The notes under the pieces were generated by a model. It did no database searches. It worked only from the letters and a program-made list of their open reading frames with translations, and was not told where the DNA came from. Source: Candidatus Woesearchaeota archaeon (GTDB taxonomy: Archaea; Nanobdellota; Nanobdellia; Woesearchaeales; ARS49). From it: a DNA stretch of 64,000 nt. Within the stretch, counting starts at the first letter, position 1, and each line of letters opens with the position of its first letter. The stretch lies in contig WJJS01000015.1 in the NCBI GenBank assembly GCA_014729505.1, positions 35,300 through 99,299 of the forward strand, read 5' to 3'. A program made the position numbers and the translations under genes. Below, one piece after another: positions 1-64,000 of the stretch.

Positions 1-901
1 TGTCATACTCTTTTACAGCGCAGATCTACTCATAGATGGCATTTCATCATACGCAGCAAAACTAGGATTAAGCGATGAGATCATAGGATTTGTTGTTGTA
101 GCACTGGCAGCATCAGTACCGGAAATGGTCACCTCAATAGGAGGAATCACGTCGGGAGAGCCAGGACTATTATTTGGCACGATCATAGGGGCGAACATGG
201 TACACATGGCACTGCTTGTGGGAGGACTAACGGTCGTAGCAAAGAAAATGAACATGCAGAGCAAACTGCTGCGACACAGCAATTGGTTTGTCTGGATGCT
301 CTTAATGCTGCCCTTTATCTTAGCAGCCGATGGATTGCTCAGCAGATCAGACGGCCTGATCCTCACAGCCGCGTTTGTCGTATACCTGGTAAGGCTCTGG
401 AAAAAAGAAGAGAAAAGCATGAAACTCAAAAAGACAGTGCGACTAGAACGCATCTGGAGGGATGCAGTCATCTTTCTTGGCGCACTTGCAGTACTCACAC
501 TTGCAGGGCAATTTCTCGTCTTTAGCGCGATCAATCTTTCAGACATCATCCAAATACCTGCGTATTTTATCGCGCTCACAGTAATCGCTGTGAGTTCAGC
601 GATGCCAGACTTCGCCGTAGGACTGCGCTCAGTGTTTCGAGGAGTACAAAAGATCGGACTTGGAGAAATCATCGGCAGCATGGTCGTCGAACTGCTATTA
701 TTTCTAGGAGTAATATCGATAATCCAACCAATACCTATTGAAGTGCCAAGTGTCCTCTCAGCATCGATCTTCTTAATCATAAGCATCACGATCACCATGT
801 ACTATTTGAAACTCAAAAGCATCACATGGAAGCATGGCATCGTGCTTCTCAGCTTGTACGCGTTGTTTGTGTTAAGCGAATTATATCAATTATTCTTTTA
901 G
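1..901 (+). CDS. Na+/Ca2+ exchanger (CaCA/YrbG-like) membrane protein, 5' end outside window
   Basis: Frame-2 translation from nt 2 is open and reads ...GLSDEIIGFVVVALAASVPEM... (alpha-1 repeat); alpha-2 repeat GEIIGSMVVELLLFLG follows; multi-TM; listed ORF 125..901 is the internal ATG. Confidence 0.7.
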   Translation, partial: VILFYSADLLIDGISSYAAKLGLSDEIIGFVVVALAASVPEMVTSIGGITSGEPGLLFGTIIGANMVHMALLVGGLTVVAKKMNMQSKLLRHSNWFVWMLLMLPFILAADGLLSRSDGLILTAAFVVYLVRLWKKEEKSMKLKKTVRLERIWRDAVIFLGALAVLTLAGQFLVFSAINLSDIIQIPAYFIALTVIAVSSAMPDFAVGLRSVFRGVQKIGLGEIIGSMVVELLLFLGVISIIQPIPIEVPSVLSASIFLIISITITMYYLKLKSITWKHGIVLLSLYALFVLSELYQLFF

Positions 902-939
902 AGACAACTCTTTTATAGCAGCCACACTATTTCAGATCC

Positions 940-1689
940 ATGATTTTAGTCGATGTACATACTCACTTGGATCATCCACGAATGATAACGGATGTGCAAC
1001 GTATTGTTGAGCGCGCACGAAAAGCAGGAGTCAAACGCATCATTAGCAACGGCAGCGAACCCGCTTCGAATCGAAAAGTCTTACAACTTGCAAAACAGTA
1101 TGATATTGTCCGCTGCGCTGTAGGAGCGTACCCCATTGACGCATTACAATTCGATCTCAACAAAGAAATAACTTCTTGGAGCAGATGCAAAGAAGACTTT
1201 GTTGCGCTTGGTGAAGTAGGACTTGATTATCTGTATGACAAAGAACGACAAGAAGAACAACGAGCCAATTTTGCAAAAATACTTGCAACAGCAAAAAAAT
1301 GGGACAAACCACTCATCGTCCATACGAGAAAAGCAGAAGAAGATTGTATCTCCATGATACTAGACTCGGGGATTGATCCGACAAAAACAATCCTTCACTG
1401 TTTTATGGGACGAAAAACACTTGTCAAGAAAGCTGCAGAGGCAGGAATGAACTTCAGCATTCCACCAATCATCTGTCGACTTGACCATTTCAAAATGGTT
1501 GTACGAGAAGTCAATATCAATCAATTATTTACTGAGACAGACGCGCCATTCTTAGGCCCTGATCGTGAGACGCGCAATGAACCGGCGTTTGTCAAAACAG
1601 TCATTGAAGAAATTGCAGCAATCAAAGGATTTGCACAAGAAGAAGTCGCAAACGCGATCTTTATGAATTATCAGCGCGTGTTTGAATAA
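940..1689 (+). CDS. tatD: TatD-family metal-dependent hydrolase/DNase
   Basis: N-terminal DVHTHLD, GEVGLDY and HTR motifs of the TatD/amidohydrolase fold. Confidence 0.85.
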   Translation: MILVDVHTHLDHPRMITDVQRIVERARKAGVKRIISNGSEPASNRKVLQLAKQYDIVRCAVGAYPIDALQFDLNKEITSWSRCKEDFVALGEVGLDYLYDKERQEEQRANFAKILATAKKWDKPLIVHTRKAEEDCISMILDSGIDPTKTILHCFMGRKTLVKKAAEAGMNFSIPPIICRLDHFKMVVREVNINQLFTETDAPFLGPDRETRNEPAFVKTVIEEIAAIKGFAQEEVANAIFMNYQRVFE

Positions 1690-1993
1690 CACGGTGTGAT
1701 AGCTCTTCAATATCGCTAAGCGAAGCGCCCTTCAATAACAATAATTCCGCAAGCTTATGCGTACTCTCCTTCCACGCCCCAAAATTAAAAATATAACTCT
1801 TAACCTGCACATCAATCTGTTCATTTTTCTGATTCCTGTTAAAAAAAATATCAAACGTATCAAAAGACATATGATCCCCATTATCCGTTAAGAATTTTCC
1901 AAGAGGAGAATCACGCTGATTGGCACAAGACACCATAATCTTTTCAAGCGCCTTTCGCGTGCGTGCCACTTCATCCATACGCAAAAAACACAA
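1661..1993 (-). CDS. hypothetical small protein
   Basis: 110-aa ORF filling the 410-bp gap between tatD and the true serS start; protein-like composition but no recognisable domain. Confidence 0.25.
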   Translation of the reverse strand: MCFLRMDEVARTRKALEKIMVSCANQRDSPLGKFLTDNGDHMSFDTFDIFFNRNQKNEQIDVQVKSYIFNFGAWKESTHKLAELLLLKGASLSDIEELSHRVIQTRADNS

Positions 1994-2100
1994 CTAACTC
2001 GTATAAAAGGTTTTTGAAAGTTGCAGACACGCTGCACAGACTAGCACAACACGCAAGACTCATACAAAAATATATAAACGAAGGTCAACCAAGAAGACAA

Positions 2101-3369
2101 ATGCTTGACATACATTATCTACGAGAACACGCACAAGAGGTCAAAGACAACCTCAAGAAGCGAAACGATCCGCAACTGCCGCCCATGGTAGATGAAGTGC
2201 TGGAACTCGACAAAGAATGGCGCGAAATCAAAAAAGAAGCAGATCAGCTTCGTCATGAACGCAACAAGATATCAAGCGAAATTAACAAAGCAGTAAAAGC
2301 AGGAAAACCAATCGATCAACTCAAGAAAAAAGCAAAAGACCTGCCAGAACAAATACAACACTACACAGAACAGATCACCGCTATCGAAAAGCACATGCGA
2401 GATCTTCTCCTGCGCATACCAAACATGCTGCACGACAGCGTACCCATAGGAACAGATGACTCTGATAACGAAGAAATCAAACGATGGGGGAAAACGCCAA
2501 CTCCCTCATTTCCACTCGTATCACACGCAGAACTGCTAGAACAACTCGGACAAGCAGATTTTGATAATGCGCGAAAAACATCAGGAGCAGGTTTTGTCTT
2601 CATACTCGACAAACTCGCAATGCTAGACCTGGCACTACAACGCTTTGCAATCGATCACTTACGCAACAAAGGATTCACACTCATCGCACCACCACTCATG
2701 ATGAGACGAGAAGCATACGAAGGAGTCACAGATCTCGGTGATTTTGAAAACGTCATGTACAAAATCGATAATGAAGACGAGTACCTGATCGCGACATCAG
2801 AACATCCCATCGCAGCACGACTCATGAACGACGTACTCGAAGAAAAAGAACTGCCACTCAAATTTGTCGGCGTCAGTCCCTGCTTTAGAAAAGAAATAGG
2901 CAGTCACGGCATCGATACAAAAGGATTGTTTCGCATGCACCAATTTAACAAAGTCGAACAATTCATCTTTTGCAAACCAGAACAATCATGGAAACTCCAC
3001 GAAGAACTTCAAAGGAACTCTGAAGAACTCTTTGAAGCTCTGGAGATTCCGTACCGTGTAGTCAACATTTGCACAGGAGACATAGGCATAGTCGCAGCAA
3101 AAAAATACGACATCGAAGCATGGTTTCCAAGAGAAGAAACATATCGGGAAGTCACGTCATGCTCAAACTGTACCTCATATCAGGCAGTACGGCTCAACAT
3201 TCGCTATCAAAAAGGCGAAGATCGCGAGTATATCCATACACTCAACAATACCGCCATTGCCACCTCTCGAGCACTGCGCGCGATAGTTGAACACTACCAA
3301 CAGCCTGATGGAACCATCAAGATACCAAAGGTCTTACAACCGTACTGCGGTTTTGATAAAATCGCATGA
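2101..3369 (+). CDS. serS: seryl-tRNA synthetase
   Basis: MLDIHYLRE... N-terminal coiled-coil arm followed by a class II core (motif 2/3 region ...FRKEIGSHGIDTKGLFRMHQFNKVE...); the ORF-track start at 1963 adds a non-SerRS extension, so the ATG at 2101 is preferred. Confidence 0.9.
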   Translation: MLDIHYLREHAQEVKDNLKKRNDPQLPPMVDEVLELDKEWREIKKEADQLRHERNKISSEINKAVKAGKPIDQLKKKAKDLPEQIQHYTEQITAIEKHMRDLLLRIPNMLHDSVPIGTDDSDNEEIKRWGKTPTPSFPLVSHAELLEQLGQADFDNARKTSGAGFVFILDKLAMLDLALQRFAIDHLRNKGFTLIAPPLMMRREAYEGVTDLGDFENVMYKIDNEDEYLIATSEHPIAARLMNDVLEEKELPLKFVGVSPCFRKEIGSHGIDTKGLFRMHQFNKVEQFIFCKPEQSWKLHEELQRNSEELFEALEIPYRVVNICTGDIGIVAAKKYDIEAWFPREETYREVTSCSNCTSYQAVRLNIRYQKGEDREYIHTLNNTAIATSRALRAIVEHYQQPDGTIKIPKVLQPYCGFDKIA

Positions 3370-3641
3370 GCATACACCCACTCGTTTGGATACTCGTAGG
3401 AACACTCGTCACCGGCATCTCCTGGTTTGTTGGTGACTCGCTCATTATCTTCTTTTATGTTGGAGTCGCTTTTTTTGCATGGGGACTCTTTTGGATACTA
3501 ATACGACGAATAACAGCACCAGAAAAAGCTCCGCGAGAAGGAGTACAACGACGAGCAAAACGTTTTGTCTGCTATCGATGCAAACAAGAAGTAGGACCAG
3601 TCACCCAGTACTGCCCACATTGCGGCGTACGCATACGTTAG
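3366..3641 (+). CDS. small membrane protein with C-terminal zinc ribbon
   Basis: Two TM helices then CYRC...CPHC; ATGA overlap with the serS stop (translational coupling). Confidence 0.4.
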   Translation: MSIHPLVWILVGTLVTGISWFVGDSLIIFFYVGVAFFAWGLFWILIRRITAPEKAPREGVQRRAKRFVCYRCKQEVGPVTQYCPHCGVRIR

Positions 3642-4228
3642 TCGAGAATCTGTTCTAAACCATAGTCGAATTCACGAAGCAAAGACAATGTCGTAAATAC
3701 GGGCAGGCCCTGCACTGCATGATAATCGCCCTCTATTTTCTCAATAAAATGAGCACCCAGTCCCTGATACGCATATGCGCCTGCCTTACCCATCGGTTCT
3801 CCAGTGGCAATATAGCGAGACATGAGTCGCGGACCAATAGTTCTAAAAGTAATATTTGCAAGACTTACGCTGCTTTTTGTGGCGCACACCCCTGCCACAG
3901 AGCAGCACACGGCAACACCCGTGTAAATGGTATGTGTTCGACCTGACAACAATTGCAACATTGCTAAGGCATCAGCGTTATTCTTTGGTTTACCGAGAAT
4001 AATCATACGCTCACTTACCACCGTATCTGCGCCGATCACTAAGGAACCTTCGTTTGCGCGAGCAACCTTCTCCGCCTTAGCAATAGCGAGTTTTACAACA
4101 TAGTCTGAAGGATACGTCGCAGGATAGGATCGCTCATCAATGCCACTCTCAACACAGCGAAAAGGAATCCCGGTCGTTTCCAAAAGTTCACGTTTCGGTC
4201 TTGAACCGGTTGCAAGAATAACATCCAT
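3638..4228 (-). CDS. maf: Maf-like nucleoside triphosphate pyrophosphatase
   Basis: MDVILATGSRPKRELL... N-terminus and overall Maf/Ham1-fold similarity; start taken at the internal Met (4228) rather than 4261. Confidence 0.8.
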   Translation of the reverse strand: MDVILATGSRPKRELLETTGIPFRCVESGIDERSYPATYPSDYVVKLAIAKAEKVARANEGSLVIGADTVVSERMIILGKPKNNADALAMLQLLSGRTHTIYTGVAVCCSVAGVCATKSSVSLANITFRTIGPRLMSRYIATGEPMGKAGAYAYQGLGAHFIEKIEGDYHAVQGLPVFTTLSLLREFDYGLEQILD

Positions 4229-4323
4229 GATCAGTACCGTCCTACAACTGCATATAATCATTTCGGGATTGTACAGGTACTATCACAACAAATATTATAT
4301 AGAACAAGAATAGGTATCTCCTT

Positions 4324-5394
4324 ATGAGCTATTTCAAAGACTTTCTTGGAGCGGACGAGTCTTTGTTTCGCAACGAAGACGCGCTCGATTTAGAATGGTT
4401 ACCAAAAGTCATACCCTATCGTGAAGAACAACAACAACATATCGCGACATGTATTAAACCCCTCCTTGCAAAACGCAACGGAAAAAACCTGTTTATCTAC
4501 GGAGATCCAGGAATAGGAAAAACAGCGGCAACACGCTCACTGCTTCGTGATCTTGAAGAAACGACAGACGAAGTGGAAGGAGTCTACATCAATTGCTGGC
4601 AAAAAAACACCAGTTACAAAGTCTGCGTAGAAATCTGTCATCTGCTCGGATACAAATTTACACAAAACAAGAACACCGAAGAAATCTTTGCAATCATCAA
4701 AAACATCGTCAACAAAAAAGCAGCAGTGTTCGTATTTGACGAAACAGACAAAATAGAAGACTTTGACTTTCTCTACAGTATACTCAACGATATCTATCGT
4801 AAAACAGTCATCGTCATCACCAACTACAAAGAATGGCTTGGCAGTCTTGAACCGCGCATACGCAGCCGTCTCATGCCAGACATGCTCGAATTCAAAAAAT
4901 ACAGCGTCAACGAAATAGAAGGCATACTCAAACAACGAATAGACTACGCCTTTGTGCCAGGAGTATGGACTGGGCCGCTTATACGGCGCATCGCAGAAAA
5001 AACAGCGACGGTAGGAGATATCCGTGCAGGCATATACCTCCTGCGACAAACAGGCATGCTCGCAGACAATGAGGGATCAAAAAAGATTACCAACGAACAT
5101 GTAGAAGCCACGCTTGCAAAACTCGACGAACAAGGCATACAAAAACCAATGGATCTCGATGAAGAATCGCGCAACATCTTAACAGTCATCAAAGAACTCA
5201 GTCCGCGAAAAATAGGAGACTTATTTAGCGCGTACAAAGAAAAAGGTGGCGGAGCAACATACAAAACCTTCCAAAGAAAGATTGCCAAACTCGAAAAAGC
5301 AAAACTTATTTCTACGAACAAGATCATTGGTGGCAAAGAAGGAACAACAACAGTGATCACGTATGGTCGAGCAAAAACGTTAAGCGATTTCTAA
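4324..5394 (+). CDS. cdc6: Orc1/Cdc6 replication initiator
   Basis: AAA+ Walker A GDPGIGKT, Walker B VFVFDETD, C-terminal winged-helix region; archaeal Orc1/Cdc6 length and layout. Confidence 0.9.
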   Translation: MSYFKDFLGADESLFRNEDALDLEWLPKVIPYREEQQQHIATCIKPLLAKRNGKNLFIYGDPGIGKTAATRSLLRDLEETTDEVEGVYINCWQKNTSYKVCVEICHLLGYKFTQNKNTEEIFAIIKNIVNKKAAVFVFDETDKIEDFDFLYSILNDIYRKTVIVITNYKEWLGSLEPRIRSRLMPDMLEFKKYSVNEIEGILKQRIDYAFVPGVWTGPLIRRIAEKTATVGDIRAGIYLLRQTGMLADNEGSKKITNEHVEATLAKLDEQGIQKPMDLDEESRNILTVIKELSPRKIGDLFSAYKEKGGGATYKTFQRKIAKLEKAKLISTNKIIGGKEGTTTVITYGRAKTLSDF

Positions 5395-5501
5395 GACCAC
5401 ATTTCAGATTTTCCATGAGTTGTTTGTGCAAAAGGAAATTCTCGCATCGCAAAACGCATCGCTTCAATTAACGCGCGCACATTTGCCGCGCCGTGCTATT
5501 G

Positions 5502-6026
5502 CTAAAAAGGAACATTATCGGGCTCGTCAAAATTCTCGTCAAGATCATACCACCCAAACACCTCTTCGCGGCACGGATCGACAAGATCTTGGCCAAAGTA
5601 CTCAAGCACGGTGTTACTTGGAGGCACCCATAACTCCAAAGATTGATAGCCTTCCATTAAACGATCCTGCATGATCTCGCGAAGAATAGAATCATAACGA
5701 AAGCGATACGATCCAAAAACACCGTCACGACCAGTACAGACGCGATCAAGAGCGCGATGCATTCGAGTACGTTTACAGTTAGACTTGCCCTGGCATTTGC
5801 TCCAGTCATTATACGCCGCTCTATACCAGTCAGGATTTTTATTTTCAACAGCGCGCACCATATGACCGGCGTACATCGGTTCTGGAGCTGGAATAAGGAC
5901 GACTTGCAATCGATTCTCGAGAAACTCGCGCTTGAGTTCGCGCGCTTCCTCGATAAAGAACTGATGCACCTCTACAGGTAATTCGCGCAAAGGACGCGTA
6001 TGGTCCCAAAGCTTTCCACGTTTCAC
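5502..6026 (-). CDS. hypothetical protein (Trp/His/Arg-rich)
   Basis: 174-aa ORF with a GTG start; no recognisable domain; same strand and frame as the next ORF but separated by in-frame stops. Confidence 0.4.
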   Translation of the reverse strand: MKRGKLWDHTRPLRELPVEVHQFFIEEARELKREFLENRLQVVLIPAPEPMYAGHMVRAVENKNPDWYRAAYNDWSKCQGKSNCKRTRMHRALDRVCTGRDGVFGSYRFRYDSILREIMQDRLMEGYQSLELWVPPSNTVLEYFGQDLVDPCREEVFGWYDLDENFDEPDNVPF

Positions 6027-6182
6027 TGCATACCCCCTCTGTACGATGGAGCCTGCAAATATCTTTTATCTTTTATGGTCAAAAAGAGGAAGAGTCACTA
6101 CTTACTAGAGTATACTCCAGTCATATTGTGTACGTGTCTAATTGACGTAGGGCGTTTTGCACTACTTTTTTCAAAGAGATAC

Positions 6183-6578
6183 TCACCAAAACAACTTATG
6201 AATTCTCGCAATAATACGCTGAGCTGCCCGCCGAGGAAAAGAGTACTGAGAGCGAAGAACAGGTCCGTTAGGACATTCAAGCTGGAGACTCGCGTATATG
6301 CAAGAGTGCTCATCAGCAGACACTCGTTGCTCGAGACTTTCTCTGTTATGGTGATACTGATGCCACTCCTCGTATTTGAGATGCTTACCCAGATAAGTCT
6401 CAGGGATTCTTGCATATACTGTGATAAGCGAAGTGTTATCGCCGCAGCGCAATTGCAGTCGCGTACAGGTCTTAGGTACTGGTTCTACTACAGTCACACA
6501 GGAATACTCGCGCAACGCATCAGTATCATCAGTGATCATCATTTCAAGGATGCCTTCAACATGAAATCTATTACGCAT
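6183..6578 (-). CDS. hypothetical Cys/His-rich protein
   Basis: 131-aa ORF; the overlapping + ORF 6000..6641 has non-protein-like composition, so the minus-strand ORF is preferred. Confidence 0.35.
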   Translation of the reverse strand: MRNRFHVEGILEMMITDDTDALREYSCVTVVEPVPKTCTRLQLRCGDNTSLITVYARIPETYLGKHLKYEEWHQYHHNRESLEQRVSADEHSCIYASLQLECPNGPVLRSQYSFPRRAAQRIIARIHKLFW

Positions 6579-6631
6579 ACCGTTTTTATGCTCGTCTCAC
6601 CTAAAAATATTTATATGCGAGACACTAGCCT

Positions 6632-7228
6632 TTGCGTATGAAAAAGAAGGTGACGCTCAAAGACCTAGATAAAAAAATATCTACGCTATTAAAAGAACAT
6701 AAAGAACTTCTCAAAGAACACAAAAAACTAGAAAAAACAGACGCCAAACTACTCCGGCAAGAAGAAAGCGAGCTCAGCGGTCTTGAAAAACTACAAAAAA
6801 TCCATGAAGACCTCTCAAGAGCAGTCAGTCCACACCCGCTACGAAGACTCACACTCAAAGATCTTGCGCAAGGAACGATAGGAGCATTCTTTGGAGTGCT
6901 TGCACATTTCACCTTCTTTTACGGAGTAAAAGTGGCACACCAGATTTCAGTAACACGCGCCATTCTGCTCTTTCCACTCTCATTAGTTGTTGGGGCGATC
7001 TTTTTGTATGCCACAGGATTTCGAAAAGTACCAAAACGATTTTTATGGTACCTGCCTGTACGATTATTTGCCCTGCAACTCATCGCAATACTCATGGCTA
7101 TTCTCGTACTAGCAATCTTTGAACCAGAATTCGGTCATAACATCGCAGACAGTTTTAAAGCAGTAGCAACAGTCAGTCTTATAGGACTCCTGGGAGCCAT
7201 CACTGCAGATCTCATAGGTAAAGAATAA
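6632..7228 (+). CDS. coiled-coil / multi-TM membrane protein
   Basis: Lys/Glu-rich coiled-coil N-terminus followed by 4 predicted TM helices. Confidence 0.5.
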   Translation: MRMKKKVTLKDLDKKISTLLKEHKELLKEHKKLEKTDAKLLRQEESELSGLEKLQKIHEDLSRAVSPHPLRRLTLKDLAQGTIGAFFGVLAHFTFFYGVKVAHQISVTRAILLFPLSLVVGAIFLYATGFRKVPKRFLWYLPVRLFALQLIAILMAILVLAIFEPEFGHNIADSFKAVATVSLIGLLGAITADLIGKE

Positions 7229-7668
7229 TGGCAAAAAAACAAACAAACGCACAAATCGTAGCACAATATGAAGAACTCAAAATGAAATCACTCGATCGTT
7301 TTGAAGTCCAGCTCGCACATGATATTCTCGATCACGATTATGAGGATATGCAAGTGCTTTTTACTATCACACTTATCAAGCTGGAAGGAGCAGAAGATAT
7401 AGAAGGAATTATAGAACTCCTCGACACAGAACGACCTTTTTGTACTACAATACAAAAACCCATTCTTGACAAACAAAAAAGACTGTTCAAAGAACTGGCA
7501 AGCGCAATGAAAGAAGCGATACGCATACTTAGTAGCAAACACTTCAAAGACACAGACACCTCAAAAATCGATCCACTTGTCAGACGAATGCACGATCTTT
7601 TAGAAGAACTGCAAGTAACCTCTCAAGAACTGCTGCGAGCCACTGGTCAAAAAATACGAGCAGCATAA
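7228..7668 (+). CDS. hypothetical soluble protein
   Basis: 146 aa; TAATG overlap with the upstream gene (coupled). Confidence 0.45.
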   Translation: MAKKQTNAQIVAQYEELKMKSLDRFEVQLAHDILDHDYEDMQVLFTITLIKLEGAEDIEGIIELLDTERPFCTTIQKPILDKQKRLFKELASAMKEAIRILSSKHFKDTDTSKIDPLVRRMHDLLEELQVTSQELLRATGQKIRAA

Positions 7669-7999
7669 CGCGCACCAACCACTGGACACGCGACCTCGTA
7701 ATACATAATACTTCTCCAAGAGTACTAGTGCATGAGGTGATGCACATGCAAACATACAAACCAGCAGTTATCCAACGATTGTTTCTTAAACAAATACGAA
7801 ACCTTACCAAGTACAATACTGTTTATATCGCGCCGCAAGACGACGAGGACCTGTACACGGATGAAGGTATAGATGCGGCGCTTGACGAACACCAAGTCAG
7901 CTCGAGAGAAGCAGGAGTGATGCGCGGTTATCTCGCTGCCTTATAATTTATATTTTTCTTTGCATAAAACCTTTTATATCGTCACCACTTGGTATCTTC

Positions 8000-8554
8000 A
8001 TGCAGATTATTACAAAAGGGGAGTATAAACAGAAGCGAGAACGACTTATTCAACAAATAGCGCAGGGCGCGCTTTTTATTTTTCCTTCAGACACGATTTA
8101 TCGCGTAGGATGCGATGCAACAAACTCACAAGCAGTCAAACAATTACGCGCGCTTAAGAAAACAACCATGCCATTCTCAGTTATTGCGCCATCAAAACAA
8201 TGGATACGACAACATTGTATCGTTAATGAAGAAGGAGAAGAAGCACTGGATCTCTTGCCCGACCGATATGTCCTCATCATGGATCTTCGCAATAAAAACG
8301 CCATCTCACAACATGTAACAAACGGTTTAGACGCAGTAGGTGTGCGAATACCGCGCAATTGGACACAGGAAATAGCCACACTCCTCAACAGACCGCTAGT
8401 TACGACCACCGCAAACGTTGCAGGAGGCTCACCAATGACCTCTCTTGACAACATACCGTCAGCACTACGTAAAAAAATCACCTTTTGCCTTGACGGAGGC
8501 GAAATACCACTACGATCAATAAATGTTATAGATCTTAGAAAAAATCAAGCTTAA
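8000..8554 (+). CDS. tsaC: L-threonylcarbamoyladenylate synthase (Sua5/YrdC/TsaC family)
   Basis: YrdC-fold signature (FPSDTIYRVGCDA ... TTTANVAGG). Confidence 0.8.
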   Translation: MQIITKGEYKQKRERLIQQIAQGALFIFPSDTIYRVGCDATNSQAVKQLRALKKTTMPFSVIAPSKQWIRQHCIVNEEGEEALDLLPDRYVLIMDLRNKNAISQHVTNGLDAVGVRIPRNWTQEIATLLNRPLVTTTANVAGGSPMTSLDNIPSALRKKITFCLDGGEIPLRSINVIDLRKNQA

Positions 8555-8810
8555 ACGCCGGTTGAGGAGAAGGTTCATCATCATCCTTTTTATCAACCTG
8601 ATCAAAAAACGTAGCCATACTACCTTCCTGACGATCCTCCATTTGACGCCGTTGTTCAAGATTACGAAAATCACGTTCATTAACCATCAACTGCAAAAAA
8701 CGAATAACCTTTCTCAAATCCTCTTTTGAATCACTTTCCGTATCAATAGTAAGCTTCATCTCTTTTGCCAAAGGGAAGCGGTCTACCATAAAAATATTTC
8801 GACTATCCAA
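8535..8810 (-). CDS. hypothetical small acidic protein
   Basis: 91-aa ORF immediately downstream of, and overlapping, the secreted protein gene. Confidence 0.3.
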   Translation of the reverse strand: MDSRNIFMVDRFPLAKEMKLTIDTESDSKEDLRKVIRFLQLMVNERDFRNLEQRRQMEDRQEGSMATFFDQVDKKDDDEPSPQPAFKLDFF

Positions 8811-9468
8811 ACCAGGAATAAAACAAACCGCGAATAGAAAGACTCACGCGCTGCCACCAGGACGCTTCCACTGTTGTGGGAACCGCTTCAAGAATACGCG
8901 TCACATTACCTTCTGCATCCTCATAACGCACAGTAATACTTGCAGGAGTATGCAAATCACTGCCTTTTAACGTAATAGTGAACTGTTCATGCTCCACCTC
9001 TTGTGGTGCAAACAATAATTGAGAACCGCGCAACCAGACCGTCACATTACGAGGCTCAGTATACGACACCTGCTCAAGAATAAAACTAACCTGAAACTCT
9101 TCATCATATCCAACCTTTTCAGGCGCTGTCAGATTCTTGAGCACGAGCTTAGGCATATCAAAATGCGAAAGAAAAATCTCTGCCTGCGCAGTTTTGCCAT
9201 CTCCAGAGGCATGCAAAGGAAACGTGTAAGAACCAAGAGGAATATCTTGAAGAGTAAACGTGATTGTCCGCGTCCCAAAGGGAGGAAGATCCACTGATTG
9301 ACACTCTCCATCAATGCAAACCTCCGTTGTAAACGAGTAATTGCGAGCACTCATAATATCACACCAGACCGTTGCAGGAGCCTGAGGTTCACACTCAATA
9401 CTGAACGGTTCAGACTGCGCAACAACCATGCCTGCAAGGATAACAAATACAAGCAAACCTCTTTTCAT
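8803..9468 (-). CDS. secreted protein with signal peptide and multiple N-glycosylation sequons
   Basis: MKRGLLVFVILAGMVVAQS signal peptide; several NxS/T sequons. Confidence 0.5.
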   Translation of the reverse strand: MKRGLLVFVILAGMVVAQSEPFSIECEPQAPATVWCDIMSARNYSFTTEVCIDGECQSVDLPPFGTRTITFTLQDIPLGSYTFPLHASGDGKTAQAEIFLSHFDMPKLVLKNLTAPEKVGYDEEFQVSFILEQVSYTEPRNVTVWLRGSQLLFAPQEVEHEQFTITLKGSDLHTPASITVRYEDAEGNVTRILEAVPTTVEASWWQRVSLSIRGLFYSWFG

Positions 9469-9725
9469 ATACTATAGAAAGAAGTTCTAGTATAAAACAT
9501 TGTCGCGATTTGGGCGGCGGAAAACCCGCCGCCATGAATCGCGCCCATGCGATCGGAGGTCATCATAAACGACACCTTCCTGAACCACTATCATACCTTT
9601 TTGCTGTAATGAAAGGGTCTGTAGAGCAGAAAGGACTAGCAGTTTAAGAATTTTATCATACAATGTCACACAAACATCATACTTTTTAGGGAAGATTTAA
9701 TAATCCTCAACTCCTCCTTTTTACC

Positions 9726-10565
9726 ATGAAAGAACGCGTCACCATCACGCTTGAAAAAGAGTTACTAACAGACCTTGATTCTCTGATCGGAAAAGATCAT
9801 CTCAAAAACCGTTCACACGCCATAGAAGAACTACTCAAAAAAGCACTAGGAAAACGCTGTGCAAAACGAGCACTCATACTCTGCGGAGGAAAAGGGACGC
9901 CATTACACCCAATCACTAAAGAAATTCCAAAATCACTCATACCAGTACACGGCAAACCATTAGCAGAACATCTCATAGAATTATTCAAAAAGTACGATGT
10001 TCGAGACATCATCTTAAGCGTAGGCCACAAAAAAGAACACATCATGCAACACTTTGGAGACGGCTCGCGCTTTGGCGTAACCATACGATACATCGAAGAA
10101 ACCACACCACTAGGCACTGCAGGATCTTTACTACTTGCAAAACACCTGTTTGAAGACACTTTTTTTGTCACCAACGGAGATGAACTCAAAAACCTAGACT
10201 TAGAACACTTCTACAACGAACACAAAAAAAACAGAAGCATAGCTACAGTAGCACTAACCACCGTTCGCGAACCCAGAGACTACGGCGTCGTCGACATGCA
10301 AGGATCGCGCATCGTCAGATTCTGCGAAAAACCAGCACCAGGAGAATCATCAAGCACCCTTATCAATTCAGGACTCTACATCCTCGAACCAGCAATACTC
10401 AACTACATCCAAGACGGATACTGCTCATTTGAAAAAACAGTCTTTCCCACAATCGCCAAAGAAGGACAACTCTACGGATACCTCTTCAGCGGACAATGGT
10501 ACGATATGGGAACAATAGATAATTATGAAAAAGCACTCAATGAATGGAAAGGAATTACTCAATAA
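9726..10565 (+). CDS. ribbon-helix-helix domain fused to a sugar-1-phosphate nucleotidyltransferase
   Basis: N-terminal RHH (MKERVTITLEKELLTDLDSLIGKDHLKNRSHAIEELLKKAL) then an NTP-transferase core (LILCGGKGTPLHPITKEIPKSLIPV ... TNGDEL). Confidence 0.75.
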   Translation: MKERVTITLEKELLTDLDSLIGKDHLKNRSHAIEELLKKALGKRCAKRALILCGGKGTPLHPITKEIPKSLIPVHGKPLAEHLIELFKKYDVRDIILSVGHKKEHIMQHFGDGSRFGVTIRYIEETTPLGTAGSLLLAKHLFEDTFFVTNGDELKNLDLEHFYNEHKKNRSIATVALTTVREPRDYGVVDMQGSRIVRFCEKPAPGESSSTLINSGLYILEPAILNYIQDGYCSFEKTVFPTIAKEGQLYGYLFSGQWYDMGTIDNYEKALNEWKGITQ

Positions 10566-10617
10566 CTGTTACATTCTCAGAGATACATTTAAAACACTAG
10601 TTTTCTAGCAACGAAGT

Positions 10618-10947
10618 ATGGAATTAGAGACTCTCAAACTCGCACTAGTGCATTGTTGGGGCAAAGACACCAGTTATCCTCCAATGGAACACTCCTGGTC
10701 CTCAAAGAATCCAGCCTATGGACAATGCTTTGCAACAGCACTGCTCGTTCACGATTATTATGGCGGACAACTACTCAAAGCAAAATTTGCAGACGGAACC
10801 GCACATTTCTGGAATACCGTTAATTCAAAAGAAATAGACTTGACAAAATCACAATTCAATAAACAACAGATTCCACAACCAACACTGCACAGCCGTCAAG
10901 AAATAGACGAAAACCCCCGATACAAAGAATATCACAAAAGATACTGA
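10618..10947 (+). CDS. hypothetical protein
   Basis: 109-aa ORF; no confident family assignment. Confidence 0.4.
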   Translation: MELETLKLALVHCWGKDTSYPPMEHSWSSKNPAYGQCFATALLVHDYYGGQLLKAKFADGTAHFWNTVNSKEIDLTKSQFNKQQIPQPTLHSRQEIDENPRYKEYHKRY

Positions 10948-11034
10948 TTATTGAAAAAAAGAGTGGAAGAGTATTTGCAACAATAATTACTACCCATACT
11001 ATTCGTCTTGTACTCCTGAGAACGAAGTTGAGAT

Positions 11035-11241
11035 GTCGGAGTCTGGATTTTCTCCAGGACAGCGTCAAGCAGAGCTTGACTGGCCCCGGTTCAAATCATT
11101 ATAACAGAAAAATTTGAGCGCTTATGCGCCCACAACGCCGTCGCCCGGATTTGAAACCAGGACAGCGTCAAGCAGAGCTTGACTGGTCCCGGTCCAAATC
11201 ATTATAACAGAAAAAGTGGTGACGCTCTCGCGTCATAGAAA
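11035..11241. repeat. two tandem ~105-bp units, each carrying a degenerate copy of the tRNA-Ser 3' end plus a conserved 56-bp core and a variable hairpin+T5
   Basis: 11138-11163 cgccgtcgcccggatttgaaaccagg matches the tRNA-Ser 3' end (11242-11266) for 20 nt then diverges; 11035-11058 is a more degraded copy; 56-bp cores 11059-11115 and 11160-11215 are near-identical (3 mismatches). Confidence 0.7.
11211..11235 (-). terminator. hairpin plus T5 tract immediately 3' of tRNA-Ser
   Basis: Minus-strand TGACGC-GAGA-GCGTCA hairpin followed by CCACTTTTT; a similar hairpin+T5 (GGGCGC ATAA GCGCTC + TTTTT) follows the second repeat unit. Confidence 0.4.
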
Positions 11242-11325
11242 CGCCGTCGCCCGGATTTGAACCGGGATATCCGTAAGGAAACCAGCTTAGCAGGCTGGCG
11301 CAGTACCAGGTTGTGCCACGACGGC
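11242..11325 (-). tRNA. tRNA-Ser (anticodon GCU), class II with long variable arm
   Basis: Manual fold: acceptor GCCGTCG/CGACGGC, D stem GCA/TGC, anticodon stem CCAGC/GCTGG with loop CTGCTAA, variable stem-loop TCC-TTAC-GGA, T arm CCCGG-TTCAAAT-CCGGG, discriminator G; no encoded CCA. Confidence 0.75.
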
Positions 11326-11404
11326 AATGTACGACAAAGAAAGACAAATGGTTTTAAAGTTTTCTACTCGATAGGTTTTTAAGTATTGATGACTTACTGA
11401 AGTT

Positions 11405-11677
11405 ATGGCAAAAAAGTCAAAACCGGACGCGACTCTTGCAATTGTAGGACTCATCTTTGGCAGTTTGAGCATCATGAGCTTTTTCTATCTTATGATTTCG
11501 CTGCCCTTTGGTATCACAGGACTCATACTCTCACTCATCCAACAACGACGGGAACCACACGGCATTGCAAAAGCAGGAATGATCGTGAGCATAATCGGAC
11601 TTGCAATAACAATACTCTTTCACATTGTTATGGTTCTCGCATACGTAGGACTCATAGCGTACGCTGCAACCAGTTAA
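11405..11677 (+). CDS. small membrane protein (2 TM)
   Basis: 90 aa with two hydrophobic helices. Confidence 0.45.
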   Translation: MAKKSKPDATLAIVGLIFGSLSIMSFFYLMISLPFGITGLILSLIQQRREPHGIAKAGMIVSIIGLAITILFHIVMVLAYVGLIAYAATS

Positions 11678-11742
11678 CACCGTTTTGTCACTTGGATACG
11701 CGTAAAATGTCACCATACTGCGGGACATACTGAAACAAAACC

Positions 11743-11750
11743 TATATAAA
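11743..11750 (+). promoter_or_regulatory. archaeal TATA box for initiator tRNA
   Basis: TATATAAA centred about 30 bp upstream of the tRNA 5' end, preceded by an A-rich BRE-like stretch. Confidence 0.5.
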
Positions 11751-11778
11751 GACCCCTCAAGTTTTCATACAGTATTCT

Positions 11779-11853
11779 AGCGGGGTGGGGCAGCCAGGAG
11801 TGCCCGGCGGGCTCATAACCCGCAGGTCGGTGGTTCAAATCCACTCCCCGCTA
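11779..11853 (+). tRNA. initiator tRNA-Met (CAU)
   Basis: A1:U72 acceptor pair (AGCGGGG/CCCCGCT), three consecutive G:C pairs in the anticodon stem (GCGGG/CCCGC), loop CTCATAA, T arm GGTGG-TTCAAAT-CCACT; archaeal initiator features. Confidence 0.85.
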
Positions 11854-11857
11854 TTTC

Positions 11858-12673
11858 ATGATGATATCAACTGCCGCGATTGAAAAGCAATCAAAATCGC
11901 AGCAATCAGAATCAGGATTCTTACTCACACAATTATGGCACGTACTTGCCACGCCGTTTCGACTCGTACTATTTGTCCTTGGCAAACGCACATTTGCAGA
12001 AGTTGCAACACCGGTAACAAACAGTGTCAGATTCTTTTTTGCACCGCGCTTTAGCATACTCATGAGTGCAGTACTCATCATTGTTTTTATCGCGAGCCTC
12101 TTTATCGATATCGTGCCATATCTTGCCTATCCAGCAGACCTGTTTAGCCTGCGTTTTTTTACCATTATCACCGCAGGATTCTTACATGCAGACCCTGCAC
12201 ACCTGTTTGGCAATGTCCTTGTCCTCTACATTTTTGGCAGAGTAGTAGAACGACGCATAGGAGCAACAAACACTGCACTCGTCTACTTTGGAGCGCTGAT
12301 CATTGCAGGACTATTCTCTGCGCTCATCAACATGGCCATAGGTGATAACACGCCAGGTCTTGGAGCAAGCGGCGCAATCATGGGTATCGTCGCAACTGCT
12401 ATGCTGCTCGATCCTTTCTACATTACTTACCAGTTAGGCATTCCTCTGCCGGTGATGATCATAGGATGGATAGCAATAGGAGCAGATGTTGCGGGTATAC
12501 TGAATCCAACAGAGGACGGCATAGGACACTTTGCACATTTAGGAGGATTTCTCTCCATAGCAATACTCGCGTTCTTTTTGAGCGGAGAAAACCGTTTACG
12601 ACTGCTCAAAGGACTCGTCGTCAACATCATTAGTCTTTTGATTGCAGGAATTCTGTTAGTGTTTGTTCTCTAA
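11858..12673 (+). CDS. rhomboid-family intramembrane serine protease
   Basis: GASGAIMG (catalytic Ser in GxSG) and HFAHLGG (catalytic His) within a 6-7 TM core. Confidence 0.8.
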   Translation: MMISTAAIEKQSKSQQSESGFLLTQLWHVLATPFRLVLFVLGKRTFAEVATPVTNSVRFFFAPRFSILMSAVLIIVFIASLFIDIVPYLAYPADLFSLRFFTIITAGFLHADPAHLFGNVLVLYIFGRVVERRIGATNTALVYFGALIIAGLFSALINMAIGDNTPGLGASGAIMGIVATAMLLDPFYITYQLGIPLPVMIIGWIAIGADVAGILNPTEDGIGHFAHLGGFLSIAILAFFLSGENRLRLLKGLVVNIISLLIAGILLVFVL

Positions 12674-13073
12674 ACTCTTCAGCCTTGCGCAAGTATTTCT
12701 TAAACACTTCGCGATACAACACTTGGGGCAAATCATCAACTTGTCGTGGAGTGATCCATCTATACTCAGAATGCTCATCAGAAATAACGACATTGTCAGA
12801 AGGACTTTGTGCCAAAAATACATGAGTATGACGAAACAAGTCCTCTGTTTTCACCTCAAAAAATTCAAGTTCATGAATGATCCTGACATCGAGCTGCGTT
12901 TCTTCTCTTACTTCGCGAAGAGCAGCCTTTACAGGATCTTCACCTGACTTTATCTTGCCACCAGGAACTTCCCATCCCTTAAGATGTGCTGCATTATCGT
13001 CGCGAGCTTTCCTGAGAATCAAATACCTATTACCAAAAAACACAAACACCTTCACCTGAAAAATCTTCTTCAT
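12630..13073 (-). CDS. NUDIX hydrolase
   Basis: Nudix box GGKIKSGEDPVKAALREVREETQL; start taken at the internal Met (MKKIF) giving an ATGA overlap with the upstream gene. Confidence 0.8.
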   Translation of the reverse strand: MKKIFQVKVFVFFGNRYLILRKARDDNAAHLKGWEVPGGKIKSGEDPVKAALREVREETQLDVRIIHELEFFEVKTEDLFRHTHVFLAQSPSDNVVISDEHSEYRWITPRQVDDLPQVLYREVFKKYLRKAEEFREQTLTEFLQSKD

Positions 13074-13414
13074 CGATGAGGACGACTCGTGTCCGTATGA
13101 AAAGAATGATGCACTTCCTTTAAGAGAGCGCGAAACGCGGCATGACAAGCCCTACTCAAATCAAAATCATGATGCTTATCCGTCTCAAAATCCCTTGAAG
13201 GACAAGACAAATGAATGTGCAACGAATACTTTTGCTGCGTTCCCTCCTTTTCATAACGCTTAACGTGCACAATAAGAGCGACAGTATTTTTTACAGCATG
13301 CTTAAGCTTTTCAAAATACTCCGTTGACAATGTGTTAACAACATTTTGCTCCTCAGGATCAAGAGCACTAACGCCAACAAACTGAATCCTATCACCTACA
13401 GGTCCTTTTTCCAT
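13070..13414 (-). CDS. possible ribosome hibernation factor (HPF/RaiA-like) small protein
   Basis: 114 aa; C-terminal half resembles the HPF/YfiA fold (VALIVHVKRYEKEGTQQKYSLHIHLS...DFDLSRACHAAFRALLKEV); assignment tentative. Confidence 0.3.
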   Translation of the reverse strand: MEKGPVGDRIQFVGVSALDPEEQNVVNTLSTEYFEKLKHAVKNTVALIVHVKRYEKEGTQQKYSLHIHLSCPSRDFETDKHHDFDLSRACHAAFRALLKEVHHSFHTDTSRPHR

Positions 13415-13446
13415 AACAGGCAGAAACCGCGATAACCATTTAAATC

Positions 13447-13929
13447 TTGCGCATACACAGAGAACAGATGAAAAAAAGATTAAGCAAATCAGACATCAAA
13501 GACCTTAACAGCACACTGGAAAACGAGTTTGGCCTTGAGTCTTTTTATTCAAAGAAAGACATCGTGGAACTTGAAGATTCAACATACATTCTCAAAAACG
13601 GACAACTACACTTTTTCTATCATGAACAACGACTCTTTCCAAGCCTAAAACTGCTACTCAAACAAGAATTTCTGAAACGGATTATCGTAGATATGGGCGC
13701 TGTACGCTTTGTAGCCAACGGAGCAGATATCATGAGGCCTGGTGTCACTCAAGCAGATGAAGATATCAAAGAGGACGAATGCGTTGTCATCATAGAAGAA
13801 ACGCATCACAAACCCTTGGCAGTGGGAATATCGCTATACGGCGGCAAAGAACTGCTTGCCATGAACACAGGAAAAGTAATACGTACCATCCACTACGTTG
13901 GGGATGCAATCTGGAATCACGACGAATGA
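13447..13929 (+). CDS. PUA-domain RNA-binding protein
   Basis: C-terminal PUA-like region (DMGAVRFVANGADIMRPGV ... VIRTIHYVGDAIW). Confidence 0.6.
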   Translation: MRIHREQMKKRLSKSDIKDLNSTLENEFGLESFYSKKDIVELEDSTYILKNGQLHFFYHEQRLFPSLKLLLKQEFLKRIIVDMGAVRFVANGADIMRPGVTQADEDIKEDECVVIIEETHHKPLAVGISLYGGKELLAMNTGKVIRTIHYVGDAIWNHDE

Positions 13930-14387
13930 ATCCGCCGTGTCTTTGGAACGTAATTTGACAACACGCCGTCTTTTAGATGCCCACAACCCATAAAATCAAT
14001 CGAAGATCCGACGAGATGTCTCACAATCTGAAAACCAGATCCTGAAGCGTCAAGTGGAAGATCCTGACCTCTGATCCAATGGTACGCCTGCTCATCAGAC
14101 AAGGTCACCACATTTTTTATTGCACGAGGTCCCAGCAATTGAGATCCTTCAATAGATAAGCGAACCTGCTCATCACGAACATTAGCAATGTACAAGCCAG
14201 CACTATTGATAATGCGCGCAGGTAATTCATCACATTCCCGTCGAAGAATGTAAATTTTCTTCTTTTCTGTAAGAATAACTGAAAACTCTTTGAGCAAATC
14301 ACTGAGTTTACAACCCCACTGTTTTTTCAAAAGTTCAAACATTTTTTTGGCATCCTTATTGTTGAGAATAGAAATCATATACCCCAT
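13917..14387 (-). CDS. NIP7-like (UPF0113) protein with C-terminal PUA-like domain
   Basis: N-terminal pattern (...KKMFELLKKQWGCKLSDLL...KKKIYILRREC...) resembles the Nip7 N-domain; overlaps the aIF5B 3' end by 13 nt (same strand). Confidence 0.5.
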   Translation of the reverse strand: MGYMISILNNKDAKKMFELLKKQWGCKLSDLLKEFSVILTEKKKIYILRRECDELPARIINSAGLYIANVRDEQVRLSIEGSQLLGPRAIKNVVTLSDEQAYHWIRGQDLPLDASGSGFQIVRHLVGSSIDFMGCGHLKDGVLSNYVPKTRRIHSS

Positions 14388-16123
14388 ACAGGATTTTCTT
14401 TTCGCATAATCTCTGCGATCTCTTTTAGAATCTCCTTTTCCTCCTCCTCGAGATATTTCTTAAACTCCTTATACGTTCGAAACTCACTCTCAGAAATTGC
14501 AGAATACAAAATATCTTCCTCATGAATTTGACGACCAACAGTCACATTAGGCAATGATGCTGCTACCTGCTTACCCTTTTCAGCTTTTTCAATATTTTTT
14601 TGATCGTGCTGAATACCCTTCATCGTGGTCAATTGAATACCGTCTTTGTTCATCAATGGCGTATTAGCAAATAACGTACCTGCAAGTACCTCGACGCCAA
14701 CAATAGCAGGATTGTTTTGACGAAAGACATACCCCTTAAGCAATTTTATCTTGCAAGGTTTAGTGATCTTATCAAGCTCTGCTAGTTGAATCTCCGTTCT
14801 TTTTTGCTCCTTCCACTTCTCATACTCTTCAATAAGTTTATAGATCACAGAATTGGTCAATGTCTTAACCGATTCTGAAACCACCCGAGCAGGAGGAATG
14901 TTAAATCCAAGAATAACGCCATCAAAGACATCCTTTTCTGCAGCAACCTCTGCATCAGCAATATCCTTTTTCGTAATAGGTCCAATAGTCGCACGACGAA
15001 TAGGAATATTCTGTTGTTTGAGCAACACCGATAATGCCTCAAGAGAGCCAAGACTGTCAGCCTTGATACTGATACCGCTAGAAGATGTTTCAATGAGAAT
15101 ATCTTGAACCTGAGCCTTAATGCTCTCTTTAACCTCGTCGAGAGCAGTCTTTACAACAACAACAGGCATGCCTGCAACGGCCTCCTCAATATCATTGGCA
15201 AGAATACGCACTCCAGTCGACGCGTGCACTTCAGTAATTGTGTTGAACTTTGCCTTTTCTCGCATTTCCTGCAAAGGACCGGGTTCAAAAAGACCCTTCA
15301 CCTTTGTGACGAGCGGTTCACCAACAGTGCCCACAACGATTGTATCTCCTCGACGAATCTTGCCTGCATACACAATGACATCCATCACCTTGCCAATGCC
15401 CTTTTGTTCCTTGATCTCCAAAATGGTTCCTTTACCAGGTTCGTCCGTCGAGGTTATCAAATTTTTTTCCAGAAATCGCTGAGCAAGACCTGCAAGCGTC
15501 ATAAGCAATTCGGGAATGCCTGCGCCAGTGCGAGCAGAAGTAGGAATGACAGCGATTTGAGACGTGTAATCACTAACGCGATCAAAACGCTCTGCTTGCA
15601 AACCAAGCTCATAGATCGCACCGATCAGTTCATACAACTTCGTCTCAAAACGAGCAAGAACAGCAGGATCCTGGCCATTAATTTTTGCAAGCAAAGGCCC
15701 GTCCTTTTCAGTCCACCCCTGAATAGTATCAATCTTATTAGCGACGATAACAAAAGGAGTCTTATATGATTTCAACACTTCGATAGACTCCAGCGTTTGC
15801 GGTTTAAGACCATCCATAATATCAACGACAAGAATGGCAATATCTGCGAGATTGCCACCGCGCTTACGCAAATTTGTAAACGCTGCATGACCAGGCGTAT
15901 CGATAAACAGAAGACCTGGAATAGTCAGTGTGATGCCAACCGTTTCAAGAAGAGCACCACATACTTTCTTAATAGTAGATAATGGAATAATACTGGCGCC
16001 AATCGCTTGAGTAATACCTCCTGCCTCGCGCGCAGCAACACCGCTGCCTCTAATAGTATCAAGAATGCTCGTTTTGCCATGGTCCACATGTCCCATGATC
16101 GTCACAATAGGTTGGCGGATCAT
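14375..16123 (-). CDS. infB: translation initiation factor aIF5B (IF2 homologue)
   Basis: G domain GHVDHGKT, DTPGH, NKID; four-domain aIF5B length (582 aa). Confidence 0.9.
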   Translation of the reverse strand: MIRQPIVTIMGHVDHGKTSILDTIRGSGVAAREAGGITQAIGASIIPLSTIKKVCGALLETVGITLTIPGLLFIDTPGHAAFTNLRKRGGNLADIAILVVDIMDGLKPQTLESIEVLKSYKTPFVIVANKIDTIQGWTEKDGPLLAKINGQDPAVLARFETKLYELIGAIYELGLQAERFDRVSDYTSQIAVIPTSARTGAGIPELLMTLAGLAQRFLEKNLITSTDEPGKGTILEIKEQKGIGKVMDVIVYAGKIRRGDTIVVGTVGEPLVTKVKGLFEPGPLQEMREKAKFNTITEVHASTGVRILANDIEEAVAGMPVVVVKTALDEVKESIKAQVQDILIETSSSGISIKADSLGSLEALSVLLKQQNIPIRRATIGPITKKDIADAEVAAEKDVFDGVILGFNIPPARVVSESVKTLTNSVIYKLIEEYEKWKEQKRTEIQLAELDKITKPCKIKLLKGYVFRQNNPAIVGVEVLAGTLFANTPLMNKDGIQLTTMKGIQHDQKNIEKAEKGKQVAASLPNVTVGRQIHEEDILYSAISESEFRTYKEFKKYLEEEEKEILKEIAEIMRKENPVWGI

Positions 16124-16227
16124 ACCATGACAGGTTTATCGTCGCTATTTAAATCATTCTACCAAAGCAGGTTTAATAGCGAATAACTACCATAATTCTT
16201 ATTAATCGCACCCTTTCGCCGCTTCCT

Positions 16228-17103
16228 ATGAGTAAGACAGGAAGTTTATTCGGATACCTAGTGCATACGATTCGTGCAGAAGTCATCAAGGTCAACGAGC
16301 ATCTACGAGAAGTGCACGCCGCATTTGCGCTTACTGACGATCAAGTTGCAAATTTGCGATTTTATCAAGGAGGAGCGGAACGAGCGCCCACGGGAACTGT
16401 TCCCGTAGAAGATACTGTGGTTCCCGACGAGTATCGGACGGGACGGCTCGTAGGACGTGTCTATCATCGAACGATCAATCCGCCCCTTTTTGCACAAAAC
16501 CAGCCTGGCGATGTGCGACAGAGAAAACTCGAATGGGTCGCAGAACACCTGGGGGCCATGCTTATGCACTACGCACGCGATGATACGGTTTTTCTTGATG
16601 GACTCATTGATGAGTATTCGACAGCACGGGATCCACAACTCTATGTTGAAGGATTTGGATCATACAGTATCGAAGATGAGACGCGCATACGGGAATACCT
16701 TCAGCAAGAAGGAATGCGAGAAGAATCAATACCTGCGCCGGGTGGCTTTGACATTATCCGAGACATACAGCAAGAAGAAAAAAAGGGGCCTGCAGGTGGC
16801 GAAGAATTAGCCAGACGAGAACAAGAACGGGCCATAGAAGAACGACTGGCCGACCTGCGAGGGCCAGAGTTTTCTAATCCTGTTGATATTTCCAGCAGCA
16901 TCGACATGGGAGACTACGCCGCCCACGAAGCAGGTTATGGTCTGCTTGGAAGTATAGCAAAGCGACGAGAACAAGACGCGTTTCTCATCGCTCTAGCACT
17001 CATGACGCAAAATGATATGGGGCCTAGTTATCGTACGATGGATAGTATCCTGCGAAGTTCCAAGACGGACGCTCTGGCAGCATTGGAAGTCATATTCTCA
17101 TAA
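16228..17103 (+). CDS. hypothetical protein
   Basis: 291 aa, Arg/Glu-rich; no recognisable domain. Confidence 0.4.
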   Translation: MSKTGSLFGYLVHTIRAEVIKVNEHLREVHAAFALTDDQVANLRFYQGGAERAPTGTVPVEDTVVPDEYRTGRLVGRVYHRTINPPLFAQNQPGDVRQRKLEWVAEHLGAMLMHYARDDTVFLDGLIDEYSTARDPQLYVEGFGSYSIEDETRIREYLQQEGMREESIPAPGGFDIIRDIQQEEKKGPAGGEELARREQERAIEERLADLRGPEFSNPVDISSSIDMGDYAAHEAGYGLLGSIAKRREQDAFLIALALMTQNDMGPSYRTMDSILRSSKTDALAALEVIFS

Positions 17104-17232
17104 TAGTACCTATGCACCCACTCCGAGAACTATAACTACTCTCGAATACTAACAATCCCGAAACCTTTAAATAGGGGTTGTGCGTGCAGGGTGGTAACAA
17201 ACACTGATTTATCAGTTTGGGGGGACAGAACA

Positions 17233-18225
17233 ATGAAGAACAGACGATTTGGATTGATCGCCGTCATGCTCTTACTCATCGCAGGACTCGCAGTCTCTGC
17301 GCAGGCATTTGACATTTCGATCACGAAAACTGAAATCAACGGAGTAGAAGTTTTTCCTGATAATTACGTCAGTCTCGACCTGGAAAAAGGCGGAGAACTG
17401 GAACTGGAAGTAGAATTTACCGCACTAGACGATCTCGATGATGTTGAAGTGCGCGCAGTCATACTCAGTTCCGAAGAGGACATCGAAGAGGTCCTCCCAC
17501 TCTTTGATGTGCGAGAAGACACCGAATACAAGAAAGAACTCACACTCGAACTTCCACGAGAAGTAGACGAAGACGAGTACAGAATCATGGTGATCATCTC
17601 GGACCGAGACGACGAAATCACTGAAACATACAACATCTACGTAAACAGCAGACGACACCTGCTGGCAATCGAAGATGTCATCCTACACCCATTTGGACGC
17701 GTCCAAGCAGGAGAATTTGTCCTAGCAAAAGTACGCCTAGAAAACTTCGGACAAAAGGATGAACGCAACGCTCGAATCATGGTAAGCATCCCAGAACTCG
17801 AGACCCAAGCAGTCACGTACATCAACGAGATAGAATTCGACGACCAAGCAGAAACAGAAGAACTATTGCTCATCATACCAGAATGTGCAGAAGAAAAACA
17901 GTATCGCATGAATATCGTCGTTGAATACAACGAAGGCAGGGACCATCTGACAGAAGAACGAACGATCTTTGTACGAGAAAACCCTGCTTGCAGTACTGAT
18001 CAAGAAGATGACGACGAACCAGCAGTAATCGTGCTTACACAAGACGGAGCAGACAATGCAGACGGTACAGAAGCGACAGGAGCCGCAGTAGCGGACGCTA
18101 GTGATAGTGAAGAAAGCTCCTGGACAGTACGAAACGTACTTGAAGTAGCCCTTCTTGCACTCGTCGTACTGCTTGTTATTGTCGGCTTGCTCATCGGCTT
18201 TATGAAACTGCGAAGCGACGACTAG
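17233..18225 (+). CDS. acidic cell-surface protein with signal peptide and C-terminal TM anchor
   Basis: MKNRRFGLIAVMLLLIAGLAVSAQA signal peptide; highly acidic body; C-terminal hydrophobic helix followed by KLRSDD; TATA-like CCTTTAAATA about 60 bp upstream. Confidence 0.55.
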   Translation: MKNRRFGLIAVMLLLIAGLAVSAQAFDISITKTEINGVEVFPDNYVSLDLEKGGELELEVEFTALDDLDDVEVRAVILSSEEDIEEVLPLFDVREDTEYKKELTLELPREVDEDEYRIMVIISDRDDEITETYNIYVNSRRHLLAIEDVILHPFGRVQAGEFVLAKVRLENFGQKDERNARIMVSIPELETQAVTYINEIEFDDQAETEELLLIIPECAEEKQYRMNIVVEYNEGRDHLTEERTIFVRENPACSTDQEDDDEPAVIVLTQDGADNADGTEATGAAVADASDSEESSWTVRNVLEVALLALVVLLVIVGLLIGFMKLRSDD

Positions 18226-18317
18226 TTGCTTCACTTTTTCCTTTTTTTCTTATCTTCTCCTTCTTAATGCGACTATCAACACATAATCTTTAAAAGCCAC
18301 CTGCTGTTTCCACGCGT

Positions 18318-20900
18318 ATGCAGAGCGAGAAAGAAATAAAAAAGATCTTCTACGAGAAGACTGATAAACATCCAGAACAATTCTATCCAGTACACACACT
18401 ACAAAAAAGAGGATTCACACGACACAAATGCACCTCCTGCGCACGCAATTACTGGCGCATACCAGAAGATGTTGAACAACGAGGACACAAAAAAAATACC
18501 TGCGGAGACATACAATGCCATGGAAGCTACTCTTTTGTTGGCAAGAGTCCCGCAACACGACAATTGAATTATGTTGAAGCTCTACAAGAGTATTTACGCA
18601 TCCACGAAAAACTAGGCTATACGCCAGTACAACGCTACCCGGTCGTTGCACGATGGAACCCGACCGTTGACTTTACCATTGCAGGCATAGCCTGCTTTCA
18701 ACCATATGTAGTAAGCGGAGAAGTAGATCCTCCGGCAAACCCCCTGGCCATGCCACAATTCTGCCTGCGCTTTAATGACATTGATAATGTAGGCATCACC
18801 GCAGCACATTACGTTGGATTTATCATGCTCGGTGAACAAACATTCGTACCGCCAAAAGAATATGATGTGAACAAATACATGGACGATCACCTCACCTGGC
18901 TAAACGAAGGACTGGGGCTGGATGACAAGTACCTCACGATCCACGAAGATTTCTGGGCAGGGGGAGGAAACTTTGGACCGAGCATGGAATTCTTCAGCGG
19001 CGGACTGGAACTATCAAACCAAGTCTACATGCAATACGAAATCACACCAGAAGGTTACCAAGAACTCGACATAAAAGTCCTCGACATGGGACAGGGACAT
19101 GAACGCATCCCCTGGTTTACACAAGGACTGCCCACAAGCTATGAAAGCACATTCCCGCCAGTAATGAAGAAACTGCGAGAACTCACAAAGATTCCCTTTG
19201 ACAACGACTTTATGACGAGATTTGCGCCGCTTGCAGGACAACTCAACACCGGAGAAGTCGATAATCTCGACGAAGCATGGAAGCGCATAGCACAAGAACT
19301 ACAGCTGACAGTTACTGACGTCAAAGCAAAAGTGTTACCAAACGCAGCACTGTACTCTGTAGCAGAGCACGCGCGAGCATTACTCTTTGCCCTTGCCGAC
19401 GGCGCATTACCCTCAAACACAGGAGGATATTACAATCTGCGCGTTATTCTCCGACGAGCATTAGGATTTATAGAACAGTATAGCTGGCAGTTCGACCTCT
19501 GCGACGTCTGCACATGGCACGCCGAGTACCTCAAACCACTCTTTCCAGATCTGCTAGAACAACTACCAAACGTGCAAAAAATCATCGAAGTAGAAAAACT
19601 CAAATATTACAGTACGCGAGAAAAAACAAAAGAACTCATCGCACAGCTCGTCACAAAACAAGTAACAACCGATGAACTAATAGAACTATACGACAGCAAA
19701 GGAATAAGTCCAGAAGAACTATCACGAGTAGCAAAGGAACAAGGAATAGAGATAACTGTTCCGGACAATTTCTATTCGCTTGTAGCAGCACGCCACGAAC
19801 AACACACCGCCATGCAAACAGTAAGAGAGGAAGAAATTCCTGTTGGAGATGTCCCAGCAACACAGGCACTCTATTTTGATGATTGGAAGAAAACAGAATT
19901 TGTCGCTCGGGTACTGGCAATTGTTGATCATTATGTGGTTCTTGATCAAACCGCATTTTATCCTGTCTCAGGGGGACAAGCAGCTGATAAAGGAATGCTC
20001 ATAGCGAATACAAAAAAAGGCGCCATTACTGCAAAAGTCAAAGACGTTATCAAACAGGGAAACCTTATCATTCACAAAATAGACACGGCGCTTCCGGTTG
20101 GAGGAGAAGTCAAAGGAACCATTGATTTTGAAAGACGAAAACAGTTAACACAACATCACACGACAACACACATCATTAACGCAGCAGCAAGACGAGTACT
20201 TGGAGATCACATCAATCAGGCAAGCGCGAGAAAAGATGTCGATCGAGCACACATAGATCTAACTCATTATCAAGGCGTCACTGAAGAAGAACTGCAACAG
20301 ATAGAAAACGAAGCAAACAAAATAGTTGCAGCAACAATCCCTATTCACAAAAGTTTTGTACCAAGAACGGAAGCAGAACAACGCTACGGTGTTCGCATCT
20401 ATCAAGGAGGCGTTGCTCCTGGAAAACTATTGCGCATAGTAAACATTGAAGGAGTGGATGTTGAAGCCTGTGGAGGAACACATCTCGATAATACCAAAGA
20501 GGCAGAACAGATAAAAATCATCAGCACAACAAAAGTCAAGGACGGCGTTATACGGCTCACGTTTTGTGCAGGAAAAGCAGCGAAACAAAAAGAAACACAG
20601 GAACACTCGCTCTTAATTGACATAGCAGCACTTCTTGAGGTAACGCCTGCACAAGTACCCGGCCGTGCAGAAGAACTGTTTACCAAATGGAAAAAAGCAC
20701 GAAAAGCAGTGAACAAAGACAAAAACATAGATCTCGCACAACTAGAACTGCAGTCAACACGAGAGGATACGGGAGACCTTCTTACACAAACCGCAGATCT
20801 TCTTAACACTCAACCAGAGCATGTACTCAACGTACTGCAACGATTTCTGCGAGAATTAGACGACTATAAACGAACACTATCATTACGAGACAAAGAGTGA
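18318..20900 (+). CDS. alaS: alanyl-tRNA synthetase (archaeal type)
   Basis: Archaeal AlaRS N-terminal catalytic domain; editing domain HxxxH (HTTTHIINAAA) and CGGTH motif; 860 aa. Confidence 0.9.
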   Translation: MQSEKEIKKIFYEKTDKHPEQFYPVHTLQKRGFTRHKCTSCARNYWRIPEDVEQRGHKKNTCGDIQCHGSYSFVGKSPATRQLNYVEALQEYLRIHEKLGYTPVQRYPVVARWNPTVDFTIAGIACFQPYVVSGEVDPPANPLAMPQFCLRFNDIDNVGITAAHYVGFIMLGEQTFVPPKEYDVNKYMDDHLTWLNEGLGLDDKYLTIHEDFWAGGGNFGPSMEFFSGGLELSNQVYMQYEITPEGYQELDIKVLDMGQGHERIPWFTQGLPTSYESTFPPVMKKLRELTKIPFDNDFMTRFAPLAGQLNTGEVDNLDEAWKRIAQELQLTVTDVKAKVLPNAALYSVAEHARALLFALADGALPSNTGGYYNLRVILRRALGFIEQYSWQFDLCDVCTWHAEYLKPLFPDLLEQLPNVQKIIEVEKLKYYSTREKTKELIAQLVTKQVTTDELIELYDSKGISPEELSRVAKEQGIEITVPDNFYSLVAARHEQHTAMQTVREEEIPVGDVPATQALYFDDWKKTEFVARVLAIVDHYVVLDQTAFYPVSGGQAADKGMLIANTKKGAITAKVKDVIKQGNLIIHKIDTALPVGGEVKGTIDFERRKQLTQHHTTTHIINAAARRVLGDHINQASARKDVDRAHIDLTHYQGVTEEELQQIENEANKIVAATIPIHKSFVPRTEAEQRYGVRIYQGGVAPGKLLRIVNIEGVDVEACGGTHLDNTKEAEQIKIISTTKVKDGVIRLTFCAGKAAKQKETQEHSLLIDIAALLEVTPAQVPGRAEELFTKWKKARKAVNKDKNIDLAQLELQSTREDTGDLLTQTADLLNTQPEHVLNVLQRFLRELDDYKRTLSLRDKE

Positions 20901-21038
20901 AAGCTTTTGCGAAGAACTCCAAGATATGCGATAATCTATTCACAGCCCCAATGCCAACCCCTATTTGTATATAGTCACTAACCTTTATATAGATGGACTT
21001 ATTTGAAGAGCATAGGATAAACTAAAAGAGGGTAGTGC

Positions 21039-22277
21039 ATGAGAGTATTGATGCTAGGGTGGGAGTTTCCGCCCTACAAAAGCGGCGGTCTGGGAACTGC
21101 GTGCTATGACTTAACAAAAGGTCTGTCAAACCAAGATGTACAAGTCACGTTTGTCATGCCAAAAACGCCAGAAGGTGCAAACGCAGAATTCGTCAAATTG
21201 GTAGGAGCTAACCAACTCACCGGAGATATTACGATCAATTTCTTTTCCACACTCTTACAACCGTACATGACACCAGAACAATACGACGCGGAATATACGT
21301 ATCACACTTCCAAGCAACCAAGTGACAAAGAATTGTACGGCGCAAACATGTACGCAGAAATAGAACGCTACAAAGCAGCCATCTGCAACATAATAAAAAC
21401 AGAACCTTTTGATATTATACATGCACATGATTGGATGACCTACGAAGCAGGAGTACTAGCCAAAGAACTATCAGGAAAACCACTCGTTATCCACCTGCAC
21501 GCCACAGAAGGTGATCGCACAGCAGGACACCCTAACACCTGGATTGCAGAAAAAGAAGCATACGGTTTTACACAAGCAGATCGTATTATCGCAAACAGTA
21601 ATTGGACAAAATCAAACATTATGAAAGAATATTCGGTTAACGCAGAAAAAATAAACGTCGTACACTGGGGGATACGACAAGACAATCCAGCGTACCGCCT
21701 TCGATTTCGCTCAGCACTAAACAAAAAAGACAAAATAGTACTCTCACTTGGACGCATTACCATACAAAAAGGCATAGACTATCTCGTACGCGCAGCAGCA
21801 CATGTAGTCAAACACGTGCCAAACGTCAAGTTTGTCATCGTCGGAAAAGGAGACAAACTCGGAGAAATCATAGGATTAGTCTCAGATCTTGGACTCTCAG
21901 ACAAATTCATCTTTCCAGGATGGCTCAAAGGAGCAGAAGTACATCAAGCATTTCAAATGGCAGACGTATTTGTCATGCCATCAGTCTCAGAACCATTTGG
22001 ACTTGTCGCTCTAGAAAGTCTCAAGAATAACACACCAATAATCATCAGCAAACAAAGCGGCGCCTCAGAAGTGGTACAAAATGCTCTTAAGGTCGATTTT
22101 TGGGACGTACACGCACTCGCAGACAAACTCGTCGGCGTACTCAAGTATCCCCAACTCCATGAAATACTTCAAAAACGAAGTTATCTTGAAGCATTCTCCT
22201 TTGATCTGGACACACCAGCAAAAAAATGCATTGAAATCTATGAATCAGTACTCGCAAAAAGGGAGGCGAAACTATGA
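21039..22277 (+). CDS. glgA: glycogen synthase-like glycosyltransferase (GT-B fold, GlgA-type)
   Basis: N-terminus MRVLMLGWEFPPYKSGGLGTACYDL typical of archaeal/bacterial glycogen/starch synthases; C-terminal GT1 region. Confidence 0.8.
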   Translation: MRVLMLGWEFPPYKSGGLGTACYDLTKGLSNQDVQVTFVMPKTPEGANAEFVKLVGANQLTGDITINFFSTLLQPYMTPEQYDAEYTYHTSKQPSDKELYGANMYAEIERYKAAICNIIKTEPFDIIHAHDWMTYEAGVLAKELSGKPLVIHLHATEGDRTAGHPNTWIAEKEAYGFTQADRIIANSNWTKSNIMKEYSVNAEKINVVHWGIRQDNPAYRLRFRSALNKKDKIVLSLGRITIQKGIDYLVRAAAHVVKHVPNVKFVIVGKGDKLGEIIGLVSDLGLSDKFIFPGWLKGAEVHQAFQMADVFVMPSVSEPFGLVALESLKNNTPIIISKQSGASEVVQNALKVDFWDVHALADKLVGVLKYPQLHEILQKRSYLEAFSFDLDTPAKKCIEIYESVLAKREAKL

Positions 22278-23476
22278 GAACATTATGCTGGTACTTCCAA
22301 GTGCACCAACCCTTTCGCCTGCGACACTATTCGCTCTTTGATATTGGGAATTCCCAAGATTATTTTGATGAACACAAGAATAGAGAAGTCATGAAAAAAG
22401 TCGCACAAAAATGCTATCTTCCAATGAACGCATTGCTGCTCAAACTTATACAACGACACGGTGACGCGTTTAACGTTTCCTTTAGCATCAGCGGCACAGC
22501 ACTCGACCAATTTGAACAATACGCTCCTGAAGTACTTGAAAGTTTCAAACAACTGGTTGCAACAGGCAATGTTGAACTGCTCTCAGAAACATACTATCAC
22601 TCGCTCTCATTTCTCTACGATAAAAAAGAATTCGACGAACAAGTAATAAAACACCGGACACGAATAAAAGAACTCTTCGACTATGAACCGACAGTGTTTC
22701 GCAACACAGAACTCATCTATAGTAACGAAGTAGCACAGCACGCCGCAGCAATGGGTTACAAAGCAATACTGGCGGAAGGAGCAGATCATGCACTGAACGG
22801 AAAAAGCCCAAATTATGTATACACTCCACAAGGAGCAGACATAAAACTCCTACTCAAAAATTATCAATTTAGCGATGATATAGCATTTCGATTCTCAAAC
22901 AAAGGATGGAAAGAACACCCGCTCACCGTCGAGAAATTCGCGGGGTGGCTTGATGCAGTCATGGGAGATTCAGTCAATCTCTTCATGGACTACGAAACAT
23001 TTGGCGAGCACCAATGGGAAGATACGGGCATCTTCAAGTTTATGGAGGCACTACCCTCAACGCTTCTACCACTGGGAACCCGGTTTATCACGCCCAACGA
23101 GCTAGCCACGACGCCACCCCGTGAAACACTCGATATCCCTTTTACCATGAGCTGGGCTGATGTCGAAAGAGATCTCTCAGCATGGTTGGGTAACAAAATG
23201 CAGCTTGATGCCATAGAACGATTATACGCACTCAAAGCAGGAGTGTTTAAGACCGGCAATCCTGCGTTGATCGAGACATGGCGAAAGCTTACAACGAGCG
23301 ATCATTTCTATTATATGTGTGTAAAATGGTTCTCTGATGGAGATGTCCATAAATATTTCAATCCCTACGACAGTCCATACGACGGATTTATCATTTTCAT
23401 GAATGTTCTCAATGACTTAGCCCTGCGTGTAGAGAACGCACAAGAAAAAACATGGCTTACGATAGGAGGTGACTAA
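22274..23476 (+). CDS. glycoside hydrolase family 57 (alpha-amylase / alpha-glucanotransferase-like)
   Basis: GH57 N-terminal signature WYFQVHQP; D-x-E-x-FG region (FMDYETFGEHQWE); ATGA overlap with glgA. Confidence 0.75.
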   Translation: MRTLCWYFQVHQPFRLRHYSLFDIGNSQDYFDEHKNREVMKKVAQKCYLPMNALLLKLIQRHGDAFNVSFSISGTALDQFEQYAPEVLESFKQLVATGNVELLSETYYHSLSFLYDKKEFDEQVIKHRTRIKELFDYEPTVFRNTELIYSNEVAQHAAAMGYKAILAEGADHALNGKSPNYVYTPQGADIKLLLKNYQFSDDIAFRFSNKGWKEHPLTVEKFAGWLDAVMGDSVNLFMDYETFGEHQWEDTGIFKFMEALPSTLLPLGTRFITPNELATTPPRETLDIPFTMSWADVERDLSAWLGNKMQLDAIERLYALKAGVFKTGNPALIETWRKLTTSDHFYYMCVKWFSDGDVHKYFNPYDSPYDGFIIFMNVLNDLALRVENAQEKTWLTIGGD

Positions 23477-23938
23477 ATGAGTTTGTTTCCAGAACGCAAA
23501 CTAGCCCGCTGCCCAGGCGGACAAGAATTTTTCGCCTATAACGGCGATCAGTACTCGAGCCTCTACGATCTTGCTCGAGGATTAGAACACATGGATGAGG
23601 GTGCCTTTGCACACCATGTCAACCACGAACGGAATGACTTTCACAATTGGGTGAAAGATGTGATAGGAGATGCCACGCTGGCTCACGGACTCCAGCATTT
23701 GCACACAAGAGAAAGCATGATGCGACGAGTCGTACTGCGCATTCGATTTCTAGAACTCATGAAAGATGCAGAAACCCGCGCACCAGTGACAAAAGTCAAA
23801 AAGAAAGAACCTGGCAAGAAAAGCACTGCAAAGAAAAAAACGGCAAAGAGCACAACAAAAAAACCAAAAAAGAAAACCACTACAAGCAAAGCAACAAAGA
23901 AAACGACAAAAAAAACAACAAAGAAGCGAAGGCGCTAG
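23477..23938 (+). CDS. hypothetical protein with C-terminal Lys-rich (histone H1-like) tail
   Basis: Globular N-terminal ~100 aa followed by a ~50-aa KKTxK-repeat tail; start overlaps the GH57 stop (coupled). Confidence 0.45.
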   Translation: MSLFPERKLARCPGGQEFFAYNGDQYSSLYDLARGLEHMDEGAFAHHVNHERNDFHNWVKDVIGDATLAHGLQHLHTRESMMRRVVLRIRFLELMKDAETRAPVTKVKKKEPGKKSTAKKKTAKSTTKKPKKKTTTSKATKKTTKKTTKKRRR

Positions 23939-24543
23939 AGAATCTTTGCCTTCCCTTCTCCCGCCAAAATTTGTGCGATTTCTGTAGGGATTACTGCAGC
24001 ATCGCCAGGTGAGAAAGGACCAAATTCGTTGAGATCAGTATCGATAAAAGTATCGACATCCTCAAGAAATTCAACTTTAGTACCCTGAGGAGTTTTCACT
24101 TTCTCTTTTGGTTCGCTCGTCCGTTCTTTAGCAGTAAGCAAGTCTTTAAGCGTTGATGAACGATACTGCTCAAGAACGCTCAACAAGGCATCAAAAAAAG
24201 GCTTTTCCCGCTTATGAATATGAGAAGTATCAACAACTGCGCTTTGAGTACGCACCATATTAACAGCCATATCAATAATTTTCTTTTCACGACGAGTATA
24301 AATATCTGAAAGAATCGCGCGCACGTTTTCAAGCTGTTTTTCAATTCTCCTCGTTTCCTTTTGAGAAAACACATCATTTTTGTCTTTGCTATCCCTGAGC
24401 ATCTTCTCCTTTTGAGCAAGATAATGTGCTATATCCTCAAAAAAAGCAGGATTGAGACGCTGCAATTCATCCTTATTCTTCTCACTACGCAAGAATTCAT
24501 AAATAGTCTCGTAGGTAATAACTGTGTTCTCCATTTCCCCCAT
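23935..24543 (-). CDS. GINS subunit (Gins51/Gins15-like)
   Basis: N-terminal alpha-helical A-domain (ITYETIYEFLRSEKNKDELQRLNPAFFEDIAHYL) and C-terminal small B-domain (KVEFLEDVDTFIDTDLNEFGPFSPGDAAVIPTEIAQILAGEG) match the archaeal Gins51 pattern. Confidence 0.5.
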   Translation of the reverse strand: MGEMENTVITYETIYEFLRSEKNKDELQRLNPAFFEDIAHYLAQKEKMLRDSKDKNDVFSQKETRRIEKQLENVRAILSDIYTRREKKIIDMAVNMVRTQSAVVDTSHIHKREKPFFDALLSVLEQYRSSTLKDLLTAKERTSEPKEKVKTPQGTKVEFLEDVDTFIDTDLNEFGPFSPGDAAVIPTEIAQILAGEGKAKIL

Positions 24544-24582
24544 AGCTTTTGAACGCGCGAGATATTTAAAGCTTGCGCGACT

Positions 24583-25221
24583 CTAAAACAGTTGTCGCAA
24601 CACATCAGTCGTATACATAACAATGGCTCGCGCCTGCTGCTCACTGGGTTGAAAGACAGCTTTTTTCTTATGCACCGCATGAATGCGCACCTGATTTATC
24701 AAATGAATCTGATTGGTAAGAGCAGGATCAAGCTCAACACCCTCTGCGACAAGTTTGGCAATCACATTACCAAGTCCAATACCCGGTGCTTTTTCCAACA
24801 AGTCCTTTCCTGTAGTTTCAAAATATTTACGATGCAGGGCAGTTTCAAGAATGCGAGCACATAAGATGATGGCAGAGCGAAAACAACTCGCGTCCAAACA
24901 ACGATTCAACTCCGCAAAATCTGCGTGCACTTCATCACGAATCTCGTAAGGTAAGGGTGGAAGACCTGCCTGTGCCGGCATCTCGATTGTTTCAAGAGAT
25001 TCCAAAACCACCTGTGGATCAGTCTTATCAAGCAACGACGAATACTCTGGAAGTTTCTCGCTTAAGCGTTTCAATCCCGCACGAATACGTCGAACAGTAG
25101 CAGCACGCTTCACCTTCACAAAATCATTAACCGGAGCCCTTCTTTCAACAAGATCACCTTCATCGGCAATGACACTAGAAAGATCGTCACGCAACTGCAT
25201 TACGAGTTTTCTTATGTCCAT
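24583..25221 (-). CDS. hypothetical protein, possible HEPN-like C-terminal domain
   Basis: C-terminal helical region with an Rx4H motif (RIHAVH) and a DUF4145-like pattern; tentative. Confidence 0.3.
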   Translation of the reverse strand: MDIRKLVMQLRDDLSSVIADEGDLVERRAPVNDFVKVKRAATVRRIRAGLKRLSEKLPEYSSLLDKTDPQVVLESLETIEMPAQAGLPPLPYEIRDEVHADFAELNRCLDASCFRSAIILCARILETALHRKYFETTGKDLLEKAPGIGLGNVIAKLVAEGVELDPALTNQIHLINQVRIHAVHKKKAVFQPSEQQARAIVMYTTDVLRQLF

Positions 25222-26402
25222 TGTGATAACCTGCTTTGTGGGGTTCCTAACAATTTACTTCTCTTGAAAAGACTTTCGATCTGCACGCCGAATTTTTTTC
25301 GAACAATATTTTGCACAAATTCTTGGGCAAGCGTGGACGTACTAAACACTACCGGTTTGTTTGACAAGGCCTGACGAGCAGCTTCTCTGGTCACCCAGAC
25401 ACCAAGAGGAGTAGTGTATTCATCAGTAATCATGCGAAGAACAAACACAGAAGCTTGACGACGAATCTTATGAAAATACTGTGCGAGCGCAAGACGAACA
25501 GAATAATACCCTCCAGCACACTGTTTGGCATAACCCTTTCGGCCAAAATGAGACTCGTAATCCGTCGAGTATTGCAAGCAGTCATTTTTACATCCGGGTA
25601 CGTACACCTCGAATAATTCGTACGAGAAAGGAAGAGGTGAGAAAATAAAAAAATAGTAATTTCCCATGTACTTGCCGATACATACCTGACACTCCGTGGT
25701 AGAAAAAGTTTTAATCTCTTCTAGCAACGGTTTTGCAAGAGTATCGTCTGTAGCAGTAATACTCCACCTCGTCGGGACAAGCTTACGATTTGCTTTAACA
25801 CCAAGAACACCAACACTCAAAATACGCGACAAATAATGCTCATCAAAACCCGCTCTACTCAAGTACTGCATAGAAGACGCAGCAGGACGATCAGAGTCAG
25901 AGACTACTTTATCAACTTTAGTGTGTGTTGAAGGATTTGACATCAGAATCGCTTTAGACACTGCGCCTTGAGGACCAAAAGGAGCGGCCGCCTGATTAAA
26001 AGTGAGAGCAGGAGCAGGAGCCTTTTTTAACGTGACCTCGACATCAACCGGTCTGCGAGCAAGAGCGATATCCTGAACGCGCTCCACTTGTCGAGAAGAA
26101 GAAGTAATGTGCGAGATTGCGCGAGCGTTTACCAGACTCCTGCGCAGACCAACCACGTCGGGAATAGCAAATTTTTGACGAACCCACGACGTAGGATCGT
26201 CATACACCCTTGTATTTTTCTTCTCAGGAACAGTCAGCATACCAACATTAACATGGGGATAACCATAATGACCAATAAAAGGAGCAGGACTTTCTGCCAC
26301 ATATTCTGCCTTCGGTTTCACTTTCGCGACTGCAGACATAGCTCTTAGAAACAAAGGACAAGAAGTATGTTCATGAGAGCCCTTACAGTACACACAATGC
26401 AT
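25212..26402 (-). CDS. Nre-like putative DNA-repair protein with C-terminal PIP-like motif
   Basis: N-terminal Cys/His cluster (MHCVYCKGSHEHTSC); about 400 aa; C-terminal QSRLSQWT resembles a PCNA-interacting box; start chosen at the internal Met (the ORF track extends to 26543). Confidence 0.35.
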   Translation of the reverse strand: MHCVYCKGSHEHTSCPLFLRAMSAVAKVKPKAEYVAESPAPFIGHYGYPHVNVGMLTVPEKKNTRVYDDPTSWVRQKFAIPDVVGLRRSLVNARAISHITSSSRQVERVQDIALARRPVDVEVTLKKAPAPALTFNQAAAPFGPQGAVSKAILMSNPSTHTKVDKVVSDSDRPAASSMQYLSRAGFDEHYLSRILSVGVLGVKANRKLVPTRWSITATDDTLAKPLLEEIKTFSTTECQVCIGKYMGNYYFFIFSPLPFSYELFEVYVPGCKNDCLQYSTDYESHFGRKGYAKQCAGGYYSVRLALAQYFHKIRRQASVFVLRMITDEYTTPLGVWVTREAARQALSNKPVVFSTSTLAQEFVQNIVRKKFGVQIESLFKRSKLLGTPQSRLSQWT

Positions 26403-26436
26403 ACGTGAAGTTTCGCATAAGGATATAAAAGCATTT

Positions 26437-26724
26437 ATGTCCGCAAGACTTAAAAGCAAACGAGAAGAAATTTCCTCCATGTATCGACTAGAACACTGCA
26501 CCACAAAAGCCGCGTTTAAAGCAGAACCAACGCAAAAGACCACACTAGATCTTGAAACACTGCGCCATAGCTACACCGTACTGCTTGATGCAGGACTGGT
26601 CATTGTACTGCGCATCAACAATACAGAAGTCATCACCCATTCATACGGCGAACTGCTCATCAAAACGGACGACAAAAACAAGGCAGAACACATTGCACAA
26701 ACAGTGTATACTCATAAAACATGA
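26437..26724 (+). CDS. hypothetical small protein upstream of the thiI-like gene
   Basis: 95 aa; ATGA overlap with the next gene. Confidence 0.25.
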   Translation: MSARLKSKREEISSMYRLEHCTTKAAFKAEPTQKTTLDLETLRHSYTVLLDAGLVIVLRINNTEVITHSYGELLIKTDDKNKAEHIAQTVYTHKT

Positions 26725-27344
26725 AAGCAATACTCTTACTCTCAGGAGGATTTGACAGCATCGTCGCATACGATATGCTGAAAAAATATTACGAGATAGA
26801 CGCGATACATTTCCACTACGCCCCCATTACGGACAAAAAAAGTACAGAAAAAGCACTCGCTCTTGCAAAGCACATCGGATTGTCAAGAGTACACGTTTGC
26901 GCCATCGCACCCGTAGAAGCAGAAATACTCAAGCATTGCGACAAAAAACACTTCTTTGTGCTCTCAAAACGAAGCATGATGCGCATTGCCGCACTCCTCG
27001 CAAAAGAATTGGGAGCAGAAGCACTGATAACAGGAGAAAGTCTGGGCCAAGTCGCAAGTCAAACACTACAACATCTTGCCATTATCGCAGATGCAGTACC
27101 GCTTCCAGTACTGCGACCATTGCTAACATGGAACAAGGAAGAAATCATTCAACACTCCCGACGAATAGGAACATACGATATTGCCAAAGGACCAGAAATG
27201 TGCAATATCCTCGGACCAAAACATCCCGCCACCAATGCAACACTGCGCGCCATACAACAACAGGAAAGAAATTTCGACAAAGAACAATTGGCACAAACGA
27301 GTTATCAGGAACGAGAACTCATTCTTCTACATCCTCCATTATAA
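26721..27344 (+). CDS. ThiI-like PP-loop ATP pyrophosphatase (stand-alone adenylation domain)
   Basis: PP-loop SGGFDS and the ThiI-type motif ITGESLGQVASQTL; no THUMP domain in this ORF. Confidence 0.65.
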   Translation: MKAILLLSGGFDSIVAYDMLKKYYEIDAIHFHYAPITDKKSTEKALALAKHIGLSRVHVCAIAPVEAEILKHCDKKHFFVLSKRSMMRIAALLAKELGAEALITGESLGQVASQTLQHLAIIADAVPLPVLRPLLTWNKEEIIQHSRRIGTYDIAKGPEMCNILGPKHPATNATLRAIQQQERNFDKEQLAQTSYQERELILLHPPL

Positions 27345-27786
27345 TACGTAACGAATGATCCTTACCACTACATTTCTTAAGGATTCTAAACGTATCAGTA
27401 TCCTCATCCTCTGACTGTTGCAACATTCTGTTTGTATACTCATCAGGATAACCAAACGCGTCATAGAGTTCACAATGATGCAAACCAAGAGCTCGCTCAA
27501 GAAGAGCCAAATGCTCTCTTGTTGGAGCCCTGCGACCACGCTCGTAGGACACCACATCGTAAAGAGTCAGACCAACTGAAGGATCAATCGTGCGGGCAAA
27601 TTCAACCAAATCACCAGGACCCATAGGACAACGCTGTCCGGCCCTAATCTTGATACGGCCCTCCTCAGTATACAAACTACGCGGAAAACGAGAAACAACA
27701 GAAAGACTTTTGCGATACTCTTGGATAAGGCGTCCTGCTTTACAATAATCAACGTCTTCTCTGACAGGACCTGCTATTGGATGCAT
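27319..27786 (-). CDS. XRE-family HTH protein
   Basis: Central helix-turn-helix (LTLYDVVSYERGRRAPTREHLALLERALGL). Confidence 0.4.
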   Translation of the reverse strand: MHPIAGPVREDVDYCKAGRLIQEYRKSLSVVSRFPRSLYTEEGRIKIRAGQRCPMGPGDLVEFARTIDPSVGLTLYDVVSYERGRRAPTREHLALLERALGLHHCELYDAFGYPDEYTNRMLQQSEDEDTDTFRILKKCSGKDHSLRIIMEDVEE

Positions 27787-27889
27787 ACCGCAGAATCGAC
27801 CCGTATCGCTTTAAAAGCTTTCTCCCACGATAAAAACGACACGAAAAGAGGACAAAACCTTTATAAAGGGGCGAGATCCTCGCACACGT

Positions 27890-28273
27890 ATGGGAGTTAA
27901 TCACCGAGCACGACAAGGACGTAAACCGTCAGGCGGACGCTATATATCCCGGCGCAGCAAGCGAGTCTTTGAACAAGGACGATTGCCAAGCGCCTCAACA
28001 GTAAGCGAAAACAATAAAGTAACAATGCTGCGCACAAGAGGCGCAAACAGCAAGGCCCGCGTTACGCGCGTCCATACAGTCAATCTCTTTGATACAACAG
28101 AAAAAAAGCACGTCAAAGCAACCGTAAACAAAGTCCTTGAAAACGCTGCAAACCGTCACTTCGTACGACAAAACATTATTACGCAAGGAGCGGTTATAGA
28201 AACTGATAAAGGAAAAGCCCGCGTTACGAGCAGACCAGGACAAGACGGCACGGTAAACGCTATACTTCTTTAA
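27890..28273 (+). CDS. rps8e: 30S ribosomal protein S8e
   Basis: RKPSGGR N-terminal signature and S8e length (127 aa). Confidence 0.85.
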   Translation: MGVNHRARQGRKPSGGRYISRRSKRVFEQGRLPSASTVSENNKVTMLRTRGANSKARVTRVHTVNLFDTTEKKHVKATVNKVLENAANRHFVRQNIITQGAVIETDKGKARVTSRPGQDGTVNAILL

Positions 28274-29904
28274 TCCTCTCTAAACAAGTCAGTAGCAAGA
28301 GCAGAACTTGGAGAGCGAACCACTTGCTCCAGTTTAATATGCGCATATCCAAGACGAGGTTTTTTCTTGCCAGACTGCACCAAATGCACAAGACCATTAT
28401 TTGTTCTCGTCACACCCTTATTTTCAGAGAGCACCTGATACGGATCACCAATAATAACCATCTTCGTACTGATACCGCCACGAGACATGATTCCCTCAAG
28501 CATATCGCGGGTAAACCCCTGTGCTTCATCAATAATCACATACTTATTGGAAATCGTGCGCCCACGCATATACGTTGGAGGTTGCACTTCAAACACTTCA
28601 CGATCCTTTAAACGCTGAATCTGATCCTTAATCTTTTGCAGAGGAACACCTTCAGTACGAAAAATGACAGAGAGCAGATCTTCAGCGGGCTGAGCCCAGG
28701 GCGCCATTTTATCCTTTTCCTTACCCGGCAAATACCCGATATCGCCACCAAGAGTTGCCAAAGAACGCACATACACCACGCCGGAAAACAATCCCTGCTG
28801 TGCCTGATACAATCCTGCAAGAAGCCCAAGATACGTTTTTCCAGTGCCGGCACGACCAATAACTGACAAATGCAGCACATCAGGATTAAGAGCGAGTTCC
28901 ATAAACGCTTTTTGTTCACGATTCAATTCCCAGCTCGTATTAAACGGCAGGTTCACAACCGACTGACGGCCGTTGCCTTTTCGCAGCGTGTTTTGCATTT
29001 TCCAATAATGCGGCGATCCTCTCATAGCAGCACCATCAGCACTCACAAATCCAGTGTATTCTCTATCAGTACCTGTGGCATGCAAAATAACTGCCTGATG
29101 AGGAAAGATATCTCTTGTGACCAGACCAGTAACCCTGTCGAGAGGAATAACTGCCGCATCAACAGATTGAGAAGTGCCGCCATTACCCCGAGCAGCCAAA
29201 CAACTCTTAATCGCATCAAGTTGCTCACTGGATACTTCAACACGCTGAATACCCGTCCACAATTCTCCAAGACGACCAGCACTTTCAAAACGGAACTCTT
29301 CGGCCAGCAAATCAAGCTCGAGCGCCTGAGTTCGCGCGCTAAGATCATTTGACACAAAAATGACACGGGCAAGTCCTGCAAGTTCTTGTTGTGCGCGCAG
29401 AGCGCTCAAAACAATTTTCGTATCCGCATTAGCCTGCAAACGATCTGTTATATCAATTCCGTACTGTTCGCGATCAAGTCGCGCAATCTCATCAGTATAC
29501 CAGGATTTAAACACGACACCGCCTTGAGGACGAACAATACCGCTGCGCAAACATTGAGCATCTTCAAGACCTTTGCGAACGATTTCTTCGATTTCCTGCT
29601 GAGAGCGAAGAGCATTACGGCGAGGCTCCCAGTCCTTGCGATCATTGGCTTTCACAGAGTCGAGTTCCCGCTGCACGATATTGCTCAGTCCCACAACGTT
29701 TGCGCCCGGCGTTTGTGCAGGAGTACCGTCCAGAGAACCACGCAGCTCGCCGAGCAAAATGCGCAAGGCGCGGGGATTTAAACAGAGCACGTTAGTATCC
29801 GGAAAGAAGACCTGTACAGGCCCGCTACCGGCTTTAAGGCTTTTGATTTTGTCTCTCACGGCCTGCCAGTCAGTAGCTAAGAGATTCTTCATAGCACAGA
29901 GCAC
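28270..29904 (-). CDS. PhoH2-like protein: N-terminal PIN domain fused to a PhoH-family ATPase
   Basis: Walker A GRAGTGKT, Walker B VIIDEAQ, C-terminal PhoH region; the N-terminal ~150 aa are PIN-like; 544 aa. Confidence 0.8.
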   Translation of the reverse strand: MLCAMKNLLATDWQAVRDKIKSLKAGSGPVQVFFPDTNVLCLNPRALRILLGELRGSLDGTPAQTPGANVVGLSNIVQRELDSVKANDRKDWEPRRNALRSQQEIEEIVRKGLEDAQCLRSGIVRPQGGVVFKSWYTDEIARLDREQYGIDITDRLQANADTKIVLSALRAQQELAGLARVIFVSNDLSARTQALELDLLAEEFRFESAGRLGELWTGIQRVEVSSEQLDAIKSCLAARGNGGTSQSVDAAVIPLDRVTGLVTRDIFPHQAVILHATGTDREYTGFVSADGAAMRGSPHYWKMQNTLRKGNGRQSVVNLPFNTSWELNREQKAFMELALNPDVLHLSVIGRAGTGKTYLGLLAGLYQAQQGLFSGVVYVRSLATLGGDIGYLPGKEKDKMAPWAQPAEDLLSVIFRTEGVPLQKIKDQIQRLKDREVFEVQPPTYMRGRTISNKYVIIDEAQGFTRDMLEGIMSRGGISTKMVIIGDPYQVLSENKGVTRTNNGLVHLVQSGKKKPRLGYAHIKLEQVVRSPSSALATDLFRED

Positions 29905-30100
29905 CAGCGCGTGCTTATTAATGACATCTGTAATATATTCTGTATATTACAATTATATTCTCACGCGTACGCTTTATAAATGCCCATTTATTGTAATGGT
30001 ATTGTTGGCCATTCCTTCCTAGTGCCTAGCTTACTCGAACTTCAGAAACGACTCATAAGTGTCACTAAATAGTAGTTAATATTCGAAAGATTTAAATAGG

Positions 30101-30994
30101 GTGTTTTCCAAGAGTAGACACATGTATCAAAGAAAGGTGACATCAGTACAACACGTACGATCAGTTGCGATCACAAGCCTTTGTTACGTGGCAACGATCG
30201 CACTACTCTCCCTCCTACTCGTGGAGCATATCGCCTTGGTATTTCTCGGTATGCTCCCCTTTTTACTACATCTCTTTATCAACTTTATCCCCTTTCCAAA
30301 AAAGACCTCGCTACGTATGTGGGCGAGTGCTCCACTTGGCGCACTTGCGCTTTACGCAGTATGGGCGGCAGGTATCCTACCAACAATTAACAACATGGAC
30401 GGGCCTGCAGTCACCGTACTCAACCTCCTCTTTTCTTACGCAGCAAACGGACTAGCACTATTTGCACTGCGCATGCCAGCACGAGTCAAAGTCAAGACCC
30501 GAAAAGAAATCATAGAAGTACCGAAAATAGAAACGAAATACGTGCGCCTGCCCAGCAACGATCAACAATATCAAAAAGAAATAGCGCGCTTACGCACACA
30601 ACTTGCACAACAAGAAACAGTAGAAACATCACTACGAAGCATAGAAGACAAATGCAAATCAATAAATTTTGTGATCGGCAGAGTCTACAGTGACAAAAAT
30701 GGCGGCAGCAAAGAACTGCGCAACACACTTCGCATTGACCGCGAACTCTACAATACCTTTTCAGCATTGACACAAAACCTCGCCGCAGAAGAAGTGCCAA
30801 AGTTACGAAGAGTACTTGGACGATTGCACACCGCTTTACACCGTTTAAAACGTCCGGAAAGCGAACTGATTACAGGGGGTCGACAAGACAGCGTGATCAC
30901 TATTTTAACACAGGACAAAGACCCGGTGCAAGATTACTTTACAGAAGCAACAGAGATTACCTCACGATTACTCAAACAGTTTAGACACAGGTGA
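30101..30994 (+). CDS. membrane protein with C-terminal coiled coil
   Basis: 4 TM helices then a helical/coiled region. Confidence 0.45.
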   Translation: MFSKSRHMYQRKVTSVQHVRSVAITSLCYVATIALLSLLLVEHIALVFLGMLPFLLHLFINFIPFPKKTSLRMWASAPLGALALYAVWAAGILPTINNMDGPAVTVLNLLFSYAANGLALFALRMPARVKVKTRKEIIEVPKIETKYVRLPSNDQQYQKEIARLRTQLAQQETVETSLRSIEDKCKSINFVIGRVYSDKNGGSKELRNTLRIDRELYNTFSALTQNLAAEEVPKLRRVLGRLHTALHRLKRPESELITGGRQDSVITILTQDKDPVQDYFTEATEITSRLLKQFRHR

Positions 30995-31995
30995 CAACAA
31001 TGACAACAATCATATGGTTTGAACACATGTACCAGCCGGCGTGGAACAACAACGCGTACGGCACTTGGGATCCACAACGAATGATACAGGAATGTTATCG
31101 GCCGAATGCCAAACTCATGAAAAAACTCGGTGTCAAAATCAATATGAACATCACCCAAACGATGTATGACTTCTTCAAAGAGAACCATGCACTCGATGTC
31201 TTGGAAATATACAAAGAACTCGGCGCGCAAATAGAATACGTCGGATCAACAGCGCATCACATTCTAGCTATCGATCAATTCGCGCGAGTACTGCCTGCAG
31301 AAATCGAACAACAACATACTTTCATTGAACACTATTTTGGTCAATCGCCAACAACATTCTTCCCACCCGAAATGGCAATTGACAACACTACAGAAACGAC
31401 AGCAAAGAACGCAGGTTACAAAGGATTGATCGTCTCGGGCGGTAAGCCAAACTTTGCCACCTATGAAACAACAGGAGTCTTTGAAAACCAGATAAAGATA
31501 TTTCCACACCACAACAACTTGTCAGGACAATTCGCGTTTCCCGTCAACGGCTTTAGCAGCGATCACGATTTGCAACGCGTCATCGACACTGTAGAACAAT
31601 GCACACTTCCAGTACTATTCGCATTTGATCATGAAAGTTTTGGAGGATACCATAATCCGAACGTCCTCGCCATGAAAAAACGCTTCTTTGAAACAGGAAA
31701 AGAACGAGGATGGAACTTTGTGCACTTTTCGGACTTACTCGATAGTAAATCATATGGTCGTGTCACATTGCAACCAACAACATGGGTAGGTAGTTACGGC
31801 AAATGGGACAAAATGCCAGAGAGAAGCGCAGTAATTACCAAAGCACTTGCAAGCATGACCATGCACAACCAACAATATCTGCGAAAATGGGTGCTGCCTA
31901 GCTGTCATTTACACGTAGATTACGCAACAGACTTATTCTGGAACTATGTGAGAAAAGCACAAATTCCCGCACTGACCGTCAACGCGCAGGACTGA
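30991..31995 (+). CDS. GH57-like / polysaccharide-processing family protein (divergent second copy)
   Basis: N-terminal IWFEHMYQPAW resembles the GH57 HQP motif and FDHESFG parallels the DYETFG region of the upstream GH57; tentative. Confidence 0.4.
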   Translation: MTTMTTIIWFEHMYQPAWNNNAYGTWDPQRMIQECYRPNAKLMKKLGVKINMNITQTMYDFFKENHALDVLEIYKELGAQIEYVGSTAHHILAIDQFARVLPAEIEQQHTFIEHYFGQSPTTFFPPEMAIDNTTETTAKNAGYKGLIVSGGKPNFATYETTGVFENQIKIFPHHNNLSGQFAFPVNGFSSDHDLQRVIDTVEQCTLPVLFAFDHESFGGYHNPNVLAMKKRFFETGKERGWNFVHFSDLLDSKSYGRVTLQPTTWVGSYGKWDKMPERSAVITKALASMTMHNQQYLRKWVLPSCHLHVDYATDLFWNYVRKAQIPALTVNAQD

Positions 31996-32157
31996 AACAT
32001 ATGAAACGTCACTCCATCATTGCACAGCACATACTTCTCTTAACGAAGTCCAGACCCTCTTCGTGCAGCAAAGCCGAAACAACTGTTCGATTACCGGAGT
32101 TTCGCCAATGTTCTGCTGCCAAAACCATTAAATACTTCTTTTCCTCTTTTCCCATAT

Positions 32158-32715
32158 ATGGCTCTATCAAGCATACTGCTCGTGGTGGTGATTATTGCAG
32201 TACTTGTCGGCCTGTTTTTTCTCTACAAAATCGTCACTAAACTCATACGCATTATCATGACCATAGTGCTTGTAGGACTCATAATCGCTGCAGGAATAGG
32301 AGCGTACAGCAGTGCCACCTCATTTTCAGATGCACATCGCCTGTTTCTCTTCACAGAAAACAATACTACACTTGTAGCATTTGAAAAAATGGACGACAAT
32401 AGCAGCGCACTTCTTGACATCCCAAGCAGTACCAGTGCATACGAGTACATCATCACGGTAACACCGCAGGCCTTAGCACATCTCACAGAAGTACAGTTTG
32501 GAGGTGAAGGACGTACTTACAAAGAGATGCTGGAAGTTATCAAAGGCGAGGACAAAAGACGAGCAAGCCTTGCATTTATAGAAACATATGACACTGCAAA
32601 CAAAGGATTATGGATCATCAGACAAATGAAAAAGAGCACGATTGCCGTACAACCATCGCCCTTTGCATTCAGACTCGGCACATGGATGCCAGATTTCGTG
32701 CTCGGGAGCGACTAA
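32158..32715 (+). CDS. membrane protein
   Basis: Two N-terminal TM helices plus a globular region. Confidence 0.4.
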   Translation: MALSSILLVVVIIAVLVGLFFLYKIVTKLIRIIMTIVLVGLIIAAGIGAYSSATSFSDAHRLFLFTENNTTLVAFEKMDDNSSALLDIPSSTSAYEYIITVTPQALAHLTEVQFGGEGRTYKEMLEVIKGEDKRRASLAFIETYDTANKGLWIIRQMKKSTIAVQPSPFAFRLGTWMPDFVLGSD

Positions 32716-33039
32716 ATGGGAATACTCAATAAGATCATGTTTTGGAAAAAAGACGAAGACGAATTCACATTGGACGAACCGGACACTGAAGAAGTGGGTC
32801 CGCCAAAAGACGCCGTACCGCCACCACCAGGCCCGTCGGGAAGCGATCCGATAGTACAACCCATCAAAGAAGCAACACCGCCCCCCGCATTAAGTCCCTC
32901 TGCAGACATGCAACCATCACACTCTGGCAAAAGCCTTGAAAAAGATGTACAAATCATGCAAGCAAAACTCGATTCCATCAATGCAAAACTCGATGCCGTT
33001 CTTTCGCGAATAGAACGCATAGAAAGCAAACGCATATGA
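32716..33039 (+). CDS. Pro-rich / coiled-coil small protein
   Basis: PPPPGPSG linker and C-terminal coiled coil; tightly coupled to the neighbouring genes. Confidence 0.35.
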   Translation: MGILNKIMFWKKDEDEFTLDEPDTEEVGPPKDAVPPPPGPSGSDPIVQPIKEATPPPALSPSADMQPSHSGKSLEKDVQIMQAKLDSINAKLDAVLSRIERIESKRI

Positions 33040-33485
33040 AGCATTCGAGACTTTTTTTTCTTCTTACTGTTCTCATTCTCCTCCTCGATCAGATCACAAA
33101 ATGGATAGTGAGAAGCAGTTTAACAATGGGAGAAAGCATCCCGTTACTGCCGGGAGTCCTGCACTTTACGCGCATACATAATACCGGAGCAGCTTTTGGA
33201 CTGTTACAACACTATACAACAGTACTTATAGTCATCAGTTTTATCGTCTTGATCTTTTTTGTCTATGCCTACCGCGATATCGTAGGACAACAATCAACAA
33301 GCATCTTTGGTGCGCTCATCCTTGCAGGAGCACTCGGTAATCTCATAGACCGATTATTCTTTGGCTATGTCACGGATTTTATTGACTTTCTCATATGGCC
33401 GGCATTCAATATTGCAGATACCGCACTGACTGTGGGAGGAATCAGCGTCGTCGCTTTGTACTTGTTCACCAAAACACTTAAATAA
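33036..33485 (+). CDS. lspA: lipoprotein signal peptidase (signal peptidase II)
   Basis: LspA motifs NTGAAFG, GNLIDR, FNIADTA across 4 TM helices. Confidence 0.8.
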   Translation: MKHSRLFFLLTVLILLLDQITKWIVRSSLTMGESIPLLPGVLHFTRIHNTGAAFGLLQHYTTVLIVISFIVLIFFVYAYRDIVGQQSTSIFGALILAGALGNLIDRLFFGYVTDFIDFLIWPAFNIADTALTVGGISVVALYLFTKTLK

Positions 33486-33511
33486 GCTATACCCTTTCCT
33501 GTCGACGAGAG

Positions 33512-33817
33512 GTGAACAATATTTCCTTAGACCTGTTTTCCATCGTGTATGGCAGCACACAGTTTGCCACTGCACTTCTAGCTCTTGTTGCCATACTCTT
33601 ATCACTTGTCCTTTTTGCACGAGCAAAGCAGGATGCCGCATGGAAACTACTGGCTGTAGGATTCATTCTCTTTGGCATACGCGCGGTCATCGGCGCTTTG
33701 GAAACATTCTCCATTACCAGTGCCCCAGTACTATATGAACTCTCCTTGACAGGAGCATTACTCTTTTTAACAATCGCAGTAGTAGCAAGAATCGCCACAA
33801 AGGGGGCGAGACTATGA
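33512..33817 (+). CDS. small membrane protein
   Basis: 3 TM helices. Confidence 0.3.
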   Translation: MNNISLDLFSIVYGSTQFATALLALVAILLSLVLFARAKQDAAWKLLAVGFILFGIRAVIGALETFSITSAPVLYELSLTGALLFLTIAVVARIATKGARL

Positions 33818-34101
33818 ATCTTGATACTGCATTACTTACTGCCGCACCATTTTTTCACCTGATGCTATTCTTCCTTCTAGGAGGGGTATTCATCGTTCTC
33901 TTGACTTTACGCAAGGAAAAAGAGGTGCTACTGCCGTGGAAAGTCATCTTCGCGGCAGTACTCCTCCTCTTAGTAGAACTCGCCCTAGGCATTGCAGCAG
34001 GGTACAGTGGCAGCATTATCGTCGTACGAGGATTTCTCGACCTTCTTGCAAGCACACTGTTTATCTACGCCATACTCGTACAACTAGAATTACTTCGATA
34101 A
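33814..34101 (+). CDS. small membrane protein
   Basis: 3 TM helices; ATGA-coupled to the previous gene. Confidence 0.3.
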   Translation: MNLDTALLTAAPFFHLMLFFLLGGVFIVLLTLRKEKEVLLPWKVIFAAVLLLLVELALGIAAGYSGSIIVVRGFLDLLASTLFIYAILVQLELLR

Positions 34102-34386
34102 AGGTATTCTCGTATATTTTTTACAACCCGTACAAAAAATAACGACCTTACCATTCTGCACCCTGACACGCGCATTCTTGCCAGGCACGAGATACGCGTA
34201 ACAATGTTTGCAAAACTTACGCTTTAACGCCCGCGGAATACGCACCTTAAAACGCATAGCAATCTTTCGAGCAAGACTGACATAACGCGTAGACAGCGCA
34301 GGATCAATAGAAAACACTTCTGCAGCTAGCTCAAACAATTCATGAATACGCTTTCTAGCAATACGCTTAAACGCCTGTTTTGCCAT
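34090..34386 (-). CDS. rnp4: RNase P protein component 4 (Rpp21/Rpr2)
   Basis: N-terminal helical region (IARKRIHELFELAAE) plus C-terminal zinc ribbon CKHC...CTGC. Confidence 0.7.
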   Translation of the reverse strand: MAKQAFKRIARKRIHELFELAAEVFSIDPALSTRYVSLARKIAMRFKVRIPRALKRKFCKHCYAYLVPGKNARVRVQNGKVVIFCTGCKKYTRIPLSK

Positions 34387-34420
34387 AAGACCTATAAATG
34401 ACGAGTGCTATAAAAGCTCT

Positions 34421-35629
34421 ATGTTTCGATTTTTGAAGAAATGGCTGGCAAAACCAGAACACATCGCCTGGGAAGACCTAGAACAGGAACTGCAAAATAG
34501 GGTACAAGAAAAAGAAAAAGAATTCAAAAAACATATTGAAGAACTGAATGTCATGCTCACAACACAAGTGGAACACACCACAAGTCAATGCAGTGAATTT
34601 CTCAAAAAAACACTACACAATGACAAAATCACAAAGCGAGAAAAACAATTCATGCAAGGAAACCGCGAAGCATATGTTAAAGCACTCACGCAATACGTCC
34701 ATCAATTACCCGTATTTTCCCGCCAGAACTTTTTTAACCAAATACAAGAATACAAAGAAAAAAGCACACAATTGGCAGAAAAAGTACAACGACCAAAACA
34801 AATACTCTCACATTTCTTTGCACGAGAACTACGAGAAATAGAAGCGCCGCTAAAAACAGTAGCAGAACAACTGCAACGCATAGAGCACTACTATACTACA
34901 TCACAACTTCAAAGTACTACAGAATTACTTAAGGATCTCAAAACATATGCTGCACAGGTACAAGAAAAAAAGAAAACAACCGAAGCACTAACAAAAAAAA
35001 GAGCAGAATATTCAACACTGCAAAAACGAAAAGAAAAAATCGATGAAAAAATGCAACAATTACGCGACGGAGCCCGACTTAGACAGGCAAAACAAGAGAT
35101 CACACAATTAAAAAAAAGAGTGCAAGATATTCAAGAACAAATAACAGATCTTTTCGCATCGCTTCGCAGTCCTCTAAAAAAATATGCAAAGCAATACCGC
35201 CGGCCACTGGCAGCACAATACAGTCAAGACTCATTAGAAGCACTTTCACAGGATATGGATCTGCGCATAAATACTGTCTTAAAAGAATGCAATGATGCTC
35301 TACATTCTCTTGATCTAAAGCCAGACAAGCTACAGAAAGCACAACAAGCATTCAATGAGGTAACACCCTCCTTACTGTCAACACTACAGCAACAACACGC
35401 ACTGACAACAAAAAGATACGAACAAGCATTACAAGAGCTTCGAGAACATCCAGACATGGTCACACTACAAGATCTCAAAGAGCAACTGGCAATGACAGAA
35501 GATGCGATTACTGCAGTACAGCATGAAATAACCAGTCATGAAAAACAATTACAATCATTTGCCCCAGAATCATTGCACCACTCCATTATCAGACGGGCAC
35601 GAGAACGACTTCGCATAGTTGTTACTTAA
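34421..35629 (+). CDS. long coiled-coil protein
   Basis: 402 aa, almost entirely heptad-like Lys/Glu/Gln-rich helices. Confidence 0.45.
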   Translation: MFRFLKKWLAKPEHIAWEDLEQELQNRVQEKEKEFKKHIEELNVMLTTQVEHTTSQCSEFLKKTLHNDKITKREKQFMQGNREAYVKALTQYVHQLPVFSRQNFFNQIQEYKEKSTQLAEKVQRPKQILSHFFARELREIEAPLKTVAEQLQRIEHYYTTSQLQSTTELLKDLKTYAAQVQEKKKTTEALTKKRAEYSTLQKRKEKIDEKMQQLRDGARLRQAKQEITQLKKRVQDIQEQITDLFASLRSPLKKYAKQYRRPLAAQYSQDSLEALSQDMDLRINTVLKECNDALHSLDLKPDKLQKAQQAFNEVTPSLLSTLQQQHALTTKRYEQALQELREHPDMVTLQDLKEQLAMTEDAITAVQHEITSHEKQLQSFAPESLHHSIIRRARERLRIVVT

Positions 35630-36857
35630 TTTTTTTGCTGCGACGAAGCGCTGTTACTGCAGGCAGTTCAAGACCTGCAACAAGTGTTAAAGCTGCACCG
35701 CCGCCGGTACTCATGAAATCGATGTTTTTAGCAAGACGTAAACGATGTACTGCTGTAGCACTGTCACCGCCGCCAATCACACTAAATGTTTTACTCTTTG
35801 CAATAACCCTACTAATCTGATTTGTCGCCTTTGAAAATTTCGAAACTTCATACCATCCAAGAGGACCATTCCAAAAAAGCGTTTTGGAGCTCTTAACACT
35901 CTTTGAAAAAAGTTCGACTGTTTGAGGACCAACATCAAAACCTGCATGAGTACTCGGAATAGCTGACGAAGAGACAATTACCGCTCTGGAATTCTTATCT
36001 TTAGCAGCAACTACATCAGGAGCAAGAATAATTTTGCCAGGATATGATTGTAGCAACCGACGAGCAAGATCAATCTTATCATCCTCTACAGGGCTCTTAC
36101 CAACAGAACCACCTTGAGCTTTAACAAAAGTAAACAGCATTGCACCGCCAATCAGCACTTTATCAGCTGACTTGAGCAGAGCCTTAAGCACGTCAATCTT
36201 TGAATACACCTTTGCACCACCCAATAACGCGACAAACGGACGTTTAGGCCTGTTTAGCAAAGAACCGAGAACGTCAAGCTCTTCAATTAATCGCAAACCT
36301 GCAAGACCTGGCAAGAATTGAGGAACGCCCACCATAGATGCATGCTTTCGATGACAATTACTAAACGCCTCATTAACATACGCCTGCGCAAGTTGTGACA
36401 ACTGCTTTGCAAAAAGTTTGTCATTAGCTTTCTCCTCAGGATAAAAACGAACATTCTCCAACATGAGGATATCCTTTGGTCCGAGTTTTTGCACTTCCAA
36501 AAGTGTGTGAGCACCAATACAATCAGTTGTATGAAACACTCTCGTCTTGATCAGTTCTGACAATCGCGCTGCGAGCTTTGCTGTTCTGAACCGCTTCTCA
36601 CGATTTTTAGGACGTCCCAAATGCGTCAATAACAAAATCCTGCAGTTCTTTTTTCGCAAATAGGAAATAGTAGGAATCGCGGCACGAATACGATAGTCAG
36701 AAACAAGACGTCCCTTATCATCGAGTGGTTCGTTAAAATCAACACGAACAAGAACGGTTTTGTTCTTCACATTCGCATTAGCAATAGATGTACAATCCAT
36801 CTGAGGACCTCCTTTACTCACTTGATGTGCGCAACCTTTTAAATCTTTTTTTTCCAA
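35622..36857 (-). CDS. pgk: phosphoglycerate kinase
   Basis: VLVRVDFNEPLD N-terminal motif and full PGK length; true start probably the internal Met at 36800. Confidence 0.9.
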   Translation of the reverse strand: MEKKDLKGCAHQVSKGGPQMDCTSIANANVKNKTVLVRVDFNEPLDDKGRLVSDYRIRAAIPTISYLRKKNCRILLLTHLGRPKNREKRFRTAKLAARLSELIKTRVFHTTDCIGAHTLLEVQKLGPKDILMLENVRFYPEEKANDKLFAKQLSQLAQAYVNEAFSNCHRKHASMVGVPQFLPGLAGLRLIEELDVLGSLLNRPKRPFVALLGGAKVYSKIDVLKALLKSADKVLIGGAMLFTFVKAQGGSVGKSPVEDDKIDLARRLLQSYPGKIILAPDVVAAKDKNSRAVIVSSSAIPSTHAGFDVGPQTVELFSKSVKSSKTLFWNGPLGWYEVSKFSKATNQISRVIAKSKTFSVIGGGDSATAVHRLRLAKNIDFMSTGGGAALTLVAGLELPAVTALRRSKKIK

Positions 36858-36890
36858 ACACTTAAATAGAATGCTTTTGAAAAGCGCAGT

Positions 36891-37940
36891 ATGTCATTTC
36901 AAGGTACTGCACTGCGCGTTGTTGCCGCAGAAAAAATAGAACAACAACCTCTCACCATATCCCGCATTCCCGAAAACCACGTCCTCGTCTCTCCAGTACT
37001 TGCAGGGATCTGCCAATCAGATCTTCGCTATTATTTTGGCAGACGATCACCAGAAGTACTTAAAAAAAAATATCCACTCGCATTACTACATGAAGGAGTG
37101 TGTAAAGTAGAAGAAGCAACAGCGCAATTTGACAAAGGAGAATTAGTTGTTCTTATACCAAATATTCCATGCACTGTTCATCAGGGAGACAACTGTTATT
37201 CATGCACACACGGACTGCCGGAAAATTTCTGCCAAAATGTGCGATTCATGTCAAGCAGTGTAGACGGCATGACACAATCTCTTTTCGTACAACATTCCAG
37301 TTGTCTTGCACGCATCCCAGAACACGTAAGCAAAGAATGCGCAGTCCTCGCAGAATTATTATCAGTCAGCCACTGCGCACTGCAAGCACAAAAAGTAAAA
37401 AGCACTGACCGCGTTATAATCTTTGGTGCCGGACCAACAGGATATCTCTGTGCCAACTTTTTCTCATCATTTTATGGAATTACCAAAGATCGCTTATACC
37501 TCGCAGACATACAAAAAGATAGGTTACAACGAGCACAAGATTTTGCGCAAACACTAGTAATTGGACAAGACACTTTGCCAAGAAATGTTGATCTGGCAGT
37601 AGAATGTGTTGGACGACACCACGCAGCAAAAGCAATAAAGACCGCACAGGAATGCCTGCGAGTGCAGGGAACCCTATTATTGCTTGGCGTAAGCGAAGAA
37701 CCACTCCCCATAGCTACACGACCACTCCTTGAAAAAGGAATACGAATGGTAGGTTCGACGAGAAGCGGACGCAAAGATTTCCCGCCCGTGCTTGAACTCA
37801 TGACTGATGAACAATTCTCACAACGCATACTGCGCATACTTGACGAGAAACGTTTTACCGCAACAAAAGAAGGACTGACAAACGCTTTTACCTATGCAGA
37901 TCAAGGACGAGGAACAAAAGTACTACTAACGTGGACTTAA
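36891..37940 (+). CDS. Zn-dependent medium-chain dehydrogenase/reductase (threonine/sorbitol/alcohol dehydrogenase-like)
   Basis: GICQSDLRYY (GxCxSDxH-like catalytic Zn motif), a structural-Zn Cys cluster, and a Rossmann GAGPTG. Confidence 0.75.
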   Translation: MSFQGTALRVVAAEKIEQQPLTISRIPENHVLVSPVLAGICQSDLRYYFGRRSPEVLKKKYPLALLHEGVCKVEEATAQFDKGELVVLIPNIPCTVHQGDNCYSCTHGLPENFCQNVRFMSSSVDGMTQSLFVQHSSCLARIPEHVSKECAVLAELLSVSHCALQAQKVKSTDRVIIFGAGPTGYLCANFFSSFYGITKDRLYLADIQKDRLQRAQDFAQTLVIGQDTLPRNVDLAVECVGRHHAAKAIKTAQECLRVQGTLLLLGVSEEPLPIATRPLLEKGIRMVGSTRSGRKDFPPVLELMTDEQFSQRILRILDEKRFTATKEGLTNAFTYADQGRGTKVLLTWT

Positions 37941-37995
37941 GTGAAGGCCTGCGTTCTCTATGTCACCTCACTCCTTTTTTTTCAAAACACACATC

Positions 37996-38550
37996 TTAAC
38001 GCCATGAAGAAATAACTTTCCAATTCTTTGCAAGAAATTCCACAAGCGCATAATACGCTTCAAGCGTTGCAACAACCATGGTCCAAAAAACAATAACATA
38101 CATGTATTGAGCAATAAAAGAAGAATAGGGAGCCAAAGCAAAAAGAGCAGAAGCAATAATAATCGTGATCACTTGCAAGCCAAACTTAATCTTGCCACTC
38201 CATTCAGATTTAAGAATAACCCCCTCTGCCTTGACCATACTGCGAATGCCAGTCACCAGATAATCACGAAAGAGCATAAGTATAACAAGCCACATAGGAA
38301 TAATTCCCAAATCCCCGAGAGTAATTAAGGAAAAGGCAACAAGGATCTTATCAACAAACTGGTCATAAAATGCACCAAACTTTGTTTGCAAACCCCTCTT
38401 TCGAGCAATATATCCATCGAGAAAATCAGTAACCCACGCGAGAATAACCAGAAAGGGAACAACCATTCTTGTCAACGGAATATACAAAAAAATCACAATA
38501 AGCGGTACAAGAAGCAAACGAATAGTAACCAGCGTATTAGGAATATTCAT
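37996..38550 (-). CDS. CDP-alcohol phosphatidyltransferase
   Basis: Signature DFLDGYIARKRGLQTKFGAFYDQFVDKI (D-G-x2-AR-x8-G-x3-D-x3-D). Confidence 0.8.
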   Translation of the reverse strand: MNIPNTLVTIRLLLVPLIVIFLYIPLTRMVVPFLVILAWVTDFLDGYIARKRGLQTKFGAFYDQFVDKILVAFSLITLGDLGIIPMWLVILMLFRDYLVTGIRSMVKAEGVILKSEWSGKIKFGLQVITIIIASALFALAPYSSFIAQYMYVIVFWTMVVATLEAYYALVEFLAKNWKVISSWR

Positions 38551-38603
38551 ATTCTGCGTGCAAAGAGAGAATCTTTATATACATTTCTACGTTTTTTTGA
38601 CAT

Positions 38604-39131
38604 ATGCTCATCTTACAACTCCTCTACTTTATGCTTCCAGCATATTTTGCAAATATGGCACCGGTCTTTGCACGACAGCATCTCGAATGGCTCAATATAC
38701 CACTCGACGGAGGAAAAAAATGGAGAGGAAAACCCATTTTGGGATCACACAAAACGCTACGAGGAGTAGTTAGTGGAGTAGTGGTCGGAGTTGTTGTAGC
38801 TGCCGTACAGTATCTTTTGCTTCCAATTACAGGATGGTTGTCGCTGTATTCTTATGAGCACTGGATACTACTAGGACTTGCACTGTCTTTTGGAGCGCTA
38901 CTGGGTGATATACTCAAGAGTTTTTTCAAACGACAAATCGGCGTAAAAAGTGGCAAAGCATGGGTTCCCTTCGATCAAATAGACTATGCTGTTGGAGCAC
39001 TTGCGATAGGCGCACTCGTGTACTTTCCAGGATGGTTGAATGCTCTATACATAGTCCTACTCAGCGTCACATTACATTTTATCGTCAACGCGATAGGCTT
39101 TGCCCTTGGCATACGAAAACAGATATTATGA
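38604..39131 (+). CDS. carS: CDP-archaeol synthase-like (CarS/DUF46 family) membrane protein
   Basis: 175 aa, 5 TM; N-terminal LPAYFANMAPVF ... ILGSHKTLRG pattern of CarS. Confidence 0.6.
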   Translation: MLILQLLYFMLPAYFANMAPVFARQHLEWLNIPLDGGKKWRGKPILGSHKTLRGVVSGVVVGVVVAAVQYLLLPITGWLSLYSYEHWILLGLALSFGALLGDILKSFFKRQIGVKSGKAWVPFDQIDYAVGALAIGALVYFPGWLNALYIVLLSVTLHFIVNAIGFALGIRKQIL

Positions 39132-39682
39132 AAGAACTGTTTCGAAAACTCTTCCACATGCTCGTCGGACTACTGCTCATAGCAGGTTATTTTTTAGCAC
39201 AACAATGGATAAGTCTCACCGCAATCTATTACCTTCTTTTTGTTGGTATGACTAGCAGTTTAGTTATTGACGCTGTTCTCGCGCATCTAAACTGGTCAGC
39301 ACCGGGCTACAAACAATTACAACGACAACATGAACGCAACGGTATTCATAGCAACAGTTATTTCCTTCTTGGAACACTGCTCTCATTTATCATGTTTGAA
39401 CAGCACATCGCACTTGCAGCAATACTGATGCTTATCTTTGGCGATGCATTAGCAGCACTCGTCGGCAAACGATGGGGAACACCATTTCTTGGCCAAAAAA
39501 GCATAGAAGGAAGTCTAACCATGTTTGTCGTCAGCCTGATCGTAGGTTTATTTGTTGTCGAATCACTGCCCGTCGTCTTTATTATGGCAATAACAGCAAT
39601 GATTGCAGAGCGTTTTTCCGGATCTCTTGATGATAACGTGATGATACCATTATTTGCAGGACTTACAGGATCACTACTCTAA
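39128..39682 (+). CDS. CTP-transferase family 1 membrane protein (CdsA/dolichol-kinase-like)
   Basis: C-terminal motif LIFGDALAALVGKRWGTPFLG..KSIEGSLTMF typical of the CdsA/Sec59 family; start taken at MKELF (39128) overlapping the carS stop. Confidence 0.55.
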   Translation: MKELFRKLFHMLVGLLLIAGYFLAQQWISLTAIYYLLFVGMTSSLVIDAVLAHLNWSAPGYKQLQRQHERNGIHSNSYFLLGTLLSFIMFEQHIALAAILMLIFGDALAALVGKRWGTPFLGQKSIEGSLTMFVVSLIVGLFVVESLPVVFIMAITAMIAERFSGSLDDNVMIPLFAGLTGSLL

Positions 39683-40182
39683 AACACAAACCATGACACG
39701 AAAGCGATGAGCACCAAGAGCGTCATAGAAAGAAAAACGCTTCTAATACCAGTTCTTTGAAACAATAAAGATCCTGTTGGAAATCCAAGAAGAAACGCAA
39801 GCGACGCAACCATCTGCAATTGTCCGACGCGATAACCTGCTAAAAGGGCTGCGCCTAGTAATCCGTACAAGACGTATTGGCTCGGCGATCCTTCATGACA
39901 AAGCCAACACAACGGAGACGAGACATTCTTGAAGTGCAGGAGTGCCACAAGCAGTACCAGCACACCGATAATACCGCTTGTCACGATTGTCGACAAGAAA
40001 CCAGACAAAAACACCCAGGCAATGAGCAGCACGAAAATTTCTTGACTGAACTGCAAAAACACCCGTGCATGAACAAGTTCTTCCTTAGCCCATTTTCCAA
40101 CGAGAAAACCAAGAAGAAGACCGACTGATGAAATAACACTGAGAGCAAGATAGACCATTATTCCCATTGAGAATGACCCCAC
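39679..40182 (-). CDS. membrane protein
   Basis: 5 TM helices. Confidence 0.35.
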   Translation of the reverse strand: MGSFSMGIMVYLALSVISSVGLLLGFLVGKWAKEELVHARVFLQFSQEIFVLLIAWVFLSGFLSTIVTSGIIGVLVLLVALLHFKNVSSPLCWLCHEGSPSQYVLYGLLGAALLAGYRVGQLQMVASLAFLLGFPTGSLLFQRTGIRSVFLSMTLLVLIAFVSWFVF

Positions 40183-40409
40183 TGAATAAGCAAATCGACA
40201 CCAAGACGTTCGACTTCAAGCGGGATGTCGCAAGCACCATAACACGAGCCAAGCCAAATAATGATCTGAGCAGATGTATGAGCAGTGAGATGATCATAGA
40301 TTTCACCAGCTCGAGGCTTAAGACCGTCAGGTAATTGAATACAAACTGTTTTAGCCTTCTCATCGATTATGCGCTTCACTACACGATCCAGTTCCAAATC
40401 ATAATGCAT
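40158..40409 (-). pseudogene. dph2: N-terminal fragment of diphthamide synthesis protein Dph2 (83 aa; truncated)
   Basis: YDLELDRVVKRIIDEKAKTVCIQLPDGLK...GSCYGACDI...GHS matches the Dph2 N-terminus; the ORF stops after GHSQWE; the remaining ~250 aa including the Fe-S cysteines are absent, and the downstream ORF is an unrelated membrane protein in another frame. Confidence 0.45.
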
Positions 40410-40444
40410 ACGTTCTGCTGAGAAAAAAAGGTATAAAAAGATAA

Positions 40445-40556
40445 CGCCCCCGGCAGGATTTGAACCTGCGACCTGACGGTCTCTTTCAAAGCTTGCTTAG
40501 AGCAACAAGCGAAGCAAGATAACAGCCGTCCGCTCTAACCACTGAGCCACAGGGGC
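40445..40556 (-). tRNA. tRNA-Asn (GUU) with a 39-nt intron at the 37/38 position
   Basis: Manual fold: acceptor GCCCCTG/CGGGGGC, D arm GCTCAGTGGTTAGAGC, anticodon stem GACGG/CCGTC, loop CTGTTA|intron|A, T arm GCAGG-TTCAAAT-CCTGC; intron lies at plus 40481-40519. Confidence 0.8.
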
Positions 40557-40768
40557 ATGATCGCTTGAGCAAGTCAGAGATTTATAAACGTTTCGCGACA
40601 AGTCAGGCGGTGACTGCGCTTTTTGTCAGCTCTTGTTACAGACATCGCTGCATTATGCGCGACGCGCACCTGTTAGCACTTATTGCTACCATGTGCACTG
40701 CCCTGAAATGCGCCAGCTCCTTTGGAGTTGCACAATCCTTAAATAACGCGCTTGTCTTTTTTTGCGTT

Positions 40769-41371
40769 ATGAAAGTGAAGCTAAAGCACCTCGTTGCGTT
40801 AGGGATTTTGATCATTGCCGCCTATCTTGCTTACTGGTATACGATTCCAAGCTATCCAGATATTATTACCCCAAAACCGGATTTTGGCAATCCTGACTCG
40901 CCCATAAAAATCATTGAGTTTTCAGATCTGCAATGTCCTGCATGCGCTCAAGCCCATCCTATTGCAATACAACTACTCGAAGAATACGGAGATGACATCA
41001 GCTTTCAATTCTACCATTTTCCGCTGCGCAGCATACACGCATACGCCCAAAAAGCTGCAGAAGGTGCAGAATGCGCCAATGATCAAGGCATGATGAAAGA
41101 ATATATCGACGCAGCATTCAAAAATAACAACCGATTATCGACAAGCGATCTTAAACTCTATGCGAGCGCACTAGGTATGGACGACACCTTCAATGATTGT
41201 CTTGACAGCGGGGCAAAAGCAGCGCTAGTTGAAAGTGATTACCGAGTCGGCATTTCAAAAGGAGTAAAAGCAACGCCAACATTTTTCATCAATGATGAGA
41301 AAGTTGAACAAGTCACACTGCAGTCTCTAAGAACAAGAATCGAAATGTTACTTGCAAGTGCTAACGCCTAG
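40769..41371 (+). CDS. DsbA-like thiol:disulfide oxidoreductase with N-terminal TM anchor
   Basis: CPAC active site in a thioredoxin fold preceded by one TM helix; start taken at MKVKLKH (40769), since the ORF-track extension to 40565 abuts the tRNA. Confidence 0.7.
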   Translation: MKVKLKHLVALGILIIAAYLAYWYTIPSYPDIITPKPDFGNPDSPIKIIEFSDLQCPACAQAHPIAIQLLEEYGDDISFQFYHFPLRSIHAYAQKAAEGAECANDQGMMKEYIDAAFKNNNRLSTSDLKLYASALGMDDTFNDCLDSGAKAALVESDYRVGISKGVKATPTFFINDEKVEQVTLQSLRTRIEMLLASANA

Positions 41372-41474
41372 TAAATATCACAAGGAATTATCGAGTTAAA
41401 AGAACATTTTTTATACGATAATTTGAAGTCGAAGGCAAACTTTTTCTAAAAGTTTGATCAAAAGAAGTGAGTAT

Positions 41475-41491
41475 GGGGACTTGTAGTCCCC
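41475..41491 (-). terminator. hairpin immediately 3' of tRNA-Ile
   Basis: GGGGACT-TGT-AGTCCCC perfect 7-bp stem. Confidence 0.35.
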
Positions 41492-41500
41492 AACGCTCTA

Positions 41501-41574
41501 TGGGCCCGCGAAGATTTGAACTCCGGACCTCACGATTATCAGTCGTGCGCTCCACCAGGCTAAGCTACGGGCCC
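41501..41574 (-). tRNA. tRNA-Ile (GAU)
   Basis: Acceptor GGGCCCG/CGGGCCC, anticodon stem CACGA/TCGTG, loop CTGATAA, T arm CGGAG-TTCAAAT-CTTCG, discriminator A. Confidence 0.85.
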
Positions 41575-41614
41575 GCAGGACAAAGGCGAGCGTGCCGTGT
41601 TATAAAGTTTTTGG

Positions 41615-42433
41615 TTACTCGTCATACACGGTCCTATCATTGTCGTCGAGCGCCACAGTTCTAGCAAGCTCTTTGTTAATACTAAACTCTTTTCCAAGAT
41701 CGGGTAACGAAAACGAAGAGAGACGGGCAACCACTCTTTCAATAACCTTTATTTTTGCTGCGCGGCGCACGGTACGCTTTGAATCATCACCAATATTTTC
41801 CAAGCGATTATCGCTGATAATCAGAACTGCACAAGCGCGCACACCAATATCCTCTGCGCGCGCATACAACGCTGCCACTTCCATCTCCAGACTATCAGGA
41901 TTAATTTTTTTATAGAACGGATTATTGTGAGGAAGCTGCAAGGTCACCGCAGGAACAGTAATATTAACGCCCTTATGCAGCGGGATGTGGTCCCGCAAAC
42001 AATCATACACCTTGTTCAGTAACTCCTTATCAGGCCGATCAACATGACGATCAGGAGTAATTGCATGATACAACCCGTGGAAATGAAACGCTTCAACAGG
42101 CAACACAACAGAACCGACAGGCACGTCATGAAAACCAAACGCGTACCCAATGAAAATAATGTTACGACAACCCCCATCATGCATCTCAGTCATCACATCA
42201 ACAACAGCAGGAGCGCCATACACGTTACTGACAAGCGGATAATACTTTCCATCCTTTTTGACCAAATGACCATGATACACTGCATCTTTTGAAGAAACAA
42301 CCTCATCAAAAAATCCAAGTACCTGTTGTTCAAACTCCGGCGAATTCGTCCCGGCAAGAATAATACCGACATCTTCAAAACTGTCCTTTCCAAATAATGA
42401 TTTTGCCCACGTTCCCATAACGAAAGCACTCAC
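41615..42433 (-). CDS. nucleoside phosphorylase family protein (PNP/UDP/MTAP-like)
   Basis: C-terminal EMEVAALYARAEDIGVRACAVLIISD matches the PNP_UDP_1 family pattern. Confidence 0.55.
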   Translation of the reverse strand: MSAFVMGTWAKSLFGKDSFEDVGIILAGTNSPEFEQQVLGFFDEVVSSKDAVYHGHLVKKDGKYYPLVSNVYGAPAVVDVMTEMHDGGCRNIIFIGYAFGFHDVPVGSVVLPVEAFHFHGLYHAITPDRHVDRPDKELLNKVYDCLRDHIPLHKGVNITVPAVTLQLPHNNPFYKKINPDSLEMEVAALYARAEDIGVRACAVLIISDNRLENIGDDSKRTVRRAAKIKVIERVVARLSSFSLPDLGKEFSINKELARTVALDDNDRTVYDE

Positions 42434-42505
42434 AATACCTGTATAAAAAGTTTATGACCTGAGGGCGTAACTGGACATGCGCCCATAAGGTTTAAAAGCT
42501 AACAA

Positions 42506-44011
42506 TTGATGTGTGAGCATATGATTTCAACGATAGCTGCGCCGACGACAGATCCAGTACTCAATCTTGCACTTGACACGGTGCGACAAGGAAAACAAGC
42601 GCTCGTCTTTGTAAACACCAAGCGATCGGCAGAAAAAGTAGCTGAAGAGATCAGTAAAAGAATTGAAGGCAAAGCATACAACGCACTAGCAGAAAAAGTT
42701 CTTGGAGCATTGTCAAAACCAACAAAACAATGCAAACGATTAGCTGCAATCATCAAAAAAGGAGTGGCCTTTCACCACGCAGGACTTGCCAGTGCGCAAA
42801 AACACCTGATAGAAGACACTTTCCGTGAAGGAAAAGTCAGCATTATTTGTTGCACACCGACATTGGCTGCAGGACTCAACCTACCAGCGTACCGCGCTAT
42901 CATACGAGATCTTAAACGATATGCAGGACGATTTGGCATGCGATTTATTCCCGTCCTTGAATACCACCAAATGGCAGGGCGGGCAGGACGACCTGGCTAT
43001 GATGATCACGGCGAAGCAATTATTGTTGCCACTGCACAAGCAGAAGCAGACGACATCTATGACGAATATATTTGCGGCGAACCTGAAAACATCCAATCAA
43101 AACTCAACGTTGAACCGGTCATGCGCACGTATTTATTATCACTTATCTCGTCAAAAATCATCCAAACGGATGATCAAATACTTGATTTTTTCAAAGATAC
43201 GTTTTGGGCATACCAGTACGAAGATATGGCACGACTCGAGGACACCATATACAAAACATTATCTGTATTGTTGAAATGGCAGTTCTTACTTGAACAAGAC
43301 GGGAAATACCGCGCAACAGCAATCGGACACCGCGTAGCACAACTCTATCTCGACCCGCTAACCGCACATCATATCGTCAAAGGCATCAAACGATCACCAA
43401 CAGTAGCACTGCGACCAGTGAGCTTTATACAACTCGTCTGTCACACCAATGAAATGTGGCCATTACTCTCAGTGAAATCAAAAGAATACGAACTAGTACA
43501 ACAAAAAGTAGTTGAATGGGAAAACCAATTACTTGACAAAGAACCAAGCATGTTTGAACTCGATTACGAAGACTGGCTTAAAAGCATCAAGACAAGCCTG
43601 CTCTTTTTGGACTGGATCGATGAGCACAGCGAAAACTATCTCCTCGAAACCTACAATGTTCGACCGGGAGAACTCAAAGCAAAACTAGACAAAGCAGAAT
43701 GGTTATTGTATGGCATGTCGGAACTCTCCATACTCCTTGATCGCCACGATCTCGTGTCTCACATTAGCAAAGTACGCATACGACTCAAAAACGGCGTGCG
43801 AGAAGAACTGTTGCCATTATTAAAACTCAAAGGAGTGGGACGCGTACGAGCACGACAACTCTTTAGACACGGAATAAAAATTCCATCAGATCTGATCAAA
43901 GCAAAAGCCACGCTTCCCCGACTCTTAGGACCAAAAATAGCCAAGAACTTATTATCGCAATTAGGACATGAAATGGATACAAACACAGGACGGCTCGCTG
44001 ACTTTACATAG
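42506..44011 (+). CDS. Hel308/Ski2-type helicase, C-terminal half only (RecA2, winged helix, ratchet, HhH domains)
   Basis: Helicase motifs IV-VI (FHHAGL, QMAGRAGR) followed by WH/ratchet and a C-terminal HhH region; no Walker A/DEAH RecA1 domain, and only 72 bp of non-coding DNA lie upstream. Confidence 0.75.
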   Translation: MMCEHMISTIAAPTTDPVLNLALDTVRQGKQALVFVNTKRSAEKVAEEISKRIEGKAYNALAEKVLGALSKPTKQCKRLAAIIKKGVAFHHAGLASAQKHLIEDTFREGKVSIICCTPTLAAGLNLPAYRAIIRDLKRYAGRFGMRFIPVLEYHQMAGRAGRPGYDDHGEAIIVATAQAEADDIYDEYICGEPENIQSKLNVEPVMRTYLLSLISSKIIQTDDQILDFFKDTFWAYQYEDMARLEDTIYKTLSVLLKWQFLLEQDGKYRATAIGHRVAQLYLDPLTAHHIVKGIKRSPTVALRPVSFIQLVCHTNEMWPLLSVKSKEYELVQQKVVEWENQLLDKEPSMFELDYEDWLKSIKTSLLFLDWIDEHSENYLLETYNVRPGELKAKLDKAEWLLYGMSELSILLDRHDLVSHISKVRIRLKNGVREELLPLLKLKGVGRVRARQLFRHGIKIPSDLIKAKATLPRLLGPKIAKNLLSQLGHEMDTNTGRLADFT

Positions 44012-44600
44012 CGAACAATACGACGAGACTTTGCATTCTTTAAGTGGTGCAAAAGAAGAAGCCATAAAAAAATACGTCGAGCCATGCATGATTTCAGGTC
44101 ACACAAACATTACTATTCTTGATATTTGTTTTGGTCTTGGGTACAATAGCGCAGCAGCACTTGATGCAAGACGTGCAGGTAAGACAAGCATTGTAGCGAT
44201 TGAAAACGATGAGACTATCCTGCAACAAGTCCTCAACATGGACTATCCTTTTTCAAGTCACGAAATGCTCTGTCACGCTATACGACAAGGATCATATGAG
44301 GATCAACACGTATCCCTACAACTTGTAGTAGGCGATGTCCGATCAGTGGTACCAACATTACCATGTACTTTTGATGCTGTCTTTTTCGATCCGTTCTCGC
44401 CAAAAAAATGTCCAGAACTATGGACAACAACACTGTTTGCTCAGGTTTTTCGCGTCATGAAACCGGGAGCAGTACTGGCAACATACAGTTGTGCGCGCAG
44501 CGTACGAGAAGCGATGATCAGTGCAGGATTTCACGTACGCGACGGTCCATGTGTTGGACGAAAAAGTCCGGCAACCATAGCAATTAAACCCAGTGAGTAA
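43968..44600 (+). CDS. SAM-dependent methyltransferase, MnmC-like (DUF752)
   Basis: FFDPFSPKKCPELW motif characteristic of the MnmC methyltransferase domain. Confidence 0.5.
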   Translation: MKWIQTQDGSLTLHSEQYDETLHSLSGAKEEAIKKYVEPCMISGHTNITILDICFGLGYNSAAALDARRAGKTSIVAIENDETILQQVLNMDYPFSSHEMLCHAIRQGSYEDQHVSLQLVVGDVRSVVPTLPCTFDAVFFDPFSPKKCPELWTTTLFAQVFRVMKPGAVLATYSCARSVREAMISAGFHVRDGPCVGRKSPATIAIKPSE

Positions 44601-44766
44601 CACAGCACAAGACAATACTCAAGGCAGAAACGTTTATATACAGGTTTTTTGGTCAGTAATACACGCTGGAGTACAATCTTGACGTGACGGCAACTCTTTA
44701 TGTTATCCGAACAGATGGTCTTCGGTTCTCAAGGCGCGGTTGCTCACGACCGTGCTTATCACACAC

Positions 44767-44858
44767 GCCCGAGTAGTATAGTCTGGATAGTACGCACGGT
44801 TGCGGAAGAATACTTTTGCAAAATCCGTGTAACCGGGGTTCGAATCCTCGCTCGGGCA
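44767..44858 (+). tRNA. tRNA-Arg (GCG) with an 18-nt intron at 37/38
   Basis: Acceptor GCCCGAG/CTCGGGC, anticodon stem CACGG/CCGTG, loop TTGCGG|intron 44806-44823|T, T arm CGGGG-TTCGAAT-CCTCG, discriminator A. Confidence 0.7.
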
Positions 44859-45100
44859 TGTTTTACTTGTTAGATTTTCTTTGTTTTTCTATGGCTCGTC
44901 TTCGAACCCGGGTTCGTCACCTCGAAATCTGGGATTTCGCGGACCTCGAACACCTGTGGTGTTCAAGGAATCCTCGCTCGGGCATACTTACATTGCCTTT
45001 TGGGCTTTGTTTTGTTTTTCTATGGCTCGTCTTCGAACCCGGGTTCGTCACCTCGAAATCTGCGATTTCGCGAACCTGTTAGGCTGGAGAAAACACCAAT
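44859..45100. repeat. two tandem ~130-bp units downstream of tRNA-Arg, each with a ~70-bp conserved core (palindrome CGAACCCGGGTTCG plus a 7-bp-stem hairpin) and a partial copy of the tRNA-Arg 3' end
   Basis: Cores 44880-44945 and 45006-45075 differ at 2 positions; 44967-44983 gaatcctcgctcgggca duplicates the tRNA 3' end (44842-44858); hairpins CGAAATC-TGG-GATTTCG (44921-44938) and CGAAATC-TGC-GATTTCG (45051-45068). Confidence 0.7.
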
Positions 45101-45106
45101 ACAAAA

Positions 45107-46861
45107 TTAGGATCTGCCGCGCTGTTTGTTGTACAATTCTTCGACAAGATCAAGATCAGAACTATCCTCCACGCCGCGATCCGCACGCAACGCGAGAAAA
45201 CGAGGAAAACGCAACGCATAACCACTGGAATACGTAGGTGACTTTTGGATTTCCTCATACGCCACCTCGATGACGACAGAAGGATTCACTACCACTTCTT
45301 TACCGGTCTCTTTAACAATGAGAGGTTTGAGCAATTCAGTCATCTCTGCAAACGAAAAACCCTCCTCAGGCTTTTCCTTTAGACCCGTTGCTACACGTCC
45401 AATCTCAACAAGATCCCCATTGGCATTGCGCACAGCAATACGAAAACTACTAATCCAATGAGCGCGCTTACCCTCGCCCCATTCGCCACCGACAATAACA
45501 ACATCAAGCGTTTCCATCACAGGCTTAAGTTTTACACCATACCCTACGCGTTTGCCGGGCTTATACATTCCCTCGATGTTTTTAATCATTAACCCCTCAT
45601 TACCACTCTTTAACGATTCCTTGTAAAAATCATCAATCTTTTTTGCATCATCAGTGACAAGCTGATCAATCACACGAATCAAGGGTTTGTTCACCACAAC
45701 CTTAAGGAGTTTTTTGCGACGCTTCTCAAACGATTCTTTGATCAACGTTTTACCATCGAGATACATTAGATCGAACATGTTCAGTTCCACAGGCAATTTC
45801 TTAGCAAGCTCTTCAATATCATACTTACGTTTAATACGCTGAGAAATATTTTGAAACGGCAAATACTTGCCGGTCTTGACACTAAAACCGACCGCTTCAG
45901 AATCAATAATACAAGAAGAAACCTTAATGTTTTTTTTCACTAACGCAATGAGTTCAGGAAATTGCTTGGATACCTCTTCAAGACGACGAGTAAACATCCA
46001 CACCTTATCAGCATTTTTATGAATCTGCAAACGAAAACCATCAAACTTATACTCACAAGCAGCAGGACTACCAACCGTTTTCAACGCCTCTTCAATAGTC
46101 TCTGCCTTCGGATACAACATCACTTTAATAGGTTTACCCGGTGTAAGCTCAATAGAACTAAGACCTTTGCGACCTTTCTTTTCTAGTAATTCAGCAATCT
46201 TTGCAAAATCATTAGTCAAATTATACGCCTCTTCAACTTCATCAACGGCCTGCGCGTAATCTTTTCGATCAGTACCAAAGACAAGAGCATTCTTCTCCTT
46301 GTCATAAGACACCTGTATTTCCTTTGACAAATACGCCCAGACAATCGCATCACGCATCACCCCCTCGCCAAGACCAGTGCGCATATCACCAATGACCGTA
46401 CGCACCAAATACTTCGCTTCCAAAGGGCTGGCACTGGACAACAGTTCAGCAATAATCTTTACCTTACGATCAACAGTACCCTGACCTTCAAGCTCTGCAA
46501 GCTTTTCAAGATTCTTCTGCACTTTATCAACAGTAAGTGATTGTGAAAACAGTGTTGATTGAGTCTTCTTCTTAGTTAACTCTTCAGCAACCTCGCCAAT
46601 ATCGCCAAGCTTTTTCCAACGCATCTCAATCTTGGCAATGGATTCTCCTGTGCTCACACTCAATGCCTTAAGCAACAAACGGGAAGCCACGCCCATTTTA
46701 CGAGAATCCCAATCAGGAAACACCTTACCCTCAATAAGATAAATAATATGACAACCGCCCTTATGAGACTGCAAAAACTCGCCGACAAGAACAGTCTTTT
46801 CAAGACGTTTAGACGTCTTCTCAAGAGACGCATAGAGTTTTACAAGATCAAGATAGTCCAT
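45107..46861 (-). CDS. lig: ATP-dependent DNA ligase
   Basis: Adenylation motif KxDGxR (EYKFDGFRLQIHK), OB and DNA-binding domains; start at the internal Met (46861), since the ORF-track N-terminal extension is hydrophobic and non-ligase. Confidence 0.9.
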   Translation of the reverse strand: MDYLDLVKLYASLEKTSKRLEKTVLVGEFLQSHKGGCHIIYLIEGKVFPDWDSRKMGVASRLLLKALSVSTGESIAKIEMRWKKLGDIGEVAEELTKKKTQSTLFSQSLTVDKVQKNLEKLAELEGQGTVDRKVKIIAELLSSASPLEAKYLVRTVIGDMRTGLGEGVMRDAIVWAYLSKEIQVSYDKEKNALVFGTDRKDYAQAVDEVEEAYNLTNDFAKIAELLEKKGRKGLSSIELTPGKPIKVMLYPKAETIEEALKTVGSPAACEYKFDGFRLQIHKNADKVWMFTRRLEEVSKQFPELIALVKKNIKVSSCIIDSEAVGFSVKTGKYLPFQNISQRIKRKYDIEELAKKLPVELNMFDLMYLDGKTLIKESFEKRRKKLLKVVVNKPLIRVIDQLVTDDAKKIDDFYKESLKSGNEGLMIKNIEGMYKPGKRVGYGVKLKPVMETLDVVIVGGEWGEGKRAHWISSFRIAVRNANGDLVEIGRVATGLKEKPEEGFSFAEMTELLKPLIVKETGKEVVVNPSVVIEVAYEEIQKSPTYSSGYALRFPRFLALRADRGVEDSSDLDLVEELYNKQRGRS

Positions 46862-46913
46862 AATCGCTAACAATAATGATTTGTTAATAAGAGTTGTTGT
46901 TTGAAGAGTTGTC

Positions 46914-48473
46914 TTGATAGCAAAAGTTATTATAGTTGTCAGTCCCCTTAAGAAAAAAATGTTGCACAAAAGAGGTAGAACACAACATACTGCAGGAATA
47001 CTGTTCTTGTTTATCATCGTGCTAGCGGCAAATGCCGTCATAGCGTTTCATGGTTCTGAATGTACTACTTTGAGAGATTGTCCAACGTATTGTGTGCAAA
47101 ACATCATTTACGAAGAACCGTCCTGTGTTGAAGGGTATTGCGAATACCATGTTCGCCAGTGTCCTGATAACGAATATTGTTATGTAGAATCCTACTGGCC
47201 AACTGCAGTATACCCGGATCAGGCCCGAACAATTGGAGGACAGCCCTTTTTAAGCGCAACAGAAGCTACTTTTGCATGCAAACCTAAAACAGGAACCACT
47301 TGCGGCAATTTTCGCCTGAATGAGGGCGAAGAATGCGATCCTCCATCCGGATTAGGACAATCCGCTCAATGTGTCATCACTTTAGCAGATCAAGAATTTG
47401 TTGATGAGTACTATGATCAAAAGATGAGCTACACTGATAGCGTGGTATTAGCGCGAATGCAACATTACGGGTGTAATGATCAATGCAAATGCTTCGCTTT
47501 TTTCTGTGGTGACGAAATCGTATCAGATTTTCACACCGCTCCCTCGCCTAAGTACAGAGACGAACCATGGTACGATGAGGGCCTTGAGAAGGATATTGAT
47601 AATGAAGAATGCGACCCTCCGGGAACTCCCCACCCTACAAATCCATCACTGCGCTGTGATGCATACTGTCAATGGAATGAAATCGGTCAAGAATCAGTTC
47701 CGCCTGAATGTCATCGTAACGAAGACTGCGCAAAACGATTTCCTGCTAGGTGCAAAAACGAATTAGAGCTCACCATTCCCTGGTGTAAGGACAGTACATG
47801 CACACAAGGAATCTATGAATGTGATGATGATCAGGAATGCAGAAATGAACCAGAACCGGGATGTTATATCAGAGAATCGCGACCAGCAGAAGAACCTGCA
47901 ACAGAAACAACTTCTGCCTTCCCGCAAACAGTTGAAAAATTACAAAAAGCAATGAAAAACAATACCAAATTTTCTTACCGCGGCATAGAACTGCCCAAAG
48001 GAAACTATCAATTTATTATCACAGACAATGCTGCGTTCGTCGAAAGAAAGTATGCGCTTGACATCACAGAGACAAGCCTGTTATTAACCACCGGTCCTCG
48101 ATCCACTACTCTGGTAACCTCCTCAAAAGACGCGCAGCACGTTCTTGATCTCCTCAATGAAGAATCGTACTTTGTCGCAGCAACATTTGCACAACGGCAC
48201 TTTATACAGAATTCGCCACGTCTGGTCGACAATATAGAGGCAGCAATAACGCGAACACTATCTGCAAACCTCGAACGCCATCAAAACTCAATACTCAGAG
48301 CTCAAGACGTTCGCAATCAGGAACTCCCGCTAGCAAGCGCGGCGATAGAACAAACTACGAGTTTCATAAGAACTGCATTTACTCCCGTTCTCGCTCTGCC
48401 TGATCTTATTAGTAACATTCGCGAACAAATCCAATTACCTGCATCCTTAAGAGGGACTCATGAAATCATCTAA
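46914..48473 (+). CDS. secreted cysteine-rich protein with repeated GEECDPP motifs
   Basis: N-terminal hydrophobic signal/anchor; about 40 Cys; two ...EECDPP... repeats resembling the myxococcal cysteine-rich repeat. Confidence 0.5.
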   Translation: MIAKVIIVVSPLKKKMLHKRGRTQHTAGILFLFIIVLAANAVIAFHGSECTTLRDCPTYCVQNIIYEEPSCVEGYCEYHVRQCPDNEYCYVESYWPTAVYPDQARTIGGQPFLSATEATFACKPKTGTTCGNFRLNEGEECDPPSGLGQSAQCVITLADQEFVDEYYDQKMSYTDSVVLARMQHYGCNDQCKCFAFFCGDEIVSDFHTAPSPKYRDEPWYDEGLEKDIDNEECDPPGTPHPTNPSLRCDAYCQWNEIGQESVPPECHRNEDCAKRFPARCKNELELTIPWCKDSTCTQGIYECDDDQECRNEPEPGCYIRESRPAEEPATETTSAFPQTVEKLQKAMKNNTKFSYRGIELPKGNYQFIITDNAAFVERKYALDITETSLLLTTGPRSTTLVTSSKDAQHVLDLLNEESYFVAATFAQRHFIQNSPRLVDNIEAAITRTLSANLERHQNSILRAQDVRNQELPLASAAIEQTTSFIRTAFTPVLALPDLISNIREQIQLPASLRGTHEII

Positions 48474-49137
48474 TATACTCTTTGAACCATACCGACGTTT
48501 TGGTCACACCTTTACCATAGCTTTGCTGCTTTGTTTTGGAATAGTATTTTTTACTTTAGCAGAAGGAGCGCGATTCGCTTCGTATCTCGGGGTGATTCAG
48601 GACACGGTAGTATCAATTATTGTTCAAACAGTATTACTACTTGGAGGAATGCTGTTTTTCATATACTTTCTAGGATTGCTCTTTGCACCTACGCGCAGAC
48701 ATAAGAACAGCATATCCGAGACAGGCGTAAAACTATTTTTTGTTATTTCTATCTATCTCGTCATGTACTCTCTGGCTTTCTTCATTCCAACGATTGCAGG
48801 AACCATCTTTCGATGGATACTCCTCGCATTTTTACTGGTGTTTTTACCCTACATACTGCTGCGCGTCACTACCGGACGCTTTATGGACGCTTTTGCGTAT
48901 GGTACTCTTTTTTCAGGCATTACTAAAAAGTATTTCCTCACATGGCTACAACTCATTCCACTTCTTGGGCTCTACTGTGGTATTCTTGCCGGATTAAGCG
49001 CATTGCTGTTGCGAATACCTGTGGGTCAAACAATGTTTATTGCAGTCTATGCTGTCGGCATATTTCTTTGTTGTGTGTTAATCAGTGCAGGACTCCTCTC
49101 TGCAGTAGCATTGTTGCGGACTGCAAAACACCACTAA
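48460..49137 (+). CDS. polytopic membrane protein
   Basis: 6 TM helices. Confidence 0.4.
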   Translation: MKSSNILFEPYRRFGHTFTIALLLCFGIVFFTLAEGARFASYLGVIQDTVVSIIVQTVLLLGGMLFFIYFLGLLFAPTRRHKNSISETGVKLFFVISIYLVMYSLAFFIPTIAGTIFRWILLAFLLVFLPYILLRVTTGRFMDAFAYGTLFSGITKKYFLTWLQLIPLLGLYCGILAGLSALLLRIPVGQTMFIAVYAVGIFLCCVLISAGLLSAVALLRTAKHH

Positions 49138-49156
49138 TCAGGAAACTGTTTTATAC

Positions 49157-49789
49157 TTGCGATTCTTTCTCTTTGTTATGGATCTGTATAGAGTTATTGA
49201 AAAGAGGAGAAGTGTGCGGGCATTTATGCCAGATGAAATAGAATTTGACAAGATCGCAAACATCATCGAAGCGGCACGTCACGCGCCAAGCGCAGGCAAC
49301 CTCCAAGCATGGAAGTTCATAGTCATTTGGGAGGAAAAAACGCGACACGCTATTGCAGAACTCTGTGTGCGACAGGAATGGATAGCACAAGCGCCGGTAC
49401 TTATTGTAGTGTGTGCAGAACTCGAAGCGGAAAAAGAATTCTACGGTCAGCGAGGAGAATTATACGCACTGCAAAGCGCAGCAGCAGCAACTGAGCACCT
49501 CCTGCTGGCTGCAACAAAAGAAGGATTAGGCTCTTGTTGGGTTGGAGCGTTTCAAGAAGGACAAGTCTCGCGATTACTCGAGATTCCAGACAAAGCACGA
49601 CCTACAGCCATCATTGCACTGGGCTATCACGAAGGCGGAGTTGCCCCTATGGTCAAGAAAAAAGTAGAGGATATTACTTTCTTTCACAAATGGGGCAATC
49701 GCACAAGCGATCTTATAGCCAAAAAGCATGAATATTATAAGTACTTAGAGAAGATACTACAGAAAGGAAAAGCATTGCTTTCCAAATAA
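49157..49789 (+). CDS. nitroreductase-family flavoprotein
   Basis: RRSVRAF...PSAGNLQAWKF nitroreductase signature. Confidence 0.8.
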   Translation: MRFFLFVMDLYRVIEKRRSVRAFMPDEIEFDKIANIIEAARHAPSAGNLQAWKFIVIWEEKTRHAIAELCVRQEWIAQAPVLIVVCAELEAEKEFYGQRGELYALQSAAAATEHLLLAATKEGLGSCWVGAFQEGQVSRLLEIPDKARPTAIIALGYHEGGVAPMVKKKVEDITFFHKWGNRTSDLIAKKHEYYKYLEKILQKGKALLSK

Positions 49790-49833
49790 AAAATAGACGA
49801 TATCTTTAAAAATGCTGTTCTAGACGCACTCCT

Positions 49834-50313
49834 ATGAGTGTAGGACTTCAACGAGATCTAATAGACATTGTCTCCTTTTCTGCAAACCCTTTATCTGAAG
49901 AGGCAAAACCGCTTGTCAAAAAGTTTTTGCAATATGCAGGGCTTCGCACACCCGAATACCAAGAATCAATGAAAGGAGTGTGGGCCCGGCTCCTTGTAGA
50001 AGGATGTACAATGTGTGAAAGAGCAAAAGTCACGTATTTCAACCTAGGATCTCATGATACTGCAACTGAGTATGTGCGACCAATAGTAATGGATCATTTC
50101 GCCGTCTTTGATATCTGCATACTCGAACCAGCACAAGTTGTCTATTCGCATGTTCGCGCCACACAACCACTCATGAGAGAATTGCAGCGAGTGGATCGTT
50201 TAGAACGGTACAGTGCAAGTGTACTCAGTGTTAATCTGTGCGACGCCACCTTGAAGAAAGGTGCAACAGCAATTAGTGACATTCACCGCGCATGGAACGA
50301 AAAATCGCGCTAG
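49834..50313 (+). CDS. hypothetical protein
   Basis: 159 aa, no recognisable domain. Confidence 0.35.
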   Translation: MSVGLQRDLIDIVSFSANPLSEEAKPLVKKFLQYAGLRTPEYQESMKGVWARLLVEGCTMCERAKVTYFNLGSHDTATEYVRPIVMDHFAVFDICILEPAQVVYSHVRATQPLMRELQRVDRLERYSASVLSVNLCDATLKKGATAISDIHRAWNEKSR

Positions 50314-50612
50314 TTTTGCAAAAAAGAGTTATTTCTCGTCGGGAAAATACAACAATTATGTAGTCTTACCTCTATGTTAAACAATAATTAAGCTTAAATA
50401 CTAGAAATGATTACCAAAGAAATTAAGGTTACGAGTTTTGGCGAACTCGTTTTGGTTGGTAATTTGACTGAAAGTTTCTGATTGGCGTCAGACTTTCATT
50501 GGCACCGGTCACGTTTGTTGGCGCAAACAAGACCGAACTGGTTCTAAGAGAGTAGGGAGTAAACGTTCCTAATAAACATTTCGGTAGTGTAAACTACAAA
50601 AGACAACCAAAA

Positions 50613-50618
50613 GGGGGG
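50613..50618 (+). promoter_or_regulatory. strong Shine-Dalgarno (GGGGGG) for ftsZ
   Basis: G6 tract 8 nt upstream of the ATG at 50627, at the end of a ~300-nt leader. Confidence 0.4.
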
Positions 50619-50626
50619 TTAAAACA

Positions 50627-51688
50627 ATGGATTTTTTCCTGGAAAAGGCAAAAGAACAACAACTAAATTTCGGAGCACAAGAAGTGGGCCGAGCAAATAT
50701 TAAAGTAATCGGATCAGGCGGATCCGGCAACAACATGGTCACCTGGCTGTACAAGCGAGGGATCAAAGGCGCCGAAATACTGGCGTGCAATACAGACACG
50801 CAACACCTGAACATTTCTGAAGCTGATAAAAAATTCCTTATTGGAAAAGATATCACACGAGGACTGGGATGCGGTGGTTTTCCAGAAAAAGGAAAAGACT
50901 CTGCAGTAGAAAGTATCAACGAAATCAAAGAACTACTCAAACCATCAGACATGGTCTTTGTCTGTGCAGGCATGGGAGGCGGTACAGGAACGGGAAGTGC
51001 CCCAGTGATAGCACAAGTCGCCCGCGATCTTGGAGCAATAGTTGTAGGAGTAGTAACCATGCCCTTTACGATCGAACGTGCACGCCTTGAAAAAGCAGAG
51101 TTTGGACTAGATGCGCTGCGCAGAACAACAGACACGGTCATAACAATCGACAACAATCGCTTGGTCAAAATAGCAGGCAATCTGCCTATCCAACAAGCGT
51201 TTGCTGTAGCAAACGAACTCATCGCGACAATGATCAAAGGCATCGTAGAAACGATCAGCATGCCAAGCCTGGTCAACCTCGACTTTGCAGATGTCCATGC
51301 GATCATGAAAAACGGAGGCATCGCTGCTATCGGCGTAGGCACTTCAGACACTGCAAACCGCGTACCAGAAGCAGTCAAAGGAGCATTAGAAAACCCACTG
51401 CTTGACATTGACTACAATGGAGCGACCGGAGCACTCATCCATGTCTGGGGAGGTACAGATCTCACGCTTGACGAAATCAACCAAGCAGGAGAGCTCGTCA
51501 CCGACAAATTAGACGAGGATGCCAATGTGATCTGGGGAGCACGCGTCAGCGAGGACATGAACGGCAAACTCATGGTGATGACAATAGTTACCGGAGTCAA
51601 CACGCCGTTTGCGTACACAAAACGCGGCCTTGTCCAGGAACGAAAAACGTACAACGACGAGTTGGGCATAGAATTGCTCAACGACTAA
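50627..51688 (+). CDS. ftsZ: cell division GTPase FtsZ
   Basis: Tubulin signature GGGTGTG and full FtsZ architecture. Confidence 0.92.
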   Translation: MDFFLEKAKEQQLNFGAQEVGRANIKVIGSGGSGNNMVTWLYKRGIKGAEILACNTDTQHLNISEADKKFLIGKDITRGLGCGGFPEKGKDSAVESINEIKELLKPSDMVFVCAGMGGGTGTGSAPVIAQVARDLGAIVVGVVTMPFTIERARLEKAEFGLDALRRTTDTVITIDNNRLVKIAGNLPIQQAFAVANELIATMIKGIVETISMPSLVNLDFADVHAIMKNGGIAAIGVGTSDTANRVPEAVKGALENPLLDIDYNGATGALIHVWGGTDLTLDEINQAGELVTDKLDEDANVIWGARVSEDMNGKLMVMTIVTGVNTPFAYTKRGLVQERKTYNDELGIELLND

Positions 51689-51762
51689 GGCTCACCACCA
51701 CGGTGTATTCTCGCCTTTCCTGATACCACCCCCAAACCCTTAGGAAAGGCAACGCCCCTTCC

Positions 51763-52206
51763 TTGCCCCCGCATGGAAGGGCTCTTTTTACTATGGTAGC
51801 CGAGACAGAACTTTTGGGACGCGCACTTTTAGCAGTAGGAGTTGGCGCGCTCATCGGACTTGAGCGAGAAATACGACGAAGTCCTGCAGGACTGCGAACA
51901 CATACCCTGGTCTGTTTGGGATCCGCACTTTTTACTATTGCCTCAATTACTATTGGCGGCAACGCAGACATTTCCCGCATCGCAGGACAAGTAGCAGTAG
52001 GTATAGGATTTCTCGGTGGCGGCGTGATCTTCAAACTCAAAGACAGAGTCGTAGGTCTTACCACTGCAGCAGATTTATGGGTGGTTGCAGCACTAGGACT
52101 TCTCATAGGCATTGGACAGTACCTGCTGGTCTTTGTCTCACTCGCACTCGTATTGTTCCTCCTCATAGGCGGCGCGTTTCTTGAAAAAAAAGGTTTGCAC
52201 ACATGA
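51763..52206 (+). CDS. MgtC/SapB family membrane protein
   Basis: GLEREIRRSPAGLRTHTLVCLGSA and GLTTAADLW motifs. Confidence 0.75.
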   Translation: MPPHGRALFTMVAETELLGRALLAVGVGALIGLEREIRRSPAGLRTHTLVCLGSALFTIASITIGGNADISRIAGQVAVGIGFLGGGVIFKLKDRVVGLTTAADLWVVAALGLLIGIGQYLLVFVSLALVLFLLIGGAFLEKKGLHT

Positions 52207-52967
52207 GTCTGGCATTCATAGGACTAGGACTAGCAACAGAACAAGACGTAAGCACAGGAGCACTTGAACTCATACAAAAAGCAGACGTTCTCTACCTAGA
52301 AACATATACTTCTGTTCTGCAATGTAGTATCAAAGACCTGGAGAAATTTTATGGTCATGATATTATCAAAGCAGACCGAGAACTCGTTGAGCAACGAGCA
52401 GAAGACACGATACTCCACGATGCGAAAACACAACAAGTCTGCTTTCTAGTCATCGGCGACGTGTTCAGCGCAACTACGCATCTGGATCTCTATCGTCGCG
52501 CAAAAGAACTCCGCATACCAATCAGCGTCCATCATAATGCCTCCGTGCTGACAGCCGTGGGCGCCACTGGATTACAACTCTACAAATTTGGCAAAGTCAC
52601 CTCAATCCCCCTAGAACATGAACAGGTGACCACTCCCTACGAATATCTAGGCCAGAACAAATCCATTGGTGCCCACACGCTGTTTCTCCTCGATCTTCGA
52701 CCAGATGAGAACCGATTTCTTTTGATTCGTGAAGCAATAGAGTACCTCTTACAACAAGAATCAAAACAGAAAAAAGGATTGCTCACCAAGAAAACCAAGG
52801 CAATAGGTTGTGCCCGGTTGGGAAGCAAGGACGCAGTGATACACTATGGAACACTTGAAGCATTGACAAGACAAGAATTTGGCAACGCACCATATTGTCT
52901 CATCATTCCAGGAGTTTTGCACTTCATGGAAGAAGAAACACTACAACTCTATACTATCAGACAATGA
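52203..52967 (+). CDS. dph5: diphthine synthase (tetrapyrrole-methylase superfamily)
   Basis: MSLAFIGLGL... N-terminus; typical Dph5 length and motifs; ATGA-coupled to the MgtC gene. Confidence 0.85.
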   Translation: MSLAFIGLGLATEQDVSTGALELIQKADVLYLETYTSVLQCSIKDLEKFYGHDIIKADRELVEQRAEDTILHDAKTQQVCFLVIGDVFSATTHLDLYRRAKELRIPISVHHNASVLTAVGATGLQLYKFGKVTSIPLEHEQVTTPYEYLGQNKSIGAHTLFLLDLRPDENRFLLIREAIEYLLQQESKQKKGLLTKKTKAIGCARLGSKDAVIHYGTLEALTRQEFGNAPYCLIIPGVLHFMEEETLQLYTIRQ

Positions 52968-52986
52968 AAACCAACTATAAGGAAAT

Positions 52987-54057
52987 ATGCACATGGCCGC
53001 ACTAGACTGCTTACAGAAATCCATTGAACACGTCGAACTCCTCCTACACTGGTTTGCCACATCACATTTTAGCGGCCAATTACGAGATCTTCTCGAAGAT
53101 TATCAGCGCGATGCGCAAGCAATAGAAGAAAGCGGTGCTTCAGAAGACGAACAATTTGATGATCTAGTAGCACTTGAAGAAAGTGTGCAAATCCATTCCA
53201 AAGAATTTGATTATTCATCAGGACTCCATCGATTACAAGTAGTAGCCGGACAAGTCCTCACCTGTATACAAGATATTTTGACCTCGCTAACAGGTTCTAC
53301 TGTTGCACATCCTACTATTCCAGGACTTCACGAACCACGAACAACAGTTGAAGACAGAATAACACTTGTTAAAAAAGAATGTAGCGAAGAATTTCAAAAA
53401 GCAGAGAACGCCGCGCGCACGATCGCGTCATACACTCCTTCGATCATTACTGCACTAGACAATCAACGATTCAAAGAAGCACAAGATCTCACCCTTGCGT
53501 GCCGCCAGATAGTACAAGACATCATCACCTCTCTTACCCGCGTGCTAGCACTATTACGCTCCCTTCTCAGCGGAGTAACGTACAAATACTACAAACATAG
53601 CTATTACTGGACGTATGATAGTGCGTATGCGACAGAATTGCAAGAAGGCCATGTGCTTAGGGGAGTACTCAATGTTGTACACGCCGTCCAAACAAAAATA
53701 GCAGAAATGCTTGATGAGGGAAAACCGCTACCTGATAACGCGTTTCAACTCTCCATGCGAACAGGAACAATAGAACAAACAAGTGGCGGACTTATGATGG
53801 GAAGACAGGATGCAGGCAAACATACACGAATACTGTTTTACTGTTACAGAAAACCACACACATCCGTAATCGACATTCGATTCTGTGAATACATCGGACA
53901 CGATACTCATAACGAAGGAGTAGCAAAAAATAAAGGACGTTATGCAGATCTCATCAATGGCCTGCTCGCCAGAAACACATATGGAGCGATTCATCACGAA
54001 GACAAGGATTTTAACGAGACCTGGATATATTGTGCAACGGTGGCAGATATCCTCTGA
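52987..54057 (+). CDS. hypothetical protein
   Basis: 356 aa, helical, no recognisable domain. Confidence 0.35.
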   Translation: MHMAALDCLQKSIEHVELLLHWFATSHFSGQLRDLLEDYQRDAQAIEESGASEDEQFDDLVALEESVQIHSKEFDYSSGLHRLQVVAGQVLTCIQDILTSLTGSTVAHPTIPGLHEPRTTVEDRITLVKKECSEEFQKAENAARTIASYTPSIITALDNQRFKEAQDLTLACRQIVQDIITSLTRVLALLRSLLSGVTYKYYKHSYYWTYDSAYATELQEGHVLRGVLNVVHAVQTKIAEMLDEGKPLPDNAFQLSMRTGTIEQTSGGLMMGRQDAGKHTRILFYCYRKPHTSVIDIRFCEYIGHDTHNEGVAKNKGRYADLINGLLARNTYGAIHHEDKDFNETWIYCATVADIL

Positions 54058-54547
54058 AAAAATACTTCGTACGCTCACAAATATCTGCAACATTCCAAGA
54101 AGTCACATCAAGTGCACAAGGCTCCAACAACCATGAAGAACTTTCATAAGGATCCTGACTGTTATCCTCTAGCGAATACAGCATCAAACGATCCTTCTTT
54201 CGCGCAATAGTAAGAGCTGCCTGAGGTCCCTGAACACTAATGGAATCCTCAACATAACGGTTCTCAGTCATGTGCACAAGATCTAGAAAAAGACGCTCTG
54301 GGACTCTGCCCTCGCGAAGCATAGTAACTACGTCGTCACATAAAAACTCATGTCTTGCATACGCGTTAGGAACGCCATGAACAGTACTGGAGTACGTCAG
54401 AGAAGGAGCGCAATCATGTATTTTATTCAATGATAAGGAAAAAGGATCCGCAGAGCCGTGAGTATCTGTACGAGATTCGCCGCACGACGCCCTCAAACGC
54501 GCATACACTGCGCTCACCACCTCATCTTGAAAAAAGATGTCCCCCAT
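54011..54547 (-). CDS. hypothetical protein
   Basis: 178 aa; its 3' end overlaps the previous gene by 47 bp. Confidence 0.3.
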   Translation of the reverse strand: MGDIFFQDEVVSAVYARLRASCGESRTDTHGSADPFSLSLNKIHDCAPSLTYSSTVHGVPNAYARHEFLCDDVVTMLREGRVPERLFLDLVHMTENRYVEDSISVQGPQAALTIARKKDRLMLYSLEDNSQDPYESSSWLLEPCALDVTSWNVADICERTKYFFRGYLPPLHNISRSR

Positions 54548-54611
54548 ACCGTTTTTGTGCTCTCATCCCTTTTAAGACTTACGGACACCTGCGACAATGA
54601 CAAGAAGAATA

Positions 54612-54619
54612 TTTATAAA
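54612..54619 (+). promoter_or_regulatory. TATA box upstream of the tRNA-Gln leader / pseudo-tRNA
   Basis: TTTATAAA about 29 bp upstream of 54645; no comparable TATA directly upstream of the intact tRNA-Gln. Confidence 0.45.
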
Positions 54620-54644
54620 GGACGCAAGGGTTTTTTCGCACAAC

Positions 54645-54739
54645 AGTCCCGTAGTGTAGTGGTCCTGCGCAAATCTGCGATTTGCTGGTCTCGCCTCGCA
54701 AGCTCGGCAAGAAATCATCAGGCACTTCATTACAACAAC
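54645..54739 (+). pseudogene. truncated duplicate of the tRNA-Gln 5' part with a 47-nt insertion carrying a GCAAATC-TGC-GATTTGC hairpin (likely leader of the tRNA-Gln transcript)
   Basis: 54645-54664 is identical to tRNA-Gln positions 1-20 (plus 4 upstream nt); after the insert, AATCATCAGGCACTT matches tRNA-Gln 21-35 with 1 mismatch; no T arm or 3' acceptor. Confidence 0.6.
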
Positions 54740-54812
54740 AGTCCCGTAGTGTAGTGGTCAATCATCTGGCACTTTGGATGCTAGGACGGCGGTTCGAATC
54801 CGCCCGGGACTA
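54740..54812 (+). tRNA. tRNA-Gln (UUG)
   Basis: Acceptor AGTCCCG/CGGGACT, anticodon stem TGGCA/TGCTA, loop CTTTGGA, T arm GGCGG-TTCGAAT-CCGCC, discriminator A. Confidence 0.75.
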
Positions 54813-54827
54813 TCTCGAGGTGACATC

Positions 54828-55535
54828 ATGACTGACATATATTCTCTAAAAGTTCAGGCACAACACTGCGACGCAACGATTCTACTCAACGGATTTCCAG
54901 TTGTTCGAGGAAACGTAGGTGCAGGAGGATACCCGATAAACCCTTATCTGGCCGGAGACAACACGCTAGAAGTCACACTACAAGCAAGAGGGCAAGGAGC
55001 ACATTTTTCTGGAGGAATCAACATCGCACAAAAAGGAGGTGTCGTGAGTACAGACCGTCAACAAAGCGATTTGATGAACTTTTCATTCTCCAAAGAACTT
55101 GAAAAGGGACCATTGACAAAGACGTTTACTTTCACTAGCACAGGAGCAAACTTTAGCAACCGACTCGTTAGCGCCCCGATACTTGAAGACAAGAACGCGT
55201 TACTTGATTATGCAATGAACGTCCAAAAAGCAATACTCGACAAAGACAAAGAAGCACTGCAAAGACACATGAAAACAAAAATGCTAGACTATGCAAAAGC
55301 GTTTGGAGTGCCTGACGAACACATGCTACAAGAACTCGACAACTTTATTCACATGATGTTTCAAGAAAAGCCAATCCTCTTTACAAGAGAACAAGTGAAG
55401 GCGACGCCGTGGTGTGACAAACGCATCTGGGAACTCAAAGTCACACCTGACAACGCACTTTTGCGCACAAAAGAAGGATGGACCATGCCTGTCTTTGTAG
55501 GTCTTGTTGACGGAAAGATTACCATCGTACGTTAG
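54828..55535 (+). CDS. hypothetical protein
   Basis: 235 aa from the MTDIYS start; the ORF-track start at 54774 would overlap the tRNA. Confidence 0.4.
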   Translation: MTDIYSLKVQAQHCDATILLNGFPVVRGNVGAGGYPINPYLAGDNTLEVTLQARGQGAHFSGGINIAQKGGVVSTDRQQSDLMNFSFSKELEKGPLTKTFTFTSTGANFSNRLVSAPILEDKNALLDYAMNVQKAILDKDKEALQRHMKTKMLDYAKAFGVPDEHMLQELDNFIHMMFQEKPILFTREQVKATPWCDKRIWELKVTPDNALLRTKEGWTMPVFVGLVDGKITIVR

Positions 55536-55602
55536 GAAAATTCAGGCAGTATGTTGATCAATAAAAGAGTTTGCGCACCAAAGATGTTACACACTTCGCG
55601 CA

Positions 55603-56262
55603 TTACACTTTTTTTTGCAGTGCAAGAATAGCTTCCATCGTTTTGACCATATCCTCCTGTTGCACATAAATCAAAAATTCGGGAGGAACAATAATCATAT
55701 CTTCAATATTAATCTGCTGAATCGCAATTTCGCTTGCAATCTTTGCAAGAATGCCCTTTTGCTTGACTATCCGTTCATCAAAGACCACATTAATCTCTGC
55801 GAGATGTTCATTTCTTTTTTCAATATGTTTAGCAGGAATTACCTTCAACACTTCTTTCAGGTGGCTGTCTTCAACAATGATTTTAATCCAGCGCGACGCT
55901 TTACTTACGCGCACAAAATCCTTATCAGCACTCATATCAAGGACGCGAGCAACATATTTCTCCGCGCGACGATTAAGAGTTAGTGAAGTAACATTATTCT
56001 TGGACAGAATCTTTGCCTGATCAAACATACGATGAAATTTTTGTTCCATCGTAGAGGGTTTGCGTTCCTTGACATACCGGCGAATCGCAGAAATAATCGA
56101 ATCAATACTTCCCCTGACCTTCTTTTTTGTCATCAAGTAACGCGCAAGAGCGCGAATATTGATAATGTCTCGTGCAAGATCAGTCTTTATCGTCGCGTCT
56201 GCATCAATATGATTCCACACCGTTTTAGTAATGCTATTATTGCCCATGACTTGCGTACACAA
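55603..56262 (-). CDS. hypothetical protein (possible C-terminal ACT-like fold)
   Basis: 219 aa; no confident assignment. Confidence 0.35.
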   Translation of the reverse strand: MCTQVMGNNSITKTVWNHIDADATIKTDLARDIINIRALARYLMTKKKVRGSIDSIISAIRRYVKERKPSTMEQKFHRMFDQAKILSKNNVTSLTLNRRAEKYVARVLDMSADKDFVRVSKASRWIKIIVEDSHLKEVLKVIPAKHIEKRNEHLAEINVVFDERIVKQKGILAKIASEIAIQQINIEDMIIVPPEFLIYVQQEDMVKTMEAILALQKKV

Positions 56263-56450
56263 CGGTCAAAATGACATATTTGTGTAATGTTTCTCTCTAA
56301 ATGAATAATATGTGCCACAAACTTTATAAGTGTATGGGTTATCCTAGGCGATAATGGCGAATATGCTGAATACCAAGATTTACGTCTTTTGGTAGTCAGC
56401 GTGCTCTTTCTCCCGCCGCACGCAAATAAGGGGGAGAGAGCAGTAGGTGA

Positions 56451-56990
56451 GTGACAATGGAATATGACGCGGTTGAAATGGAAAACATGATGAAAGAAGG
56501 AATGCGCGAAGTCTACGTGGGTCGCGACGGCACCATGAGCAAAATTGCAGATACTTCCTATACACCACTGAACCGATCCTACTGGGGTCCTCGAAGAGAT
56601 ACCACACTACTCTGTTCAGTAGCAAAAGATACTAATGAACACCACATCACGCTACGATTCTTTGGCGCAGGACGCAATCCTGACAGAACCAAGGAACTCA
56701 CACAACTTGTGCGAACAGAAATGGGAAGCATACTGCCATGCCGCTCGAGAGGATTAGTCACTGCGTATGACGATAACGGTGGTTATGTATGCAATGATGA
56801 AAGAGGAAGGCCCGATGCGGTACAAGTCCGTGCAATAGTACACAACAATAACTCAAACACGCTTGAACTCTCCGTTAAAGGAGTGTATGGAGCACAGGAA
56901 CTAGAAGGTCCAGTACGAAGAATCATGCAAGGCATGCTCGCCATGCGAGAAGGACCAGAAAAAGAACTACCCCGAGGAGGATACTTCTAA
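56451..56990 (+). CDS. hypothetical protein
   Basis: 179 aa; TAATG overlap with the next ORF. Confidence 0.35.
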   Translation: MTMEYDAVEMENMMKEGMREVYVGRDGTMSKIADTSYTPLNRSYWGPRRDTTLLCSVAKDTNEHHITLRFFGAGRNPDRTKELTQLVRTEMGSILPCRSRGLVTAYDDNGGYVCNDERGRPDAVQVRAIVHNNNSNTLELSVKGVYGAQELEGPVRRIMQGMLAMREGPEKELPRGGYF

Positions 56991-58084
56991 TGCACACAAC
57001 ACCACTATCTGTCAAATCAGAATACGGAAGTGCAGAATGGTTGCGAGAAGAGACAGAAAAAGTACGATCGCGACTGGGATTACCACCACAAGATACACAT
57101 GCACTGCTAGAAGACGAACAGCTCAAAGAAGTCCTGCTACGCCAGCACCAACATCGAAGTCGCGTAGAACAAGAAGAACGACAACTCATGCATTATCGTG
57201 CAGAAGATGTCAATCACTGCGCTCGACAAGTCTGGGGCCGACGAGAACTACAACGTCTGGGGGTAATTAACGGAGCAGCAGACAGACTCTTAGCCAACCA
57301 AGAACTCCTGCACGCACTCACGCATCAAGATGCACACAAGCGCTACGCACCAACAGCCAGAGAGCGAGGAGGATTTGTGTTTGGACTTGGATACGTCAGA
57401 CGATTCATCGATGACGAACTACGATCCTACAGAGCAGAACAACAAACGCCCCAAGTAGCAAACGGCATCTGTGACCTCGATCACCTGTTATGCGTGTCAG
57501 GAATGATGCTTGCAGGAATGAACCCTGATGCGGTCCTCGAAGGTCAACGCTGCGGTTCACCAGCAATGGACCGTCGGCGTTTTGGCCTTGAACGTTCAGC
57601 AGACGGTTATCATTTACAATCCACAGCAACAAAACGACAGTATCATCTACGACGAGAAAAAAAGAAAATGGTGTTTACCCATCAATCAGTGCATCCCGTC
57701 GTGTATGAAAAAACAGTCAGTGAATTTCGCGATGGTCCACGATTACGACCATTAACGCTCGTACCATCAGGAGCCAGTCAGCACCAAGTGGCAACATTCA
57801 TGCACAAAGCAGGACAGCATCTGACAAGAGAGCCGCGAGAATCAGTAGACAATGTGCGTGTCAACGGATCAACAATGGAATATGACCAGCATTTCTGGAT
57901 CGACAGAGATGAACTACACGATCTGGACTCCTCGGGCTGTGCAACACAAGCAGAAGTATTTGACGATCCGGAAAACAGATTCTACACGGCACACGTGACG
58001 CTGCGAGCAAAAGAATGCATGGAAAACCATACGCCAACACTGACATACCTGCTCACCGTGACCGTCGGAAAACGAACACTATAA
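56990..58084 (+). CDS. hypothetical protein (Arg/His/Gln-rich)
   Basis: 364 aa, no recognisable domain; composition atypical for the window. Confidence 0.4.
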   Translation: MHTTPLSVKSEYGSAEWLREETEKVRSRLGLPPQDTHALLEDEQLKEVLLRQHQHRSRVEQEERQLMHYRAEDVNHCARQVWGRRELQRLGVINGAADRLLANQELLHALTHQDAHKRYAPTARERGGFVFGLGYVRRFIDDELRSYRAEQQTPQVANGICDLDHLLCVSGMMLAGMNPDAVLEGQRCGSPAMDRRRFGLERSADGYHLQSTATKRQYHLRREKKKMVFTHQSVHPVVYEKTVSEFRDGPRLRPLTLVPSGASQHQVATFMHKAGQHLTREPRESVDNVRVNGSTMEYDQHFWIDRDELHDLDSSGCATQAEVFDDPENRFYTAHVTLRAKECMENHTPTLTYLLTVTVGKRTL

Positions 58085-58091
58085 ATTTTTT

Positions 58092-58898
58092 TTATTTCAA
58101 TTCACACACTTTACATTGTTCAGCAATCTTCTTTGCCTTTTGAAACGCGATACCCAGCAACGTTGCCAGTTGTTCGGGTGATTTTCCATGAATATCGCTA
58201 AGCAACAACACCTCTTTTTTTATACATCGTTCCAATAAATCAGGCGTTATACCGCGCAACATCGTAATAGGATACGCTTTATACTTCTCAATGTTTGACT
58301 GCAAACTATCATCCTTTGGATAACTCCAACCAAGCAAACGCAGACCAACACTCTTTGCATACCTTGTAGAATGGCCAGAGAATTTAGTGTTTGTTGCAAG
58401 CATAGGTTTGGTAAACTCCTTTTTTACATCAAGAAAACGAGCATACACATACAACGGAGTCTGAATATGAATAGTCAAATGCTCCTTACTCTTATGCTTA
58501 CACTCGACCATCAACACCTGAGAACCCTTCTTTGCCTTCACATCGATCTCATGGGTTACTGCCTTACCATGCGAAGTAACATTTCGACGACACTCAAAAC
58601 CCTGAAAGACTAAAATGCGCTCAATAAGAGCTTCAAAAGGAAAACCACTCCTGCCAAAACGATACAAGGCACCCTTCAAATCATACTTTGGAGCAACAAT
58701 GGGCTGCAATTTTCTAAACTCGCGAAACGCAAGACCAAAGAGTTCCTTTGTCGTCATACCATTATAGATCTTTTTGCGAACAAGAGCCTTAATCTGTTCA
58801 ATAGTATGCTTATCAGCACCTGCCCTCTTCAACGACTTCGCTAACTTTTTCTCGTCATATTTCTCCTTTGAACCATCGCCCTTAATGATGTATGTCAT
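58092..58898 (-). CDS. ATP-cone domain fused to an Mrr-like PD-(D/E)xK restriction-endonuclease domain
   Basis: N-terminal ATP-cone (MTYIIKGDGSKEKYDEKKLAKSL...); nuclease core HEIDVKAKKGSQVLMVECKHK (D...E-x-K). Confidence 0.65.
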   Translation of the reverse strand: MTYIIKGDGSKEKYDEKKLAKSLKRAGADKHTIEQIKALVRKKIYNGMTTKELFGLAFREFRKLQPIVAPKYDLKGALYRFGRSGFPFEALIERILVFQGFECRRNVTSHGKAVTHEIDVKAKKGSQVLMVECKHKSKEHLTIHIQTPLYVYARFLDVKKEFTKPMLATNTKFSGHSTRYAKSVGLRLLGWSYPKDDSLQSNIEKYKAYPITMLRGITPDLLERCIKKEVLLLSDIHGKSPEQLATLLGIAFQKAKKIAEQCKVCELK

Positions 58899-59803
58899 TG
58901 TTTGCCTCCGTAATAAAATTCAGACCAAATAAGATAATGATCGCTAACCTCGTCAGTAACAGAAGAATCCACGCCGCTACGAGCAAAACGCGGAACTGTT
59001 CGCTCACTAATGATCATCTGATCATAGGTACAGTCCGTTTTTGAGACGGTAGTATCAGCACGATCAGGAATCAACCAATACTGCGCACGCAACGCAGGGG
59101 CCTCATCCTCGTCAAGATACGAACAATCAGCATTGAGATCGCCAGCAATAATCACATGCTCATGAGTCTGCAATTCATTATTGAAAAAATACGCAAGACC
59201 GGCCAGTTCATTGACATTATCTGAAGGACTTGTATGAGCAGTCAACATGCGAAAAGTAAAATCCTCGACTTGAAACGTTGCAGCAAAAGGCTGGCGCTGC
59301 ATACGCCCAGTATCTTGAGGTGACGTATCACAAGTTTGTCCCAGCTCTTTATCATCATCAAGAAGTCCTGCAGAACCAACAAGAGATACCATGTCACGAT
59401 CATAGATGATCGCATAACGCTCATCCTTTACCTGAGGACTCATGAGAATAGAATAATTCCTGTTGCCAAGATGCGTTTGCAAGGCTTTTGTGACGAGTTC
59501 ACACTTAGGACCGGGACAGGCGTCCTGATTACGAGAGCACCCTTCATCAATCAATTCATCAACATTACTAATCTCTTGTAAAACGACAATGTCATACTGA
59601 CCGATACGCTTGGCAATATCGCTCATTACCATATCATTGCCTGCCTTTTTTTGCCCGAAATTCTCAATATTCCACGACGCGATAGAGATTGTAGGCCTCG
59701 AATCTTGCATACCGGTAACCCATCCAGTGATCTGCGGTTTAAAAGTTACAAAGGCAGTGCCAAGTACAAGCAACAATAATACAATACTACGAAGTTTCAC
59801 CAT
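58895..59803 (-). CDS. secreted endonuclease/exonuclease/phosphatase (EEP, DNase I-like) family nuclease
   Basis: Signal/anchor MVKLRSIVLLLLVLGTAFV; EEP motifs SWNIENFG, VVLQEI, GDLNAD, SDHYLIWSEF; ATGA overlap with the downstream ATP-cone/Mrr gene. Confidence 0.75.
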   Translation of the reverse strand: MVKLRSIVLLLLVLGTAFVTFKPQITGWVTGMQDSRPTISIASWNIENFGQKKAGNDMVMSDIAKRIGQYDIVVLQEISNVDELIDEGCSRNQDACPGPKCELVTKALQTHLGNRNYSILMSPQVKDERYAIIYDRDMVSLVGSAGLLDDDKELGQTCDTSPQDTGRMQRQPFAATFQVEDFTFRMLTAHTSPSDNVNELAGLAYFFNNELQTHEHVIIAGDLNADCSYLDEDEAPALRAQYWLIPDRADTTVSKTDCTYDQMIISERTVPRFARSGVDSSVTDEVSDHYLIWSEFYYGGKQ

Positions 59804-59865
59804 TTTTTACTGTCAAAAGCAAGAGTACCATCACATTTAAAAATATTGGTAACGCCAAAGACTAT

Positions 59866-60381
59866 ATGGCACACGTCATCCTCGATTTAGAATCACTTAA
59901 AGCACTAGCGACAAAAAGCCGCCTAGCTATACTCAAACAATTACAACAACGGCGACATACCGCTTCAGAACTCGCAAAAGAAATGGGACTGCGCGTACCC
60001 ACTGTTAGAGAACACCTTACAAGTCTGGCCCGAGCACAACTTATACAGCGACACGATGAAGGACATAAATGGAAATATTATTCGCTCACGACAAAAGGAC
60101 GAGCCATCGTAGAACCACAAGAACGACGATTCAGTATCGCGCTAGCAACATTTATCATCGGCGCACTGGGATTCGTGTTCTCCATTAGCGCAGCAATAAC
60201 AAACAGAATCGCAGAAGACGGCGTGCAAAGTCCGGAACTGATGGATGCAGGTGTACGCGCACTGCAAGCAACACCGGTGCTCAGTCACAACGCACCAAGC
60301 TATACCTTCATCTTACTTAGCGCGATACTCTTTTGTGGAGTAATCATTATATCACTTCTAGGACTACGCCGACGTTCATAA
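59866..60381 (+). CDS. ArsR-family HTH regulator with C-terminal TM segments
   Basis: Winged HTH (SRLAILKQLQQRRHTASELAKEMGLRVPTVREHLTSL) followed by two hydrophobic helices. Confidence 0.65.
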   Translation: MAHVILDLESLKALATKSRLAILKQLQQRRHTASELAKEMGLRVPTVREHLTSLARAQLIQRHDEGHKWKYYSLTTKGRAIVEPQERRFSIALATFIIGALGFVFSISAAITNRIAEDGVQSPELMDAGVRALQATPVLSHNAPSYTFILLSAILFCGVIIISLLGLRRRS

Positions 60382-60412
60382 GTCTTTTATAGTGAAAAAG
60401 AAATAAGAAGGT

Positions 60413-61339
60413 ATGGCACGAACTGTTACCATTGTCATAAGCACGTCTTTACTCTTGCTTCTAGCAAGCCAGGTAACGCTCTTTTACCTGTTCTATGAAT
60501 TTGACAAGGACACTACTGCGAGATTTTCAACAATGCTTGCCAATGATCAACTCCTAGAACAAGGAATAGAAGATCTCAACACTCATATCGCAAGTACCAC
60601 ACAACAATTAGAAACAGCAATACTGAACACGCGCCAGGACCTCGGTGAGCAACTAATAAGCGTACAGCAAGAACTTGAAACAAGTACCGCCGCGTTTGCA
60701 CAAGATATTGCCGCTCTTGAACAAAGCCAGGCACAAACAAAAGCAAGCCTACAGGATTCAATACGAAACCTGCAATTGTCCAACCAGGATTTCAGCGGCA
60801 CCATACAAGACGTCCTGCCAAGCGTGGTCAGCGTGCTGACAGACGAAAGTCAGGGCAGCGGCGTTATTGTAGACAGAGAAGGACTAGTACTGACGAATTA
60901 TCATGTCATCGAAGACGCTACTATGATACGCGTGGTAACCGTTGAAGGGGATGTGTTAGGAGTAGACGTGCTAGGCTTTGCAGACAAACGAGATCTTGCA
61001 GTACTACACATACGAGGAGACCGAAGATGGGATGCACTCGATTTTGCAGACGACACGTTTGTAGGACAAAACGTTATTGCCATAGGCAATCCAGGAGGAC
61101 TGGGATTTAGCGTAACGGAAGGTATAATAAGCAGTACTAACAGAATCTTTGACGGATTGCACTTTGTGCAGATCTCAAATCCTATCAATCCGGGAAACAG
61201 CGGAGGACCACTCGTCAACATCGAAGGAGACATCGTAGGCATCAATACCCTCAAAATAGAAGGATTTGAAGGAGTTGGTTTTGCCATTCCAGCAACAGAT
61301 GCAGAAAATATCCTTGCACAAGCAAAAGAGTTGATATGA
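60413..61339 (+). CDS. membrane-anchored trypsin-like serine protease (HtrA/S1C-like, no PDZ)
   Basis: Catalytic triad contexts TNYHVI, DLAVLHI, GNSGGPL; N-terminal TM plus coiled coil. Confidence 0.75.
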   Translation: MARTVTIVISTSLLLLLASQVTLFYLFYEFDKDTTARFSTMLANDQLLEQGIEDLNTHIASTTQQLETAILNTRQDLGEQLISVQQELETSTAAFAQDIAALEQSQAQTKASLQDSIRNLQLSNQDFSGTIQDVLPSVVSVLTDESQGSGVIVDREGLVLTNYHVIEDATMIRVVTVEGDVLGVDVLGFADKRDLAVLHIRGDRRWDALDFADDTFVGQNVIAIGNPGGLGFSVTEGIISSTNRIFDGLHFVQISNPINPGNSGGPLVNIEGDIVGINTLKIEGFEGVGFAIPATDAENILAQAKELI

Positions 61340-61460
61340 AAAAAAAATACGGAAACGTCATCGCCATTGTAGTCGCACTCCTCGCTATCATAGCCGTTGC
61401 GATACTACTCAGCTTCGTCCTTTAGAAAGCATTATATAGTTTGGAGTTGCATAACGGCGT

Positions 61461-61706
61461 ATGTTCAAAAGAGGGGATCCATCAACAGTCTTTCTCTTAC
61501 TCGCAGTAGGATTACTGCTTCTCGGCGGAGTATACTTATCAATTTTGTCAAGCAGTGGGAATGACATCACGGGAGCTGCAGGACAAACAACAGAAAGCTG
61601 TTCCACGTGCATGGTATGCACAGCACAACCAGGAATCTGCATTTCATTATTCGTACTCGTAACCTGCATTGCAGGCATAGTCGTAATAGAATTTACACGA
61701 TCATAG
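61461..61706 (+). CDS. small membrane protein
   Basis: 81 aa, 2 TM helices. Confidence 0.3.
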   Translation: MFKRGDPSTVFLLLAVGLLLLGGVYLSILSSSGNDITGAAGQTTESCSTCMVCTAQPGICISLFVLVTCIAGIVVIEFTRS

Positions 61707-61747
61707 GACGCAAGCTATATATACTACTCTCTCTTTATCGTAGCGAT

Positions 61748-64000
61748 ATGGTGATAAAAAAAGGGGCGACTATAGTTCTCTTCCTTTTATTTTGTAGTCT
61801 GGCAATGACTGCAGGCGCAATAGAAGTTGCCGATGAAGCGGCATGCGCAGGCACACCAGACCCCTCACAATATACGTATCCAGACAATTCAGGAGCGTGT
61901 TACCAAGCAGTACTTGCAAAAGCAAGCGATGCAGTCAAATGCTATTGCGCTGCAACAGGAAAATGCAGCGTGCCACGCTGTTCTTGTGCAACAAAACGAT
62001 CAACAGACGGGCATTTAAACATTGAATATGCCGAAAGTGATTTAGACGTTATAAAAGAATGCACTGGCAACCCTGCAGCAACAGGACTGTCAAGCCTCTT
62101 TGGAGCAGGCGACACGTTTATCGCTGATGACAGCACTGCAGGAGTACTCATCACTGATCCAGCACTCTGCGGCAACGGTGTCATAGATCCAGGAGAATCA
62201 TGCGATCCTAACAAAGCACCAACAGGATGCAGTGAACTACGCATCTGTGGCACACCAGCAGACCCGCGACCATGCAGGTGCACCTGTGATTATGAACGCA
62301 ACGCTGCAGGACAAGTCGTCAAAAAAAGCACAGGCGCCATAGGGGATCCCTGCAAAGGACGAGCAGCAGCAAACAAAGAATGGACATTCGACGAAGCATC
62401 ATGCACGTGCAAAGAAGTCTGTCAGGATAATCCACCAGTATCATTTACTCAAGCCAGTTGTCGCGCACAACATACGAGCAAAACAAAATGGAACGAAGAT
62501 ACCTGTGCATGCCTCTTCTGCGGCGACGGCACATACACTACAGATCCAGACGTGAGCTGTGACACCGTAGCAGGCACGGACCCGGTTGGCGCATTTGCCT
62601 GTTCGTACAAAGAAGAATGTAACGCACTGACATGCGGATGCGATTTCTGCACTGACGGCGTCAAAGCCTCATTACTCGCCGATTGTCAAATAGAAGCCTT
62701 CATTGAAGATATAGATCTCATGATGGATCCAGGAAACTGGCTATATGATTACCGCATACCAGGAAGAAATCCTGCACTACATCATAAACGAGTCAATTTC
62801 GCATCCTTGAAGATTGCAAATGATTGTAGCAAATGCACCTGGTCATACATCATCACCAATCCACCGCGCCCACCACCAGGATGGATGCCGCCAGGAGGAT
62901 GGCCCATTCCTTTACCACCACCATGGCTTGGACCCGCACCACTCAATATTACATCAACAAACGTGACCCCTGTCAATGCAACACCGCCCAACATGACAGG
63001 AAATATCAGACCAGTAAACGTGACACCACCAAACGGTACAGGGGGAGTCATCTTTACTGACACGGACGGCGATACCATTTACGATTTTGCAGACAATTGC
63101 GTTCTCATACCAAACGCGCAACAAGAAGACTGGGATCTCGACGGTATTGGAGATGTGTGCGACAATTGTATATATTTTTTGAACCCAACACAAGCAGATA
63201 CAGACACTGATACGTACGGCGATGCATGCGACCTCTGCCCGACAGAAGATGATCGCATCGATACAAACGGCAATGGTGTTCCAGACTGTCTAGAAGGGCC
63301 ATCACCGCCGCCAACACCATGGTGTACTGACGCAGACAATGACGGACTCTACGTCTATACCGCAACAGGCAACGCGACTATGCCGCCAGGAGCAAGCTTC
63401 AGTTGCGCAGTACAAGGACATTACGACTGTGATGATACAGACCCATTACAAACAAGCGAGTTTTTACCAGAAGCATGCGACGGTTACGACAATAATTGCA
63501 ACGGACTCGTCGATGACGGACTAGGCAATCTCACGTGCGGACAAGGCATTTTTGAAAACACCGTACCGGCATGCGTGAATGGACAAGCACAACTCTGCAC
63601 ACCAAAAGATGCATGCCCCAATGACCCGCAACGCGATGCAGATCAAGACGGCATCTGTGGCGACGTCGATAATTGCCCGCTCATAGGAAATCCCAGTCAA
63701 GCAGATGACGATAATGACGGCATAGGAAATGCATGCGATAACAATACCATCGTCAATACACCTACCTGCGGCAGTGTCACCGTTACCAGTCCATCAGGAT
63801 CCATAGGAATCAATTGTCCAACAGGATCTGGAGGGTCCCGACGGGGAGGATCAGTAACAGTAAGCAATATCACTGTTGGTTATCCAGAACTTAGCGTCGA
63901 GATCAGCTGTTTAAAAACGATCATCAGCACACCATATATCTGTGTTGAAGAAGGACTGAACAGTATCACATATACGCAAATCCTGCCAGGAGACGAAGAG
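61748..64000 (+). CDS. large secreted cysteine-rich surface protein with myxococcal-type Cys-rich repeats and thrombospondin type-3-like Ca-binding repeats; 3' end outside window (not in ORF track)
   Basis: Manually translated frame 2 is open from the ATG at 61748 to the window end (>750 codons): signal peptide MVIKKGATIVLFLLFCSLAMTAGA; CGNGVIDPGESCDPN repeat; TSP3-like DTDGDTIYDFADNC..DLDGIGDVCDNC, DTDTDTYGDACDLC, DADQDGICGDVDNCP, DDDNDGIGNACDN; the minus-strand ORFs listed inside it are antisense artefacts. Confidence 0.7.
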   Translation, partial: MVIKKGATIVLFLLFCSLAMTAGAIEVADEAACAGTPDPSQYTYPDNSGACYQAVLAKASDAVKCYCAATGKCSVPRCSCATKRSTDGHLNIEYAESDLDVIKECTGNPAATGLSSLFGAGDTFIADDSTAGVLITDPALCGNGVIDPGESCDPNKAPTGCSELRICGTPADPRPCRCTCDYERNAAGQVVKKSTGAIGDPCKGRAAANKEWTFDEASCTCKEVCQDNPPVSFTQASCRAQHTSKTKWNEDTCACLFCGDGTYTTDPDVSCDTVAGTDPVGAFACSYKEECNALTCGCDFCTDGVKASLLADCQIEAFIEDIDLMMDPGNWLYDYRIPGRNPALHHKRVNFASLKIANDCSKCTWSYIITNPPRPPPGWMPPGGWPIPLPPPWLGPAPLNITSTNVTPVNATPPNMTGNIRPVNVTPPNGTGGVIFTDTDGDTIYDFADNCVLIPNAQQEDWDLDGIGDVCDNCIYFLNPTQADTDTDTYGDACDLCPTEDDRIDTNGNGVPDCLEGPSPPPTPWCTDADNDGLYVYTATGNATMPPGASFSCAVQGHYDCDDTDPLQTSEFLPEACDGYDNNCNGLVDDGLGNLTCGQGIFENTVPACVNGQAQLCTPKDACPNDPQRDADQDGICGDVDNCPLIGNPSQADDDNDGIGNACDNNTIVNTPTCGSVTVTSPSGSIGINCPTGSGGSRRGGSVTVSNITVGYPELSVEISCLKTIISTPYICVEEGLNSITYTQILPGDEE

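Follow-up and report, generated by a model that had tools for sequence, protein, structure and literature searches.

Two nuclease genes follow one another on the minus strand of a 64-kb stretch of Woesearchaeota DNA, the whole of which we call the window. The first (58895..59803) encodes a 302-aa nuclease of the DNase I (EEP) family with a predicted export signal, and the second (58092..58898) encodes a 268-aa protein in which an ATP-cone precedes a PD-(D/E)xK nuclease core of the AF1548 type. Both reading frames are long and their homology to known families is highly significant, and therefore they are not chance features. The stop codon of the DNase gene and the start codon of the ATP-cone nuclease gene share an ATGA (58895..58898, minus strand), as a first-pass annotation of this DNA had read it, and a Shine-Dalgarno-like GGAGG (58905..58909, minus strand) lies 6 nt 5′ of the second start, still within the 3′-terminal part of the DNase gene. 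In the MAG the NCBI locus tags are GF342_04000 and GF342_04005. Because of this overlap and of the GGAGG inside the first gene, the co-transcription assumed in that annotation is very likely, and the two genes very likely form one operon with predicted translational coupling. The sequence shows a TATA-like box, TTTTTAAAT (59835..59843, minus strand), as a putative archaeal promoter for this unit. It lies about 36 nt 5′ of the DNase start, within a 62-bp intergenic region shared with a divergent gene (59866..60381, plus strand) whose product is an HTH protein of the ArsR family that bears two hydrophobic segments towards its C-terminus (assigned by Pfam, hydropathy and synteny). The ArsR-like gene is kept beside the DNase in three related loci (L081, L082 and L087), and its product may regulate the intergenic region between them. 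It is followed by a gene (60413..61339, plus strand), syntenic in L081, for an HtrA-like serine protease that has the trypsin fold and a hydrophobic segment near its N-terminus. Housekeeping genes, for example those for DNA ligase, FtsZ, tRNA synthetases, GINS and Orc1/Cdc6, are found in the 45-54 kb around the locus and in the remainder of the window.

The DNase matches the Pfam family Exo_endo_phos (PF03372; E 1.6e-12) and, in phmmer searches, the DNase I of human (E 1.4e-19) and of cattle (E 4.5e-19). Its AlphaFold2 (AF2) model (pLDDT 89.5) has the four-layer alpha/beta EEP fold, most like that of DNase I, and all of the ten best Foldseek matches, with E as low as 5e-20 and TMt of 0.73-0.80, are to DNase I or DNase1L3. 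Eight residues that are invariant in alignments of homologues, E77, E128, H190, D222, N224, D261, D288 and H289, correspond to E39, E78, H134, D168, N170, D212, D251 and H252 of the bovine enzyme, respectively (the bovine sequence used in the alignment agrees with that of the phmmer match up to its final 42 residues). A further residue, N45 (bovine N7), is nearly invariant among the aligned homologues (at least 90% conserved). C227 and C258 align to the bovine disulfide C173-C209; both were invariant in the first alignment of homologues, and in a larger one C258 was invariant and C227 at least 90% conserved. These two cysteines are predicted to form a disulfide, the counterpart of the essential bovine C173-C209.

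Codons 4-22 of the DNase gene (59738..59794, minus strand) encode a hydrophobic signal peptide or signal anchor, with a hydropathy maximum of 2.2 over 17 residues, which AF2 models as an N-terminal helix of low confidence. Equivalent N-terminal hydrophobic segments are found in the homologues, several of them with a lipobox-like G-C-T. The description of the upstream product as an extracellular protein with a signal anchor and a full set of EEP motifs is thus borne out as far as the hydrophobic segment and the conservation of all catalytic residues go, and the enzyme is predicted to be exported or membrane-anchored and to act outside the cell. In fold, in catalytic and metal-binding residues, in the C173-C209 pair and in the presence of an N-terminal export signal it is like mammalian DNase I and DNase1L3. 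It is, however, archaeal, it is 23-25% identical to them in structure-based alignments, and it carries a Cys-rich insertion (C89, C96 and C101, with C158; consensus C..RN...CPG...C) that the mammalian enzymes do not have. Unlike that of mammalian DNase I, its N-terminus resembles an uncleaved anchor, and several homologues have the lipobox-like motif instead. The window also encodes a DsbA-like exported oxidoreductase (40565-41371), which we counted in favour of an exported, disulfide-bearing DNase.

The 268-aa product of the second gene consists of three parts, all encoded on the minus strand. Residues 1-80 (58659..58898) form an ATP-cone: the protein matches the Pfam family ATP-cone (PF03477) with 31.5 bits (cut-off 25.8), and a profile of its N-terminal 82 residues matches residues 6-78 of the cone of the E. 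coli ribonucleotide reductase (RNR) R1 (E 2.8e-4) as well as NrdR cones. Designed helical-repeat proteins that topped this profile search of the PDB were spurious, and we used the RNR and NrdR matches alone. Foldseek likewise matched residues 1-80 to the NrdR and RNR cones 7agj, 6aui and 9gex with an rmsd of 2.5-2.8 Å. K6 and G9 do not vary in family alignments, and conservation reaches at least 90% for K18 and T50; with the R1 profile match as a guide, K6, K18 and T50 probably correspond to K9, K21 and T55 of E. coli NrdA. R10 of RNR, the arginine after the first lysine, is not conserved in the ATP-cone nuclease. The N-terminal four-helix plus beta-hairpin cone is common to RNR large subunits, NrdR and the window protein, and oligomer switching in response to adenine nucleotides is likely to be a shared logic; the output domain is a nuclease here, as opposed to a reductase in RNR or a zinc-ribbon DNA binder in NrdR. 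By analogy with these proteins, ATP or dATP would be the ligand of the cone, and its binding would switch the oligomeric state of the enzyme.

Residues 81-195 (58314..58658) form the PD-(D/E)xK core, with the motifs E89, H116-E117-x-D119 and E132-x-K134. From residue 81 through 263 the protein aligns with AF1548 (PDB 1Y88; E 2.7e-31), and in the AF2 model (pLDDT 96, pTM 0.91) its C-terminal two thirds match the same structure in Foldseek (TMt 0.85). AF1548 of Archaeoglobus fulgidus has been described as a predicted restriction-endonuclease-like enzyme with predicted catalytic residues D38/E51/K53 (PMC1821046), to which D119, E132 and K134 correspond. This structural-genomics protein and the window protein have the nuclease core, the C-terminal helical domain and the predicted D...ExK in common, but the crystallised AF1548 chain has no ATP-cone, unlike the window protein and nearly all listed relatives, cone-bearing proteins of about 260-290 aa (the family is uniform in length, at about 270 aa). 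The C-terminal helical domain (residues 196-268 and the stop codon, 58092..58313), which aligns to 1Y88, matches Pfam AF1548-like_C (PF22357) with 25.3 bits (cut-off 23.9); inspection of its sequence revealed two helix-hairpin-helix (HhH)-like G-I motifs, and it is presumed to be a nucleic-acid-binding module. Hydropathy analysis found no hydrophobic segment, and the protein is predicted to be a cytoplasmic nuclease. Pfam, the 1Y88 match and the AF2 and Foldseek results therefore agree on the fusion of an ATP-cone to a PD-(D/E)xK core that had been read from the sequence, and structure prediction confirmed both folds of the pair, DNase I for the first protein and ATP-cone/AF1548 for the second.

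An ATP-cone joined to a DNA-binding module is also the design of NrdR. PD-(D/E)xK folds have been recruited elsewhere as non-catalytic DNA binders, and in five loci of the family NrdR followed by RNR lies downstream of the ATP-cone nuclease. The protein might thus be a nucleotide-sensing, NrdR-like regulator that uses its nuclease fold for DNA binding only and controls adjoining genes of nucleotide metabolism. We consider this very improbable: E89, D119, E132 and K134 are invariant across the archaeal and bacterial members of the family, which is not expected of a non-catalytic binder, and a separate NrdR is already present at several of the loci.

The first-pass annotation called the second protein "Mrr-type" and offered defence or restriction as an alternative function for the pair. 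The protein does match Pfam Mrr_cat (PF04471) with 31.2 bits (cut-off 21; E 2.5e-7), and to that extent the label holds. As a type it is imprecise, since both the Mrr_N winged-helix reader domain and a methyltransferase partner are absent: Pfam finds no Mrr_N, the place of which is taken by the ATP-cone in residues 1-80. Mrr and other type IV restriction enzymes thus share Mrr_cat with the window protein, which is nevertheless far closer to AF1548 and shows no evidence of a defence context. A restriction-modification reading was rejected on the same two counts. Other forms of defence would be a type IV (Mrr-like) enzyme, or a nucleotide-sensing abortive-infection nuclease, paired with a DNase that destroys foreign DNA at the cell surface. 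Besides the Mrr_cat match, several observations point this way. The core is similar to MspJI, AspBHI and Can2 in Foldseek searches, PADLOC finds weak similarity to ZorD and to CARF-PD-(D/E)xK effectors in their nuclease domains, "restriction endonuclease" is among the database names of family members, and the three other DNase homologues that we found adjoin integrases, CBASS genes or an N6/N4 methyltransferase. The principle of a small-molecule sensor joined to a PD-(D/E)xK nuclease is, moreover, that of Can2/Card1 (CARF) and Cap4 (SAVED), and the nuclease core of Can2 is structurally similar to that of the window protein. The sensor, however, is an ATP-cone and not CARF or SAVED, and the gene has a metabolic context and no CRISPR or CBASS association.

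The PADLOC matches (ZorD, 5e-6; CARF_PDDEXK, 1e-3 or weaker) cover the nuclease domain only and reflect the shared fold alone, and PADLOC returned no match for the DNase. No modification-reader domain, Mrr_N or other, accompanies the core, no phage-encoded homologues were found, and the family, uniform in length, sits in chromosomal housekeeping or metabolic contexts. An exported DNase, furthermore, could not reach DNA injected into the cytoplasm. The annotation had considered that the protein might instead cluster with restriction-modification methyltransferases; there is none beside the gene in the window, and at 75 loci the list of the 25 commonest families for 141 immediate neighbours includes none. 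A defence island at the window locus was rejected in view of the housekeeping surroundings, the domain-level nature of the PADLOC matches and the lack of phage homologues. Taken with the metabolic context, these results leave the defence or restriction alternative unsupported, and we regard it as improbable.

The order DNase then ATP-cone nuclease recurs in five other lineages (L081, L082, L087, L088-90 and L099), in which the ATP-cone protein is 48-56% and the DNase 45-55% identical to the window pair. A TAATG overlap joins the two genes in L087, the counterpart of the ATGA in the window, and in L099 they are separated by a 15-nt spacer with an AAGAGG equivalent to the GGAGG. In the remaining three of the five lineages (L081, L082 and L088-90) a small gene for a CxxC thioredoxin-fold (Trx-like) protein lies between the pair; its stop codon overlaps the start of the ATP-cone nuclease gene in L081 and L088-90, and the reading frames overlap in L082. 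In neighbour-joining trees the paired DNases form one clade, and the paired ATP-cone genes do likewise, with the unpaired L086 falling within their clade. The DNase pairing was not found in the close relatives L086 and L091, nor in L100, where about 0.8 kb of upstream sequence was available. Nor was it found at any of 80 more distant loci (about 70 of them with at least 1 kb of upstream sequence), and none of the three other DNase homologues has an ATP-cone nuclease beside it. We conclude from these two counts that the pairing is not a general module; the expectation that the genes would be neighbours in relatives holds for five lineages, but within one narrow clade. A tblastn search of the 80 GTDB loci returned no match for the window DNase, the Trx-like gene, orf364, orf179 or orf219 and one weak match for ArsR, and so there is no wider synteny in these loci. 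A single-protein scan of metagenome contigs gave three loci, all distant.

The window and L081 share a wider synteny of HtrA, ArsR, DNase and ATP-cone gene, and the adjacency of the two nucleases may therefore reflect common descent and not selection. On such a reading the two would be neighbours with unrelated jobs: the DNase would act on environmental or biofilm DNA or on a host, and the ATP-cone protein would be a housekeeping nuclease of repair, recombination or replication, Hjc-like and structure-specific, its activity tied to dNTP supply. The confinement of the pairing to one clade with shared synteny is in keeping with this, as is the insertion of the Trx-like gene in three lineages, where its overlaps make it and the ATP-cone nuclease the tighter unit. 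A Pfam Hjc match just over threshold (23.8 bits, cut-off 21.1) that covers part of the core (profile positions 6-57 of 93), the name "Holliday junction resolvase" given to some family members at JGI, and the HhH-like C-terminal domain point in the same direction, and so do neighbouring genes for Orc1/Cdc6 in eight Micrarchaeota loci, for an HhH-GPD glycosylase in about five loci and for NrdR and RNR in five. The Cdc6 and glycosylase contexts, however, are each lineage-specific, and contexts in bacteria and Altiarchaeota (below) indicate catabolism and not repair. Where the Trx-like gene is missing, the DNase is directly coupled to the ATP-cone nuclease in at least three lineages (by ATGA, by TAATG, or across the 15-nt spacer with a Shine-Dalgarno-like motif), and hence their co-expression is tolerated and possibly selected. 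We hold unrelated jobs for the two nucleases to be possible but rather unlikely.

The ATP-cone nuclease family as a whole comprises at least 6,500 clusters and is found in DPANN, Patescibacteria, Bacteroidota and Chlamydiia. Our first scan of GTDB matched almost exclusively DPANN and Patescibacteria, but it used a single peptide pattern and its sample was biased; a search seeded with the Criblamydia protein recovered thousands of members from Bacteroidota, and they are abundant in free-living ones. These rule out a family specific to nucleotide-auxotrophic symbionts. For most family members the neighbours are uninformative (among them those at the Patescibacteria loci L059, L069 and L072 and at Phaeodactylibacter L064, where no informative neighbour was found), and a membrane acyltransferase of the HGSNAT type, with 12 of 141, is the commonest immediate neighbour.

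The informative neighbourhoods are found in several phyla. On plasmids of Pontibacter and Criblamydia, a same-strand run encodes the ATP-cone nuclease, a beta-CASP metallo-beta-lactamase-fold (MBL) protein, a thymidine/AMP-phosphorylase-family protein and a ribose-phosphate pyrophosphokinase; the genes overlap or are at most 11 nt apart, and each pair of proteins is 49-60% identical between the two plasmids. The beta-CASP MBL partner also adjoins the family gene in Rhabdochlamydiaceae (L077) and on a Psychroserpens chromosome (L103), where no AMP-phosphorylase or PRPP-synthetase gene lies within 7 kb, and in two metagenomic loci (L084 and L085) the adjacent MBL partner has Beta-Casp and RMMBL domains. 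In L037 and L041 a beta-CASP gene lies at a distance of 5 kb; it encodes the housekeeping termination factor FttA and was left out of the counts. In Altiarchaeota (L052) the order is a tRNase-Z-like MBL protein, an AMP-phosphorylase-like protein and, after a 6-nt gap, the ATP-cone nuclease. Form III RuBisCO is encoded 1-4 genes downstream in six Nanoarchaeota loci and immediately adjacent in L017 and L034. Both for RuBisCO and for Cdc6 the association stems from a single lineage in which synteny is conserved, and thus represents few independent events. The ATP-cone nuclease thus has an AMP-phosphorylase-family gene nearby in L052 and on two bacterial plasmids, and Form III RuBisCO nearby in six loci; no nuclease is recognised as a member of the AMP-phosphorylase/RuBisCO pathway, to which these gene neighbourhoods putatively link the family.

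Since across phyla the ATP-cone nuclease lies beside a second nuclease and enzymes that consume nucleotides, a gated endonucleolytic entry step into nucleic-acid catabolism or salvage suggests itself. This bears on the DNA-scavenging module that the first-pass annotation had proposed. The neighbours elsewhere (beta-CASP, AMP-phosphorylase-like and PRPP-synthetase-like proteins, RuBisCO III, NrdR/RNR) speak for scavenging, but the pairing with the DNase is limited to one clade, and RNA fits better than DNA as the substrate because the NMP phosphorylase acts on ribonucleotides. Within the window, genes of a salvage or turnover type are present (a PNP_UDP_1 phosphorylase, Maf and TatD). We found no gene of the AMP-phosphorylase/RuBisCO pathway in its 64 kb and none for de novo nucleotide biosynthesis, a scale that is uninformative for the genome as a whole. 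The operon itself contains no transporter or DNA-uptake gene.

We propose, as a plausible reading that falls somewhat short of being probable, that the two genes are a lineage-specific operon for nucleic-acid scavenging in one Woesearchaeota clade. Outside the cell, the disulfide-stabilised DNase would cleave DNA from the surroundings or from a host. The translationally coupled AF1548-type endonuclease, with its HhH-like C-terminal domain, would act in the cytoplasm, and binding of ATP or dATP to its N-terminal cone would, by analogy with RNR and NrdR, flip it between active and inactive oligomers, so that intracellular cleavage of nucleic acids would track the adenine-nucleotide pool. In this clade the exported DNase I would replace the second nuclease (beta-CASP/RMMBL or tRNase-Z-like MBL) that accompanies the ATP-cone nuclease elsewhere. 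More tentatively still, AF1548-type ATP-cone nucleases at large may be unrecognised, allosterically gated endonucleases that open nucleic-acid catabolism or salvage. Their cone would place the breakdown of DNA or RNA under feedback from ATP/dATP or energy charge, as the cone of RNR does for that enzyme, and a partner nuclease would finish the digestion and feed an NMP-phosphorylase/pentose-bisphosphate pathway. Literature searches on AF1548, on the ATP-cone together with nuclease or restriction endonuclease, and on the ATP cone together with AMP phosphorylase found no functional study, and none of an ATP-cone-controlled nuclease.

DPANN and other microbes with reduced genomes are believed to subsist in part on foreign nucleic acids. 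For DPANN it has been proposed that unnamed nucleases break down imported DNA and so feed the AMP-phosphorylase/RuBisCO pathway (PMC7414124, PMC9563170), and for Patescibacteria a role in salvage has been suggested for their secreted nucleases (PMC11495043). The published models name only "encoded nucleases" upstream of the AMP-phosphorylase/RuBisCO pathway, and the locus described here offers a concrete candidate. The family is open to experiment, because it is very large and present in cultivable Bacteroidota. If the proposal is true, it would name the missing nucleases for DPANN, some Chlamydiia and some Bacteroidota that live on nucleic acids, and should the gating prove real, the reach of ATP-cone allostery would extend from the synthesis of nucleotides to the degradation of nucleic acids.

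The two nuclease genes that the first-pass annotation described as overlapping by ATGA on the minus strand do so at 58895-58898, where the stop codon of gene 1 (58895..59803, minus; 302 aa), encoding a DNase I-like EEP nuclease, overlaps the start of gene 2 (58092..58898, minus; 268 aa), encoding an ATP-cone nuclease. Their products match NCBI GF342_04000 and GF342_04005, from a Candidatus Woesearchaeota MAG, at 100% identity. A GGAGG motif lies within gene 1, 6 nt upstream of the gene 2 ATG, and a TATA-like box, TTTTTAAAT, is found ~36 nt upstream of the gene 1 ATG, in the 62-bp region common to gene 1 and a divergent ArsR-like gene. The overlap, the internal GGAGG and the upstream TATA-like box make co-transcription and translational coupling of the two genes very likely. 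This two-gene operon includes no transporter gene, a weak point of the scavenging reading discussed below. The divergent gene (59866-60381, plus), whose position is kept in the homologous loci L081, L082 and L087, encodes an HTH protein of the ArsR/SmtB type that bears two hydrophobic segments in its C-terminal part (~residues 88-113 and 143-170) and could regulate the operon from the membrane.

On its other side the ATP-cone gene is convergent, with 7 bp between stop codons, with two overlapping ORFs of 179 and 364 aa (56451-58084, plus; one shared base at 56990), which have a G+C content of 0.469 versus 0.422 nearby, match nothing in Pfam, NCBIfam or PADLOC and lack a homologue in every related locus. 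An ORF of at least 812 codons (~61565-64000, plus) runs past the window end and may encode a large surface protein, because L081 encodes, beyond an HtrA gene, a 1008-aa protein with TSP_3 and MopE-like copper-binding repeats. Elsewhere in the window, two tRNA genes (40445-40556, minus, 112 nt; 44767-44858, plus, 92 nt) are detected by Rfam and missed by ARAGORN; judging by their lengths they presumably contain introns, consistent with an archaeon. A 253-aa ORF with a TTG start at 54774 and no family match (54774-55535) overlaps tRNA-Gln (54740-54812), and its real start is probably further downstream. Turnover genes at 940-1689, 3638-4261 and 41615-42433 encode a TatD-family DNase, a Maf-like nucleotide pyrophosphatase and a PNP_UDP_1 nucleoside phosphorylase-family protein; no gene for de novo nucleotide synthesis was seen among ~50 ORFs scanned in the window, a 64-kb scale at which absence is uninformative.

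The gene 1 product is a true DNase I homologue carrying an export signal, and is presumably an active nuclease. It matches Pfam Exo_endo_phos (E 1.6e-12) and, by phmmer, human DNase I (1.4e-19), bovine DNase I (4.5e-19) and DNase1L3 (5.6e-15), and the ten best PDB matches of its AF2 model (pLDDT 89.5) are DNase I and DNase1L3 (TMt 0.73-0.80). When the protein is aligned with bovine DNase I and 15 homologues, the positions matching bovine E39, E78, H134, D168, N170, D212, D251 and H252 are invariant and that matching N7 nearly so, and the essential disulfide pair C173-C209 is kept as C227/C258; there is also an extra Cys-rich insertion. Residues 4-22 are strongly hydrophobic; the homologues carry a counterpart of this stretch, in several cases with a lipobox-like G-C-T. 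The signal anchor and full EEP motif set proposed from the sequence were thus correct. A DsbA-like protein is also encoded in the window, at 40565-41371.

The gene 2 product combines an N-terminal ATP-cone with an AF1548-type nuclease; nuclease activity and nucleotide gating are predicted. Above-threshold Pfam matches place an ATP-cone at residues 3-53, Mrr_cat at 85-188 and AF1548-like_C at 209-262. The closest solved relative is Archaeoglobus fulgidus AF1548 (PDB 1Y88; E 2.7e-31, residues 81-263), which, unlike the gene 2 protein, was crystallised as a chain without a cone. The very confident AF2 model (pLDDT 96, pTM 0.91) matched 1Y88 in Foldseek at TMt 0.85, and its N-terminus matched NrdR and ribonucleotide-reductase cones (rmsd 2.5-2.8 A over 81-91 columns); a profile from the first 82 residues matches E. 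coli R1 residues 6-78. Structure prediction therefore bears out both folds. Across 29 family members E89, H116, E117, D119, E132 and K134 of the nuclease and K6 and G9 of the cone are invariant, and K18 and T50 are at least 90% conserved; bacterial members show the same conservation. D119, E132 and K134 correspond to D38/E51/K53 of AF1548, predicted by Yooseph et al. (PMC1821046). The protein has no hydrophobic segment and is therefore cytoplasmic, in agreement with the intracellular PD-(D/E)xK nuclease originally described. The label 'Mrr-type' is imprecise: the protein matches Mrr_cat but lacks an Mrr_N reader domain, and its resemblance to AF1548 is far stronger.

The family is large: 267 clusters at 50% identity (E <=1e-30), almost all of 260-290 aa, and, with a bacterial query, 6,551 or more clusters at 90% identity, free-living Bacteroidota among them; no phage homologues were found. 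Neither the two domain families nor their combination is new to public databases, which list them as "ATP cone domain-containing protein", "restriction endonuclease" or "AF1548-like". We found no functional study in the literature.

Conservation of the two genes as neighbours, the first-pass annotation's suggested check, was found within one group only. Among the closest relatives, ranked by the ATP-cone protein, the pair is kept in L081 (56% identity) and in L082 and L088-90 (54%) with a thioredoxin-fold gene in between, and is directly adjacent in L087 (53%; TAATG overlap) and L099 (50%; 15-nt spacer with SD); it is missing in L086 (51%), L091 (49%) and L100 (48%; little upstream sequence). 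The intervening gene (94-99 aa; L081:6834-7118, L082:1359-1652, L088:824-1123), missing from the window, has a CxxC and a GVPF cis-Pro-like motif, only sub-threshold matches (Thioredoxin_2, DsbA, TrbB, YruB glutaredoxin-like) and no signal peptide; in L081 and L088-90 its stop codon runs into the start of the ATP-cone gene, and in L082 too the two ORFs overlap. One may speculate that its product keeps the DNase, with its six cysteines, in the reduced state until export, or is an NrdH-like redoxin. A GTDB scan found relatives of the ATP-cone nuclease in 356 species genomes, yet a tblastn search reaching up to 10 kb at each of the best 80 loci (34-53% identity; mostly DPANN, a few Patescibacteria) detected no homologue of the DNase. 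Nor, from the DNase side, did any of three other homologues adjoin an ATP-cone nuclease: these archaeal or bacterial DNase I-like genes (P0125, P0130 and P0135, in L093, L095 and L097; 46-52% identity) adjoin tyrosine integrases, with a CBASS-like SMODS cyclase and E2 gene in L093 and an N6/N4 DNA methyltransferase in L095; these contexts resemble mobile or defence islands, whereas the window locus does not. In NJ trees (without bootstrap) the paired DNases form one clade, as do the paired ATP-cone genes, with unpaired L086 nested inside. Together with the absences, this indicates that the pairing arose once and, rather than being a general module, was kept over ~50% protein divergence within one clade. 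The main rival reading, in which common descent alone made the two genes neighbours and the ATP-cone nuclease serves repair, recombination or replication, is plausible: the pairing is narrowly distributed, and synteny between the window and L081 extends beyond the pair (the ArsR-like gene, also kept in L082 and L087, and in L081 an HtrA-like protease), so the adjacency of the two genes may reflect descent.

In some other lineages the neighbours share a theme of nucleic-acid and nucleotide catabolism. Pfam analysis of 141 immediate neighbours at 75 ATP-cone nuclease loci revealed no dominant partner (HGSNAT acyltransferase 12, Cdc6 5, HhH-GPD 4, NrdR 3), each lineage keeping its own synteny. 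Methyltransferases, with which a restriction enzyme might have grouped, are absent from the 25 most frequent families listed, and the alternative of a defence or restriction module is essentially unsupported. On Pontibacter actiniarum and Criblamydia sequanensis plasmids (NZ_CP021236, NZ_LK031773) the ATP-cone gene heads the same tight run, followed by an MBL-fold hydrolase (a Beta-Casp + RMMBL nuclease), a ~500-aa AMP-phosphorylase-like protein of the thymidine-phosphorylase family and a ribose-phosphate pyrophosphokinase, with 49-60% identity for each protein pair. The Beta-Casp partner also adjoins the ATP-cone gene in Rhabdochlamydiaceae L077 and metagenomic contigs L084/L085 and, as an independent test, lies immediately downstream on the Psychroserpens ponticola chromosome (CP116221), where neither the phosphorylase nor the PRPP-synthetase-like gene accompanies it; this full-length beta-CASP gene (L103:8158-9522) is uncalled in the gene table and was found only by tblastn. 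In the Pontibacter, Criblamydia and Psychroserpens loci (L101, L102 and L103) the ATP-cone nuclease and its beta-CASP partner sit within fermentative or stress-type runs (including glycogen phosphorylase, phosphoketolase, acetate kinase, PFK, Usp, MgtC and P-type ATPase; the 2-hydroxyacid dehydrogenase is 64% identical between Pontibacter and Psychroserpens), which hints at an energy-starvation programme. An Altiarchaeota genome has the order tRNase-Z-like MBL, AMP-phosphorylase-like protein, 6-nt gap, ATP-cone nuclease, and Form III RuBisCO lies 1-4 genes downstream in six Nanoarchaeota loci (directly adjacent in two). In five loci of Pacearchaeota and Woesearchaeota (L031, L040, L048, L063, L080), NrdR (zinc ribbon + ATP-cone) and then ribonucleotide reductase follow directly downstream, placing two different ATP-cone proteins side by side; these reductases are only 27-72% mutually identical. 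Several associations derive from single lineages. In the searchable literature we met no report of this association, seen across phyla, with a beta-CASP nuclease and nucleotide-catabolic enzymes.

The best-supported reading is that of a putative nucleotide-gated endonuclease tied to nucleic-acid catabolism or salvage; the direction of its switch, its substrate (DNA versus RNA) and its physiological role are matters of inference. This agrees with proposals that DPANN degrade imported DNA via unnamed nucleases, feeding an AMP-phosphorylase/RuBisCO pathway (PMC7414124, PMC9563170), and that nucleases secreted by Patescibacteria serve them in salvage (PMC11495043). It also fits the DNA-scavenging idea, which gains from the neighbourhoods in other phyla but has a weak point in the narrow distribution of the pairing. 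The ATP-cone nuclease would usually act with a second nuclease, the partner in this Woesearchaeota clade being the exported DNase I; the operon is a lineage-specific arrangement, and the ATP-cone nuclease itself is readily testable in cultivable Bacteroidota.

Follow-up and report, generated by a model that had tools for sequence, protein, structure and literature searches.

Little is known of the way in which DPANN archaea such as the Woesearchaeota make contact with other cells and recognise them, and their surface proteins are obvious candidates. The last part of the window (the whole stretch of 64,000 nucleotides analysed here, from Woesearchaeota contig WJJS01000015.1) raises the question of what its long, cysteine-rich open frame encodes and what the product may do on the cell surface. 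Overall, the protein is of an ordinary kind, most of it consisting of repeats of known types, and its only unusual part is the outer head domain, of which three sequences are found worldwide. Its likeliest role, judged from topology and domain types, is that of a Ca2+-stiffened surface adhesion or contact protein.

On the forward strand, direct translation of positions 61748-64000 is open over 751 codons with zero stops, and the chance of a stop-free run of this length is about (61/64)^751, roughly 1e-16. Across 100% of its length, the translated sequence has 100% identity to MBD3319048.1 (P0001), a 'hypothetical protein' of Candidatus Woesearchaeota archaeon with 972 aa as annotated in GenBank/NCBI; the gene is already annotated and thus not newly discovered. 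MBD3319048.1 continues for 177 codons and a stop beyond the window end, so that the complete protein has 928 aa from 61748 and contains 67 cysteines, 55 of them in the window part. A sequence-only reading had described an unterminated frame of more than 750 codons, encoding a large, cysteine-rich extracellular protein, and had proposed extending it to the full gene and checking it for an in-frame stop or the frameshift of a pseudogene. Frame, size and cysteine content agree with that description, the extension was obtained through the database entry, neither a stop nor a frameshift was found in the window frame, and the extracellular location is predicted. The frame had indeed been missed by the ORF list, which is a tool artefact since the lister skips ORFs running off the window.

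Position 61748 is almost certainly the true start; the start at 61616 in the GenBank entry is probably a mis-annotation, which the present analysis corrects. A TATA-like box upstream of the ATG (Table 1), together with an A/T-rich box at equal distance from the start in a second locus (JGI, L001), suggests that the gene is transcribed from a promoter of its own, into an mRNA that is leaderless or has a short leader. The contig context is archaeal, with an ATP-dependent DNA ligase, FtsZ, a Hel308-type helicase and a Dph5-like methylase nearby, and so are the long tRNAs, which were detected by Rfam only. With a GC3 of 0.40, the gene does not differ from its neighbours in this respect and thus bears no mark of recent horizontal transfer, and this origin was rejected. 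Within the window, no DNA direct repeats of at least 35 nt involve 61.7-64.0 kb; no template/variable repeat pair touches the gene there, and the gene was rejected as a target of a diversity-generating retroelement or of other repeat-mediated variation. The gene is real, intact, and from a Woesearchaeota (DPANN) archaeon.

Table 1. Window coordinates of the surface-protein gene, its parts and its upstream neighbours (aa numbered from the start at 61748).
Feature	Position	Strand	Basis
ArsR/SmtB-type HTH protein with two C-terminal TM segments	59866..60381	+	HTH_20, HTH_5; 44% identity to L001 neighbour
Membrane-anchored HtrA/DegS-like serine protease without PDZ	60413..61339	+	Trypsin_2 98.6 bits; 58% identity to L001 neighbour
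29-aa single-TM peptide	61336..61425	+	41% identity to L001 29-aa gene; also in L002
81-aa two-TM small protein, directly upstream	61461..61706	+	BLASTP E=1e-12 to L001 83-aa gene; TM prediction
TATA-like box (ctatatata), ~25-34 nt upstream of ATG 61748	61714..61723	+	read from sequence
Surface-protein CDS, first 751/928 codons	61748..64000	+	open frame; identity to P0001/MBD3319048.1; end-to-end P0013 alignment
Predicted signal peptide, aa 1-24 (MVIKKG...TAGA, then I)	61748..61819	+	hydrophobic segment and AxA site
Disulfide-rich head, aa 25-365 (~340 aa)	61820..62842	+	family-less; found only in P0001, P0013, P0124
Module A, aa 141-181, CGNG..GE.CDP..C..C..CxCxC (DUF4215-like / disintegrin-start-like)	62168..62290	+	hhalign
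Module B, aa 258-303, degenerate CGDG...CD...C..CxC	62519..62656	+	FCGDG and P-D-x-x-C-D invariant in 3 members
Pro-rich linker, aa 366-434, six N-x-S/T sequons (aa 400-431)	62843..63049	+	sequence reading
TSP3 cluster 1, aa 435-514: 1 N-type, 2 C-type motifs, 1 partial loop	63050..63289	+	Pfam TSP_3
MopE-like putative metal-binding motif region, aa 526-592	63323..63523	+	PF11617
TSP3 cluster 2, aa 621-666: 1 N-type and 1 C-type motif	63608..63745	+	Pfam TSP_3, alignment
Membrane-proximal Cys-rich module, aa 667-~835, start	63746..64000	+	P0001 sequence, hydropathy, 43% identity to P0013

The protein begins with a signal peptide, as the sequence-only reading had proposed: MVIKKGATIVLFLLFCSLAMTAGA, followed by IE, combines a basic n-region with a hydrophobic core and an A-x-A site (signal-peptide and TM calls are based on hydropathy and motif reading). 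Its first residues, MVIK[KR]G, are invariant in 3/3 family members. The head that follows has homologues only in P0001, P0013 and P0124, according to an exhaustive HMMER search of 1.84 billion representatives. It has no match in Pfam, NCBIfam or PDB, and PDB profile searches with the head and with the C-terminal module gave nothing significant. Scans of metagenome contigs with C-terminal and N-terminal profiles returned no further members and also missed the known locus L001. About 25 Cys positions of the head are invariant in all three members and the remainder is divergent. The head is the most diverged part of the protein: its identity to P0013 is 36%, against 54% in the TSP3/MopE stalk and 44-59% in the neighbouring genes. 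AlphaFold2 models from the 3-sequence alignment were unusable for both the full protein (pLDDT 33.7) and the head alone (pLDDT 43.7), and only the TM helices of the full-length model had a pLDDT above 50.

Within the head, the sequence-only reading had noted a CGNGxxDxGExCD repeat and assigned it to the myxococcal Cys-rich repeats. The motif is present, in one strict copy at aa 141, CGNGVIDPGESCD, and one degenerate FCGDG...CD unit (aa 257-303); therefore, it is a motif and not a repeat array. In profile-profile comparison, module B showed no significant similarity to module A or to DUF4215. Module A has the CGNGxxDxGExCDP core of DUF4215, the Myxococcus cysteine-rich repeat (PF13948), and shares its full Cys pattern with the related CGNG..GE.CDP..C..C..CxC tandem repeats of bacterial P0122, P0123 and P0127. 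With hhalign it matched the bacterial CDP-type tandem repeats at 98.9% over 38 columns and the canonical PF13948 units of P0126 at 96.7% over 23 columns, in both cases with short profiles and with comparison sets chosen by a motif regex that favours a match. It differs from DUF4215 in its second half, which reads CxCxC instead of GDGC..C, and in that the unit stands alone and forms no tandem array. Pfam at E<=10 and NCBIfam at E<=0.1 gave no PF13948/TIGR02232 match, either for the whole protein or for module A alone. Of the myxococcal assignment there remains one related unit of ~40 aa, and the array and the Pfam/NCBIfam match fall away; it is one sub-threshold DUF4215-like unit. The 'cysteine-rich repeats' of PMC7379824 (phage att sites) are an unrelated eukaryotic repeat.

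Module A also shares the opening CGN-x3-[DE]-x-GE-x-CD with the disintegrin start of ADAM and SVMP proteins (2i47 ADAM17, 3k7n), in whose structures the CGN..GE.CD loop is a Ca2+ site; this is a lead only. The best PDB matches of the repeat profile, ADAM17 (E=0.045) and SVMP (E=0.19), cover its first 14-36 residues and are not significant, and the whole-head profile matched bitistatin at E=2.4. With these E-values, no Pfam Disintegrin match and no metalloprotease domain, the module is not assigned to the disintegrin domain.

The Pro-rich linker reported earlier is present, begins with PPRPPPGWMPPGGWPIPLPPPW, and has Pro-rich, sequon-bearing counterparts at the equivalent place in P0013 and in the third locus (L002). 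Beyond it lie the TSP3 repeats of Ca-binding type, for which Pfam TSP_3 (PF02412) scored 35.5 bits against a cutoff of 25 in three stretches of the window protein, the best being aa 621-651, and 33.0 bits in the full-length protein. C-type motifs occur three times, at aa 461 (DWDLDGIGDVCDNC), aa 484 (DTDTDTYGDACDLC) and aa 653 (DDDNDGIGNACDN), and N-type motifs twice, at aa 437 (DTDGDTIYDFADNC) and aa 630 (DADQDGICGDVDNC); two partial Ca-type loops (aa 505 and aa 528) are also present, so that the earlier count of at least four repeats was fair. The MopE-like region between the clusters scored 24.3 bits for PF11617 (cutoff 27) in the window protein and 37.8 bits at the aligned position in P0013. 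Three C-terminal TM helices (aa ~839-925), beyond the window, are predicted by hydropathy and conserved in P0013, and their loops follow the positive-inside rule.

The stalk resembles the thrombospondin/COMP wire (3fby, 1yo8, 2rhp, 1ux6; PF02412), with which it shares alternating N-type (DxDxDxxxDxxDNC) and C-type (DxDxDGxGDxCDxC) motifs and paired Cys. Aa 438-496 align with the type-3 repeats of COMP 3fby and TSP-2 1yo8/2rhp (E=1e-26, 1e-22), and aa 628-666 with thrombospondin-1 and -2; both segments match residue by residue. By analogy, the expected function would be to coordinate Ca2+ and so bring order into a chain that is unstructured without it. However, the archaeal protein has two short clusters with a total of about 5 full motifs, compared with the 13 or so of thrombospondins, and unlike them it is predicted to be membrane-anchored and is without a coiled-coil oligomerisation domain. 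EGF repeats and the C-terminal lectin-like TSP_C gave no Pfam match at E<=10 in full-length P0001.

Among prokaryotes, the TSP3 + MopE-motif cassette occurs in several hundred database proteins at 30-40% identity. These secreted or surface proteins include Woesearchaeota P0039 and Myxococcus MtsC (NCBIfam NF047638), which is described as a cell-cell cohesion protein. The MtsC model reached 66-68 bits, on the TSP3 part only, against a cutoff of 350; with this score, and with three TM helices at the C-terminus instead of MYXO-CTERM, the protein was rejected as an MtsC equivalog. This anchor differs likewise from the PEP-CTERM and T9SS signals of prokaryotic TSP3 proteins, and among the best 120 matches the triple-TM anchor with the CxxW..C..RVCxDxNxCG motif is confined to P0001 and P0013. 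The N-terminal head, too, sets the three-member family apart from the other prokaryotic TSP3 proteins.

The full-length ortholog P0013 aligns end to end with P0001. Apart from the conserved features, the orthologs are only 30-40% identical, and a beta-rich insert of ~170 aa was gained or lost among them. The same two small membrane-protein genes precede the family gene in all three loci, the 81-aa two-TM protein having an 84-aa counterpart in L002. The start codon of the 29-aa gene and the stop codon of the HtrA-like gene overlap in ATGA, and the same 4-nt overlap is found in L001. The protease, which also has partial NCBIfam matches, and the HTH gene are syntenic in two loci, the window and L001; L002 is without the protease neighbour, and its 2.9-kb contig ends ~1 kb upstream, so the HTH gene is not assessable there. 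The HTH protein scored 53.4 bits with the ArsR/SmtB metalloregulator model (cutoff 55). These two neighbours are genomic context, and any functional link of the surface-protein gene to them would be putative.

Gene integrity, domain content, TSP3 homology, head rarity and the conserved gene neighbourhood were observed; topology, glycosylation and Ca2+ loading are inferred from sequence, and so, more than any of these, is the adhesive role. The preferred explanation, held with slightly better than even confidence, is a lineage-restricted, membrane-anchored surface glycoprotein with a Ca2+-stiffened stalk and an exposed contact head. The protein would be exported by Sec and lose its 24-aa signal peptide, and the three C-terminal TM helices would keep it in the cytoplasmic membrane, with the basic loop of the anchor and the basic tail on the cytoplasmic side. 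Outside the cell, the membrane-proximal Cys-rich module would bear the stalk, formed by the two TSP3 clusters and the MopE-like motif. By homology with thrombospondin/COMP, the stalk may carry some 10 or more Ca2+, with disulfides inside the repeats pinning it, and it would therefore be stiff only when calcium is present. The proline-rich, probably N-glycosylated linker would set the disulfide-knotted head apart from the cell. As its most exposed and fastest-diverging part, the head would likely be where the protein makes contact, be it with a partner cell, a substrate or a polymer of the matrix. The sequence-only reading had regarded such adhesin-like proteins as candidates for attachment to a host or partner in episymbiotic archaea; for this protein, such a role may reasonably be supposed from its topology and domain types. 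The functions of prokaryotic TSP3 repeats are largely unknown (PMC6593220); archaeal TSP3 proteins are regarded as surface-matrix or adhesion candidates (PMC6593220, PMC6461757), and fast-evolving surface proteins have been reported from DPANN symbionts (PMC6142677). The gene provides one concrete surface candidate with a fast-evolving orphan head, a conserved Ca-binding-type stalk and a membrane anchor, accompanied by two orthologs and a conserved small-gene neighbourhood. As it stands, it is mainly one more TSP3-repeat surface protein on a long list.

Another explanation, considered rather unlikely, is a structural envelope protein, S-layer-like or part of a surface matrix, which would build or stabilise a Ca2+-bridged envelope with no partner binding. 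Large size, probable N-glycosylation, a C-terminal anchor and Ca2+-binding-type repeats are common traits of archaeal envelopes, the gene lies among housekeeping genes, and the TSP3 proteins of ammonia-oxidising archaea have been discussed as extracellular-matrix components (PMC6593220). However, if a widespread clade had this as a main envelope protein, it should turn up in more than three of 1.84 billion representatives, although S-layer proteins do diverge fast. The triple-TM anchor is unusual among S-layer proteins, the variable beta-rich insert is hard to fit into a lattice, and the full-length protein had no NCBIfam or Pfam match to a PGF-CTERM, archaeosortase or S-layer signal or domain. 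It is improbable that the family forms a whole partner-recognition device of Woesearchaeota, in which a diversifying head of new fold on a Ca2+-switchable stalk would act with the 29-aa and 81-aa membrane proteins and, in 2/3 loci, also with the HtrA-like protease and the ArsR-type regulator. Such a device would sense contact with a host or partner, and regulated proteolysis would pass the signal on to transcription.

The same neighbourhood enters into a MopE-like extracellular handling of metal (Cu or others), where the MopE-like motif and abundant Cys and Asp of the surface protein, together with the ArsR/SmtB-type neighbour, would form a metal-sensing or sequestration unit. The PF11617 scores here and in the ortholog, the likeness of the conserved regulator to ArsR/SmtB and its synteny in two loci agree with such a unit. 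Its chance of being correct is nevertheless slim, with PF11617 being short, widespread, a companion of TSP3 in many surface proteins and below cutoff here, the regulator being under its family cutoff, the third locus being without the protease neighbour, and extracellular Cys being far likelier disulfide-bonded than metal ligands. A class III (prepilin-type) signal processed at [KR]-G (between MVIKKG and A), which would place the protein in or on a pilus-like fibre, is very improbable. It would account for the invariant MVIK[KR]G in otherwise divergent orthologs, for the MF[KR][KR]G with which the adjacent small protein begins, and for the hydrophobic stretch directly after it in both proteins. 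Against it, 2/3 members have an AxA signal-peptidase-I site past the hydrophobic core, the protein's own triple-TM anchor is incompatible with incorporation into a fibre, and no pilin, PibD or ATPase genes were found among the ORFs scanned (42.5-64 kb). Finally, it is hardly credible that the gene is an artefact, be it a pseudogene, the product of chimeric assembly or part of a bacterial contaminant whose contig was mis-binned. Outside the family, the best TSP3 matches come from bacteria (Fibrobacteria, Sorangium, Polarisedimenticolia) and the L002 member is frameshifted at an A-run, but the frameshift affects a homopolymer in a Logan assembly of short reads, outside this window. The window frame is uninterrupted, its GC3 is that of its neighbours, these and the tRNAs are archaeal, and an independent full-length ortholog has conserved flanking genes.

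The GEECDPP repeat had also been assigned to a smaller protein elsewhere in the window (46914-48473), whose match to Nodulin_late is below cutoff and was rejected as a coincidence of Cys pattern. Its similarity to the surface protein does not extend as far as first supposed; all that the two proteins share is a 14-residue CGN..GE.CDP stretch (BLASTP E=0.036).

The gene at 61748-64000 on the forward strand, which runs past the window end, encodes a member of a new and very small family within the known and already annotated prokaryotic TSP3-repeat surface proteins; P0039, another Woesearchaeota protein, is already named as a TSP3-repeat protein. Only its orphan head, its anchor of three TM helices, and the two conserved small membrane-protein genes in front of it are out of the ordinary. 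The unterminated frame of >750 codons described in the sequence-only reading translates to 751 codons with no stop, for which the chance probability is roughly 1e-16, and the entire window part aligns at 100% identity with P0001 (MBD3319048.1, 972 aa as annotated, 'hypothetical protein GF342_04025 [Candidatus Woesearchaeota archaeon]', from a 100,137-bp contig). The frame was said to be missed by the ORF track; it is absent from that list because ORFs running off the window are left unlisted, and with the gene already annotated in GenBank nothing was biologically missed. The gene lies among archaeal housekeeping genes, which encode FtsZ, an ATP-dependent DNA ligase, a Dph5-like methylase, and a Hel308-type helicase that has the archaeal domain 4. 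At 0.40, its GC3 is the same as in the neighbours (0.37-0.48), so the slightly raised G+C of the gene comes from amino-acid composition. No DNA repeats touching the gene, either tandem repeats or template/variable pairs of the DGR type, were found.

The GenBank start of MBD3319048.1 lies at 61616, 44 codons upstream of 61748. The latter, which is the start of the sequence-only reading, is probably correct and 61616-61747 mis-annotated, since MVIK[KR]G opens all three family members, the 5' extension overlaps a conserved 81-aa ORF in another frame, the third locus (L002) has an in-frame stop nine codons upstream of MVIKRG, and a putative TATA-like box precedes 61748. With this start the gene product has 928 aa, 751 of them inside the window.

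Features of the surface protein, its gene neighbourhood and other elements of the window (aa numbered from the start at 61748; L001 and L002, loci of the two other family members)
Feature	Position in protein or window	Position in other loci	Remarks
Signal peptide	aa 1-24		basic n-region, hydrophobic core, A-G-A|I site
Head	aa 25-365		about 31 Cys
Pro-rich linker	aa 366-434		six N-x-S/T sequons inside 32 residues
TSP3 cluster 1	aa 435-514		Pfam and alignment to PDB type-3 repeats
MopE-like motif	aa 526-592		PF11617, 24.3 bits (cutoff 27)
TSP3 cluster 2	aa 621-666		Pfam and alignment to PDB type-3 repeats
Second Cys-rich module	aa 667-~835		C-terminal end CxxWG..C.GLGI....RVC.D.N.CG
Three hydrophobic helices	aa ~839-925		hydropathy-type reading of sequence
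Beta-rich insert		L001 ~8620-9150 (P0013 aa ~300-475); L002 frame 1 ~nt 2240-2730	between head and Pro-rich linker
TATA-like box ctatatata	61714-61723		~25-34 nt upstream of 61748, read from sequence
81-84-aa two-TM protein	61461-61706	L001 7444-7695; L002 785-1039	few Cys
29-aa single-TM peptide	61336-61425	L001 7319-7408; L002 ~630-720	
HtrA/DegS-like protease	60413-61339		membrane-anchored, without PDZ; 58% identity to L001
ArsR/SmtB-type HTH	59866-60381		two C-terminal TM segments; adjoins protease upstream; 44% identity to L001
Second Cys-rich protein	46959-48473 (+)		MBD3319030.1, 504 aa
Long tRNA	40445-40556 (-)		112 nt
Long tRNA	44767-44858 (+)		92 nt
81-nt direct repeat	44866-44946, 44997-45077		90% identical, 131 nt apart
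59-nt direct repeat	11054-11112, 11157-11215		97% identical, 103 nt apart
tRNA-Ser	11241-11326 (-)		

The signal peptide and the Pro-rich linker of the sequence-only reading are both borne out, and its calcium-binding repeats are recognised by Pfam as TSP3 (35.5 bits; cutoff 25). The type-3 repeats of COMP (3fby, E=1.3e-26) and of thrombospondin-2 (E~1e-22) can be aligned, position for position, with aa 438-496 and 628-666, and the TSP3 assignment is solid. By the established knowledge of thrombospondin type-3 repeats, the stalk would be loaded with Ca2+ and pinned by disulfides. At the aligned site of the full-length ortholog, P0013, PF11617 scores 37.8 bits (cutoff 27). By sequence rules the protein is predicted to be exported and N-glycosylated; the TM anchor has a basic loop (HARRNNRNP) and a basic tail (QRREK), in keeping with the positive-inside rule if the N-terminus is outside. 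With a three-sequence alignment, AlphaFold2 gave no usable model: pLDDT was 33.7 for the full length, exceeding 50 in the TM helices only, and 43.7 for the head alone.

The head matched nothing in Pfam, NCBIfam, or PDB. Its CGNGxxDxGExCD motif, which had been read as a myxococcal-type repeat, occurs in one strict copy at aa 141, with a degenerate FCGDG...CD unit at aa 257-303. Neither PF13948 in Pfam nor the repeat models in NCBIfam matched, even with the 41-aa unit alone at E<=10. In an exhaustive HMMER search with the head profile, matches outside the family were confined to profile positions ~110-162 and came from bacterial proteins with tandem CGNG..GE.CDP..C..C..CxC units, several of them with PF13948. 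Profile-profile comparison of the hhalign type, with short profiles and sets gathered by motif regex, related the strict unit (aa 141-181) to bacterial CDP-type units with 98.9% probability over all 38 columns and to canonical PF13948 units with 96.7% over 23 columns; the similarity of the degenerate unit was not significant. Therefore, a single unit of a DUF4215-like class stands and an array does not. Against PDB, the unit profile matched best the beginning of the disintegrin domain, first in ADAM17 (E=0.045) and then in a metalloproteinase of snake venom (E=0.19), a likeness that is suggestive and not significant.

Using a two-sequence profile with no word filter, the head was found in only three of 1.84 billion representative proteins: P0001, P0013 (E=1e-119), and P0124 (E=6e-8). 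P0013 (1008 aa; JGI metagenome 3300041081, locus L001) aligns with P0001 from the signal peptide to the last TM helix, and among the 120 best TSP3 matches these two alone show both the membrane-proximal motif and an anchor of three TM helices. The third member (L002, Logan assembly ERR10503186) is represented by its N-terminal part, P0124; a frameshift at an A-run within GAAGAAAAGCC (~nt 1860-1880) breaks the gene, which the end of the contig then cuts short. The frameshift may stem from a homopolymer error in the assembly or mark a genuine pseudogene. In the second frame follow the FCGDG unit, a beta-rich insert of ~170 aa, poly-Pro, and TSP3 repeats. The insert is shared with P0013 and absent from the window protein; it has no Pfam match and looks DUF11/CARDB-like by eye, with the motif (V)DVN(G/A)NG(F/M)ADAGD..(Q/R)Y..TI.N.G. 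Scans of genome and metagenome contigs gave no further members, weak negatives because the known loci were not returned either.

Identity to P0013 is 36% in the head, 43% in the membrane-proximal module, 41% in the TM anchor, and 54% in the TSP3/MopE stalk; the flanking genes are 41-59% identical to their counterparts at L001. In the head, about 25 Cys positions are unchanged in all three members. This is how a scaffold fixed by disulfides would look beneath a surface that changes fast, and it agrees with published work on the surface proteins of DPANN symbionts (PMC6142677).

The two small membrane-protein genes precede the surface-protein gene at all three loci; the 81-aa protein matched no family. 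The start of the 29-aa gene and the stop of the HtrA/DegS-like protease gene overlap by ATGA in the window and in L001, where an Mrr-like gene (56% identity between these loci) and an Exo_endo_phos gene (52%) also lie upstream of the protease. At L002, another gene precedes the peptide. The conserved ArsR/SmtB-type HTH protein and the protease next to it could represent a membrane-tethered regulator paired with a protease. The protease has a long, coiled-coil-like N-terminal region.

Most likely, the product sits on the cell surface, anchored in the membrane and stiffened by Ca2+, and its head contacts a partner cell, particle, or matrix; the role in adhesion is proposed by analogy only. The analysis does demonstrate that the gene is intact, which domains it encodes, its TSP3 homology, how rare the family is, and the synteny. 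Rival readings would make it an envelope protein or one of S-layer-like kind, give it a part in metal handling or in prepilin-type display, or treat it as an artefact. In prokaryotes, roles of TSP3 repeats beyond Ca2+ binding are unclear (PMC6593220), and the adhesion role given to TSP3 genes in marine archaea is an inferred one (PMC6461757). The observation of the sequence-only reading is confirmed, and its interpretation partly supported.

The smaller protein said to share the GEECDPP repeat, listed at 46914-48473, really starts at 46959; the start at 46914 is a TTG overlapping the DNA ligase gene start on the opposite strand. A 14-residue CGN..GE.CDP stretch is shared (E=0.036), and no other similarity. 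This protein is predicted to be secreted, with a signal peptide, 26 Cys, the motifs CGN..GEECDPP and DNEECDPP, no C-terminal TM, and a Cys-free C-terminal domain of ~170 aa without a family match.

Elsewhere in the window, the two long tRNA genes, found by the Rfam tRNA model and not by ARAGORN, are probably intron-containing archaeal tRNAs. Directly downstream of the 92-nt one lies the 81-nt direct repeat, which holds the palindrome CGAACCCGGGTTCG and a CGAAATC/GATTTCG hairpin; it has no Rfam family and a folding z-score of only -1.3 to -1.7. The 59-nt direct repeat, which has no Rfam match, adjoins tRNA-Ser, and its minus strand forms a stable hairpin (z = -3.66), with 0 of 200 shuffles folding as well.
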